Shown here in pieces: positions 1-64,000 of a DNA stretch of 64,000 nt. Position numbers and translations under genes: made by a program. The stretch is taken from NCBI GenBank assembly GCA_965603825.1, contig CBFDEM010000015.1, forward strand, positions 62,001-126,000, written 5' to 3'. Within the stretch, counting starts at the first letter, position 1, and every line of letters starts with the position of its first letter. This DNA comes from Blepharisma stoltei ATCC 30299 (lineage: Eukaryota > Protista > Ciliophora). The notes under the pieces were generated by a model. It had not been told where the DNA came from, made no database searches, and saw only the letters and a list, made by a program, of their open reading frames with translations.

Positions 1-2
1 AT

Positions 3-1184
3 ACTGGGAATAAGTCACCATTAAAAAACTTTGAAGAAAAAACCCCAACTCCTGCTTTAACTGAAAAATCGATATTCCAGGCACCTTTAAACCTAATCAA
101 TGTTCCAGAGCCTTCAGCATTTAACAAGCGAGAAATCTCAGTAGAAACTCCAACACAGGTGATCAGTGGGTGGTTTGGGAGTTCATCATATCACACTTAT
201 CCGATCATCACACAAATAAATGACCAAATTTATAGAGTAACTAGAAGATTCAGCGACTTAGATTGAATGCATAACTTATTAGTCAAAAATTATTGCGGAT
301 TCCTTATACCTCCACGACCGGATAAAAGAATTATTAACAATAACAATGACAAGTTTATTGAAGAGCGAAGATTGCAGATTGAAAAATACTTAAACATTAT
401 TTTAAATAACCCAGTATTAGGCATGTCACTCCCATTTAAAGTTTTTACACAAGCCCGTGATGAAAACTTCGAAATTGAAAAAAAATCAGCAGAAGATCGT
501 CAAGAAAATCTTCAAGCTAAAAGTTTTGAAGATATAATTGACAGCGTTTATGCAAAATTCCAAACAAATTATCAAAAATTATTTACTGATATTCCTATAA
601 AAGAAGACATTGAAAATATAGTAGAAAATATAATAAAGCTGGATTCTCCTACACAGTCTTGTATTAATTCTTTTCAAAATTGGACAAATCAGCAGAAATT
701 GACGATAGATGCATTTCGCGAATTCGAAATCCCAGAAGAGCCAGATATTTCTGATATTTTTCAGCAGCATTCAAAGAACTGCCAACAGAATTTCGAAGAG
801 CTTGACCAATTTCATTCAGATTTTTCTAATGAACATTTACGATTGGAAGGGTTAAAACAAGCGATAAATTCATATAAAGGATCAATTAGTAAATATCATG
901 AGCAAGAAGCTTTAATTTCAAGAAAATATGCAAAGCATAAGAATTCATATGACGAAGAAACAGCGTCAAGATATTTACAAGAACTGGAATCTGCTGAAAT
1001 AGATTTGGAAAAATTAACTAAGTCATTGAGTAAAATAGAAAGCAATTTAATTCAAGAAAACATGAGATTTGAAGCAACAAGGAGTGAAGAAATTATGAAA
1101 ACTGTTATTGGGATTACTAAAAAGCAAAGAGAATTTTATGAAAAAGAATGTGTATTTTGGCAAAATGCCCTTGAAAAATTTTAA
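3..1184 (+). CDS. Sorting nexin (PX + BAR-like helical domain), 5'-partial
   Basis: Frame is open from position 3. YRVTRRFSDLD-W(TGA 264-266)-MHNLL...GFLIPPRPDK...FIEERRLQIEKYL is a PX domain, followed by a helical C-terminus. Stop is TAA. Confidence 0.88.
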
Positions 1185-1362
1185 AATAAATATCCGCGTC
1201 AAAAATTAATTTAGACCATTAATCTCCTTTTAAGTTTCCACGTATAGATAATAAAATGGGATTATAATTATTTATACTCTAAATTATATCATAAAATTAA
1301 TAATAAATTTATATGAAATACCAATTAATATTTTCTATAAAATTCTACCTTATATAATCTCA

Positions 1363-2484
1363 TTAAATTAATCCTAACTTTGTTGATGCAATTAAAGATG
1401 ACAAAAATTGTTCAATTGAAGACCCTCCCGTTCCTTTTTGATCTTTCCCTTGCCCAGGTGCTAAAACATAATGATAAGCAAGCTTTAAATGAGCCTCTCT
1501 AAGTTTACATATTTTTTCTATTGCATTATTCCATTCTTCTACTGCTCCAAGCTCTATTATTTTTTCTTTCATATCCCTAGGCCTTATCGTTCCAATATAG
1601 CTTATAAAATTCCTATGCTCAGTTTTCATATAATTTCACATTTTCTGAATAAATTCATCATTTTTATTTAAATTAAATACTTCATCTATATATTTCACTA
1701 TAGGAATTTGAGCAGCTGAAGCCCCTGCATAAATTTCTGAATTCTCACTAACCCCTTCAAAAATGACTCCTGTTTCAAATGATTTCAACTTTTTCCGAAA
1801 TCCAAAATAAAATATTTTTGGGTCAACCTTTTGATAAATTAGCTTAAATGTTTTTGTCATTATTTCTATTGTGTCCTTAAATGCATCTAAAGCTTCAATA
1901 ACCTGAAATTTATTGCTATTTTCTAGCCCTGAATAAAGCTTATAGCATGCATCTATAAGTGGAGTTCCAAGATACTCAATATACATAGGAGTCAAATAAA
2001 AATTTTCTTCATCTTTAGTGCCTGAAAACGTAAATAATGCCTGAAAATTATTGACGTGAAAATTTCCACTATTTTCTATAAATTTCCAATTGTGATAATG
2101 CAAAGATGCTGCAGTTAATATAGGTGGACGTCTTAATTTTTGGGAAATTTGTAAAAAGGGGATTGAAATATTTGCTGGAATTTTGGTTGAAGGGGTTTCT
2201 GTATTTCAGTAATAAGAAGAAACAATCATACCATATAATAAGGCTGCAAGCTCGAGCTGAAGAGTTTCTTGGTATAAAGGGGTTGGGTCAACTGTAGGAA
2301 GGGATGCGATCTGTTGAAGGATATTTTGCGGAGAATTTTGAAGAGATTGAACTAATTCGTAGTGGGGGTAAAGGTTTTGAAGAGAGGGAATGCCTGGAGG
2401 TTCTTGACCAATTGTAAATCCATGTGTTTCGCTTAGCCCAAAAGAACTACAAGATTTGTATGATAGCCCTCTAAATAATTTCAT
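1363..2484 (-). CDS. IDO: Indoleamine 2,3-dioxygenase paralog (373 aa)
   Basis: Three track ORFs join in one frame through TGA=Trp at 2206 and 1636. Motifs: RPPIL..HNW, GASAAQ, proximal His in REAHLKLA, GTGGS. Confidence 0.9.
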
Positions 2485-2632
2485 TTTATTTATAGAGATT
2501 CTACAGGAAAACTGAAAATATAAACTATTTATCGCAATTTCTTATATTGTATATTTAAATTTATTATTAATTCAAAAGTAAAACGATATTTATCAAATTT
2601 CTAATTTAATTTTTTTATTGCAGGATTTTGCA

Positions 2633-3763
2633 TTATAATGCAGATCTTCTGGTAGACGTAATTAAAGTATTCAAAAATTGTTCAAGAGAAGAGCCCCCTG
2701 TGCCTTTATTGTCTCGTCCTTGACTAGGAGCAATAATATAATTATATGCAAGCTTCAAATGAGTTTCTCTAAATTTGCAAATTTCATCAATTACCTCATT
2801 TCATTCGTTTTTTGCTCCTAAATCTTCGATATTTTCTCTCAAAAATGATGGCCGTTTTTCGTTCATAAAAAAAATAAAATTTCTGTGTTCTTTTTTTAAA
2901 TATTGATATGTTTTTGATATAAATTTGTGCTCTTGATTTAAATTAAAAATGATATCAATAAGTCTTACTATTGGACTTTGTGCTGCTGAAGCCCCAGAAT
3001 AGATTTCACAATCTTCTGAAATTCCTTCAAAAATAGCTCCTTTTTCATAAGATTTTAACTTATTTCTGAATCCGAAATAAAAAATTCCTGGATCGCATTT
3101 TTCATACATAAGATTTAAAGCACCTGTCATTTTCTGAATAGTTTTTTTGAATATCTTTAATGCTTTTATTATTTCTTCTTTATTTCTTTGTTCAATCGAT
3201 GAAAAAAGATCAAATGCTGCTTCTAAAAGTGGGGCTCCTAGGTATTCTACATATAAAGGAATTAAGTAAAAATATTTTTCATCTGAGGTTCCCGAAAAAG
3301 TAAATAAGCAGTCTAGGTTATCAGGATGAAAATCCTGGGCAAGACTTTTATAAGAAAAATTGTGGAATTCTAAGGAAGTGATGTTTAAGATAGGAGGGCG
3401 ATTTAGATACTGACAGATTTTTCAAAAAGGGACACCTATATTGGAAGGAATATTAACTGAAGGAATAGGAGACGCTCAGTAGTAGGAAGAAACAAGCATT
3501 CCGTAGATTAAAGCAGTAAGTTCTAGTTGCTCAGGGTCATCAAAAAGGATAGAAGCCTCTATTTGAGGCAGATTTTTAATTCTGCTGGGTATAGTGGAGG
3601 TTTCTGACGCAAGTGATTTTGCAAGCTCATAGTGGGGAAATAATTCTGGATATTTTGGGATGCTTGGTGGAGGGTTTGGGTTGATAAACCCATGAGTACT
3701 ACTGAGTTTAAAAGAAGATAAAGGAGATAAAACAGCAGATTTTTGGAAACACTTTGCAACCAT
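2633..3763 (-). CDS. IDO: Indoleamine 2,3-dioxygenase paralog (376 aa), Glu132 type
   Basis: Single frame through TGA at 3476, 3422 and 2801, ending in TAA at 2633-2635. Motifs: GASAAQS, RETHLKLA, KGTGGS. Tandem paralog of 1363-2484. Confidence 0.9.
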
Positions 3764-4055
3764 TTTTATTTTCTATCTTTATTATTGTTAATTAACTTGT
3801 GAATAAAGACATAGTGAGCTATGGTAGAGCTTTTATGTAAAAGAAGCATTCAATACTATTTTAAATAATATATTTTCCAGATTTTATAATTAATATTTAC
3901 TGTCTATAAAAATTTCGATTATTAAATAATTTAATTACTAGAGAAGCTTATAATAAATTTAGTATTGATTAAAATCAAATCCGAAAAATTAAGAAATGTT
4001 AGCAATTCAATAGATATTTAGCGGTTTATTAATAAAATGTCATTTTATTAAAAAG

Positions 4056-4128
4056 TACAATCGGTGGGAATTGAACCCACGACCTTCTGCGTGTTAGGCA
4101 GATGTGATAACCACTACACTACGATTGC
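4056..4128 (-). tRNA. tRNA-Val(AAC)
   Basis: 73-nt cloverleaf: acceptor GCAATCG/CGATTGT, anticodon arm TCTGC-CT-AAC-AC-GCAGA, T-loop GGTTCAATTCC, followed by a T-run (Pol III terminator). Confidence 0.95.
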
Positions 4129-4455
4129 TGTTGAACATTGCCATCATCTAGAGATTAAATACTCCCCAATAATGATATCTGCAATCAAACAGTTTAAAAC
4201 TTTATATAAATCCATTTACCAAAATAATTAATTTCCTATAACAATTTTGATAAAATAATATTGAGTATTTCATAAAATTCACTCAATTTTTATCATCTAT
4301 TTTCATCCTTAATGCAATTTTTGCATTAAAATTGATTTATTATAATCTTCTAATTTTTTGAATTAAAACGTTCATCACCACCCTATTTCACCTATAACTA
4401 AAATCCCAAAATTTTAAATAACAGCTGAGCATTATAGATCATGTCTAATTCATAA

Positions 4456-5517
4456 ATGGACTTTGACCCACTTAAATTGAAGAGATTCGGGGATAAAAAC
4501 TACAAGACTCTGATGGGCTTAGCAGCAGCTGCAGTCGGTTTTCTTGCTTTAGCGATTGTGTTTTTAATTATTTCCTCAGTATCAGGCAGCGCGCAAGGCT
4601 CAGCTAACAGAGAAATATCTGTAAGCATCATATAGAACTGGAATAAACAGAGCTATGCAGAGGCTTTGCATAATATTACACTAAAGCTTAAAGTTATTCC
4701 AAGCCAAGGCCACGGAGTCGTTGAGTTCATGAATTGGACAAATACCGAAGAGGAGTCTTACCAAAAAGAAATAGGTAAGTCCATAACCAAATACGACGTC
4801 TCTTATCACGAATATACAGCTGACACCTCACTAAAGTTTTCTACACTTGCTTTTAACGAAGATGTAGTCCCAGTAGGAGATGCCCAGTCTAAATGCGTCT
4901 ATGTTGAGTGGGCTCCATCTTTCGATAAAAATAAAATCGTTGCATTCAAGCCACTTGAAAACATGCCAAACTGTTCTCATGCCGGCAAAGGAGGGATGTG
5001 GAATGACAATGATCCAAAAGTTGGCATTGACGTATCAAATTGGTGGCAAAATGAAATTGAGCTCAGCTGCTCAGGAAAAGGATGCCAAGAAACCTGCAAG
5101 AAAAAGAATGGAGTATGGGTTTGGAAAAATGACGAAGGAAGCGGCGTTTGCTTTACTTATGACATCTTAGAATCAATCTGTTTAAAGATGAAAAATAACG
5201 TCGATATTTTTGGAAAATCCCATTGGGCTTATGCAGGTGGCTGCTATCAAGATAATCAACCAGGGAAATACGAGACTGGGAAACCAGGGGAAACTTATCA
5301 TTTTGCTAGCGTGGATATTGAGGTTAGAGGAGAAAACGACCCTTATATCGCACTTTTAGATTCCTCAGGAAATGAAGCTAAAATTTCTCATTCGTCTGGA
5401 ATTGCATCTAGCTTAGCATGGATTATGCTAGTTGGCTTCATTGGCAGTGTAGGAGCATTTGGATTTTTATTCTTCAAACTAAAGAAAGAAGAAGCGCCAT
5501 ACGCAGAATCAGCTTAA
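4456..5517 (+). CDS. Membrane protein: N-terminal TM, Cys-rich ectodomain, C-terminal TM; one 15-nt intron
   Basis: ATG 4456 (MDFDPLKLK...LAAAAVGFLALAIVFLII) is in the same frame as track ORF 4666. The only stop (TAG) lies inside the intron at 4621-4635. Confidence 0.8.
4621..4635 (+). other. 15-nt spliceosomal intron GTAAGCATCATATAG
   Basis: GT...AG, A at position 10, removes an in-frame TAG. Confidence 0.85.
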
Positions 5518-5543
5518 TCTAATCATTATTTAGTCTAAATAAA

Positions 5544-6797
5544 ATGAAAAATTTGATAGTTGGCCATTCTTCAAATTTCCCATTCAACCCTACAGATTCA
5601 TCAGACAGTTCGGTCTTTTTTAGATTATACCAAGATTCCTCTATTCGCCAAAAAAACCACGACATCCTCTCCTATTCAAATGCGAATAAACCAAAAAAGT
5701 CATCACGAAAAACTGACATGAAAGTTGAAGATCTACTACTACAAAAATACAAACAACACCAAATAAAAATCCATCAACAAATGCTGAAGGCAAAATCTGA
5801 TGAGTTGAAAGAACTTAAGCCAGCCCCTGACATAAATCCTGTATCGAAAGAGCTTGCCAAATTAAGAGAAATAAATGACGAAAAAAACAACCCACCTAAG
5901 GTAGATACCAGGAAAAGCATACAAGAAATCTTGCTAGGGTCAAGATATTATAGAAAACAGCCAAATCAAGAAGAAATAAAAAGCAGCGAAATACTTCAAG
6001 GGATTTCTACACCAAAATTGACAGAAATTTCGCTAAAGCAGCTGGAAGAGGAAATCAAAGCTTCAGAGCAAGCTTTAAAAGAGGACTCCTCCAAGCCAAA
6101 AGTAGACCTCCATCTAAAATTCCAAGAAAAAGACGCCAAAAATAAGCCAAAAGCTCGGTCCTTAATAAAATCAAAATCCAGCTACATTTCTTCCCATGAA
6201 AAAATCCAAGCCAAAGAAGTCGAGGATTTCAAAAACGCTGTGATTCCTCTTGAAGACTTAAAAAAAGTAGTAAAAAGCAGGCCAATATATAAAGAGGAAG
6301 AAGAAGAAAAGCCAAGTGAGCCTTTCCTGGCCATGAGTGTCATACAAAGAAGCGAATACTGGCTTCACAAAAGAGAAAAAAAAGTCCGCAGAAATAAACA
6401 AATTGAATACGAAAATGAGCTTTCTAATTGCACATTTAGCCCTCAGTTTAGTCCGAGACGTGAATTATTTTTCAAAAAAAATCCAGCGTTAAAATATAGA
6501 TGCAAATCACAGCAAAGCCAAAGCTATACTGTGCTCAACGTGACGAAAAAGCAATATAAATCGAGCAGCGCCCAGAACAGCTTTAGGCTGCAAAGGAATT
6601 TTTCATGCCAAAATTCGAAAATTTATGAAAAATCGGAAAATTCAAGAGCGAGTTGGTTGTCAAGTCCGAGAAATATGGGGCAGAGTTTGACACCTTTTAA
6701 TAGGACTATTGGATATAGATCAGGGCTTGATTTTGACTCTTTTAAAGCAAAGGCACAAGTGATGGTTGACTATAAGACACTAGGGATCAAAAAATAA
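5544..6797 (+). CDS. Hypothetical Lys/Ser/Glu-rich protein (417 aa)
   Basis: Long ORF ending in TAA. Short motifs PDINPVS and CTFSPQF, no recognisable domain. Confidence 0.7.
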   Translation: MKNLIVGHSSNFPFNPTDSSDSSVFFRLYQDSSIRQKNHDILSYSNANKPKKSSRKTDMKVEDLLLQKYKQHQIKIHQQMLKAKSDELKELKPAPDINPVSKELAKLREINDEKNNPPKVDTRKSIQEILLGSRYYRKQPNQEEIKSSEILQGISTPKLTEISLKQLEEEIKASEQALKEDSSKPKVDLHLKFQEKDAKNKPKARSLIKSKSSYISSHEKIQAKEVEDFKNAVIPLEDLKKVVKSRPIYKEEEEEKPSEPFLAMSVIQRSEYWLHKREKKVRRNKQIEYENELSNCTFSPQFSPRRELFFKKNPALKYRCKSQQSQSYTVLNVTKKQYKSSSAQNSFRLQRNFSCQNSKIYEKSENSRASWLSSPRNMGQSLTPFNRTIGYRSGLDFDSFKAKAQVMVDYKTLGIKK

Positions 6798-6857
6798 TAT
6801 AATAACTTAATATTTCAAAAAAATAATAAAGGGTATAGTAATAATTTTAAGGTATGT

Positions 6858-7373
6858 TTAGATACGCCTAACTACGTTTCTATTGATTTTTCTTATTTCT
6901 TCATCTTCAGGGAAGATTTTTGAATCACTTGACAATAAAGTTATCAGGGGCTCAAAATATAGAGGAGATGGTTGAATTTCGCGGAGAAAGTTGATAAAAA
7001 TTGAGACCAAGGCTCGGGGGTTGGATTCGGTTTGCAGCTGATGGAGATGTGTCACTGTGCTGATTGTCAAGAGATTTTGAGTCAATGCGAGATCGATTCT
7101 TTCATTGTCGCTTAGACGATGAAAGTTATGAAATCCAGCTGCATCAAGTTTTTCATTGACAATCCTTTGAGTATGGATTATCATATAGTTCTTTAAGCTT
7201 GTTGAAGATCGTCGAAAATATAAATCTTTGACTGTATTATATGCAATTGCTAGATGGTCTCTTTTAGAAGTGCCTGAAATGTGCTCAAAATCTCGTGAAA
7301 TATTTTTTGCTTTTGGCAGAGATTTAGGATTGTGATGGCTTACTCCTGGAACATACCAATGGACTTCACTCAT
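6858..7373 (-). CDS. Hypothetical protein (171 aa)
   Basis: ATG-to-TAA ORF with GC content above the flanks. Confidence 0.65.
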   Translation of the reverse strand: MSEVHWYVPGVSHHNPKSLPKAKNISRDFEHISGTSKRDHLAIAYNTVKDLYFRRSSTSLKNYMIIHTQRIVNEKLDAAGFHNFHRLSDNERIDLALTQNLLTISTVTHLHQLQTESNPRALVSIFINFLREIQPSPLYFEPLITLLSSDSKIFPEDEEIRKINRNVVRRI

Positions 7374-8768
7374 GGCGGTTAGCTTAATTTTAATAGAATT
7401 AAATAAGAATTTGGCATAAGTATGGACTTTTGATATTTTTGGGTTAAATTTATAGGACTCAAGGTTTTGATTTGTATTAAATTTGAAATAACAAAATAAG
7501 TATAAATTAATTATTGAATTGCTTATAGCAAAAATAAAACTTTATTAATTCATTTTTCTTTGCTATTCAATTCTCTTATTCTAAATTTCCTACTATTGTT
7601 GCAAGTCATTTAAAGCATCTATAGGTGTGTAGAGCGAAGCAGTTATATATTTTCTTAATATCAATCCTACTATCTAACAATTTCAAAAATTAAAATTATA
7701 AAAAAAATTCATGAAGGTGATAGACCGAGAGACAGTTTTGCCTCTATACTCTCAAATCTGGGATCAAAACCCTAAAGAGATTAGAAAATAAATTGAAGCC
7801 TTAAGCCAAGTTCTTATATGCGCTCAAATTGAAATTATATGGGAGGATTATGAGATCATGAGCCTAAAATTATGCAATGCTATTAGAACAAAACTTGGAG
7901 TTTCTCTTATTTCAAGGGTAAGAATTTTAAGTGAGGTGAAAGTGGAAAAACCTTTTAATATTCATTTTTAAAAGCCTTGCATGAAATTTTAGATCTAGAT
8001 ATGGATTATGATCTGGGATTCTAAAATTTAAGCAGTTGATAAGCCTGGTAATGGCTGTCTCTGTATGTATTGATTGCCGCGTTAAAACCTCTTTTGAAGA
8101 GTGCGGGATAGGAATAATTGGAGGATATCACAAGAGTTAAAATCAAATAGTAGTGATTATGAGCTGCCTTGGGTTTTTCCCATAAATATCTTATAAGCTT
8201 ATATATATATGAGCCATTGTCTCAAACATTAGCAATACCATCAATGACGAAGACAGAAATATAGATATCATACTTATATCCTTTAGCCAAACTAGTGATA
8301 CTCATTCAAAATTTGAAACATAAAGTCATCTTCCAATACTTCACAATTGGGATTCTACAAGGCGTTAAATACTTATTCAACCCCATTCATCTGCTATTTG
8401 GATTATATACAATAAACTCTTAGCTTTATCTTTATATATCATAAGAAAGCTGCATCATTGCAAGTAGCAGAATATCTCTGCTGTAAATGTCTCGACAACT
8501 TTCTTTTTTATAAAAACTCTTGAATTTCATATAGAATTTTAGCAAAGTTGATAGACTATAGCCTTTTAATTTCACTATTTCGTATCTCTGCACTTTCTGG
8601 AGTCAAAAAATGCAGCAATTTATCAACTGGATTTAGGAGGGCTTGTAGAAACATGAATTCATCCATCTACTTTCAATTTCAGAAAAGATTGTTGGGAGAA
8701 TAAACTTGCTTATTATATTGAGCATAATAAGATTATTCGATGTTTCTCCAGTCTATCGTAATAATAAT

Positions 8769-11700
8769 ATGTCTGAAGAGCAAAGCCAAGCTTTTATTGA
8801 ACCAAATACAATTTATAGTCCATCAGAGATCCTTGAATGATGCACCACAGGCAAACCAATAAATCTTCCTAGAGCAGTTGAAAGCTCAATCCCATTTCGT
8901 TCAAAATTTGCACTTTTTGACATACCATTTTGTTTGCATGACCGTAGCTTCAAAGAAGATGCGCTGTACTCAGAAGAACTATTTTTGAAAAAGAACATTA
9001 GAAGTGGAAACTCTATTATGATTCAACTGAAAGAAACAAAAAATAGCAGTGGTGCTGATAAGCCATCAAGAATAATGCGCTATTCGTACTCAAATGCCTG
9101 ATTTGTAAGAAGAGGCATGCAGAAGATTTTTGAGTTGTACCCAGAGTTTACCTTCCAATGCAACACAAAAGATCTCAACACAATCGGAAGTTTTGCTGGA
9201 AATTATCCATTAATCTACAGCCAAGATCCCCAAAGAGAGCTTATGAGGAAATTAATATTTTATGATGTTGAAGAGACTATTATAAGAAAAGGATTATCAG
9301 TTGACGTATACAGGACAACTCAAGCAAATGGAGAAAGTGCTCAGATATCATATTCAAGGCAACTTGATGCCTGGATAATTTCATCAAAAAATGTCAGCAT
9401 AGCTGCAAGAAGGGAAGAAGATTTGTATCAATTGCATGAAGAAAAATATATTGAAAACAAATATATGTTTGAATCATATGAAGAAAAATATATTGAAAGC
9501 AAATATATGTTTGCAAAGCTAATTGGATTCAAGTGGTTTGATTACGTCAATTCTTTAAACAGAAACCTAGTAGAAAATTTAAAGAATGACTTAGATGGAT
9601 TTACCTTTATAGGTGAATACGTAGGTAATCAAAAATACCAGCATTTAGTAAAATACAATGAAAACACCATATTGTTTTTTGCCTATGTCGATAATAATTC
9701 TCCACACTCCTTTATGCCACCATTAAAAGCATTTTCATTATTCAAAAAATATAATTTAAATCGAGTAGAAGTAGAATACATTGGAAACATGAGGACTCTT
9801 GAAGAATTATATAGAAATTTAGGCGATTTATATAATAAAATCTCATCTGAGGCCTTAACTGAAGGAGAAGGAAGCGTTATTTATCTGCTGGAAAACCAAA
9901 ATCCTGATAACCCTATATTATATGCGGCAAACACTACAATTTTTGGTAATCAGCCCGAAAATTTTACAGAGCAAGAGCTCTCGCAAGCAATTTTAAGCCA
10001 ATTTGCTCTATCTGCGATAAAAATAAAAACTCTTGAGTACAAAATTTTCAGAATGCTAAGAGAAAAGATTAAAAAAGTGATTTCAGATAGAGGGATGAGA
10101 ATACCCTCTTCAAAAGTGAGATTAAAAAAATTTATGCATAAGACCCAGGATTTTTCAAGATATATTGAGCCCCCGAAGCCTTTAGATTATTATTTTAAAA
10201 TTGCTGAAGTCGCTTTTGCTTCTATAAGTCAATATCCATCAGAAAGTAGATTCAATGAAGGATTTATTTATTTTCTTGATACGATAATTTTAAGAATTAA
10301 TTCTGCCAAACCTTCAGAAATCTGTGACAAGGAAATTAATTCTGAAAAATGTATCGAAGAGCTAAATCCCCTTATCGTCACTATTGTCACTCCACCTTTT
10401 ATTCTGGATAAATCCGAAAAGAACGCAATATGTGATGCTTTAAAATCCACAAAAATCGAGAAAACATGAAACAAGAAAATAAGAGTAAAAGAAGGCTTAA
10501 CGGTTTGTTTTCCTCTAGAATTTATGGAAATTAAAGATCGTGTCCCAGAAATACCCTTTTTGTATTTTATAGGACCACAGATGAGGGATTTAAAAAATCT
10601 GAAAATATCATTAGAATGCGCCAAAGGATAAAAAGCAATATAATTCCTTACAGTATGACTGGGTGTTTAAAAGGTGACCCTCATCAAACGATTGAAACTT
10701 TTCAAAACAAAGTTACAACTTTACGGCTGCTTATTGAAGAAAAACAGAGAGATTTTGTTTTAGAAGGGTTTGATACTGATCTATCTCAGTTCATTTTGAC
10801 CTTAAAAACAAAAGTTGATTCGCTGAGAATGAAAGTCCCAGAAGAAATCACACAAATCAAATCCAATGAAATTTTTGTTATTGTTCCGATGGGCATCCCA
10901 GCAATGGGGAAATCCTTTATAAGAGCTTTATTCCAAGCAGCCATAGAAAGCCATGAAGGAGTTACTTTTTCTACTATATCATCAGGCAAAATAAGAGAAA
11001 AATGCATCCAAGAGTATATGGAAAGCTCAAAAATTCGAGATTGAGATTACGCTTACCAGCAAACCAATTGAATCTCAAGAGTAAATTTCGCCAAAAGTCT
11101 ATCAAGAGAAATGAAAACAAAATCCAAATGCCACGTGCTATTTCTTGACAAAAACTTCCCGCCTAACTCTATTCCGGGAACCTTTGCTGAAATAACTAAA
11201 AATGCACTTAAAACATCCCAAATTCGAATCATTGCCCTTGTTCCTGAATGTGGGACCCCATTTGTAATAAATGATGACAAAAGGCACAGAAGTTTTACAT
11301 ATGAACTCTCTTTACCATTTCTTATACAATGTTTAGTAAGGGCGAGAAATAGAGTCGACCATGAAACTTTAACTGGGAGTCTTACAAAAAAAGTTGCTAT
11401 AGTTTTGATGATGTATAACATGTATAGAAATGTTAGGTTTGATGATTTTTTGACTAATGGGTTTGATTATATTATGAGACTGCCATTTACTGAAGAAAAT
11501 GCCTTTGAAGTGGATGATAATATGAGGCTTGTCGTGTCAAAAACTTTGACAGCTTTCAGACCTGGAGGATTGCCAAATGAACATACAATAAGAGATCTAG
11601 TAGAATTAATTGATCAATATGCTGAAATTTTACCAAATATCGACCCAACACCTAAAATCTCTTCAGAATTATCTAAACTTTTTGATCTCGGAATAAGTGG

Positions 11701-12400
11701 AAACTCAGGGCTTGAAGAAGAAACCAAAGAGCCTATAAGAAGAAAAGATGAAATTATTAGCTTTGAAGGAAAAAGCATTGAGAGCGAAGAAGAAATCCAG
11801 CAAAACTGCAAAAAGGGTAGACCAGATCTTAAAAACTATAAGCTTCCAATTTATATTGGAATTGATGCTGATGCATGGTTTAGGCCTTTATTAATTCCAA
11901 TTGTGATTTCTTGCTTACGAGAATTTGCTGATGCTTATGAGCATGAGGACATTGTAAAAGACTTGCAAGAAATTCAAAATGCTGCCGTCCTTGAGTATTT
12001 TTCAGAAGTTTGGACAATTGTGGGTGGTTTGCATGTAACTACTTTTTTCTTAGGCGGGAATAATGAGCTTGAGATGTCAGAAGAATATAGAGAATTCGCA
12101 GAAAACAAAGAAATAAACTTTGTTCTAACACATATAGTATATGTTCCAGGACATATCATATGTGCTTCAGCTGACAAATTTAATCCTTACATAAAAATAG
12201 CGAATAAACACCCACACATGACTTTGTTGACTGGAAAATGGACTGCAAAATATAGCACTGACGTTTTGTCATCAATTCCCCTTGAGTCTGGAATAAATAG
12301 ATATCAGATTTCTCTCAAGCAAGGCCAATTAGAAGCATATTCAATATCATTATCTTCTAAAATAATGGTCCGAGGAATAGCCAAAACATTTTTTAATTAA
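8769..12400 (+). CDS. Trl1-like RNA ligase / polynucleotide kinase / 2H cyclic phosphodiesterase; catalytic substitutions and one frameshift (possibly a pseudogene)
   Basis: With TGA=Trp the first frame is open 8769-10631 and a second frame is open from about 10535 to 12400. Ligase motifs: RRGMQKIFE, TTQANG (I), SSKN (Ia), FIGEYVG (III), EGSV (IV), KIK (V). Kinase: P-loop GIPAMGKS, FLDKN, RxxxR...HETL. Phosphodiesterase: HVT (12032) and HMT (12215). Confidence 0.78.
9436..9513 (+). repeat. In-frame 42-nt tandem duplication (EEKYIE[N/S]KYMF x2)
   Basis: atgaagaaaaatatattgaaa.caaatatatgtttg occurs at 9436 and 9478. Confidence 0.9.
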
Positions 12401-12979
12401 TCATTTAATTTTAAAATTATTTAGCTTAGGAATAGAACGCTTTTATATCAATTCAGTAGATTTATAAAGTCGAAACTGCATCTTTATTTTTTGAATAAAT
12501 AAAAGGCATGAAGAAAAGAGCAATTTCTTTATTTAATCAATATCAAATGCAAATAGTCCTAGATCGGCTTTACCGTAGACAAGAGCCTTTTACATGAGAT
12601 TGAAAGTATCAGTTAAAGTGCCAATAAGGATGATCCAGAATATTGCTTTACCTACATGACCTGCATCTCAACAATTTTATTTCATTAATTACTAATATAT
12701 CATAATGCCTTCACTTTCAAGCACGTCTGAGTGGTGTACTCTGCTTCATATTAACTTTTTAAATTAAAATCCAACCACTTTAAAGACGGTTGACTGAGAA
12801 TTTCCCAATTTTCCAATCTCGAAAACATGAATTCATAGAAAATACGACAAAGAGCATTCAACTGGTACAGCTGTTAGCCCTCATCAATTTGAAAAATTTT
12901 CCTTTTTATCAAGCTAACTGCATCTCTCTCCCTTTACTCTCTGCCACTTACAGCTATTTATACCCTTCTATGCACAAAA

Positions 12980-13993
12980 CTATCTATTATTTCTTATTAT
13001 TGCCTTAATAAAAGGCATTATTTCAGAGTTATGGATCTGAAAACCCAAGAAATCTTCATAGCTCTTTGCTATTGAATCTCTCGGGAAATCTTCATAAATT
13101 TTTGGTAAGTCATACCCTATAGGTAGTCCCAAAAACTGCTGAAGATACTCTTTTGCTTTCAGAAGCGACACGGTCGACGCTACTTCTAGAGTAGCCCCTA
13201 ATCAATATTCGAAATGTTTTTCAAAACTCGCTGAATGCTCGCCTGTACAGATTTCCCTTTGTAATACTAAATAAATACACGCCGCGACTAGCTTTGGCTG
13301 TGAATGGTTTAAATGTGAAGAATCAAGGATGGCGCCGTCTAAAATCCCGATAACCTCTCTATACAGTCTATATGATTTTTTGTCAGCCCTTTTGAATCTT
13401 ATATCGAATTCCTTAATTGTGTGAACTACAAAATCGTCCCATTGGGCCATTAGTCAGTTGCACCAATGGTTTAATGTGGCTGGAAGGATTCGCCAGCCAA
13501 GGTTTTTGAGGATCCTTTTTTCCATTGAGTAAATTTCTTTTTGTGAAAAAGCGCCGACGTATAATACAAAATCGCTGATTGTGGGAGGATGGAGTTCTTC
13601 TAGTTTAGAAGAAATTATTAACGATGCGATTCCGAGTAGCTGGAATGTGCCTTTGGAAACTTTGAAATTAGAAAGGGTTTTATCGACAATGCTAAGAGCA
13701 ATCTGAAAAGTTTCCCGGTTCAATGAAAAATCATGAGCAGCTTTTATCATTCAATCAGCCAGCATAAGGCGCATTGACGGTGTTATCTCTGTTTGAATAG
13801 TTTCAAAATAAAAAGGATTAATTCCAAAAGATGCTTCTCTTTCTTGCAGTAATTTAAGAGTGTCTGTATCAGAAGGCTTAAATCCGGTGACAGAATCTTG
13901 AATATCAATCGTTTCTGAACAATATAAATCAAGATGGACTCTTTTGCGAGGTAGGCTCAAATCGATGTTTACATCAAGTTCAGCGAGACTCAT
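12980..13993 (-). CDS. Cyclin (A/E-like cyclin box), 337 aa
   Basis: Four track ORFs join via TGA. MRLMLAD-W-MIKAAHDFSLNRETFQIALSIVD...FQLLGIASLIISSKLEE...MEKRILKNLGW. Stop is TAG. Confidence 0.9.
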
Positions 13994-14808
13994 TTTTCTT
14001 TAAATGTGAAATTTATGAATTTCCCTCCAGATATGAAGAAAAAGGGATACTTTGGATATTTGAAAGGGATTTGAAGATTTGGAGGAATTGAGGCGGGGAA
14101 TTAGGATTTATCGAAAATGTGTGGCTTTAAGTGGTTTTGGATAAGATTTGTGAATTTTTTGAAGAGAAAAAGCTGGGAAATAGCTTTCATAAAAAGTGTC
14201 ATGCTATGAAATCGTATAGGATTGAAGAGTTAAGGACTTAATCTTTGTGCAGGTTATAAGGTTATAGTGAGAAAAATTATTAGTTGATAGCCTATTCGCT
14301 AAGTAGTTAATCAAAAGGAGATAATCTGTCAGATTTTTTCATATATTAATATATATTCAATGCATATTTTCTGCTTCTTAATAGAAATAGCCTAAGATTA
14401 TTATCGAATTGCTTGTATTTAACTTATTTAAAGCCACTCGCCCCAAAATTTTATTTCTGATAATACGCAAACTTAGTTGAGAGTTTAAGCTCGATTTTCT
14501 CTTGATGCACATATATATCCTCAACCATATGCTAAAAGCTTTAATTACTCTTATCAAAAGACTTGAAACTCCTTCGCATGAGCCTAATAAATACCCTAAT
14601 TTTTATAATTTTTCGCTTTTCATAAATGCCAACTGCATAAAGCTAATTTCTTGCGAATTTTATAAAAATTTTTTGCTTATATACATTTCCGATACTTTCC
14701 TTGTAGAAAATAAAGACAATTTGTGAAAATTAGCTTTCCATATATATTTATTAGAAATCTGACACAAGATTTTTTCACACTAAGCTGATAGAAATTAAAA
14801 CAACATAC

Positions 14809-14988
14809 TTATCGTATTATTTCTTTTTTGGTGCTTGTTTCGCTTTCGTAAAAGCTAGGCAAAGGAAGAGCTGAAGGGTCTGGGGACTGCAACCATTTTG
14901 AATTAAAGAAGCAGTTGCGTTTATCATTTTCGCTTTCACTTGTAGAGGCTGACCAAGTCCCACTGCGTCGTATTTGATTCTTGAACAT
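14809..14988 (-). CDS. 59-aa microprotein with a PNRC/Edc1-like motif
   Basis: MFKNQIRRSGTWSASTSESENDKRNCFFNSKWLQSPDPSALPLPSFYESETSTKKEIIR*. It forms a GC-richer island in a very AT-rich intergenic region. Confidence 0.7.
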   Translation of the reverse strand: MFKNQIRRSGTWSASTSESENDKRNCFFNSKWLQSPDPSALPLPSFYESETSTKKEIIR

Positions 14989-15840
14989 TTAATCACCTTT
15001 CTCTAGCTTAATTTTTATATTATGATTTAATCCATTAAAATTTATAAAAGCTTATAATATTAAAATTCTTATTCATAATTTACATAAAAGAAAGGTTAAA
15101 CTAAACAGCAAACTGAAAATATCAAATCAGAAATAAAGAAATAAATTTACATAATTTCTCTAGAATAAGGCTTTTTGAGTCTGACTGAATTTTATTTATT
15201 GGTTTAAGTTAAAAATTAAAATAAATTAAGGAAAAAAAGTATTGCAATAAAAATTTATTTTCAATAAGTTACCAATATAAAGGTTGTGATATCAGATCAT
15301 TTAAAAATTATTTTGGTCGAATCAAAAGTTCCTTTTAATTTATTGATTTTTATATCAAAAACTTAAACAAAAATGACAATAAAATTTTAAGAGCAATAAC
15401 TGCTAGAGTATAAAGATAAATAAATTAAGCTGTTTATAATAAATACACCAAATGTATCATTATTTAAGCATTTAAATTTTTAGCAAATATTAATAATATA
15501 AACTTTTCTTTATCCTTTAATAGAAGCTTAATTTCTATATATTTAAAATTCCTTATGCGCCTAAGATTAATTTTTAGAATCTTAAATTTATAAATAAAAA
15601 AATGTTGGGTTGCCTAAATGTAGATAAAGTTTTGTTTAACAATTGCATAATCTTTTTTAAAATAAAAATGAATAAAGTCCGCTGAAAAATTTTATGGCTT
15701 AATTTCCAATCAATTTTTAAGTGTAAATTCTAAATAAAAATTGAATTATTTTAAATTGGGGTTTTAAAAAGGATTCGTTTCATGCATCCATTTTCTGATA
15801 CGCAAATTTTTGAGATACTAATTAAGCTAATAATCTTCAT

Positions 15841-18800
15841 ATGAAGAAATTCTTGATATGCTCAATAGTTATGAACTTTGTGTTAGCTATCGACGTCACC
15901 ATTATTACTTCCCAATTTACTCTACCCTTTTTACAGTCATATACGTTTATAAGCCCCTATAATTCAGTCAGCTTAAATTGTTACAATGTAAGCTCTTCAT
16001 CAGACTTGGCTGAATATTTAAGCTTTTTACAAGATCAGGCAATTTTAGACTTCACAAACTCGTTGATTTTTTCTGAAATTATTTCTTATTTTTCAGAAAA
16101 GCAAAATCTACTGCATGTCGAACTAAATGCTTTTTATTCGTTATCAGCGAAAAACTCATTTTCTTTAGCTATTCCAATACAAAATGAAATCTTATCAACT
16201 TATCAGCTTTTAAAGAGCTTAAATTTATACTACTATGGGATAATTTATTTGCAAGAATATAATGACCAATATGTAGACCTTATAGATTCTGCAACTGTCG
16301 CACTGATTCTACCCCACAAATATTCAGATGATTATTTAAAAATCCTGTTAAACAGATATATAAGATACTCATCAGTAAATACAATAATTCTTCTTTTACC
16401 AGGAAAACTATCAGCTCAAATTTTACAAGTGGCAGGTACTGATTTTGAAGACTTAGGCTTTGTTTGGATTTTAATGCCTATTGCAGACTATTTACAATAC
16501 TCAGAATCTACTTCTCTTGAAGATAATGGCCCAATACTTATGTATTCATCATTAACTTCTCTAGAATCTAAGCTAAGCCTTTTTTATGAAATTTTAAATA
16601 TCTGCTCTGAAAGAAGCATTGGTTTAATCAAATGTTTTGAAGAATCGCTTGATTTCGATGAAAATCACGATTTATTAGCAAATTATGATATTTTAAATAC
16701 ACAAAATTCTACATATATAAATGTAGGGAGCGCCACAATAAACTCTTGCACAATAACTGATGCCTTAAAGTGGTCACATGGCTCAAAACTCGAAAAAACA
16801 ATTACAATTTCTCAAGACGCAGGGCTTTATTCAGCAGCAGGTGCCTATTTATCATTTTTAGTACCATCTTATAATGGAAATGAGCTAGGTGTAAACTATG
16901 TCAATAACAATTCCACAATCTTGAAGGGGTTCAAGCTAAAGCGAAATTCCTATAACTTTGGCAGCTTATATTACAATAAAACATTCATGGATGCAGAATT
17001 CGAGAGGTCTAAATCTCAATTAAAAACTCTTATGATTGCTCCAGCTTTGTCGGATGTCGCTATACATTTATATCAGACTATGCAAGATAATTCACTTATT
17101 TTGCCAATGATTGGGTATTCCACTACAGTAGATAAATTATCTTCACCTATTACTTTTCCTATGTTTTCTCGAGTTAATATGGCTTCAGGCTATATAGGAT
17201 ACGTATTAGGAATTATTTTAAAATATTTCGGCTGGTCCAAAGTCGGTGTTTTATACTTAAATAACGTATTTGCCCAAAACGTTTTCAGTGCTTTTAAAAC
17301 TCAATGCGAGCAGGTCAATCTCCAAATCACTAATGAAGGCAATGAAATGTTGCCTGACAATTCTCCATCCTGGACATATGAAGAAATTGACCCAGTTTTG
17401 TCATATCTTGGGAAAAGTGATGCAAGGATTATTTTGATGATTTGTTATACACAAGACGCTACAAGCATATTGACAAGAATGTGGGAACTGGGGTATCATG
17501 GGGATAATAGAGTTTATATAGCAGTTGGGTGACTTGCAAGCAGTATGGTCATGCAAGATAAATCATCAGCGTCTTATAATGAGACACAATTGCATATATT
17601 GAGAGAGTCATTGAGAGGAGCGTTAATGTTTTTCCCAGTTTCCTATGCTGGTGCATTTGGGCAGAAAGTTTATAATGATTATTTGTATAATTATAAAAGT
17701 GATCCAATTGGATATACAGGTTTTGCATTTGATTCTATTCTTGCCTCTGCTTATGCTATAGAGCAGGTAATTGCTCAAGGAAAAGACTATAACAACCCCT
17801 CCATTTTAATGAGCGCTATAAGAAATATTCGGTTCACTGGAGCTACAGGGCTGGTAAAAATTGAGCAAAATACCAATGACAGGGCAACAATGGACCATTC
17901 CATCTACAACTGCCAAGAAATCTCCCCAGATTCCTGAGAAATAAAAATTGTTGGCGTTTATTCCCCAACGGGCTCACAAGTTTTCACCTATTACGAAAGC
18001 ATCATATGGCCAGATGGGACAATAAACACTCCACCAGACAGTCCCAAGCCTAGAAGCTGCCCATTTGATAATTCTCAGGTAAAATCTTCAATAACCGGAC
18101 ATATAATGGTTTGCCTTATAGGAACAATCATTTTACTTGTAGCGGTGCTTTCTAGCTTGTTTACATGGAAATACTGGAAAAGCGTAATATACTCAGAAAT
18201 TGATAAAAGAACAGAAATGACGTTTTATGACATGATGGCTATAAGTAGGATTTTAATAGAATTTTTCCAATTAGTAGGAATTGCCCCTGAAATTCCTGCG
18301 ATTTTTCATGTGATAAAATTTGTAGGAAATGCTCTTTCTCTCAATTTAGACAAAATGTATAGGATAGATAGGACGTATTTTTGGATTTCTATACAGGCAG
18401 TTTTTGCAGCAATTGGGATGGCGTTTGTAATAAGAATAGCCTACATAGTAAAAATACATGTGCCTTTTTTAAAAGTTATTATGTCAATTATATGGGATTT
18501 ATTTTACGTTGCTATTTTATCAACACTTATGAATATTTTTGTATGCAAAAATGGAATAGGCAAAGAACTAGACGAAACTTATCTTTATTTTGACTGCTAT
18601 ACAACTTGTTGGGGAGGGAAACATTTAGTTTATGCAGTTATTGCCTTTACTATTTCGGTCATTTATGTGTTATTAGCAGTTATAGAAAGGCCAAGATGGC
18701 AGACTTCAAATTCAAATGAACAAAATGTCCAGCTGCTTCCAAGCTTTTTGACGGTAAAATCACTGGTGTTTACATTGCTAATTGTGGTTAAAAAAATGGT

Positions 18801-19275
18801 GAATACTGATATACCTGAGCTTTATCTAGCATTTTTTCTATTTATATGTATCTGCTACCTTGTGATAATTATATATGAAAAGCCTTATAATTTGAAAATT
18901 TTAAATCTTTGGTATATGCTAAGTATGATGGCTCTTTGTTGGCTGAATTTTATAGGAATACTTTATTATATTATGGCTGAAGAAAATATAGCTCTATGGC
19001 TATCTTTAGTTGCAGTTGGGTGGAGTTGTGTATGCTGCGGAGGACTGGCTTATCAAAAATCAAAAAAACTGTATTGGCCTTTTAATAGTGGATTTGGAAA
19101 AAATACAAACTTATTTAAATTTGCCTTTAAGAATAGTAGTATTATGGATGCCAAAAAGATTAAGCATCAGTTACGAATTTTAAAGCTTGAGAACTCTCCA
19201 ACTCTTAATGAAATTACTTTTGGAAACAGAAAAGATATAGCAGAAAAAACACCAAAAATATCTGTAGCCAATTAA
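15841..19275 (+). CDS. Receptor-like protein: signal peptide, ANF-receptor/Venus-flytrap ligand-binding domain, multi-pass TM region (1144 aa)
   Basis: Joined via TGA at 17530 and 17935. LSSPITFPMFSRV, LKYFGWSKVGVLY, FAFDSILASAYAI, FTGATGLVKI are type-I periplasmic-binding-fold motifs. About 8 hydrophobic segments follow. Confidence 0.82.
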
Positions 19276-19385
19276 TTAATTAAATAAATAAATGATCAAT
19301 ATTTTAAATATTTACACTGAACTTTGGCATAGCGAGAAATTTAATCGTAATAATATTTTAAAATATGAATTTAAATTATTAATAA

Positions 19386-20901
19386 CTAAACATTCTTAAT
19401 TTCATAGAGCCTCTTTTCATCTAAATAAAACTTATATATGCTCATTGTGTGATCTTCCATAGTAGAATAATATACTGAATTTTCACAATTAGCATTAACT
19501 CCTTTTGAGAAATAATCTGTTTGATACATGCTAATTTTATTTCAAATATACTCATTATCAGCCCCGCTTTCGAAAATTCCATACTCATTATCAATTAGAT
19601 AAGCTTTTCTATCGCCGATACACAGCATTTTAAGAGAAAAATGACATGTTTCATTTAATAGAAGCTCTGAGTAACTTTCTATTGTAATATCAAATTTATA
19701 TAATCCAGGACCATTTTTTGCACAAAATAAAATTGAATTGTGATATATAGTGCTGCAAAAATTGTATGATGCATATATAGGAGGTTTGGAAAACTTCACA
19801 ATCCTATATGAAATTAGATCATATTTTACAAAAAGATCGAAGGAAATGTAGAAGTTGTCGAGCTGAACATATAAACACAATTTTCATAGTATAATAATGA
19901 GAATTTATTGCCTCCGCTACATATTGGTAATGTTTTACTTATACTCATAGTTTTTAGATCAATTATGCATGCATGATTATCCCGGAGTAAGCAAAATAAT
20001 TTGCAATTGGGAATCTCAATTGCATGCTCATATACTTCAAATCGTACAGTATCAGGTAGATCAAACTCTGATTTTTTTCAACTCTCTGCGCCAAAGATCT
20101 CAAGGATATAATTATCGATTCAAGAATAACCTCTATCTGATAATAAATAATTAGAAATTGGCCTGACTCTGAAAAAATGTTTGGATTCAAAATCGCTTCG
20201 AATTAATTCAGAAACTTGACTCAGTCCATTTCTGAGGTTTACAATTTTTGCGTCTCCTTTGTTTTCATAATGAAAAATCCAATTTTTCGCATCCTCTATT
20301 TTTCTATCAAATTCAGTTTTTAATTCTTTAAAATTGTTTCTGGGCTTGCGAATAACTTTTCAAGCCAATGACTCTTAACTTCGCTTTCTAATAGTAAAAC
20401 TTCTTTTAATTTTTCAAGGAATTTAATTTCCATTTCAGCGTTGTCTGTAATGATCATGATCTCTAATAGTGATAAAGAAAAATTATCTATTGAAGCAGAA
20501 TATTTTACATTAGTTTTAAGCTGATTCAAAACTGTGTTGAGCTCGGCAATTTTAGATAGCCCATATTTTATCAATCCTGCAAAATAGCTTGAACGATGGT
20601 CTGCTGAGAAGAAATTTATTTTTATATTTTGGAGAGCCAATATATTTGTGTGGACTTGAGAAAGAATTGCTTCAACTACTGGATTTGGTTTATTATTGAA
20701 AACTTCTAAAGTATCCTCAGGAAATTTATTGCCTTCAATTGGATTGTTAGGGTCAGGGATTTCTTCAATAGAATACTCATTATCTGGGAAATGCATATGC
20801 TTTGCATCATGATCTTCGCAAAATCCTTGACTCCATATGCATTTGCACTTATTTTTGGCTGGTTTGCTGCAAAAAGGTCGAAAGCAAAATTCATTAATCA
20901 T
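19386..20901 (-). pseudogene. ZnF-coiled coil-Kelch-like family copy A, two frameshifts
   Basis: N-terminal CFRPFC..CKC..CEDH..H and C-terminal LYKFD..ESYSE..GIFES..NEYIW. Frame changes near 20330 and 19830, both in T-runs. Confidence 0.65.
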
Positions 20902-21311
20902 TTTAAAATTATAGAAGGCTCATAAAATTGATTTTAATCTATATTTAAATAGATAATATTTTTCTCAATATAGATCTTGCAGCTAAAAATAGATAAAATC
21001 AAGCAAAAAACGTCTGTATTGTGAATTCTAGTAATAAAATGGCATTTATACTACCAAAAAAGTGCTTTTTAATAATTTTATTAAATGTGAAATTTTTTAA
21101 ATTTACAGAGACCATGTTGACTTCATATTTCGCAGCTCTTACTTTTTGAATTTTGGGATTCAGAAAAGTGGTAGAATATCTATCATTAATTAATAATTTA
21201 GGATTAAAAATATCGTAACTCAAGTTGTGATTGCTTAATAAGTATTGCTTTTATATATTTTCTTACTTTAATTATGTTTAGAAGCCCAAAAGATCATATA
21301 TTAACTTATAT

Positions 21312-22808
21312 TTAGTAAATTGCCAACCTTCTATAATGAAAATCTTGTATATAATTTTTAGTACTTTCCCTATAAAGCTGCTTATTGCAAAGATCAAATT
21401 TATATATATCCATCGAGTCTTCATTATCTATTAAATAAAAATATACCGAATTAGCAATACTTTGATCAATTTCTTCTATATAAAATATATTGATATTTTC
21501 ACTAATTCTATTCCAGACATACTCATTATCAATTCCACTTTCGAAAATTCCTTTCCTATCGTCATATATATAAGCCCTCATATTTCCAGTAAAAATTCTT
21601 TTTCGAGATAATGAATCCATTCCGTTAAATAAAATTTCTGAATAACTTTGAATTAAAAAATCAAATTTAAATAATCTCAAGCTTAACTCAGCGCAAAATA
21701 AAATTGAATTTTTATACACACAGCAGGAAAAATCAGAGGATTCTTGGATACAATGCTTTGGCAGTGTTGTTTTTAGATTTTTAATTAAATCATATTTTTC
21801 GAAAATTTTCGTTGTTCCAAAAGCGTAAACACAATTATCATAATATATTAGTGGGTAATAGCGGGAGCCTCTGTAACGAGGAAACATTCTTATAACTTTT
21901 AAAGTTTTTAGATTAATTTTGCATGCAAGATTGTAATTCCATAGACAAAAAATTTCATTATTAGGGAGCGCGACTACCTGAGCTTCTTTTACGAAATTAT
22001 TTCTATACAATGTAAAATAAATTATACATTCTCTTTGGGTCTCTGGAGAATATATAAGAAGATTATTATTTTTGATTTGGAAAAAATATTTTGCCTCGAA
22101 ATTGGTTTTAGTTAGTTCAGAAATTAAGCTCAGCTTATTAAGAAGACTTACGATTTTTTCATTTTCTGAGGACTTAAAAGTGTTTTTGTTGTTTTTGCGA
22201 TTTAAACATCATTTTTTAAAATCTTTTATTTTTCCCTTAAAGTTAGATTTTAAATTTTCAATTTCAGTATTTTTTCTAAATTTTTTGAGCCATTCGTTCC
22301 TAAAATCATTTTCTAATAACGAAATTTCATTTAATTTTCATAAAAATTCTATTTCATTTTCAGCATTTTCTATAAGTAGCATAATTTCCATTAAGGATAA
22401 AGGAAGTTCGTCAATTGACATAGCATTTTCTATGCCAGTTTTAATTATATCAAAAACTTCATTGTATTCCTGAATTGAATTCAGCCATTTTTTAAGCAAC
22501 TTACCACAATAGCTATTCTCTAAATTCCTATTTGATAATTCAGTTTTTAATATATTGATTATAGATATTTGCTCATATATTTTGTCAAGAGTAGCATCCA
22601 TAATAGGGTTTGATATTTTATGGACTTCTTCAAAACTATCTCCCAGAGCTACTTCAATATTTAAGTTCTCAAGGATTTTCTCAACTGGGCGCTCATTATT
22701 TGATGAAGTCACGTGAGCTCCAAGGTGTAAGTCATGAGAAATGTAGTAATTGCACTGGGACTCTGCTGGTTTATTGCAAAGCGGTTGAAAGCCAAATTGG
22801 TCCGCCAT
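21312..22808 (-). CDS. ZnF-coiled coil-Kelch-like family copy B (498 aa; ZnF degenerate)
   Basis: Single open frame with TGA=Trp. I read the gap between the track ORFs and found no TAA/TAG. Confidence 0.78.
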
Positions 22809-22943
22809 TTACAATTCTATAAATTATAATTATTACTGGCTTAGCCATTTCTTATAAATATAAGATAATTTTATTAGTTCGATAAAAACTAAACTAATAA
22901 GTATATAAGATCTTTTATCCCTTAATGATATTCCAATATTAGC

Positions 22944-24284
22944 TTATTCAGATAAAATACAGATTGGATATTCCAGCCTGTCAAAGCTACGAAAATAATC
23001 AAGAACTATCTGATGAATTTCCTTCTTGAGCAGACTAAATCTATATATCTGCACCGAATCACATTCTAATGAGGACAAATATATCAAATATTTATCAGTA
23101 AAAGAAGATCTATTATATTCGCCAATTTTATTTCAAACATACTCATTATTTTCCCCACTTTCAAAAATTCCAATTTTAGAATCAGCTATATAAGCCTTCA
23201 TATTCCCAGTAAATAGCATTTTGGAACTAAGCTTATCCATTTTAGCTAATGGAATTTCCGAATAATCTTCTATTAAGGGATCAAATTTATATAATGCTCG
23301 ACACTCTTTTGCACAAAATAAAATTGAGTCTTGATATATAGTGCAGGAATAATTAGATAAGGCATTTACAGGAGGAGTAGGCATAATTGATTTTTTGTCG
23401 CATTTTAAATCATATTTTTCCAAATAATAGGAAGAAGAGTTTGCACTGAATATGTAAACATAATCTTTATAATAAATGAGTGCTGAATGTTTTACTCCTT
23501 TAGAATGAGGTAATATTTTGGTGATTTTCATAGATTTTAGGTCCATTTTGTATACACTACTGCTATTCCATATACAAAAAATCTCAGAATTTTCACTTTT
23601 ACAGTCATGATGCAAATTCAATTTTTCTAATTCTTTTTCAGTAACTCAATTTTCCCACTTCACATCTAAATCTATATTGCGATAATAAAAATTTTCTTTA
23701 ATATTCCTAGAAATTAACTGATAAGTTAGCTTTATTCCATAGTTAAAGCTATCAAGTTTTGCATTTTCTATAGGCAGCAATAGACTTCTATTGGCTGTCT
23801 GCCTTTTCCCTCAAAATTCTAATTCTTTTAATTTACTAATAAATTGAGATTTAAAGTCATCTTGATTTTCTGAAATTTTTATATAAAAAAGATTTTTGAC
23901 TTGAATCTCAAACAATAATGCTTCGTTTGCTTTTTCAAGTAATTCTATTTCTTTTTCAACGTTCTCTAGAACTGTCATTATTTCACATAGTGGCAAAGGT
24001 AGCTCATCAATTGGAGTATCTTTTCTACAAATTTTAATAAAATCAAGTATTTCTTCGAATTCTTGAATTGACTTTAAGCATTTTTCAAGAAAATTTCAAA
24101 AATAGCTTAACGAGTTATTTTTTTGCAATTCTATTTTTAATTTTTCGATTTTGGATATTTTTTCATCGACTTCTACAAGAATATCCACAACTATATTCTT
24201 GTGTATTTCAGGAGCAGACTTCAGAGAGCATTCATTGGTGGCTTTGCAATTTTCTTGCGTAACCTTGTCCTCCCTATCAAGCAT
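22944..24284 (-). CDS. Family copy C (446 aa; coiled coil + Kelch-like, no attached ZnF)
   Basis: Single frame via TGA codons, ending in TAA at 22944. Confidence 0.7.
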
Positions 24285-24422
24285 ACTCTCTTGTGAAATT
24301 ACTTTAAAGCAAAAAATAATAATTACTTTGTATATAAAGGAAGAATTTTAATATCTTAAAGAAGAATATTCTATTGGCATGAGAAAGGTGCAGATGCCAA
24401 GAAAATTATCACTTAAAAAATA

Positions 24423-24477
24423 TATACAGCTTTCCTGGTGATGGCGCGCAATGCGCCATCACCAGGAAAGCTGTATA
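24423..24477. repeat. Perfect 25-bp inverted repeat with a 5-nt loop
   Basis: tatacagctttcctggtgatggcgc-gcaat-gcgccatcaccaggaaagctgtata. Confidence 0.97.
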
Positions 24478-24510
24478 GTCATTATGCTTTAAATAAAAAC
24501 CATTGATTAA

Positions 24511-24675
24511 TTATCGAGGGGAGATAGTAATTTTTTCAACAGGATGCTGACAGTTTGATGAGCACAAATGAGCTGTCAAGTGAGAGATGCATCACAATGA
24601 TTGAGGGACTAAGCAATAGCACTGAAATTCTGCTTGCTCCTCACAAAAAGGTTCAAAGCAAATCAAATCTCCCAT
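24511..24675 (-). CDS. Stand-alone family Zn-finger module (54 aa), or the detached N-terminus of copy C
   Basis: MGDLICFEPFCEEQAEFQCYCLVPQSLWCISHLTAHLCSSNCQHPVEKITISPR*; pattern C-x4-C-x7-C-x-C-x7-C-x2-H-x3-H. Confidence 0.55.
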
Positions 24676-25120
24676 CTTAATTTTTATAGAATCTTAAAAT
24701 AATTTTTATTAAGTGTCTTAATAGACTTTAAATTTGATTTTAAACTATATGAGTTTCTAGGTGAAATCTGCATCAAAATTATTGAGGACTGAGCAGCTGT
24801 ACTGATATTTTGCTTTCTTCTTTAGTTTTTGTTGCTGTTTTGCAGCCTTAGAAAAAATATAAAAATACTTTTTATATGAAAGCAGTGCTAATAAAATTTT
24901 AGCAAATGAAATAGAAATCTAAATTCTAAATCATTTAAAAAATTATACAAACAAGTAAGCATTAGCAAATAGAATTCTTTATTTTATAACCATAAGATTT
25001 CATTAATTTTCTGATTTGCGAAATATTCAAACAATACGCTGATGGATTGCCTCAATAGATAAATTTGGCCTGCCTTTTTCATTTCTTTAAAATTATATAT
25101 TTTAACGAAGATAATTATTT

Positions 25121-26766
25121 TTATTTTGATTTAGATTTCAATTTCGAAAAATAATTGTAAGGGCTTTCTGCTGTATAAATAGTTTTATTGCGCAAGTCAA
25201 ATTGGTATATTATGATATCTTCATGCTCCATAAAAAAAAAAGAAAATAAATTTAAGTGGGTACGGTTAATGTAATTTCTAATAGAATTTGTTTGAAATGA
25301 TCCGATTTTATTCCAAATATATTCATTATGAATCCCGCTTTCAAAAAATCCATTTTCGCTGTCTGCAATATAAGCCCTCTTATTTCCAGTAAATAGCATT
25401 TTTTCTGATACTGGATAAAGATCAATAAATTGTATTTCTGAGTAGCTTTCTATTAATAGGTCAAACTTGCATAATTTCATGCTGTTTTCTGAACAAATTA
25501 GCATTGCTTTTTTATATAAGCAGCATGATATAGCAAACAGATAGTTTATAAAAGGGCTGGGTAATCTTGTTTTCTTCTCTCTCAAGATAAATGCATAAAC
25601 GCAATTTTCATAATACATGGGCAATGAAAGACTGCATTCACAAAATTGAGGAAATATTTTGCTGATTTTCCAAGTTTTTAAGTCAAATATGAATGGGTAT
25701 TTGTTTTTTTCTAAACAAAAAATTTCGTAATTAGGAATCTCGGCTACATATGCTCTGGATGAATCAATATTATATTGATTAAGAGGCAAAGGAATATTTA
25801 TCCATTTTTTAGCTTCTGTTCCATATATTAACAGTTTATTCGATTTTATTATGAAAAAATACTTGAATTCGAATTTGTGATTGATTAATTCAAAAATAAA
25901 TTTCAGTATATCGATAGCACTGTTAATTTTTTTATCATCTATAGATTTAGACGACTTCTTTTTATTTTTATACTGATAGCATCATTTTTTTATATCATCT
26001 GCCTTATCAATGAATTCAGATTTAAGCTTATCAATCTTTTCTGGGCTTTCTAAAATATTCGCGAGCCAGCAACCCTTAACATGGTTTTCTAATAATAAAT
26101 TTCATTTAATTTTTCCAGAAATTCTATTTCAATTTGTATATGTTCTGCAATATTTATGATATCTATTAATGAAAAGGGAGAATCACTATTTCATACAGAA
26201 GATTCTACATCATTCTTAACTTCGTCAAGAATTTCATAATATTGTTCTATTGACTTTAGGCTATTTTTCAGCACAATTGAGCAGTAGCTTGATTCTAAGT
26301 ATATTTTTGGGAATTTATTTTTTATATTTTTAATTGCTGATATCTGTTCGTTGATCAGAACAAGAGTTAATTCAATATTTGGATTAGACTCTTTATGGTC
26401 CTCAATGAAAGGATATTTATAAAATTGGCCATTATAGCCAGTATAGTCAGCGATAAAAGGCTCAGGAGGTCGCTCAAAATAAGTCTCGAAAAGAGGCTTA
26501 CAAGAATTTAGATTTGACGGCATATGAGGACGCATATTAGGGTAATCACAAGGATAGGACAAATCATGCTCATTAGGATGATCAGAGGTTGTTTCAGTAC
26601 TGATGTTTGGATTTTTAGTAATCGGCTTGAGATTATGCTCACCATTTGATGAACTTAGATGAGTCACAAGGTGAGAACAACATCAAAATGTTTTTATGAC
26701 TAAACAATTGCACTCGAATTCTGCTGGCTTCCCACAAGCGGACTCAACGCAAATTAAATCTGTCAT
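25121..26766 (-). pseudogene. Family copy D (near-identical to E; 1-nt deletion near 26098)
   Basis: Starts MTDLICVESACGKPAEFECNC. Relative to E it lacks one T in GAA ATT TTA and has an in-frame deletion of about 13 codons in the Kelch-like part. Confidence 0.7.
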
Positions 26767-26849
26767 ATTAATTTATTGTCTACAGAATTGTTTCAAATTA
26801 ATTTTAAAATATAAAATATTTAAATATAATAAGTATAGATATCAAGTTT

Positions 26850-27570
26850 CTGATTATTACATCAAGATTTCGAAAATAATTCACACTTTGACTAATTTTG
26901 GACCCAAACGGTTTTTCCATAAAAAACTTTATTATTTGAAGCCTCGACGGAATACCCTTAGGATCAATATTATCTTTATCAAGAATTATTCTCTTGTATT
27001 TTTTTCAGGTCTCTCTGCCATACAATATAAATATACAGTGCTGTTAAAATTTTTATTAACTATCTTCAATTAAACATGGTTAAGATGCCGTTGCTTTTAT
27101 TCTAAAGACATCAATTTAAAAAATCTTTTATTTTACCACTAAATTCGACTTTAAGCTCTTCATTGTCGTAGCCTTCAGTAATTTTTGCCATCCAGCGGCT
27201 TTTTACTTCGTTTTCAATAATAAAATTTCAATTAATTTTAATAATTTCGATTTATTTTCTATTTTCTATTTGAGATAAGGCGAATTATCAATAAATTTAG
27301 TGTTTTCTTCTTATCTAGGGCTCAATTTATTAGAAGCCATTTTTCAACAACACATTAAGTTTTTTGTTCTCTTTATTGCAAATATTTATTTATGTATTCT
27401 GGCAAGTTTGTACCAATAGTGGAGTCTAATTTCTTATTGATAACTATAAAAGAATTCTTCAATATTTATGTTTAATATTTTGGAAGAGCCATAAGGCGTA
27501 AGCCATTGCACTATATATCTGCTGACTTACCACAAAAAGATTAAAAAGCAAACTTGCTCCGGCCATTCAA
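26850..27570 (-). pseudogene. Decayed family relic (paralog of ~30230-30945)
   Basis: Degenerate ZnF start near 27566 and an ENEVKSRW-like segment, with many stops. Boundaries are approximate. Confidence 0.55.
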
Positions 27571-28019
27571 TTTTATAGGATTATAAATATTTGAGCAACC
27601 ACAGTTTGAAACAAAAAGCCATTAAGCATATAAAGAAAAGAATCTCTAATCATCGAGGGATATAGTAATGATTCCTACAGGATGCTCGCTATTTGGGGGA
27701 AACTAAATAAGTTTCTAGGTGAAATCTGAATCAAAATTCTTGAGGAATGAGTAGATGCACTAATATTCTGCTTTATTCTTTATTTTTTGTTGCTTTTTCG
27801 CAGCCTTAGTTTAAATAGAAAAATACTTTCTATATAATATAATTTTTATTATGCTTACTTGTGAAAGGAGTAGCAAAGAAATAGAAATCTAAATTATAAA
27901 TCATTTAAAAAGTTATAAAAACAAGTAAACATTTACAAATAGCAATTCTTTATTTTATAGCCATAAAATTTCATTAATTTTCTGATATGCCATTTTCATT
28001 TTTATAAAATTATATATTT

Positions 28020-29705
28020 TTAATTATTTTTATTTTGATTTAATTTTGAAAAATAATCGTAAGGGCTTTCTGATGTATAAATATTTTTATGGCACAAGTC
28101 AAATTGGCATGTTATGATATCTTCATATTCCATCATAAAAAAAGAAACTAAATTTAAGTGGCTACGGTTAGTGCAATTTCTAATAAAATCTATTTGAAAT
28201 GATCCGATTTTATTCCAAGTATATTCATTATGGATCTCACTTTCAAAGATTCCATTTTTGCTATCTGCAATATAACATCTGCTATTTCCAGTAAATAGCA
28301 TTTTTTTTGATACTGGATAAAGATCAATAAATTGTATTTCTGAGTAGCTTTCTATTAATAGGTCAAACTTGCATAATTTCATGCTTTTTTCTGAACAAAT
28401 TAAAATTGATTTTTTATATAAGCAGCATGATATAGTATACAGATAGTTTATAAAAGGGCTGGGCAATGTTGTTTTCTTATTGTTTATTAAATCAAATTTT
28501 TCCAAGCAGGGTCTCTCTCTCAAGCTGAATACATAAACACAATTTTCATAATACATGGGCAATGAAAGAATGCACTCACAAAATTTAGGAAATATTTTGC
28601 TGATTTTCCAAGTTTTTAAGTCAAATATGAATGGGTATTTGTTTTTTTCTAAGCAAAAAATTTCGTAATTGGGAAGCTCGGCTACGTATGCTTTAGATGA
28701 ATAAATATTATATTGATCAAAAGGCAAAGGAATATTTACCCATTTTCTAGCTTCTATGCCATATGTTAACAGTTTGTTCGATTTTATTTGGAATAAATAC
28801 TTGAATTCGAATCTGTGATTGATTAATTCAAAAATTAAGTTCAGTATATCGATAACACTGTTAATTTTTTTATCATCTATAGATTTAGATGACTGCTTTT
28901 TATTTTTGTACTGATAGCATCATTGTTTTATATTCTCTGCCTTACCAATGAATTCAGATTTAAGCTTATCAATCTTTTCTGGAATTTCTAAAATATTCGC
29001 AAGCCAGTAGCTCTTAACATGGTTTTCCAATAGTAAAATTTCATTTACTTTTTCCAGAAATTCTATTTCAATTTGTATATGTTCTGCAATATTTATGATA
29101 TCTATTAATGAAAAAGGAGAATCGCTATTTCATACAGCAGATTCTACATCATCCTTAACTTCGTCAAGAATTTCATAATATTGCTCTATTGATTTTAGGC
29201 TATCTTTCAGCACAATTGAGCAGTAGCTTGATTCTAAGTATATTTTTGGAAATTTGTTTTTGATATTTATAATTGCAGATATATGTTCGTAGATCAGATC
29301 AAGAGTTAATTCAACAGTTGGATTTGGCTCTTTATGATCTTCTTTGAAAGGATATTTATAGAATTGGTCAATATACTCAGTATAATCAACAACAAGGGGC
29401 TCAGAAGGACGCTTGAAATAAGTCTCAAAAAGAGGCTTACAAGAATTTAGATTAGACGGGATATGAGGATTCATATTAGGGCAATCAAAAGGATAGGACA
29501 AATCATGCTCATTAGGATGATCAGAGGTTGTTTCAGTACTGATGTTTGGATTTTTAGTAATCATCTTGAGAGTATGCCCAATACTTGATGAGCATAGGTG
29601 AGTCACAAGATGAGAATTACATCAAAATGTTTTTATGACTAAACAATTGCACTCGAATTCTGCTGGCTTCCCACAAGCGGACTGAACGCAAATTAAATCT
29701 GTCAT
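28020..29705 (-). CDS. ZnF-coiled coil-Kelch-like family copy E (561 aa, intact)
   Basis: Single open frame from ATG 29705 to TAA 28020 with TGA=Trp. Confidence 0.8.
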
Positions 29706-29929
29706 ATTAATTTATAGAATTGTTTTCAAATTAATTTTAAAAGATAAAATATTTAAAAATAATAATCGAGTTTCTACAAAAATGAGTTTGGCTTCTGAAT
29801 TTTTGAAGATGACGATTCTTATCTCACTCCGAATAATTTAATTAAATTATTTATACGTTTAAAGTATATGCATGGATAAAAAAACTATGTATAAGTTTTT
29901 ACTCACTCTAATTGTTTTTATATATATAT

Positions 29930-30942
29930 TTCAATTAATTCCTCATAGAGTGGGACTTTCCAGTATTTTAGATATACTCATTATCATATAGCTTTTAAAA
30001 ATTATACTTATAGTATCATATGCATTCTTGTCCAAATATATAAGCTGTATATAATCCATATTGAGTATTATATAAAACTAAATTTTTATGTATAAACAGC
30101 AGGAGAAATCAGATACAGCTTTGAAAAGAACATTAGATAATCCTGCTTTCGTTTTTAATCAAAGCTAAAGAATTAAAACTTATCAGGCAGGCAAATCTGC
30201 AAACACAATTATAGCATGCAAGTAGGAAATGATTATTACATCAAGATTTCGAAAATAATTCACGTTTTGGGACTAATTTTGTACCCAAGCGGTTTTCCAC
30301 AAAAAGACTTCACTATTTGAAGCCCAACAGGATACCCATAGGACAAATATTATCTTCATCAAGAATTATTCTCTTGTATTGTCTTCAGGTCTCTCTGCCA
30401 ATCAATATAAAAATGCATTGCCTTCAAAATTGTTATTAATTAGTTTCAATTAAGCATGGTTAAGATGCTGTTGCTTTTATTCTAAAGGCATCAATTTAAA
30501 AAATCTTTTATTTTACCAACTTTAAGCTCTCATTGTCGTAGCCTTCAGTAATTTTTGCCATCCAGCGGCTTTTTACTTCGTTTTCAATAATAAAATTTCA
30601 ATTAATTTTAATAATTTCGATTTTTCTATTTCTATTTGAGACAAGGCTGATTATTAATAAATTTAGCTGTTTTCTTCTTATCTAGGGCTCAATTTATTAA
30701 AAGCCATTTTTCAACAACTCATTAAGTTTTTTGGCCTCTTTATTACAAATATTTATCTACGTATTCTGGGAAGGTTTTACCAATATTGGAGTTTGATTTC
30801 TTATGGGTAACTATAAAAGAATACTTCAATATTTATGTTTAATATTTTGGATGAAATCAGATGAGCCATAAGGCGTAAGCATTTGCACTGTAATTCTGCT
30901 GACTTACCACAAAAAGATTAAAAACAAACTTGCTTCGGCCAT
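29930..30942 (-). pseudogene. Decayed family relic
   Basis: Near-identical to 26850-27570, plus extra Kelch-like remnants (FESYMIMSI / DFSCCLY). Multiple stops. Boundaries are approximate. Confidence 0.55.
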
Positions 30943-30996
30943 TTCAATTTTATAGGATTATAATTATCTAAACAATTATCTATTATTAATTGTTAC

Positions 30997-32439
30997 TTAA
31001 ATATCCACCCTACCATAGTAATCTTTATTAGTCTTATAAATTTTCTTATTTCCCAAATCAAATAGATAGACTTTCATTAGTCCATGTTTCACAATAGAAA
31101 AATAAGTAAAATTTAAGTGGCTAAAGTCAATGCATTTTTCAATTGAATCAATCTGATATTGGCCAATTTGATTCCAATGATATTCATTGTCAACCTCACT
31201 TTCAAAAATCCCATAATTTTGATTTGCGATATAAACTCTCATGTTTCCAGTAAATAGCATTTTTACAAACTTTGAATTTACTGAAATTGGAAGTTGTGAG
31301 TAGCTTTCTATTAAGAGGTCAAATTTGAATAATCTAGAACTTGCTTTAGCACAAAATAAAAAGGAATTTTTATATACACAGCCTGATAAAGATGATTTAC
31401 AATCGATAGGAGGACTAGGCAAGCTTGTTTTTATGGTGCTAGATATATTAAATTTTTCTAAGCAAGCAAGGCTGTTAGGCTTAAAACAAAATAAATAAAC
31501 ACAATTTTCATAAGAAAGTAACAGCGAATATCTATACCCACTCGAATCAGGATATTTTTTGTTGATGCGTCATGTTTTTAGGTCAAATGTAAATATATCA
31601 TTATCATCTGTTAAACAAAAAATTTCAGAATTTGGAAGCTCTATGACTTTTCCATCATATGAATAAGAATCATACTGATCAAAAGGCAAAGAAATATAAG
31701 ACCATCTTCAAGCTTCTGTACCATATATTCAAAGCTGACTATCTTTGATATAAAAAAAGTGCTTGACTTTAAAATTGTTATTTATTAATTCAGAAATTGG
31801 CTTTAGTGCATTGATGATATTATATATTTTTGCATCATCTATAAATTTTAATTGATTTTTAATTTTTCTAAGATGGGAGCACCAATTTTCTATATCCTCT
31901 ATTGTGCTACTCAATTCAGATTTTAGCTTATCAATCTTTTCTGGGTTTTCTGAAAACTTTGCAAGCCAATACATCTTAACTTGATTTTCCAATAATAAAA
32001 TTTCATTTAATTTTTCTATGCATTCTATTTGGATTTTAATATTATCTGCAATATTCATAATTTCCAATAATGATAAAGGAAAATCATCAATCGATTGAGC
32101 ATTTTCTACCGCAGTTTTAATTTGATCAAGAGTGTGGTTATATTGCTCAATTGAATTTAAACTACTTTTAAGCAATTTTGAACAGCAACTTCATTTTAAA
32201 AAGTCATTTGAGAATTTATTTTTAATTTCTGTAATCGATGATATTTGTTCATAAATCAGACTAAGAGTTGACTCAATAGCTGGATTTGGCTTTTTAAGAG
32301 ATATTTCATAAGAACGTCTAAGAGGATGCTCAATAGGGTTCTCAATAGGATTTTCATATGTATGCCCTTGTGGATGTTCAATAGGATGATCAGGTGTCGT
32401 TTCAATTGCGTTGCTTTTTTTGCTCTCCTGAAAAAACAT
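30997..32439 (-). CDS. Family copy F (480 aa, no ZnF)
   Basis: Single frame. FDLKT-W(TGA) aligns with FDLKT-W(TGG) in copies D and E. Confidence 0.75.
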
Positions 32440-32830
32440 AAAGGTATGTGATAAAAAATTTTTATAGTAATACCAGCAATAAAACTTCTAAATAAAAATG
32501 TAGAATCGTAATTTAATTTAAATCATTTAATAAATTATTTAAAAAGCAAAATTACTCAGCAACCTTGCATTTGCACAATCAAGAACTTGGATCACTTCGT
32601 TAGAGTTCAAGATACCACCTTCTACCTTATTTATTGCTTCGCTATCTTAAACTACTTCATCTCATTCTTTACTGCCAGTAAAAATTTCTAAGTCACTATC
32701 GTCAAACAATAATTAAGCAGATAATCATTATGATGGCATCTTTAAAATATTTCGAAAATTTCCTCATATAAGTCCTATCTCCTTTAAATAAAGGAATAGA
32801 TTCCTCACTATCAGAGCTTTGCATTAAAAA

Positions 32831-33358
32831 TATTAAATAGATTATTTATTATCAATTTGACCATTTAATATCCATATTACCATACCAATTGCTTTTTGTC
32901 TTATAGATTTTCTTATTGTCTAAATCAAATTATATATTTCCATTGAATATTGCTCCGTATTGGCGAAATAAAAGCATTTTGCAGCTTCAGGATTAATAGT
33001 TTCCTCACAAGGAAATTTATTAAATTCACAAATTTTACTCAAAGCATAGTGATTATCAATCTCACTTTCGAAAAATCAATTTTTTACGTCCACTATATAG
33101 ACTCTATTATTTACAGTAAATAGCATCTTTATACTTCCTGGGCAGATTTCATAATTTTCTGAGTAGCTTTCTATTAAAAAATCAAACCTGCATAATTTCG
33201 CACCTCTCTTAGGACAAATTAAAATAGAATCTTGATATAAACAGCACAAGAAATCACTCGAACGAGTTATAAATGGACAAATAAAAATACCTCTCGTTTC
33301 TTTAATTAAATCATATTTTTCTAGACGAATTTTAGAAGAGCCGGTAAATTCATTACTA
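32831..33358 (-). pseudogene. Duplicate of the 3' half and 3' flank of copy H
   Basis: Diverged direct repeat of 34264-34808, with small indels. Confidence 0.8.
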
Positions 33359-33384
33359 ACTATTAATATAAAATCTTCCCTCCT

Positions 33385-34255
33385 TTCTCAGTTTAATCAT
33401 ATTTCCAAGATATTTGTAAGACTTTGCAATCAATTTCTTTTTCAACCAGATTTACTTTTTCCCTCTTTATAATTTAATAATAGCTGCTTTATTAATTCCT
33501 TTATTCAATACAATTTTATTCCTATCACATCGATCCTCAGTTGCCATCATACTCCTCTTAGTTGCTTCTAGATTTAAACTCCTGATTAAAATATCATCAG
33601 CATCAGCTCTAACAAATAAATTTTGATCTTTGCATAATAATTCCAATAAATCATTAAATAGATTTTAAAAGGATTGGACTTAAGGTGAACCTTCTCTAAC
33701 ACCTCTATTCATTTTTATTCAAGGAATTTTAGTACCAATAACCCTAAAGTTTGATTTTGATCTGACTCCAATGAGTTTAATTCTTCAAGTTTCTTAAATA
33801 GCAATATCCTATCAACGTAATCATAAGCTTTTTTAAAATCTAATAAAGAGATAGATCTTACTCCTGGAATTTATTCTAAACTTTTCATCTAATCGTTCGT
33901 TTAGAATTTCATATTGAAATTTCGCTGATTTTTTATTTCTAAAACCGAATTGGCATAAAACTAATTTTGAATCAATCAAGGCTTTGTATTTATTAACATA
34001 CAGGTTTTCATAAATCTTTACTAAAAACGATATTAGTCTAAATTTTCAGGATTATCAGTTTTACCACTTTTATGAATAGGTACGATAAGACATCTATTCT
34101 GTTTACCAATATGTTTTTCTCTATGCATCAATTATTAAATAGTTCAACTAAAATGTCATTAGCATCTTCTGAGATATGCTCAAGCTAATTCCATCCGGAC
34201 CAGTGCTTTTTTAGCATTAATTTGTTTTCTGCGTATAATTATTTCGTCTAAATTA
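33385..34255 (-). mobile_element. Degenerate non-LTR (LINE-like) retrotransposon reverse-transcriptase fragment
   Basis: Collinear RT motifs broken by frameshifts: KSTGPDGI (~34190-34215), IVPIHKSGKTDNPEN.RLIS (~34030-34090), LLDFKKAYDYVD (~33810-33848), GVREGSP.SPILF (~33665-33705), ADADDIL (YADD>DADD, 33593-33604), YKYLG (~33405-33420). Confidence 0.88.
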
Positions 34256-34281
34256 GGCGTATATATTAAATAGATTATTTA

Positions 34282-35727
34282 TTATCAATTTGACCATTTA
34301 ATATCCATATTACCATACCAATTGTTTTTTGTCCTATAGATTTTCTTATTGTCTAAATCAAATTGATATATTTCCATTGAATATTGCTCCGTATTGGCAA
34401 AATAAAAGCATTTTGCAGCTTCACGATTGATAGATTCATCATAAGGAAATTCATTAAATTCACAAATTTTACTCCAAATATAGTGATTATCAATCTCGCT
34501 TTCGAAAAATAGATTTCTTTCGTCCACTATATAGACTCTCTTATTTACACTGAATAGCATTTTTATATATCCTGAACAGATTCCGTAAAACGCATAAAAC
34601 TGATTTTCTGAGTAGCTTTCAATTAAAAAATCAAACTTGCATAATCTCGTACTTCTCATAGTTCAAATTAAAATAGAATCTTGATATAAACAGTACATGA
34701 AATAATTCGAATGTGATATAAATGGACAAATAAAAATGTCTTTCTTGTCTTTAATTAAATCATATTTTTCTAAACGAGATCCAGAAGGGACTCTAAATTC
34801 ATTACTAAATAAATAAATGCAATTTTTATAATATATCGGTGATGAATAGCTGCCAAATCCGCTGAAAGCAGTAAATAGTTTGCTTATTCTTCAAGTTTTT
34901 AGATCAATTTTACATGCGAAATTGTTTTGTTTGAGGCAAAAAATTTCAGAATTAGGAAGCTCTACTACCCAAGTATCATTGAGATCTAAGCCATAAAGAT
35001 AATTTTCAGATACGGGTAGGTCTGAGTAATAAAGATAATTTTTAGAAATGGGTATGCTCAAATAAGACCATTTTCACACCTCTGTACCATATATTCGAAG
35101 CAGATTGTCTTTTATTTCAAAAAAATGTTTTGCTTCAAAATCTTTATTAAATATTTCAGAAATTAGCTTCAATTTATTTGCTATTGTCTCAACTTTTTTA
35201 TTTTCTATAGTATTTAAATTATTGCTATTGGCTATATATCAGCATTCTAATTCCTTCATTTTTGCATTAAATTCAGATTTCAGCTTAGGAATCAACTCAA
35301 CATTATGCTGAGTCTTTGAGAAAGCTAAATTAGCTGGAGGATTTTTATGTACCATAGAAGGTGATGTAGTAATTAATTCAGATTTATGCTGAGTTTTTGA
35401 TGGAAGACTTTGATTTGTCATAGAAGGTGAGTTAGTTAATAATTCAGATTTATACTGAGGTTTTTAAGAAACTGGAAGACTTTGATTTGCTATAGAAAGC
35501 GAGTTAGTAATTAATTCAGATTTATGCTGAGGTTTTGAAGAAACTGGGAGACTTTGATTTGCCATAGAAGGTGATTTAGAAATCAATTCAACATTATGCT
35601 GCTTCTTTGAGGTAACTAGATGAGCTGGAAGATGAACTCCACATCAAAATGTTTTAAGACCTGAGCAAATGCACACAAATTCTGGTAGGTCTTCGCAATA
35701 GGGCTCAGAGCAAACAAAATCTACCAT
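34282..35727 (-). pseudogene. Family copy H with internal tandem repeats and a premature TAA (35464-35466)
   Basis: Starts MVDFVCSEPYCEDLPEFVCIC..W CGVHLPAH. The frame is conserved to the C-terminus, but one repeat unit has TCA>TAA. Confidence 0.7.
35290..35610 (-). repeat. Coding minisatellite, ~66-72-nt units (SPSMANQSLPVSSKPQHKSELITN-like), 4-5 copies
   Basis: Repeated aattcagatttatgctgag / gactttgatttg / atagaaggtga blocks. Confidence 0.8.
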
Positions 35728-36940
35728 TTTAATTATAGAAATATAATTTCTATTTTATAAAATTGATTTAATATGATTTTCAATTAGGTAAATTCGACTT
35801 AAAATAAGAGGAATGAGTATTTATAATTGATTAAAAATCGTTTAGTAAATAATAACGCAAAATTTTATAGAATTTATAATATTTTAAAATTAGTTTAGAT
35901 TATTTAATTAAATGAAAGTTTTTAGATTAACGATTAATGTATTCTTCAAATAAATTTTATTAATCCACAAATTTTGATCCAATTATTCATCATTCTTACT
36001 TATAGGAAATAGAATTTCATATATCCTGGATGAACTCCCAAACAGAACTTCATGAACAAACAAAATCATCAATTTAACATACTAGTATTTTAATAGAATT
36101 GTTGATATATTAGACAGAACTTTTAAAGTATGCTGGACCTGAGAATTTTGGAGGTTTAATGTATTCATATCAAAATGCATGAGGAAATTAACATTTAAAT
36201 TGAAATTTGACTGCTTATCACAACAGCATTGAAAAAATTGATCCTAATTATTAAATTTATAAAATTATGCCGTTTAACTCTTCATTTTAAATCAGAACAA
36301 AATAATAATCTGCTAAATTGAAAGAGATTCTATTTTTAAAGCAACAATCAATAATATAGAAAATAACTTAGCATTTTGTATTTCTATAGCTTCATTAGGC
36401 TCAAAGATATGGTTTTTTTAGGGTTTTTCTAAAGTGAGTTTCAGAGCTAAAATTAGCTCTTATCTATTAGAATTTTACTTTAAGTCAATATGTCATTTAA
36501 AGAAAATGGCCTATTAAAGCATAAAATTTTTATTGAATGCGCATAAAAGAAAATTAGTTCAATTTTTCCTTTTAAAAATTTGCAAAAAAAAACATTTTAA
36601 ATTTAATTTAAAGGCCTGATAAATATTATCAAAATCATTCAAGGCAAAAATAAGGCATTATATTTGCCATTTACACTATCTATTCATCCATATTTTTATA
36701 AAACGAAAAAGCAAGCTAATTATATTTCAAAATATATTAAATTTATAATCTAAGAAAGCATATAAATACTCCGTAAATTAAATCTAGGCAGCAATTATTA
36801 AGTAATAATAGGAATAATAATTCACTAAAATATATACAGCCAAGCATTTTTTTAAAAAATTTTATTTCCCCACAGTTAATTATGATTGATATTATTTTTT
36901 GAACAGTATTTCCATATTTATTCGAGATTATAATAAAAAA

Positions 36941-37687
36941 ATGACATCGCACCACCATAATTCTGAAATTCCTCACTCTCAATGCCAAACTGATCCTATT
37001 GATGCTTATCCATCTCTGAAGGATTTAACAGTTGGATTTTCAGCATGTCTCCAAGCCAAAATAATTGAGGATCTGGAAACAAAGGAAAATACTTCTACTC
37101 CAAAAAGTGATGTATTTTTCAATAAATTTCATCTGATGGAGTATTTAAGAGCAAATTCCAAAGATGCTCCTTCGATTGATGAAATTTTTTCATTCACTTA
37201 TCAGCTATACAGCTTAAAGAGGCTTAGTGGAGAATGTTTAATACTAACTTTAATGTACATGCTAAGAGTATCAAAGTCATCAGGAATTAAAATATTTAAT
37301 GCAAATTGACGTCAATTTGTGTTCACTGCTACAATAACCGCCCAAAAAGTCTGCAACTCCATCCACCTCTGTAACTTGGAATTTGAAGACTGTTTCACTG
37401 ATCTTTCATCAGAGGAAATTTTCGACATGGACGGTGAGTTTTTCAATCTGATGAAGCATAAATATGAAGTCGACCTCGCCTTTTTCCAAAATATCTTCGA
37501 AATTTTAGCTTATGCTTTAGAAGACAAGTCAAAAAAAAAGTGAAAATTAAATGAGCAGAAAATTAATAAAATAATCAAAAGATCAAAAACATTTGACGAA
37601 GACGAAGAAGAGGAGAACGATTTGAGCAAGTTTGTGAGCGAAAGGATGTATAATATAGATCTTGATAAATTGGATTGGGAAACTTAA
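36941..37687 (+). CDS. Divergent cyclin of the Y/PHO80-like group (248 aa)
   Basis: ECLILTLMYMLR...NAN-W(TGA)-RQFVFTATITAQKV resembles cyclin Y NWRRIVLGAILLASKVWDD. Confidence 0.68.
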
Positions 37688-38464
37688 AATTTATCCAGTA
37701 TTTAGGTATTGTAATTTAATGTCTAATATTAAAATTATGCTTGAGAAAGCAATTTCTTGACTGACTGATTATTGCTTTATAATAATTCCAAGTTTTAGAT
37801 ACTTAATTTGTAAAAAATATAAGCTAAATGTTAGAACAGAAAATTAAAAAAAATCATATTAATTATTTAAGACATTATTAATAAAGGTAGCTTAAATTAT
37901 AGTAAAAAATTCAAATTAAACTATATAACTTGTTGAGTGCTAGCACTCAAAAGCAAATCTTTTAAAATTAATGTAATTTTATAATAACTTTTTTAAGTCT
38001 ATATGAAGAGATTTTCCTAGGCTATCTATTTTATATTGTAAAGTCATGCTTTTTTTACCTTTTTAGCATATATTTGTCTTTGGTACTTTCATCTATTTAT
38101 TTTCGCAATTTTTGTCTTTTATAGCCCTTGACATCTTTATATGCCTATATGTTCGTTTAAAAATAATCAAAAAAGGCCAAGCCGAGAAGAGATTTTTGCT
38201 ATAATATTATTATTCTATTTAAACTTCAGAAATCAAAGAAAATTGTAGCTTTAAATGATTCTTCTCATCTTGGATTTCCTATTTAATTTTTATGAAACTA
38301 AAGCCACATAATGCATAAGATTTCTGATCCATTCAAGCTGCTTGATAAAAATCTTTTAATTATCTATAATTCATATAAAAATAAGCCATTAACTAGGCTA
38401 TATGATAAACATTAAAATTAAATAGTAAAAATTATTTAAAGGGAAGCAAATTACTTAAATATTT

Positions 38465-39661
38465 TTATTGCTGTTTGTATTTCTCAAGTCCTAACTGTTG
38501 CAGCTGGGTTTGATATACGCTTTGAACTTGATTACACATCTTAATCACATCAGACTCTGGAGGATTAAAAAGCCTGCAGTTATAGAAGACTAATTCGAGG
38601 TCTTTAATAAACTCTTCGCCTGATGTATATACATTGTTATTCAGTTTTTTCTTAATAGTCCCAAAATCCATCGGATTTTTCACCACATCAAAATAATCAG
38701 GCAAATTCAGCTTCATTGGGTCTACAGGTTCATGAAAAATCCATGAGTGATTAGTCCTCCACAATACATTTATGAGTTTTTTCCCTGGCTTTTCCCATGG
38801 TTTCAATTTATCAACAATGTCTGGGTCCATCGTTTCCAAATCCTTCAAAGTTTCTGGGTTTTTCCAATATTTCGCTATATCAGGAAAATTATTTTCAAAC
38901 TCAGCCAATTCTTCTTGTGTAGCTGGTCTTTCTTCTCCTTTATCATTCACAATCATCAATTGGCATTTTAATTTCTTTTCGCTTTTCCTTTTTTCTTCTT
39001 TCTTTTTCCCTCCATCCTCTTTTTTTGCCTTTGATGACCTATCTATTGCCCCTTTAGATATCAAATATTCTACGAGCTGCTGGTTATTTGATCTTCGTGC
39101 CCAGGTCAAAGGAGTATTTTTTGTTTTATCTAAATAATTTACATTTGCCCCATTTTCTGCAAGTGTTCGAGATGCTTCGAATTTTCCTTCGCGGCTTGAA
39201 TAAAAAATTGCAGTTTGGCCTTGGTTGTCGACTGAGTTTACTTCTGAGCCTCTTGAGATCAAAATATTTATTGTGGAGCAGTGGCCTTCACGAGATGCAT
39301 AATAAAGAGCAGTTTGTCCATAAGCGTCTCTCTGGTTTGGATCTGAGCCTGCGTTTAGGAGCATTTCTACTTGTCGATCTCGGCCATAACGAGATGCATA
39401 AAATAAAGCTGTTTGTTGGAGCATGTCTTTGTAATTGCAGTCCGCGCCTTCTCTTAATAAAAGCTCAACTAATTGATTCCCGCGCTCAGCATTTTCTGAT
39501 TGGATAGCATGGAAAAGACATGTGTGACGAGATTGAGAATTATCAGTTAACGCCAGGAGAAAATTTTTTGGGAAGCGCTCTAATTCTGAAGCTACATCTT
39601 CGACTCTTCCATGCTTGATTAGATCGAACCAACGGGTCTTATCGTATTCTCCACCTTGCAT
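38465..39661 (-). CDS. Ankyrin-repeat + bromodomain protein (alveolate BDP1-like architecture)
   Basis: Repeats of QTALFYASRxG, then WIFHEPVDP..LPDYFDVVKNPMDFGTI...NCRLFN. Confidence 0.92.
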   Translation of the reverse strand: MQGGEYDKTRWFDLIKHGRVEDVASELERFPKNFLLALTDNSQSRHTCLFHAIQSENAERGNQLVELLLREGADCNYKDMLQQTALFYASRYGRDRQVEMLLNAGSDPNQRDAYGQTALYYASREGHCSTINILISRGSEVNSVDNQGQTAIFYSSREGKFEASRTLAENGANVNYLDKTKNTPLTWARRSNNQQLVEYLISKGAIDRSSKAKKEDGGKKKEEKRKSEKKLKCQLMIVNDKGEERPATQEELAEFENNFPDIAKYWKNPETLKDLETMDPDIVDKLKPWEKPGKKLINVLWRTNHSWIFHEPVDPMKLNLPDYFDVVKNPMDFGTIKKKLNNNVYTSGEEFIKDLELVFYNCRLFNPPESDVIKMCNQVQSVYQTQLQQLGLEKYKQQ

Positions 39662-39988
39662 TTTATTATTATGGGCATTTTTATAATTACGGAAAATATG
39701 GTTTTAGGCAGATAAAGAAGACTAGCAAGTAAATGGGTTATAAAAACACTATTCTATTACAAATTTAAGTTTATTTTATATAAATATCACTTGGTTTTAC
39801 GAAATAATCCAAATTAAATGTGATTATATAAATTTTCTTATTAAAAGTAAAATTGATATAAAAAACTAACAAATAATTCTTATTTCAGAGTTAATATCTA
39901 CTAAATAAGCCTTAAAAACATTATTTAAAAGCTTCATCACTAATCAATTTATAATTCTTCATAAAAAATATATGAAAAATTTTCATAT

Positions 39989-41050
39989 ATGAACAAATTA
40001 GTTAGGTCTTATACTCTCCCACTGCCCTGAATGAACGTAAACGTCATGGAATGCGGCCCAGAATCCGGAATTCCTATCATCTTTATCCACGGCTATCTCG
40101 CAACCTCTCTATTCCACAGGCGAATAATCCAAAAAATGCCTCCAAGATACCGATGTATTGCTTATGATTTACGATGTCATGGCCATTCATCAGCAGTCCC
40201 AATTGACGCTACCCAGGGTTTAAAGAATTTTTCAGACGATTTACACGGAGTTATAGAAGCTTTGAATATTAAAAAGACCCATATAATGGGTTGGTGCAGA
40301 GGTGGGAATATTGCAATGCAATATGCAATAGACCACAGTGACAAAATTTTATCTTTAATTTTAGAGTCACCAGGATCTCCTTATGGACTGTTTGGGACTG
40401 AAGACGAACTAGGCACTCCAACGTTTCCAGATTATGCTGGATCTGGGGTGACTTCTATAGCTTTATATATGAAATCTTCAATTGAAAAAGGGATTTCTGA
40501 TAAAAATGCGTATTCTCATTTACTTGGCTGTTTAAGAAAAACCTGGTATACAAGAGGAAAACAAATGACTGAGGAATTAGAAAGAGAATATGTCAGTGAA
40601 TTCTTTTTATCAAAAACAGGGGACGATTTTTTGCCTGGAAACTACCAAACTTCAATCAACTGGCCTGGCTGGCGGCCTGGAAATAAAGGATATTTTAATG
40701 CATGCTCAGCAAAGTATCACAATTTATCACGAATAATCCACACATACCCTAAACCGCCAATATTATGGCTGAGAGGGGATAAAGACACTTATATCTCAGA
40801 CTGCAGTACCAGTGACCCTGCTGTTCTTGGAATGCTAGGAAAAATCAAAGGCTACCCTGGAAAAGAGCTATACCGCCCTCAACCAATGCTCAGACAAATC
40901 CGAAGAGTCCTAGATTTATATAGCGAAAATGGCGGAAGTTACCAAGAAATCGTAATAAAAGACTGTGGGCATGCGCCACAAATAGAAAGAGAAGAAGAAT
41001 TTTTAATTTTTTTGTGGAGGTATTTAGAATATAACCCCAGATGGAAATAA
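39989..41050 (+). CDS. Alpha/beta hydrolase with a Cys nucleophile elbow (GWCRGG), 353 aa
   Basis: FIHGY, DLRCHGHS, GWCRGG, RGDKD, CGHAP. Start extended upstream through TGA 40028. Confidence 0.87.
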
Positions 41051-41093
41051 ATTAAAAAAAATTATTTAGGTATTATGATATTTCCTATTAGAA

Positions 41094-42320
41094 ATGTCAA
41101 TTTCAAACCCAAATACACGAAGCTATGAAAGACTTAAGGAAAATACCTCACATCCACAATGGAAAAATTCAGTGCCTTCTTTAATACCTTTATCAATGGA
41201 TTTTTTGTCTTCCCCACGGCTTTTAAGTGCGCAGACTTCGAGGTCGTCGAAATCACTGCAAAGCCCAACACAGAATTTACCTGGAAGATCTTCAGCAATT
41301 GAGGGTAGAGCTTTAACTGCGAGGAGCACTGATAGGAGGTTTTTTGGGAATACAGAAACTCCTTCAGACCAAACGAAATGCTCACTAAAAGAAAATGGGT
41401 CAGTTAAAGCGTATGCTGCAAGCACAAATCAAGGATTAGTTAGAAATTATAATGAAGATAGAGTCAGCATCATTTTAAATATCATGAAACCTCCTCATCG
41501 AAGTGGAGAACCATGACCCCGTTGTTCTTTTTTTGGAGTTTATGATGGCCACGGAGGTGCAGCATGCGCTGACTTTCTGCGAGATAATTTGCACCAATAT
41601 GTGATAAGAAATCAATATTTCCCTCATAATCCTAAAGAAGCAATTAGGAATGGTTTTGAAGCTGCAGAAAGAGCCTTTATTGAATTTGCAGAAAGGAATC
41701 AGCCAATAGAAAGGTCAGGGAGCTGTGCTAATGTAGTTTTAATTGTTGGTGATAATTGCTATGTTGCAAATGTAGGAGATTCTAGGGCTGTGATGAGCGG
41801 CGAAGGTGGAACAAAGATTTATCCTTTGTCAAAAGATCATAAACCTTGTGAAGAAAAAGAAAGGCAAAGAATCATCAATAATGGCGGAAAAGTTTATCAA
41901 TCAACTGCACAAATCCAGGGAAGCCAAATCACAGGACCATATCGTATTTTCCCAGGCCGACTTTCAGTAAGTCGAACTATTGGTGATATCGAAGCTAAAT
42001 TGCCAGCTTATAACGGAAACCCTAATGTTTTAATATCAACACCAGAAATTAAAGCATTCAGAATCCATCAGGATTTTGATTTTATCATCCTCGCAACTGA
42101 CGGAATTTATGATAAAATGAGCAATAAAGAAGTGATTCAAAGTGTATGATCCTGCATTTATGAAGCAAAAACGAAAAATATTCACCAGTTATGTGGAATT
42201 GCGGTAGAAAACGTAATGAATACTGCATTAAATAAAAAAACGACAGATAATGTGACGGTCGTTATGATTGGGCTTGAAGGGTTTGTCAATAAGATTGAAG
42301 AACTGTATGGAAGAGAATAA
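41094..42320 (+). CDS. Protein phosphatase 2C (408 aa)
   Basis: RNYNEDR, FFGVYDGHGG, NVGDSRA, SKDHKP, SRTIGD, LATDGIYD, DNVTV. TGA=Trp at 41514 and 42147. Confidence 0.95.
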
Positions 42321-42958
42321 ATGAATCGGATATAGTAAAAAATGAGTTCAGAGAAAAAAAGTATTAATTTAATAATGAAAGATAAATTTAATTGTTGATG
42401 CTGCATCTTATAAATTTATGTTTTAGAAAAACACTATAGAATATCATTATGAGGGAAAATAATAAGCTGCATTTGAAAAATTTATAATGGAAATAATAAA
42501 TAAATATTCCATACAAGTGATATCACAATATTTCTTATTTATCACAGGCATTTTTTAAATAATTGGCCAGCATCCTTTAATCTGCTCCATTATTTAGAAA
42601 TGTTGATTATCCAGAACTCTTATTTGTTCAATATTCTCTGGGGCTCAGTTAGAATTATCGATAATTCATTTGCTTAGTTTGTCATAATTGAAATTAAAGC
42701 GTTTGCTCAGCTTAATAATAAATAAATCAAATTTAGAAATCTCAAAGTGATAAGAGCTAGCCTTTTATCATTTTATTGACTCTATACTACATATTTTATT
42801 TTCCAGAATGAAGGATTATTATTTGATTTCTCTCAATTCTCAATCCGCTTTCACTATTTTGTCTATAAAATATTAATCATTTTTAAAATTCTAAAAGCTA
42901 TTTTCTTTTCAATGAAAATTCAGTTCATATATATTACAAATAAAGTCTTATAAAATAA

Positions 42959-44268
42959 TTACACAAAAAAATTTTCAGGTAGTATATCAAAATGATTATT
43001 CCTGCATTGAAAAATCTCAATTGAAAAAAGTCTTCAGCATTCTTCGCATGTGACATAATTATATTGCTCTTTTATCACCACCATTTCATTTATAAAGGAA
43101 ATAAATTCGTTAATGTCTCTTATTAGACCACAGCTGTGTACAAATTTTTCATTACACCGGCAAAGCTCACAGCCTTCTGTCTCAATTTCATCAATGGGTT
43201 GATACAAAACTGTGGGCTGCTCATAAGTTTCTGGGACACTTGGCCCTCCAGTTCCTGTAGTCCGCCATTCAATTCGAGAAATTATTTCAGGCTGCTCATA
43301 ACTTACTGTGACACTTGGTCCTCCAGTTCCTGTAGTCGGCCATTTAAGTCCAGAAATTGTAATAGCAGGAGTACTTGAAGACGATTTATTTGGCTTTATC
43401 AAGTATGGGTCAAAGCCAGGAATGCCAAAATTATCAATATCTAAGCTTTTTCATCTTGCACAAACTTCAGCCATACTTGGTCTCAGATTTTTATAGTATA
43501 CCAGCATGCTTAAAATAATTTTTATTGCATCATCGTGATACCCAAAAATTCTCATTTTTTTCTGCACCTTTTGGCGAATTTCTCTGTCAGCTTTTCCTAT
43601 TTTTGCACCCAAATTCATAGTGGCTATCTCATAAAGTGTTTTTCCTGTTGACCAAACATCTTCCTTATAAGGGTCAATGTGTGGGCTTTTTTTTTCGCCA
43701 TTTTCTAGCATTCTTTCCAAAAATGGGGACATGTATTCAGGCGTCCCAAGTGGAGTAATTTGTTTTCGATTCTGACTTTAGATTCTCCGAAATCGCCAAT
43801 ACGAATTTCGTTGTGTTGGTTAACAAAAATATTATGAGGCTTAACGTCTCTATGAGCTATGCTCGCACTATGCAAACTTGTAAATGCTTCTGTGATAATG
43901 ATAAACATGCTCAACGTTTCGTCTTTGGTCCAAGTAGTGGGATCATGGCGATTATTATAAATAATGCCAGCTAGACTTCCTTTATTGCATAATTCCATAA
44001 AAATTGCATAGCTTTGATCAGATAAATCTACGTCATAGTAAAACTTAACTACATTTGGGTGACAATTTCCAGCTTGTCTTAAAAAATTGACTTCTGCTTC
44101 ATTACTCTCATTTCGCCTTGTAAATATTTTAGCTGCAGCAAATTGAGGGTAAGCTGAGCCTGGTCTATATTGTGTAAACATTACACTTACTAGAAGGGAT
44201 CTGCGATTATTATCATCAAGATTGTCTACTTTTTCATAGGAGCAAAAGTAATCACGATCTGGGTTCAT
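42959..44268 (-). pseudogene. Ser/Thr kinase duplicate with a 1-nt deletion near 43760
   Basis: Paralog of 44955-46256. Restoring one A gives ...KITPLGTPEYMSP, and the rest of the frame is open to TAA 42959. Confidence 0.7.
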
Positions 44269-44299
44269 AAATTTATAAAAATCTATAAAAATTAATCTA

Positions 44300-44610
44300 T
44301 TAATTTAATGAAGCTTGAAATTAAAAGGTGAGCCAAATGAAGTGTTTGTTTGTAGTATATACTTGTTTTAATAAGCTTGCTAGGGTTTTAGAAGAAAGGG
44401 GGAAGGTGAATTACTTTTTGACTTTATTTTGGTTTTTTCTCTGAATTTAAAGTCAATTCCTTTCTTAATTTGTTCGTGCGGGTATAAATACACAAATCCG
44501 GGTTCAGTAGTCAGCTTTTCATTAATAATTTCTTTTTCACTCTCTAAGTTCAGACTACTGCACAAGCTTTTTCTGATTAATTTTGCTTCTTGTCCGGCAG
44601 AATCTCTTAT
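44300..44610 (-). pseudogene. Truncated 3' duplicate of the 46306-46968 gene
   Basis: PGFVYLYPHEQIKKGI..KTKIKSKS is shared, with internal deletions. Confidence 0.7.
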
Positions 44611-44954
44611 AAATATTTATGATATAATGATAAATGTGGTATTAATTAAACTTACAGTTTGAAATTGAAATTAAACGTTTGCTAGGCTTAATAATAAATA
44701 AATCAAATTTAGAACTCTCAAATTGGTAGAAGCTTGCCTTTTTTCATTTTACTGGCTTTAGATTACATATTTTATTTTCTAGCAATTTTTAAAGTGCAGG
44801 ATTATTCGCTGATTTCTTTAATTCTCTAAATTCTCCAATGCAGATTTCATTATTTTGCTTATAAAATAATAATCATTTCTGAAATTCTATGATTATTTTT
44901 ATTTTAAATCAAATTCAGTTCATATTGATTAAAAATTATTGTTTAATAAAATAA

Positions 44955-46256
44955 TTACGTAAAAAATCCACCAGGCAATCTATCAAAATGATTATTCCTG
45001 CATTGAAAAATCTCAATTGAAAACAATCCTCTGCATTCTTCGCATGTGACATAATTATATTGTTCATTTATCGCCACCATTTCATTTATATAGGAAATAA
45101 ATTGGTTAATGTCTGTTTTTAGACCGCAGCTGTGTACAAATTTTTCATTACACCGGCAAAGCTCGCAGCCTTCTGTCTCAATTTCATCAATCGGTTGATA
45201 TAAAACTGTGGGCGGCTCATAAGTTTCTGGGACAGTTCCTGTAGTCCGCCATTTAATTCGAGAAATTGTTTCAGGCTGCTCATAACTTACTGTAACACTT
45301 GGCCCTCCAGTTCCTGTAGTCCGCCATCCAAGTCCAGAAATTGCTACAGTAGGAGTACTTGCAGACGATTTATTTGGCTTAATCAAGTATGGGTTAAAGC
45401 CAGGAATGCCAAAATTATTAATATCTAAGCTTTTTAATCTTGCACAGACTTCAGCCATACTTGGTCTCAGATTTTTATCGCATGTCAGCATGCTTAAAAT
45501 AATTTCTATTGCATCATCATGATACCAAAAAAATCTCATATTTTTCAGCACCTTTTTGCGGATTTTTGTGTTATCTCTTCCTATTTCTGCTCCCAAATTC
45601 ATAGTGGCTATCTCATAGAGTGTTTTTCCTGTTGACCAAACATCTTCCTTATAAGGATCAATGTGTGGGCTTCTTATTTCGCCATTTTCTAGCATTCTTT
45701 CCAAAAATGGGGACATGTACCCATGTGTCCCAAGTGCAGTATTTTTAGTACCGACCCTGACTTCTTTAGATTCTCCGAAATCGCCAATGCGGATTTCGTT
45801 TTCTTGGTTAACAAAAATATTATGAGGCTTAACGTCCCTGTGAGCTATGCCCGCACTATGCAAACTTGTAAGTGCTTCTGTGATAATGATAAACATGCTT
45901 AATGTCTCGTCTTTGGTCCAAGTAGTGGGATCATGGCGCTTAGCATAAAGAATATCAGCCAGGCTTCCTTTATTGCATAATTCCATAAAAATAACATATT
46001 TTTGATCAGGTAAATCTACGTCATAGTAAAACTTAACTACATTTGGGTGACAATTTCCAGCTTGTCTTAAAAAATTGACTTCTGCTTCATTTCTCTCATT
46101 TCGCTTTATAAATATTTTAGCTGCAGCAAATTGAGGGTAAGCTGAGCCTGGTCTATATTGTGTAAACATTACACTTATTAGAAGGGATCTGCGATTATCA
46201 TCATCAAGATTATTTACTTCTTCAAAGGAGCAAAAGTAATCACGATCTGGGTTCAT
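44955..46256 (-). CDS. Atypical Ser/Thr protein kinase with a C-terminal Cys-rich (RING-like) region
   Basis: AAKIF, MELCNKGSL, HRDVKPHN, IGDFG, DVWS, RP. No GxGxxG loop. C-terminal CELCRC..HSC..CEEC. Confidence 0.87.
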   Translation of the reverse strand: MNPDRDYFCSFEEVNNLDDDNRRSLLISVMFTQYRPGSAYPQFAAAKIFIKRNERNEAEVNFLRQAGNCHPNVVKFYYDVDLPDQKYVIFMELCNKGSLADILYAKRHDPTTWTKDETLSMFIIITEALTSLHSAGIAHRDVKPHNIFVNQENEIRIGDFGESKEVRVGTKNTALGTHGYMSPFLERMLENGEIRSPHIDPYKEDVWSTGKTLYEIATMNLGAEIGRDNTKIRKKVLKNMRFFWYHDDAIEIILSMLTCDKNLRPSMAEVCARLKSLDINNFGIPGFNPYLIKPNKSSASTPTVAISGLGWRTTGTGGPSVTVSYEQPETISRIKWRTTGTVPETYEPPTVLYQPIDEIETEGCELCRCNEKFVHSCGLKTDINQFISYINEMVAINEQYNYVTCEECRGLFSIEIFQCRNNHFDRLPGGFFT

Positions 46257-46305
46257 GATATTTATAAAAATCTATAAAATTGATCTATTAATTTAACATT
46301 ATAAT

Positions 46306-46968
46306 TTATTTCAATAGAAGCTTGAAATTAAAAGGTGAGTCGATTGAGGTGTTTGCTTTGTGGTATATACTTGCCTTAATAAGCTTGCTAGGGGTTTTAG
46401 AAGAAACGGGGGAAGGTGACTTACTTTTTGACTTTATTTTGGTTTTGTTTCCGATTTTAAAGCCAATTCCTTTTTTAATTTGTTCGTGAGGATATAAATA
46501 CACAAATCCAGGGTCAGGAGTCGACTTTTCATTAATAATCTCTTCTTCACTTTCTAAACTCAGACTGTTGCATAAAGCTTCTCTTGTCTTTTTTAAATAA
46601 GGCAAAGGGTCCACTTTTGGGCCCATTGGCAAGCTTTTTCTGATTAATTTTGCTTCTTGTCTTGCAGAATCTCTTATAACTCTTTGATATAAAAGTCCAT
46701 AATCATGGTCTTTTTCTTGATCAATTTTTTTCATTCTCCTCAGCCTTTGTTCTTCTTTAAATTTCCACTCCTCAAGCAGTTTGCTTTCTAAGATTTCTAT
46801 TTTTCTTGTATTTTTTATTAAATTTACAGCCGGCTCTATCTGCATTTGTTTAATAAGGGAGTGTCCAATTGGTTTAAATTGCCTGACATCTTCAGCTTGC
46901 ATGTATTTTTCAAATAAAATGCGGTCTTTATTATGAAAATACCGTTCTTGGTTTATTTGTGGAATCAT
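46306..46968 (-). CDS. Hypothetical basic protein (220 aa)
   Basis: ATG-to-TAA ORF; its 3' part is also duplicated at 44300-44610. Confidence 0.7.
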   Translation of the reverse strand: MIPQINQERYFHNKDRILFEKYMQAEDVRQFKPIGHSLIKQMQIEPAVNLIKNTRKIEILESKLLEEWKFKEEQRLRRMKKIDQEKDHDYGLLYQRVIRDSARQEAKLIRKSLPMGPKVDPLPYLKKTREALCNSLSLESEEEIINEKSTPDPGFVYLYPHEQIKKGIGFKIGNKTKIKSKSKSPSPVSSKTPSKLIKASIYHKANTSIDSPFNFKLLLK

Positions 46969-47008
46969 GGTTTGTTTATTATTCCATAAAAATGTAAATT
47001 TTACTTTA

Positions 47009-48070
47009 ATGTCACATCCAATACAAGATTACTATTTGTCACCAAATTTTAAAAAAAGCGCTGAAAAAACGCCTCAAAAGCCACCTCTATTTCAACAGCG
47101 GATTCGAAGTGTGGAAGCTTCTCCAAATTTTACGCCTAATTCAAGCAGTAAATTATCTCAAACCAAAGGTATTTATAGAACTCCTACAAATAAAGATAGG
47201 ATAAGACGAATGCCAGGGAGTTCTCCTAGAAGAATTAATGAGGAAACTAAAGAAGAAAGAGATTTGAAAATAGAAAAACTTATAAAAGACCTTGATGAAC
47301 AGTCCTTAAAAATCGAAAAATTCAACAAAGATTTACAAAAATTCGATAATTATTCTGAAGGGATAGACCAACAAATCGATGAAAAATGAACAGAAAATAA
47401 ACAATTATCTGATTTAATTAAAGCAAAAGAACTAGAAATTCAAGGCAAAACTTATGCTAAAAGCCGAGAATTAACCCAAGAAATCCAAGAAAATGACAAG
47501 ATAATGCAAAATTTAGAGAAGCAAAGATATGAGCTGAGGATAAGAAGCAAAATTTTAACACAAAATAAAAAAAAGAATAAAGAGCTGTTTCAAATAGCTA
47601 AAGAAAATGATGAAATTTTTCGAAATAATATGATGGTTACGAAACAGATAGATGATTATAAAAAGCATGGAATTAAAAAAGAAGAATTTTTGGTGCTTCA
47701 GGACCAAACAATGGAATTAGAAGAAATACAAAACGAATTAATTTCGCAAAATTCCCAATTAAAAGAAGAAATTGAGCATGAAGAAGGCTTAAAAGCAAAA
47801 ATTGTGGAAGATTCTAATATTATGATAAAAAATAAAGAGGAACTATACAAAATTTGAAATGAATTGAAAAAAATCAAGCACCTTGTACAGTGTTATCAGA
47901 ATAGGCAGCCGATAAATTTAATCAATTTAATATGTGAGCGAGAAATAAATGATTCTGGGCTAGATATTGAAGACTCTATCAGCTCGATTCTAAAAGAACT
48001 GCAAAGCTTAAAAGCAATTGCAAGCGATTTGTATGCAGAGCATTGCGGCAATAACTGTTTTTCGCAATAA
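47009..48070 (+). CDS. Coiled-coil protein (alternative start at 46967)
   Basis: Three track ORFs join via TGA at 47387 and 47855; ends ...DLYAEHCGNNCFSQ*. Confidence 0.75.
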
Positions 48071-48128
48071 ATTAATTAAATTAATTGTCAGTAATATTTT
48101 ATCATGAAGGGCTAATTGATATATAAAA

Positions 48129-49106
48129 ATGCTGAGATTTCTCATTGTTTTACCAATGATTTTTCTAGCAGAATCTTTAGAGGAAATGCAGAAAACTAAA
48201 GTTTCAGCATGCTTGTATCTGGTCCACATCAGAATCAATTCAGATGCAGAGTCATTTAGAGCTATTTTTGACGGGCTGGAAAATGAAGATTTAGAAAGAG
48301 CCTCAAATAAAGTAATTGGTGAAATGGTGCTAAATTGTGTTGAGAATATTGATAAGGACACTGTCGAAGAAATTCAAACAAATTTCAGAGAATTGGCTTA
48401 CAAGAGTGACTATGATAAATTATTGTCATATGATAAAAATGATTTACTAGGTGATATCCACCTCACACCTGAACAAATTGAAATAATGGAAGAAGCCACA
48501 AAACAATCAGAAGAATCATATTACCAAGAACACCCTGAGCTTTCTGAAGAAGCTGATTTAGGCAGAAAACAAAAATTAGCTGGCTGCTTATCTCTTGCAA
48601 GATATAAAATCTCAGAAGATGACCCAATAATTAAACAAATTTTACAAAACATGCCAAGCGACCTTGAAGAAAAAATTATGAATAAAATTGTCGGGGATAT
48701 TCTTATTGGTTGTATGGATAAAATTACAGATGAGATAGTCGCAGAATTAATGAAAACTCAATCATTTAGCGATTTAAAGCCTGAGCATAAAAATTTATTG
48801 GTGTGGGATAGCACTCAATTTAAAAAAGATCAAGAAATAAAGTTCACACAAAAACATTTTATGCTATTTGACGAAGTTATGGAGTCGAAAAAGGAAGCTG
48901 AAAAATATTATCAAGAACAGCAGATGGAAAATTTAGAAAATCATGAAATTCCGTATGAGGAAGGACATTTATCTAATATTTGGATTATTGTAGTAGGGGC
49001 TATTGTGATTATTATAGGGTATGCTTATTACTCTGCTACAGGAAACTCTCAAAAAGAAGAGCCAAAACCTACAGATTCCAATAATAAAACCAAAAAAAGA
49101 GAATAA
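48129..49106 (+). CDS. Type I membrane protein with signal peptide and two internal ~125-aa repeats
   Basis: KVSACL..NKVIGEMVLNCVENI aligns with KLAGCL..NKIVGDILIGCMDKI. TM segment IWIIVVGAIVIIIGYAYY. Confidence 0.8.
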   Translation: MLRFLIVLPMIFLAESLEEMQKTKVSACLYLVHIRINSDAESFRAIFDGLENEDLERASNKVIGEMVLNCVENIDKDTVEEIQTNFRELAYKSDYDKLLSYDKNDLLGDIHLTPEQIEIMEEATKQSEESYYQEHPELSEEADLGRKQKLAGCLSLARYKISEDDPIIKQILQNMPSDLEEKIMNKIVGDILIGCMDKITDEIVAELMKTQSFSDLKPEHKNLLVWDSTQFKKDQEIKFTQKHFMLFDEVMESKKEAEKYYQEQQMENLENHEIPYEEGHLSNIWIIVVGAIVIIIGYAYYSATGNSQKEEPKPTDSNNKTKKRE

Positions 49107-49163
49107 GTAATTATTTAGGAAAAAATATTAAATAATACATACCTCCAAAATATTAAGTAATTA

Positions 49164-50438
49164 TTATGATGAGGAATCTCTAGGTTCAGACTCATCAGTT
49201 ATTTCCCTCACAGAATGCTCTATTTCAGGTATTTCTGCTTCTTCAGCTTTGCTGCATGATCCAAAGCAAGAAAATAAGCTCCAATTTTTTTTTAATGTAA
49301 CTGCCATTACACTTCTACCACACTGGACTGCTATGCTTGAGCCAATATCAAGAAAAATTGGCTTTTTTATCTGTACAAGCGTCCCAAACTTGCTTTCGTT
49401 ATCTTCTAAAATCAGCCCAATTTTGGAATTTCTGATAGTTGCGTGGTTTCTTGAGACTGAAATGTCAGTTATTCTGATATCAGAGTCATGGCCTCGGCCT
49501 AGACGAATATTGTTTTTATTTTGCATAGTGATCACATGGATTGTTCGCAGGTTGCTTCTGTCTTTATTTAGGTTTTCAAGAATTATGTAGTTGGAGTCTG
49601 GCTTTTCGAAGCCTAAAAGGTCGTAATTGACTCCCTTTACACAGAGCTTGTCGGGGTATTTCATTTTGCAGAGCTCGCATTCTAGTGTTTTCCAGGAATA
49701 AGATTTTGAATTACTTACCTCTCTTATTGTAATTTTACTTGTCAGCCAATGCTGCAAGCAATTTAAATGAATTTGCCCCATTGTTCCAGAACACTTGCAA
49801 GGAGCTATCAGAGGGTCTTCTTCAGACGCAGTCTCCATAAGGCAAATACGGCACTGGGCTTTTTCTTCTGCGTTTTCTGAAGTCTGATTAGCCCCTTCAG
49901 ACGCAATTTCCACATTTAATGGTTCTTCAGTTATAGTTGTTCTTTTATGACTGCCAAGCCCTCCATTATATATTTGATTACACCTCAGTTCTCCATGAGT
50001 GTTGGTGCTTGTATCCCTTGACCCATTAATTTCATTTACTCTCAGCATAATTCTTCCAATACGTATTATATCTCCTTCAGACAGTTTGTAGCCTTTTTGT
50101 CCTTTATTTCCTTTGATAGAGCTCACAACTAGTCACATTTTTTCAAAAATCTGATCATTCTGTTTTTGGCCTTGATTTGGTCTATTTAATACAAAATTCG
50201 GCCCTATTTGGGTAACCATAGCAAGGACTTTTGAGTTTTCCTCAGGCAATTTCAATTCATCTTCAATAGGAGGTGTGGTAATTGTGTCTTGACTACGGAT
50301 CACTCAGCAAGGACTTACAATTTTAGAGGATTTTTTGGCTAAGTTTTTGGCTTCATAATCAAAGAGGCCGTGTGAATCTCTATTTCAGGTAGAGACTTGA
50401 AGTTCAACGCTATATAAAGAATACCTTATGCTTGACAT
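49164..50438 (-). CDS. RING-CH (RINGv) + FHA domain E3 ligase-like protein
   Basis: Extended via TGA to ATG 50438 (T-W-NRDSHGLFDYE). CRIC..PCKCSG..HLNCLQHW..CELC; GRGHDSDIRITDISVSRNHA..SKFGT. Confidence 0.9.
50410..50424 (-). other. Probable stop-less 15-nt intron GTATTCTTTATATAG
   Basis: Matches the GT..A10..AG pattern of the other two introns. The frame is open whether it is spliced or retained. Confidence 0.6.
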
Positions 50439-50529
50439 ATTTTGATTACTATAAAAGCACTTGAATTTCATTGAAAAAATTTAAATTAATTATTTACGAA
50501 GACTGTATAGGTGTTATTTTTTTAATTGA

Positions 50530-50964
50530 TTAATATTTGTATAAGAAGAAAATTCTTGCAGTAAGAACCGTCATGAATTCAAAGAAAAAAGGAATAAAAG
50601 AGGTAAAAAGCCAAATGTATCAATATATCCAATAAGGCCAATACAAGAGAACAAACCAAATAGAAAATAAAATCCCAAGGGCATGAAGAAATATTGACGT
50701 CGCGCTCAAAGTGTCAAAATAAATAGTCAGCCCAATTACAATAATTATCAATTCAAATGCCAAACAAATAGTTGTAAATGCGAGAGAAACTAAAAGAACA
50801 GCTTCAGCAGATTTGTAGTCATCGTCATCAGATGCTACTGTTGATTTCACGCCCGCGTAAATATTATTGTCTCTCAGATAATAAATCACTATGATAAGTA
50901 GCAAATGAACCATTACACACAAGAATTTCCCGGGAACCAAAGTTTCAGTCACTGTTCCACTCAT
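50530..50964 (-). CDS. TMEM107: TMEM107-like ciliary transition-zone protein (144 aa)
   Basis: LVPGKFLCVMVHLLLII..RDNNI resembles LVPSRFLTLLAHLVVVI..RDSNI. Four TM segments. Read through TGA 50620 to TAA 50530. Confidence 0.8.
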
Positions 50965-51126
50965 ATTTTTCTTTTCATTTAAAATTTAATTTAATCGAGT
51001 TTTTAAGGAAAATAGAGAAAATGATAATTAGAATAATAAATATATAAAAAATATAAGAGATTTTAGACAAAAAATAAATGAAGTATTTTGATTGAAAAAG
51101 ATAAAATTATAATATTTATAAATTTT

Positions 51127-52290
51127 ATGAGTGTAAGCTGCACTCTTTCAAACCCAAAACGCTCAGGAAATAATAGAGGTAGATCCACTTCAAAAGTGTC
51201 AATGGAAATTATGCATGCCAAAAAACGAAGCTTAACTCGGTCAAGTAATATAAAAAAACAGCTTAAAACACAAAATAAAGAAATTTCACAATCAGAAGTT
51301 AAAATTAAAGATCAGAAAAAATCTAGAGCAAAAGCACATGCTGGAGATACTGCAATTGATGAGCCAAATGATGAAGTTTTTAAGACTCTAAAAAATTCAG
51401 AAAAATCTGAAAATCCAAATATAAAATTTTGGATAAAAATCGATCCATGCGATTTTTCTTTAAATTTCCTAGAATTACCTGAAACTGTAAATCCTTATTG
51501 ACTGCTTATAGAAGATATGAAAAAAATCTTATCTTTTAGTGAAATTTTTGTGAGAAATGTAAACGCTCTTATAGAATATAACTTTGTTGGATGAAAAAAG
51601 TGCCTAGGAGATGGTAATTGCTATTATCGTGCAGTCATGCATTGCTACCTTTGAAATATTTTTAATGTCTCCACAAATTTACAATGCTCTACATCCCTGC
51701 TTAATTTTATTGAGCAAATAAATTTTTTACCTAAAGGTTTTGAAGAAAAGAAAGCAAAATTCATGGTAATAATTAACTATTTGCGTAGAATTAAGGCAAG
51801 AAATCCAATACAAGCTTTTGTGGAATTTAATAAATTTACCCAAGATGAAGAATTTGATAATTTAGCCTTTTGCATAGGAAGATTAATTGCTGCAAAAGCT
51901 CTATGAGAAAAGCAAAATGACCCACTTTTTCAGCCTTTTTTATATAATGATATCAATATCTTTATAGAAAAAATTTTAACAATCGGAGAATGAGCAGAAG
52001 ATCTAGATTTATTGGCCTTACCAATAGGTTTGAATATCCAGGTAAAAATATATGGATTTTTTAACGATGCACTGAGCGTTACTTTGTACCCTGAAGAGTA
52101 TAAAAGTGATGAAAATGGTATCCCACCCATCTCTATAGTGAGAAGAGGTGGTCATTATGATATTTTATATTCTAAAGAAGAATGTGATCGCGATAGATAT
52201 GATTTCGAAACACATACTTATCACTTCGAAATTGAAAAGAATAATTTTTTGCAGAAATACTGAAAAACGCAGAAAAGAGACAAACTATAG
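51127..52290 (+). CDS. OTU/otubain-like deubiquitinase (387 aa)
   Basis: Six in-frame TGA codons. GDGNCYYRA catalytic Cys loop and GGHYDILY His motif. Stop is TAG. Confidence 0.85.
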
Positions 52291-52395
52291 AGCAAATTTT
52301 TACGTGGTAAAAATATTTTAAAGCCTTTTATAATAAAAAGCTATTTCTAATAATCTTAAAAAATAATTAAAAATTTTCCAAACTTTTCATCGATT

Positions 52396-53739
52396 ATGTT
52401 ATGGAGCATTCTCTTGCAGTCTGCAGTCGCTTTAATATCAGTTGATATTGAAAAGGTGTCCAAACCCCTTGATATGTTATTATTAGACTATAAAGACTAC
52501 AACGAAAAACTAAAATCAAGATTACATCATGATCTTTTAACGTCTCCCACAAGTTTTCTAACTAACTACTACAATGTATTACATACTTAGACTCAATATT
52601 ATGGGAAAATTCGTATTGGGACTCCTTCAACCTCTTTTAAACTCCTTTTTGACACAGCCAGTTCTTGGCTATGAGTCCCAAGCAAAGGCTGCCAATTTTG
52701 CCATGAAAGTAAACAGTTTAATTTTGAAGCTTCGTCGAGCTATTTTTCTAATGGCACTTATATATCACTTGACTATGGTAAAAGCACTGTTTATGGTCTA
52801 GTCAGCACTGAGACTATTAAAATTGGGGATGATACATCATTGCAGGCTACAAACCAATATTTTTTGCTTGGGATTTTTGATATGGATTTTGATAACCTTC
52901 AAGCAGATGGGATATTAGGACTAGGATTTTCAGGGTTAAGTGAAGGGACTTCTCCATTACTCCAGACTTTAAAGCAGCAAGGAAAGATCCGCAATGCGAA
53001 GTTTGCGATTTATTTAAATGATGATAAATTTGATGAATATGAAGCAAGCCCATCTTCGAATATGATGATTGATGGGTATGATTTAGAAAAATACTCAATA
53101 GAGAGCAGCTTTACTTATGTAAATTTAGTGGAAGGAGATTATTGAGAAGTGGAGCTGACAAAGGTTGCGTTTGGAAAAAATCAAGTATCACTGCTAGGGA
53201 CGGCGATTATTGCTACAGGCCAAAGTTTTTTGCTTGGACCCAAAGCTGATGTTACTGCTATTTTTAGAACTCTTCAGTCTGGATTTTCTTGCATTGATGG
53301 ATTTTATGGGTTTTTGGAGTGTCCATGCCATCATAAATCTTTACCAATTTTCCCTGATTTATATTTTTTCTTTGAAAATCACCCCTTCAAGGTCCCATAC
53401 AGCAGTTATTTACTACACTCAAATGGAACATGCCAAATTTTAATTCAGCCTACAAATTCAACATCCTGGATTCTAGGTGACGTTTTTATCAGAAATTGAT
53501 ATATTTTATTTGATATGGAAAAATCAAAAATTGGTCTTGCCAAAGCAAAGCCTTCATCTATAAAAACAGCCTCATCTCAGCATTATGAGTGACTGCTGCT
53601 TATAATTATTATTGGATCAATAGTTATAGTATCAATTAATACGATTGGATGTTACATTTATTGTAAAAATAAGCGAGAGAGAAATGCTTATAGTCCTGTA
53701 AATAGGCCAATTATTGAGGAAGAGGAAAAACAAATATAA
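52396..53739 (+). CDS. Pepsin-family (A1) aspartic protease homolog with C-terminal TM; second catalytic Asp missing; one intron
   Basis: Signal peptide, YYN^TQYYGKIRIGTP..FDTASSWL-W-VP, DGILGLGF, AIIATGQS, WILGDVF, then a TM segment. Confidence 0.88.
52576..52590 (+). other. 15-nt intron GTATTACATACTTAG
   Basis: Removal deletes an in-frame TAG and restores the pepsin N-terminal motif LTNYYNTQYYG. Confidence 0.9.
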
Positions 53740-53830
53740 TTGATAGATTATTTAACAGCACTCTCTTAGATTTCTCTCAGGGTGCTATTTTAACACCTAG
53801 GATGACATATAAAAATTAATTTTAATAAAA

Positions 53831-54055
53831 ATGGAAGCTAATGACGGACCTTTAGGTATCTTAAAGCTAGCACTTGAAGCCAACGTCGAGGTCACTTTAA
53901 GGGATTCTGACGTTATTTATGGGAAATTAAAAAGTTTTGACGAACATCTCAACATATTGCTTACAAATGCACAAGAAAACAGCCATAATCATGATATTCT
54001 ATTCATCCGTGGAGATTTAGTCAAGCTTATCCGACCTTCTGTATACATCGCATAA
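53831..54055 (+). CDS. LSM3: Sm-like protein LSm3
   Basis: PLGILKLAL..V.LR..GKLKSFDEHLNILL..LFIRGD.V.LI.P. Confidence 0.75.
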   Translation: MEANDGPLGILKLALEANVEVTLRDSDVIYGKLKSFDEHLNILLTNAQENSHNHDILFIRGDLVKLIRPSVYIA

Positions 54056-54289
54056 AATAAAAATTTCTCCTATTATTGCCTTCATTTTCCTTACATAAAA
54101 TATAAACAAAAATTTTTAATTTTATCTTATAAGAAATATAGGATATTTATAAGCCTTTTAATATTTTTATTAAAAATTATCTTATTATTCTTATCAAAAA
54201 TCTTTAAAGCTCAATTTAACTGGCTTAGTTTTCTAAAAATTTTTACAAACAAAGATGAGCTGTTGGAAAAATGGCAGCCATAATTTAAT

Positions 54290-54715
54290 ATGAAGCTTGT
54301 CGCTTTAATTATCTCACTCGTTTCAGCAGGAAGCGTTCTCCAAGAAAAGCTTGTAGGAGGCAACACTGGATTTAACTGCAACCCTAGTCTTTATATTTAC
54401 AATGTCACTAAATTTGTGACAAGTCCATGGCCTCCTGTGAAAAATGAATGGGTAAGCTTAGGAATGAATGGGACCATGACTCAAAATGTGTCGCTTAAAG
54501 GACTTGGGATTTATGTTCAACTAAATGGAGCTAATTTATATCAAGAAACAATTCCAGAAGACGGGAATTATAACGCCGGACAGTATTATGCATTGAACTT
54601 TAAGGCTTATTTCCCAAGTATCATACCAAATGGGAAGTATCAAGTGGATACCAAGCTGATTAACACTGCAGGAAACCCTTTAAACTGCTGGGCAGTGACT
54701 TTTACAATGGCCTAA
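54290..54715 (+). CDS. ML-domain (MD-2/NPC2-like) lipid-binding secreted protein
   Basis: Signal peptide; SPWPP..; P..IPNGKY.V..LNC pattern. Confidence 0.75.
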   Translation: MKLVALIISLVSAGSVLQEKLVGGNTGFNCNPSLYIYNVTKFVTSPWPPVKNEWVSLGMNGTMTQNVSLKGLGIYVQLNGANLYQETIPEDGNYNAGQYYALNFKAYFPSIIPNGKYQVDTKLINTAGNPLNCWAVTFTMA

Positions 54716-54948
54716 ATAATGATTTTTAATCATAGATGAGAATTAAATTATGATAAATCTGGTAGAAGAATTTAATTTTTTATATGAAATTAAAAATCAT
54801 AGAAATTGTGCATTGATAAAAGAATTAATAAAATATTATTAGTGATTCTAAAGATCTTATAAATTAACAAAAAATGCTAATAAATAAAACCTTATAGCCA
54901 TGTAAAATGCGATAATTTAGCATTATAAGTTTAATTTAAAAGATAAAA

Positions 54949-55638
54949 ATGGATGAAACCAAGCTAAACGAGCTAACGATACTTGAGAATAATATATCGT
55001 TTTTGGAAAATGTGATTGAAGAATTGACTAAAGATTATATTGACCTGCTTAAAGAAAAAGCTGAAAAAATAAACTGATATTTACAAATCAAGCATAAAAA
55101 GAAACAATTAGAACAAGATCTCCAAGAATTAGATGAGACATTAGAAATGATTAATTATGAAGAAAACTTAAAATTCCCTGAAAGCGAGCTGGAAATGATG
55201 TATTCAGCTTTACTGCAAGAAGAAGAAACTGCAAGCCAAATTTATTCAAATAAAATCAGCTTTTGGATAACTGAAGAAGAAGCTTGGAAAGAAAAGCTTC
55301 AAAATATTCTATTAAAAAAACAGCAAGAAGAAAAAAGAATTCAAGAAAAGACCAAAGAGCTTGAAAATAAGAAACAAGAGCTCAAGATAAAGCTTAAACA
55401 ACTACAAGACAGTCACTCTGAAGAGTTTATAAGATACAACAGATCAATAAGACCGCAATTTTTAGCTTTAGAAGAAAGAAAGTCTGCTTTGCAAAAAGAT
55501 TTTGAAGAAAAAGAAATTGAGTTTAAAAAGAAACTTTTAGAGCTACAGATTAGACTGAATCAAGAACAAGAAGAAGCAATAAAAATTAGTGAAAAAATTG
55601 ATATGCATTATAATAACAATAAACATGGCAAATTTTAA
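54949..55638 (+). CDS. Coiled-coil protein (229 aa)
   Basis: ATG 54949 is in frame with track ORF 55147 through one TGA. Confidence 0.7.
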
Positions 55639-55645
55639 AATATTT

Positions 55646-56662
55646 TTAAATATATGATATTAAAGGCTTTCTTATACTGGTAATCTTATTCGCAGAAATC
55701 CCACAAATAATGCAAAACCTTTCAGTTGCGCAGCTGCTGCATCCTAAATGTCCACACTGATATACCACAATTCCGACATTTTCACTACAATAATGGCAAT
55801 TAAAAGTCAAATATTCTTTATTTTTTTTCTGTGCCTGCTCCAACAGATTTGTCAAAATTTTGCTTTTCATTGCAAGCATTTTTGCCTCTTTTTCCCAGTC
55901 AATATTTCCTGTATCCTCAAAAATATTTTTTTCTTGGAGCGGCTTTTTTTCTATATTTTTTTCTTCTCCTTCATGTAAAAATGAGCAGACTCCTTTTACG
56001 TTGCAGTCTTGATATTTACACCTAGCTTGCTTATAAGTAGCTGGATGATAATAAATTTCTACTTTATTATGGGCTTTATTACAGATTTGTCCTATGTGAC
56101 ATTCTTTTCTTGGCCCAGTTTTGTCAACTTCTATCACGTTAGGGCATTTTACTGGGGCGTATCTAAATAAATAAGGATTTCTTCTCATGTCACCATAGTG
56201 ATGATAAAAATGGCAGGTTTTTTTATCATGAATAGCTTGGCTTGAACAAGGGAGGGTCTTAAAGGTGGCTAAATCAAACGCAACTTCTACGCTTGGCTTG
56301 TTTTCACCATTAGGAGTCCTTAAATAGTCATCGTGGGAGTATGGGCAATGGATCCCATATCTTGTACAAATCCCATTGTTTAGCATGTAAGAGCATTTTT
56401 TGGTTTTATAGACGAGAGGGTGATAGTAGACTTCTTCTTTTGTATGGGCAAAGGTGCAGGAATTTTGATATCGGCATGGCTTAGGGAATTTGCAGAGGTA
56501 AGGCTTGTAGCTCCATTCGCCATTTGCATCTTTTGTGGGGAGACGACGAGGTAACTCACCTTCGTGATAGTGCATACAGCCTTCGATGCATGGCCCAGTA
56601 CAGGGAGAAACTCTAAAATGCTGTAAATAGTCTTGATGAGCTGGGAGTTCGTTGGTAAACAT
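55646..56662 (-). CDS. Unkempt-like CCCH zinc-finger RNA-binding protein with C-terminal RING
   Basis: CTFAHTKEEVYYHPLVYKTKKC, FKTLPC..HD..CHFYH..D.RR, AHNKVEIYYHP; CHYC..CGH..CSSC..CIIC. Confidence 0.88.
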   Translation of the reverse strand: MFTNELPAHQDYLQHFRVSPCTGPCIEGCMHYHEGELPRRLPTKDANGEWSYKPYLCKFPKPCRYQNSCTFAHTKEEVYYHPLVYKTKKCSYMLNNGICTRYGIHCPYSHDDYLRTPNGENKPSVEVAFDLATFKTLPCSSQAIHDKKTCHFYHHYGDMRRNPYLFRYAPVKCPNVIEVDKTGPRKECHIGQICNKAHNKVEIYYHPATYKQARCKYQDCNVKGVCSFLHEGEEKNIEKKPLQEKNIFEDTGNIDWEKEAKMLAMKSKILTNLLEQAQKKNKEYLTFNCHYCSENVGIVVYQCGHLGCSSCATERFCIICGISANKITSIRKPLISYI

Positions 56663-56980
56663 GTTTAAATTATAATTCAAAAAAGTATCTTTCGTATCTT
56701 CATAATTGCAGGATTTTATTTATTTGAATTTAAGAAAGATTTTTTAAAAATTAAGAAAAATAAGCTGCGTATAGATTGATAGGAGGGTATTTATAGTCGA
56801 AATTCATAAGTAGAGTCATCAAAATTAAGTATTTTTCGAAAAATTAAAATTAATTATTTTACCTATTTTCTATATAATTTTATTATATTTAAATACTCAA
56901 TAAACTTTTATAACCTGATTTTTTATCTCAATCATTCAAGTTTGCTTTTACTTGTGATTTTTCTTTAATGTAAAACCAAA

Positions 56981-58192
<1,212 letters not shown>

Positions 58193-58416
58193 ACGAAAAA
58201 TAATTAAATGCATGTAAATCAATTTATGGTATTTATAAAAATAAATAATATTTATTAATTAGAATTATTATCAAAACAGCATATAATTAAAGCTGCCATA
58301 AATAAAATTCATTTAAATTTTTATCAAGCCAAACCTGCTTCTTAAATTTCTCACAGAATTTGCTTTTTCTTGCTTTCATATTAATCAGCAATTCATATTT
58401 TTCTTATTAAATATAA

Positions 58417-58863
58417 ATGATTTTTGAAAATTTTGAAGACCTTGAAGATTGTTTCCAATTGTTTGATTCTAACCATAATGGGTATTTAAACACCCAAGAG
58501 CTAAGCAATGCTTTTCGTGCCCTAGGATTAAATCCATCACTAGGACAAGTGGAGAAACTATTGCAGTCAGTGGATTTGCATCATCGAAATCAGATAAACG
58601 TCGATGAGTTTGCCAAATTATTTGGACTAGCAAAGCCTGAATGCAGTATCTCTAAGGAGCAGCTGATAAGGGAAATTTCTAAATTTGATAGAGATAGGAA
58701 CGGGTTTATTGATGCAGACGAGCTCAGAAATATTTTAAGTTCAAGAGGCGAACCTTTGGATAGTCACCACATTGATGAAATTTTGCATGATTTCGATACT
58801 AATGGTGACGGTAGACTCAGCATTGAAGAATTAGCGAATGGGTTATTAGGGTTGTCGAAATAA
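58417..58863 (+). CDS. Calmodulin-like EF-hand protein (148 aa)
   Basis: EF loops DSNHNGYLNTQE, DRDRNGFIDADE, DTNGDGRLSIEE. Confidence 0.9.
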   Translation: MIFENFEDLEDCFQLFDSNHNGYLNTQELSNAFRALGLNPSLGQVEKLLQSVDLHHRNQINVDEFAKLFGLAKPECSISKEQLIREISKFDRDRNGFIDADELRNILSSRGEPLDSHHIDEILHDFDTNGDGRLSIEELANGLLGLSK

Positions 58864-59054
58864 AATAAATAAGTCATTAACAGTATTTAATAGGCTTATG
58901 ATTTAAAAACTTAATGCTAAAATAAAAGCTATTTTATATTTATTATGCTTATTCCTATACAAAACCAGCTTTAAACTCAAGAAATGTGTTTAGAAAATGA
59001 AAAAATGAAGCATAATTAGAATAAGTAAAATAATTAGGCTTAAATTTACTTCTC

Positions 59055-60017
59055 TTAAGCTTCATAGACTCTATCTCTATTATGAGGTCTTGTATAATCC
59101 ACAATTGGTCCTAGAGGAACTATTCCAGTTGGATTATTAGATCTCAAGCTTTTATAATACCCACTTTTAATATGATCGAAATTCACAGTCTCTCCAAACC
59201 CTGGAGTCTGATATAAATCCCTTAAATACTCAGGAAGATTCCTGAAGTCTTCAATTCTCTTCAAATTGCATTTAAAATTGCCTACATAAGCTACATCAAA
59301 TCTAATAAGGGTTACAAAAAGCCTGACATCAGCTATAGTTAAGGTGTTCCCAACTAAATATCTATGATTTTCAAGTCTTTGGTCTACTATTTCTAAAGCG
59401 CTAAACAGCTCTCTAACAGCTTCTTCATAAGCTACTTGGGTAGTCGCAAAGCCTGCCTTATAGACTCCGTTATTAATTTTATCATAGACAAATGCGTTAA
59501 TTTCGTCAATTTCAGCTTTTTTCTCTTCTGGATAAAAATCGTGATCGTTTCCACAATTGAATCCGCTGTTCATCATTAGTATGATTTCTGAGGACTCATT
59601 GTTAACGATTGTATTGGTCTCTTTATCCCAGAGAGCAGGTACAGTGACTCTTCCTTCGTATTCAGGGTTGGCTTTTAGATAAACCTCATATAAGAATTTG
59701 GTGTTGTTTACAGTGTCAGGAGTGCTTCCTTCATATTCCTCAAAAGTCCAGCCATTTTCGAGCATATGAGGATTTACTATTGAAATTGATATATCATTTT
59801 CTAGATTTTTAAGACTTCTCATAATAAGTGTACGATGGGCCCAAGGACAAATGTGGGCAATATAGAGATGATATCGGCCTGAGTCACCTCTAAATCCACT
59901 GCTGCCGTCTTTTGTAACAAAATTCCTGAACTGAGAATCACTTCTAATGAATCTTCCTCCAGTCTTTGAGGTGTCATAGCCTTGATCAACCCATTTTCCA
60001 CCAACTAAAAGTCCCAT
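59055..60017 (-). CDS. Glutathionyl-hydroquinone reductase (GST Xi / YqjG-ECM4 family), copy 1
   Basis: RYHLY..CPWAHR, TVP.LWD, NESSEI, NNGVYKAGFA, RFD..Y..FKCN, NPTGIVPLGP. Confidence 0.93.
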   Translation of the reverse strand: MGLLVGGKWVDQGYDTSKTGGRFIRSDSQFRNFVTKDGSSGFRGDSGRYHLYIAHICPWAHRTLIMRSLKNLENDISISIVNPHMLENGWTFEEYEGSTPDTVNNTKFLYEVYLKANPEYEGRVTVPALWDKETNTIVNNESSEIILMMNSGFNCGNDHDFYPEEKKAEIDEINAFVYDKINNGVYKAGFATTQVAYEEAVRELFSALEIVDQRLENHRYLVGNTLTIADVRLFVTLIRFDVAYVGNFKCNLKRIEDFRNLPEYLRDLYQTPGFGETVNFDHIKSGYYKSLRSNNPTGIVPLGPIVDYTRPHNRDRVYEA

Positions 60018-60574
60018 TTTTAAAATTATAAAAATTCACCAGGTTCTAAACTTATGCTAAATAATGAATGATTTTGATAAGAATAGTAATATTTTCAAAG
60101 TGAAAGAGGTTGTTTCTCTTTATTTCTCGATTTATAATTATATAAGGCTAGTAAACTTGGCATTTTTATCAGTTTTTCTCAATATTTTAAGATTTGATAG
60201 ATCTATTTATTTTAATATGTTTGCATTTTTGCAGATGAAGCTATTTATTAATTTTCTTGTCTAACTTTTTAAAAAGAATTCCTTATTATAGCTTTTTGTC
60301 CTTATTTATTTCCATATTGACGTCACTTCTATAAATTTTATTTGTAAAACAAATGATCCATATTTTTCAATTTTTATAAAGAAAGCTGCTAAATAATATT
60401 AAAATACAAAATATATATCTCAGATGAATGAGCAAACTAGATAGATTTCAGTAGAGTTTATCAAACATATAGATGACTTTCAAATAAATGTATGGATTCT
60501 AAATTTATATATGAAAAAAGAAATAAAATAATTTTAGATTATTACTCAGAAGCTTAATACACTTTATTTTTATT

Positions 60575-60750
60575 ATGAACCTGCTATAATCCACGATAGT
60601 CCTAATAGTACAATTCTAATAGGATTCTTAGATCTATGCTTTTATAATACCCAGTTTAAATATGATCAAGATTCACAGTCTCTCAGAACCCTGGAGTCAG
60701 ATATAAATCTCTCAAATATTCAGGCAGGTTTTAAAATCCTCAATTATCTT
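60575..60750 (-). pseudogene. 3' relic of a fourth GHR copy
   Basis: Decayed match to LPEYLRDLY.TPG..ETVN.DHI..GYY...PIVDY. Confidence 0.75.
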
Positions 60751-60886
60751 TTAATAAATTATAATTTTGATCAATCTAATAATAATAATAAGAAATTATA
60801 TAATTATAAAGCTAATAGTAATTAATTCTTCGCATTATTGACAATAAGTAAAAAAGATAAAACTTAAATTTACTTTTTTCTGGTTT

Positions 60887-61864
60887 TTAATGCCCAGCAG
60901 CTTCATATACTCTATCTCTATTATGAGGTCTTGCATAATCCACAATTGGTCCTAGAGGAATAATTCCAGTTGGATTGATATTCTTCATGTTGTTGTTTTT
61001 ATAATACCCAGTTTTTATGTGATTGAAATTCACAGTCTCTCCAAACCCTGGAGTCTGATATAAATCCCTTAAATACTCAGGCAAGTTTCTAAAATCTTCA
61101 ATTCTCTTTAAATTGCATTTAAAATTGCCTACATAGGCTACATCGAACCTAATAAGAGTAGTAAAAAGTCTGACATCTGCAATAGTCAAGGTATTTCCAA
61201 CTAAATATCTATGGTTTTCAAGCCTTTGGTCAACTGCTTCTAAAGCATTAAAAAGGTCTATGACTGCTTCTTCATAAGCTGCTTGAGTAGTAGCAAAGCC
61301 AGCTTTATATACTCCGTAATTAATTTTATCAAAAACAAGCGCATTAATTTCGTCAATTTCTGCTTTTTTCTCTTCAGGGTAAAAATCGCGATCGTTTCCA
61401 CAATTGAATCCGCTGTTCATCATTAGTATGATTTCTGAAGACTCATTGGATACGATCGTATTGGTCTCTTTATCCCAGAGAACAGGCACAGTAACTCTTC
61501 CTTCGTATTCAGGGTTGGCTTTTAGATAAACCTCATATAAGAATTTGGTGTTGTTTACAGTGTCAGGAGTGCTTCCTTCAAATTCCTCAAAGGTCCAACC
61601 ATTTTCGAGTAATTGAGGGTTTACTATAGAAATTGATATATCATTTTCTAGATTTTTAAGACTTCTCATGATAAGTGTACGATGGGCCCAAGGGCAGGCA
61701 TAAGAAATGTAGAGATGATATCGGCCTGAGTCACCTCTAAATCCACTGCTGCCATCTCTGGTAACAAAACTCCTAAACTGAGACTGAGTTCCAATGAACC
61801 TTCCGCCCGTCTTTGAGGTGTCATAGCCTTGGTCAACCCATTTTCCACCAACTAAAAGTCCCAT
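60887..61864 (-). CDS. Glutathionyl-hydroquinone reductase, copy 2
   Basis: Same motifs as copy 1. Start assigned to MGLLVGGKW by paralogy. Confidence 0.93.
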   Translation of the reverse strand: MGLLVGGKWVDQGYDTSKTGGRFIGTQSQFRSFVTRDGSSGFRGDSGRYHLYISYACPWAHRTLIMRSLKNLENDISISIVNPQLLENGWTFEEFEGSTPDTVNNTKFLYEVYLKANPEYEGRVTVPVLWDKETNTIVSNESSEIILMMNSGFNCGNDRDFYPEEKKAEIDEINALVFDKINYGVYKAGFATTQAAYEEAVIDLFNALEAVDQRLENHRYLVGNTLTIADVRLFTTLIRFDVAYVGNFKCNLKRIEDFRNLPEYLRDLYQTPGFGETVNFNHIKTGYYKNNNMKNINPTGIIPLGPIVDYARPHNRDRVYEAAGH

Positions 61865-62119
61865 TTTAAAATTATAAAAATTCTCCATATCAATATAGCT
61901 TCTAATTCTTATTTATTTCCATATTGATAACGCATCCTTGATTTTTTATTTATAAAACCAATGATCTACATTTATAGAAATTTTACTATGAAAATTGTTG
62001 AACAATATTAAAAAGCCAAAATTGCATTAAAATTTTAATATAAAGGCAGTTTGCAAAGTATGAAATCAATTTTTAAATATAATTAAAATGCCAAAATAAT
62101 ATAATTTTTATCTAATTAC

Positions 62120-63082
62120 TTAAATCCCATATGCTCTATCTCTATTATGAGGTCTTGTATAATCCACAATTGGTCCTAGAGGAACTATTCCAGTTGGATT
62201 AATATTCCCAAAGCCTCTATAATAACCATTTTTAATATGATCAAAATTCACAGTGTCTCCAAACCCTGGAGTCTGATATAAATCCCTTAAATACTCAGGC
62301 AAGTTCTTGAAATCTTCAATCCTCTTCAAATTGCATTTAAAAATTCCTACATAAGCGACATCAAATCTCACCAATGTCACAAATAGCCTAACATCAGCTA
62401 ATGTCAAGGTGTTTCCTACCAAATATCTCTGATTTTCAAGTCTTTGGTCTATAACTTCTAAAGCATCAAAAAGGTCAGTGAACGCTTCTTCATAAGCTTG
62501 CTGAGTTGTAGCATGGCCTGCTTTATATACTCCGTTATTAATTTTATCATAGACAAATGCGTTAATTTCGTCAATTTCTGCTTTTTTCTCTTCTGGGTTA
62601 AAATTGAGGTCGTTTCCACAGCTGAATCCGCTGTTCATCATTAGTATGATTTCAGAGGATTCATTGGATACGATTGCATTGGTTTCTTTGTCTCAGAGAA
62701 CAGGCACAGTAACTCTTCCTGTGTATTCAGGGTTGGCTTTAAGGTATACTTCATATAAGAATCTGCTGTTACTCAAAGTATCTGGAGTACTTCCTTCATA
62801 TTCCTCAAAGGTTCAGCCATTTTCTGAAGAAATAGGATTTACAACAGAGACTGATATATCATTTTGGAGACCTTTTAAATTCCTAACAATAAGTGTCCGA
62901 CTCGCCCATGGGCAGGCTAGTGATACATAGAGATGATAGCGGCCTGAGTCGCCTCTAAATCCGCTGCTACCATCTTTAGTAACAAATTTCCTAAACTGAG
63001 ATTCTGTTCTAATGAATCGTCCTCCAGTTTTTAAGGTGTCATAGCCTTGTTTAACCCATTTCCCATCAATCAGAAGTCCCAT
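62120..63082 (-). CDS. Glutathionyl-hydroquinone reductase, copy 3 (CPWASR)
   Basis: TGA at 62813 and 62693 where copies 1 and 2 have TGG. Confidence 0.92.
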
Positions 63083-63398
63083 ATTGTTTATATTAGGTGA
63101 ACGATTGATTTAAAATATGGAGAAATTTTTTGTCAAGCAAAATGCATTTATCCCTAATTTGAAATTTTTGTCGTTTTCTTTTAAACTTAATAAAAAGTTT
63201 ATTATCAAAAAATTATTTTTTATGAGAATTAAACACATATAACAATTACAATTTTTTCCCCTTTCATTAATAAAAATGCTAATTAATAAAGGATTTTGGA
63301 TTAAAAAAATAAATGTTTATTGCTTATAATAAATAAAATTAGCTTTCTTCTGCTTAAATATAAATTATTTCTTATCGTGATAATTATTTAAAAATATA

Positions 63399-64000
63399 TT
63401 AAAGCGTGCTTACATAATTCCAATCTATACTAAACGAAGAATGTCTTCTCATTATAGGGACAATAATGCTGAAAATAAAATTAACAAACCTATTCGCATA
63501 GTTTTTAGGGTTCGCCACTGACACATGCTTTACCTTATGTCCAAGTGCTATATGATTAAAAGTGTGCTCCATAGATTTCCAATAGCTATAAACAGTTAAA
63601 AAGTCAATGATACCCATGGTATAGGTGTATTTTAGGTCGATAGATGAGTATTGCTTATATGACTTTCCTTCAGTGTATTTACTAATAGAAAGCAATAAAG
63701 AATAGTCCATCAGTTTATGAAGATATAAAAAATTTACATCAACTAATATTGCTGCTTTCATTCTATCTTTATCATCTTGTGATAAATCTAAACTTTGGCT
63801 CATTTTAATAAAATCCAAATCTTTATATGGCCCGCTTACTCTACCATTTTTATAAGCAGTTCTTCCTACAGTTGAGCCCTTTATGTCGAAAACCCTTGAA
63901 GGGTTGACTTTATAAAGGATATTTTCCATCAGAATTATTTCTAAAGTAGAAACACCTGGTACTCTTAAAGTAAATAAACCTAAAATCCTGCATAACATAG
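63399..64000 (-). CDS. Phosphatidylinositol phosphate kinase (PIP5K family), C-terminal part
   Basis: FDIKGS..GR, YKDLDF, LMDYSLL, GIIDFL, Y..RF..FI. The 5' part lies beyond the window. Confidence 0.9.
   Translation of the reverse strand, partial: MLCRILGLFTLRVPGVSTLEIILMENILYKVNPSRVFDIKGSTVGRTAYKNGRVSGPYKDLDFIKMSQSLDLSQDDKDRMKAAILVDVNFLYLHKLMDYSLLLSISKYTEGKSYKQYSSIDLKYTYTMGIIDFLTVYSYWKSMEHTFNHIALGHKVKHVSVANPKNYANRFVNFIFSIIVPIMRRHSSFSIDWNYVSTL

Follow-up and report, generated by a model that had tools for sequence, protein, structure and literature searches.

A frameshift-split paralogue of a Trl1-type RNA ligase, probably a young pseudogene, in Blepharisma stoltei

Organization of the locus

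The window analysed is a 64,000-nucleotide stretch of the Blepharisma stoltei genome, in which positions 8769-12400 of the forward strand encode an Rnl1/Trl1-type ligase, a P-loop kinase and a 2H phosphoesterase domain. This domain order, proposed in a sequence-only reading of the DNA, is confirmed by the fold matches described below and by translation with TGA read as Trp, the B. stoltei code, which is forced by in-frame TGAs at 8838, 9099, 10467, 11042 and 11069. The same reading regarded the segment as one gene; the start codon (ATG 8769) and the final stop codon (TAA 12398-12400) stand, whereas the single reading frame does not, owing to a 1-nt deletion that had been missed. In the public annotation the locus is split into two proteins of 620 and 581 aa, which correspond to ORF-A and ORF-B in the following list.

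8769..10631, + strand: ORF-A, 620 aa, annotated protein P0043, ending at TAA 10629-10631
8994..9011, + strand: NIRSGN (R79S), replacement at a family-invariant ligase position
9123..9137, + strand: KIFEL (F120I), replacement at a family-invariant ligase position
9321..9323, + strand: motif I codon CAA, Gln185, in place of the adenylate-accepting Lys of the family (KANGE)
9418..9522, + strand: 42-nt tandem duplication, absent from all paralogues
9612..9629, + strand: ligase motif III GEYVGN, retained
9861..9884, + strand: ligase motif IV EGEGSVIY, retained
10017..10067, + strand: ligase motif V IKIKTLEY..., retained
10053..10055, + strand: K429M, the invariant Lys after motif V now Met
10545..10549, + strand: frame break, one base fewer than in the paralogues, reading resuming in frame A+2
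10655..12400, + strand: ORF-B, 581 aa, annotated protein P0058
10892..10915, + strand: kinase P-loop GIPAMGKS, intact, alignable with that of Trl1 KIN and that of PSTK
10985..10987, + strand: GGC, Gly in ISSGKIR, an invariant Asp in the family
11339..11371, + strand: kinase R-x3-R...H segment RARNRVDHETL, retained
12029..12043, + strand: first 2H motif LHVTT (HxT), intact
12212..12226, + strand: second 2H motif PHMTL (HxT), intact

ORF-A comprises an N-terminal segment, the Trl1-type ligase (adenylyltransferase and helical C-domain) and 28 out-of-frame codons, and ORF-B contains, in order, a linker, the kinase domain, a spacer and the 2H phosphoesterase. The open stretch of frame B already begins at 10535, and an earlier in-frame ATG is present at 10616; of the two ATGs of ORF-B, one thus precedes the ORF-A stop by 16 nt and the other follows it by 24 nt.

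The catalytic substitutions noted in the sequence-only reading are borne out by comparison with the family, as is the intactness of the two HxT motifs. Motif I of this copy reads TTQANGES, whereas KANGE is present in 38/42 homologues from the first search and in all three full-length paralogues; the yeast Trl1 motif I is KANG. In the kinase, the column now occupied by Gly belongs to SSD or CSD in the paralogues and contains Asp in 37/37 of the other members compared; this Asp has its counterpart in the Asp of Candida albicans Trl1 KIN, with which it aligns. The KFF segment around F120 aligns with the Trl1 sequence ...RGYDKFFN in a profile alignment. The 42-nt duplication, which had also been overlooked, repeats EEKYIExKYMF at 9438-9470 and 9480-9512 inside the ligase domain, in a loop that is modelled with low confidence (pLDDT <50 at residues 230-241); it was detected by a separate repeat search, and Tandem Repeats Finder gave no report of it.

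Assignment to the Trl1 family and its paralogues

The AlphaFold models of ORF-A and ORF-B (pLDDT 84.7 and 85.3, respectively) were compared with known structures. The ORF-A model matches the LIG domain of fungal Trl1 (Chaetomium and Candida) with Z scores of 21.7-22.0 over 336-339 residues in both the adenylyltransferase and the helical C-domain, and the alignment spans model residues 16-512 and Trl1 chain residues 39-398. The adenylyltransferase core also aligns with T4 RNA ligase 1 (Rnl1; Z 19.6, 250 residues); however, the C-terminal domain of Rnl1 is unmatched, whereas that of Trl1 is matched, and neither a kinase nor a 2H domain is fused to Rnl1. The kinase of ORF-B matches the C. albicans Trl1 KIN entry 6tzo (Z 14.9, 192 residues), the top Foldseek match of ORF-B is the Trl1 KIN-CPD entry 6u05 (E 1.6e-12), and the best single-domain matches of the 2H region (ORF-B residues 393-581) are the catalytic domains of CNPase (Z 15-16, rmsd approximately 3, approximately 167 residues), with one match at Z 16.0 and rmsd 2.9 over 167 residues. 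The comparison with Trl1 and T4 Rnl1 proposed earlier yields matches to the LIG, KIN and 2H folds.

The ligase motifs I, III, IIIa, IV and V are invariant across 36-43 family members, and HxT occurs twice in most members. Profile searches aligned ligase motifs III-V with the Trl1 LIG entry 9qw7 at a weak E of 0.019, and the P-loop, Asp and R...R..H residues of the kinase with the Trl1 KIN entry 5u32 (E 1.3e-5), and deeper profiles against 2H proteins also gave weak matches (E 0.16-2.6). When PDB sequences were searched with a single sequence or with a 4-sequence profile, no useful match was obtained, and the Pfam models PF09511, PF08303 and PF08302 are below threshold on this copy and its paralogues. 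TGA-free pieces of the window copy and the paralogues gave sub-threshold matches to PF09414, 6PF2K and AAA_33 only, that to PF09414 on the window copy, and a precomputed PF09511 match exists in a few distant members. Because the sequence-profile matches are weak, the family assignment rests mainly on the predicted folds.

Two Tpt1 genes are present in the B. stoltei genome (PF01885 above the cut-off, n=2), and a six-frame search of the same genome, with positive controls, found no RtcB. The predicted folds, the conserved nucleotidyltransferase motifs, the weak LIG and KIN profile matches and the presence of Tpt1 without RtcB uphold the earlier proposal that ciliates carry a Trl1-like LIG-KIN-CPD family, and this family is likely the tRNA-splicing ligase of B. 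stoltei. The literature searched on Trl1 lists fungi, plants, trypanosomatids and amphioxus; ciliates are not among them. The Trl1/Rnl enzymes of fungi, plants and trypanosomes share with the intact paralogues all three modules, in identical order on one polypeptide; however, the identity is only 10-15%, and the ciliate family has approximately 110 extra N-terminal residues and long linkers. Additionally, the present copy differs from Trl1/Rnl in that neither the Lys of motif I nor the Asp of the kinase is present, and in being split by a frameshift.

Four Trl1-type copies are found in B. stoltei. The other three are uninterrupted and full-length (approximately 1150-1200 aa), each a single ORF with KANGE and the kinase Asp, in the form SSD or CSD; the paralogue search suggested by the sequence-only reading thus returned three copies with these residues. 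As judged by sequence, the active sister gene of the present copy is that on contig C52, and the duplication from the C52 ancestor predates the Blepharisma species split. The paralogue on C17 has a complementary defect, in that both HxT motifs are lost and the ligase and kinase are kept; two intact paralogues are predicted to supply CPD activity. Kinase-only family members are located on C41 and C32. An orthologue of the present copy outside this genome was not found in two piece-wise searches, in which a length filter and 50%-identity clustering limit the meaning of the absence.

The frame break, evolutionary rates and transcription

At the break the paralogues read Val-Pro-Ser/Arg-Asn, and the frame changes between the Val-Pro codons, which end at 10547, and Asn-Thr-Leu-Phe, which begins at 10550. 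As a result of the missing base, frame A runs through 28 out-of-frame codons to a stop at TAA 10629, whereas both the kinase and the 2H domain are encoded in frame A+2. The break is bridged without an indel by a DNA contig (X6 record 12) from a sample not flagged as an assembly source, and by RNA-like contigs of three runs from a separate study (X8 record 18, X9 records 24/25 and X10 record 2); these independent contigs agree with the assembly, which argues against an assembly error. The sequence on both flanks aligns with the paralogues, which indicates that the break is not an intron; additionally, the RNA-like contigs contain no joint, and no GT...AG pair of plausible size offers the length (2 mod 3) that an intron would require here. 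Programmed frameshifting is unlikely because a slippery heptamer is absent from the site.

The present copy evolves approximately 2.6 times faster than C52, with terminal branches of 0.35 and 0.13, respectively, in a FastTree tree, and the relative-rate test gives 145 versus 80 changes (p = 1.7e-5). Among the columns invariant in the 37 other members, 6/43 are changed here and 0/43 in C52, and among those conserved in at least 90% of members, 11 are changed here and one in C52. By domain, the changes at conserved columns in this copy versus C52 are 9/62 versus 1 in LIG, 2/22 versus 0 in KIN and 1/10 versus 1 in CPD; LIG is thus the most relaxed domain, followed by KIN, and 2H is the least relaxed, its rates being not asymmetric (16 versus 13 changes). 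The omega value (Nei-Gojobori estimate) on the branch to this copy is 0.49 (LIG 0.57, KIN 0.42, CPD 0.31), compared with 0.17 for C52 versus its orthologue in another Blepharisma (LIG 0.10, KIN 0.18, CPD 0.18). The per-domain dN/dS, which had been suggested as a check, is therefore <1 in every domain and ordered LIG > KIN > CPD, and the pattern of a disabled ligase and kinase with an intact phosphodiesterase agrees with the per-domain rates. Neither ORF contains TAA or TAG over 592 and 617 open codons, whereas 18.6 and 15.5 stops, respectively, are expected under neutral drift since the duplication. For ORF-B, neutral drift without translation is bounded (95%) at 0.044 substitutions per site, or approximately 19% of the branch. 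The absence of stop codons in both ORFs, together with an omega of approximately 0.5, indicates that any decay is recent or partial.

Transcription is low, with an RNA-like contig depth of 4-6 at this copy compared with 25-31 at the neighbouring gene, although such contigs neither measure expression nor map transcript ends. The RNA-like contigs cover 10196-12375 (ORF-B) continuously in all three runs and ORF-A, the 5' half, patchily, and they run straight across the ORF-A/ORF-B junction. The X8 RNA contig has 13 differences from the sequence of this copy; a chimera with C52 does not account for them, in that 5/13 letters match C52. A second C15-like transcript variant has differences that are mostly non-synonymous.

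Decay, fission and the fate of the modules

On balance, the locus is probably a young pseudogene, a diverged paralogue of a Trl1-type tRNA/RNA ligase late in decay. Established here are the identity of the family, the substituted residues, the frameshift carried by both DNA and RNA-like contigs, the low transcription and the rate asymmetry; beyond these, the locus would no longer contribute a selected function, and its inactivation would be recent, taking up roughly one fifth of the branch or less. The existence of three other full-length intact paralogues is consistent with decay, as are the frameshift, the changes at family-invariant columns, the faster rate, the raised omega, the low RNA-like depth, the mostly non-synonymous differences of the second C15-like transcript variant and the lack of an orthologue elsewhere in the searches above. 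However, both ORFs are free of stops, omega is <1 in every domain, and the 2H domain keeps an intact active site and shows no acceleration; the continuous coverage of ORF-B relative to the patchy ORF-A contigs could mean a separate ORF-B transcript, and the kinase-only members demonstrate that truncated members can persist. The alternative of a decaying paralogue, which the sequence-only reading had offered beside a pseudo-ligase, fits better than the latter, although the 2H-bearing ORF-B may have a residual role.

Such a role is the core of a less likely explanation: the frameshift would have split the gene in two, and ORF-B, with a kinase-dead P-loop domain and an active 2H domain, would act as a CNPase-like 2',3'-cyclic phosphodiesterase processing RNA ends, translated either from a separate transcript or after internal initiation, with ORF-A perhaps a non-catalytic RNA-end binder. 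ORF-B is open for 581-617 codons, its 2H domain has both HxT motifs, 9/10 conserved columns, an omega of 0.31, no rate asymmetry and a CNPase fold match of Z 16.0, and 10196-12375 is continuous in the three RNA-like runs while the 5' half is patchy. Additionally, C41 and C32 indicate that module-only genes occur, and C17 shows the complementary defect. In contrast, a promoter or transcript start for ORF-B is putative only, its ATGs adjoin the ORF-A stop, the RNA-like contigs cross the junction, and the 3' excess of contigs may be ordinary 3' bias. Eukaryotic ribosomes rarely translate a second ORF that lies behind 620 codons. Moreover, two intact paralogues already provide CPD activity, and a nearly invariant 2H residue is changed here (N to T in KYSTDVL).

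The layout of the present ORF-B, in which a P-loop domain precedes a 2H domain that carries two HxT motifs, is that of vertebrate CNPase and goldfish RICH, which have a P-loop PNK-like domain and a 2H domain; CNPase and the Trl1 CPD both yield 2'-phosphates. However, common descent of the two-domain layout is unsupported; here it arose from a broken three-domain gene, and the translation of ORF-B is putative. Precedents for separated or lost Trl1 modules exist: according to PMC10598085, citing Englert 2010, the ligase and the PNK/CPDase of amphioxus are on separate polypeptides, and Mucorales have a "sealing-only" Trl1 from which modules were lost (PMC10946435). The retained modules are catalytically competent in those cases, whereas here the ligase and kinase carry disabling substitutions and are split by a 1-nt deletion.

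It is improbable that the frame is restored, at the ribosome or in the RNA, and that a three-domain pseudo-enzyme, a cyclic-phosphate-processing or RNA-end-binding pseudo-ligase, is still made. Each half is an open frame whose alignment with the paralogues extends as far as the break, and omega is <1 in all domains; however, the RNA-like contigs of all three runs keep the genomic sequence at 10545-10549, with no splice or edit that restores the frame. The sequence of the site, GTC CCA GAA ATA, does not fit the X XXY YYZ pattern of a slippery heptamer, and slippage at CCC TTT TTG close by would probably miss the frame-B residues conserved with C52. Programmed frameshifting is known to be frequent in Euplotes and is not known to be so in Blepharisma. 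Owing to the frameshift, the one-chain, three-domain pseudo-ligase envisaged earlier cannot be made from this DNA or its transcripts. Hardly credible is an assembly or polishing artefact, or a somatic error of macronuclear DNA processing, in a gene that is truly one ORF with the Gln and Gly: the break is a single-base difference, and X6 loose ends elsewhere in the gene resemble germline IES junctions, which suggests that DNA elimination acts on the locus, but X6 and the three RNA-like runs match the assembly across the site, none of the loose ends listed is at 10545, and the site is not a long homopolymer.

Under the preferred reading of decay, the course of events may be outlined as follows. 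In intact family members, the 2H domain would turn a 2',3'-cyclic phosphate into a 2'-phosphate, the P-loop kinase would phosphorylate the 5'-OH, and sealing would proceed via a Lys-AMP intermediate, after which Tpt1 would remove the 2'-phosphate. The present copy was duplicated from the C52 ancestor and then experienced relaxed selection. Its ligase nucleophile has been replaced (Lys to Gln), and it has also lost four further residues of the ligase region that are invariant in the family, as well as the kinase Asp (to Gly). It gained the young 42-nt tandem duplication, which the 1-nt deletion in the ligase-kinase linker would have followed, and translation of the transcript would now end after the dead ligase domain.

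If the locus is a plain young pseudogene, its practical value is an annotation warning, given that the public annotation presents two ordinary proteins. The copy would be a dated snapshot of a three-domain enzyme decaying domain by domain, and together with C17 and the kinase-only genes it may provide a natural test of which RNA repair modules can stand alone. It is conceivable, though doubtful, that the Blepharisma Trl1 family is being dismantled module by module with the pieces kept, namely ORF-B as a CNPase-like phosphodiesterase, perhaps ORF-A as a binder, C17 as a ligase and kinase, and C41 and C32 as kinases only; healing and sealing functions would then be divided among paralogues in a eukaryote without RtcB. 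More broadly, ciliates carry a very divergent Trl1-type heal-and-seal ligase that has been overlooked by curated sequence models, in an organism, Blepharisma, that has Tpt1 and no RtcB.

Reading frame and catalytic motifs

The B. stoltei genome assembly (41.5 Mb, 64 contigs) contains three further full-length copies of the ligase-like gene, each of which is one uninterrupted ORF. The copy in the window is divided between two ORFs, and the public annotation lists two proteins at the locus.

8769-10631, plus strand: ORF-A, ligase part, annotated as 620 aa
10655-12400, plus strand: ORF-B, P-loop kinase and 2H phosphoesterase, annotated as 581 aa
C52: full-length paralogue, 1204 aa, 71-73% identical to the window copy
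C17 (C17:176000-182000, minus strand; protein P0006): full-length paralogue, about 1146 aa
C23: full-length paralogue, about 1190 aa

TGA is a sense codon in the window copy, and the stops are TAA and TAG; TGA encodes Trp in the Blepharisma code, and at two of the five in-frame TGAs (8838, 9099, 10467, 11042 and 11069) Trp is also aligned in paralogues or homologues. Frame A runs from the ATG at 8769 to the TAA at 10629, and the remaining homology lies in frame A+2, to the TAA at 12398. Frame A aligns with the paralogues through Asp-Arg-Val-Pro and frame B from Arg-Asn-Thr-Leu-Phe; by this alignment the window copy is exactly one base short of the paralogues at 10545-10549. The break is spanned, with no indel and no joint, by a contig of X6 (10057-11326), from DNA that is not marked as the assembly's source, and by contigs of three RNA-like runs from another study: X8 (10348-11407), X9 (10404-10568 and 10546-10953) and X10 (10517-10719). 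An intron as the source of the frame change is ruled out because the paralogues align through the site and the contigs contain no joint.

The domain order of ligase, kinase and 2H phosphoesterase proposed in the sequence-only reading is confirmed, as are the two substitutions it described. The motif I Lys is replaced by Gln (QANGES, CAA at 9321), compared with KANGE in 38 of the 42 homologues from the first search and in all paralogues, and the kinase residue that is Asp in each of the 37 other members examined is Gly (ISSGKIR, GGC at 10985). The HxT motifs, at 12029-12043 and 12212-12226, are both preserved, as had been stated. Additionally, the window copy has, at about 9418-9522, a tandem duplication of 42 nt that none of the paralogues shares.

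The X6 contigs break at 9408-9418, 9693, 11325-11326 and 11537, running on into unrelated sequence, and the two loose ends at 11325/11326 resemble inverted copies of one another. The breaks probably mark junctions with germline-limited sequences (IESs) that lie inside the gene, in a sample with micronuclear or developing-macronuclear DNA.

Family identity

Sequence libraries scarcely detect the family: Pfam returns only a sub-threshold PF09414 match. A word search that used 937 aa of C23 as query returned 42 relatives, 550-1545 aa long, among them sequences from Tetrahymena, from Stentor and from an MMETSP heterotrich transcriptome; a few have a precomputed PF09511 or PF09414 match. In alignments of 29-43 members the nucleotidyltransferase motifs (K-A-N-G-E, G-E-Y-x-G, E-G-x-V-x-Y and K-x-K-T-x-E-Y) are invariant; the P-loop is accompanied by S-D-x-x-R and R...R..H, and HxT occurs twice.

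AlphaFold models from these alignments are confident (pLDDT 84.7 for ORF-A and 85.3 for ORF-B). The best seven Foldseek matches of the ligase model are fungal Trl1 LIG structures; VIA-align gives these Z 21.7-22.0, with 336-339 residues aligned across both the adenylyltransferase and the Trl1 C-domain. T4 Rnl1 comes next at Z 19.6 and aligns in the core alone. The kinase model matches Trl1 KIN (Z 14.9, 192 residues), the 2H model matches CNPase catalytic domains (Z 15-16), and for the complete ORF-B model the top Foldseek match is a crystal structure of Candida Trl1 KIN-CPD (E 1.6e-12). At the sequence level, a kinase profile also matches Trl1 KIN (E 1.3e-5), and in that alignment the Asp of the family falls on the Asp of Trl1.

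Two genes for the 2'-phosphotransferase Tpt1 (PF01885) are present, at C62:119571-120098 and C41:116548-117075; one lies within a 636-aa open frame and may be fused to another part. A six-frame search of the assembly for the alternative ligase RtcB (PF01139) found none, and its controls were positive. Taken together, the modelled folds, the two Tpt1 genes and the lack of RtcB indicate a divergent Trl1-type ligase, which is likely the tRNA-splicing ligase of B. stoltei. Trl1 is described in the literature from fungi, plants, trypanosomatids, amphioxus (where it is split) and, in one review, "protozoa"; no report of a ciliate Trl1 was found in the literature searched.

Sequence evolution and fate of the window copy

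The window copy is the sister of C52, with a terminal branch of 0.35 versus 0.13 for C52. The C52 orthologue in another Blepharisma, an MMETSP transcript with a single ORF (94% identity over the 432-aa ligase-domain piece compared), provided the omega baseline. The duplication (dS 0.46) is only slightly older than the species split (dS 0.39), and the branch to the window copy has a dS of 0.275.

Table. Substitutions and omega in the window copy and C52
Measure; window copy; C52
Changes at the 43 columns that do not vary among 37 other members; 6; 0
Changes at columns at least 90% conserved; 11; 1
LIG conserved columns changed; 9/62; 1
KIN conserved columns changed; 2/22; 0
CPD conserved columns changed; 1/10; 1
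Polarised amino-acid changes, whole protein (p = 1.7e-5); 145; 80
Polarised changes, adenylyltransferase core; 37; 15
Polarised changes, kinase; 30; 16
Polarised changes, 2H domain; 16; 13
Omega, overall (branch to window copy; C52 versus orthologue); 0.49; 0.17
Omega, LIG; 0.57; 0.10
Omega, KIN; 0.42; 0.18
Omega, CPD; 0.31; 0.18

The six changes at invariant columns are R79S, F120I, K185Q, N190S, K429M and D740G, and conserved residues of the ligase are protected no better than average residues. Had the ORFs drifted untranslated since the duplication, 18.6 and 15.5 stops would be expected; none is observed, which bounds neutral drift (95%) at 0.037-0.044 substitutions per site, or 16-19% of the branch. 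The window copy has therefore been a translated gene under relaxed selection through most of its history. One possible reading is that the ligase, though dead, persisted because translation of the downstream 2H domain was still needed; the frameshift would then be either recent or tolerated.

On balance, we favor the view that the window copy is now a young pseudogene, a paralogue in decay that yields no selected product at present. Protein searches with both halves found no orthologue of it outside the B. stoltei genome. A second version of the locus appears in X8 and X9, at 11283-11377 (13 differences) and 12037-12058 (3 differences); no such copy exists in the reference assembly, and it is probably an allele or a partner strain's version. 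Only 5 of the 13 differences at 11283-11377 match C52. Most differences in that stretch are non-synonymous, which in this tiny sample hints at neutral recent evolution.

A split gene is a possible but less likely outcome, in which ORF-B would be a working, kinase-dead, CNPase-like cyclic phosphodiesterase and ORF-A possibly a non-catalytic binder. The intact HxT motifs and the omega of the 2H domain are consistent with this arrangement. RNA-like contigs lie solely within the gene (8757-12375) at a depth of 4-6, versus 25-31 for the neighboring gene; cover is unbroken over 10196-12375 and patchy in the 5' half, which fits 3' bias and a shorter ORF-B transcript equally. The neighboring downstream gene (12710-12900, minus strand) has about five times this depth, and the 330-nt spacer at 12376-12709 has no RNA-like contig.

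Frame correction, which would restore the three-domain pseudo-enzyme of the sequence-only reading, is improbable given RNA-like contigs that carry the break unaltered. Still more improbable is that the break is an artefact or arose through somatic misprocessing of the DNA, since separate DNA and RNA-like samples share it.

Other family members in the genome

C52 and C23 are intact family members. C17 retains KANGE in its 1146-aa ORF, together with the P-loop and the Asp of the kinase, and both of its HxT motifs are gone (LHTETV, YIPVL), a defect complementary to that of the window copy. Two kinase-only relatives have an intact P-loop and Asp and no adjoining ligase or 2H domain.

C41:275000-280000, minus strand: open frame of 449 codons (start codon unchecked), GIPGMGKS/ISPDTIR
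C32:130000-135000, minus strand: open frame of 291 codons (start codon unchecked), GVPALGKS/CCDTIR

About 12 kb downstream of the C23 gene is an 85-aa fragment (C23:116000-121000, about 1982-2236) whose pattern is almost the same as that of the beginning of the C23 2H domain. Stops occur within the fragment, which probably represents a dead, partial duplicate. The Trl1-like family of B. stoltei is one of modular birth and death.
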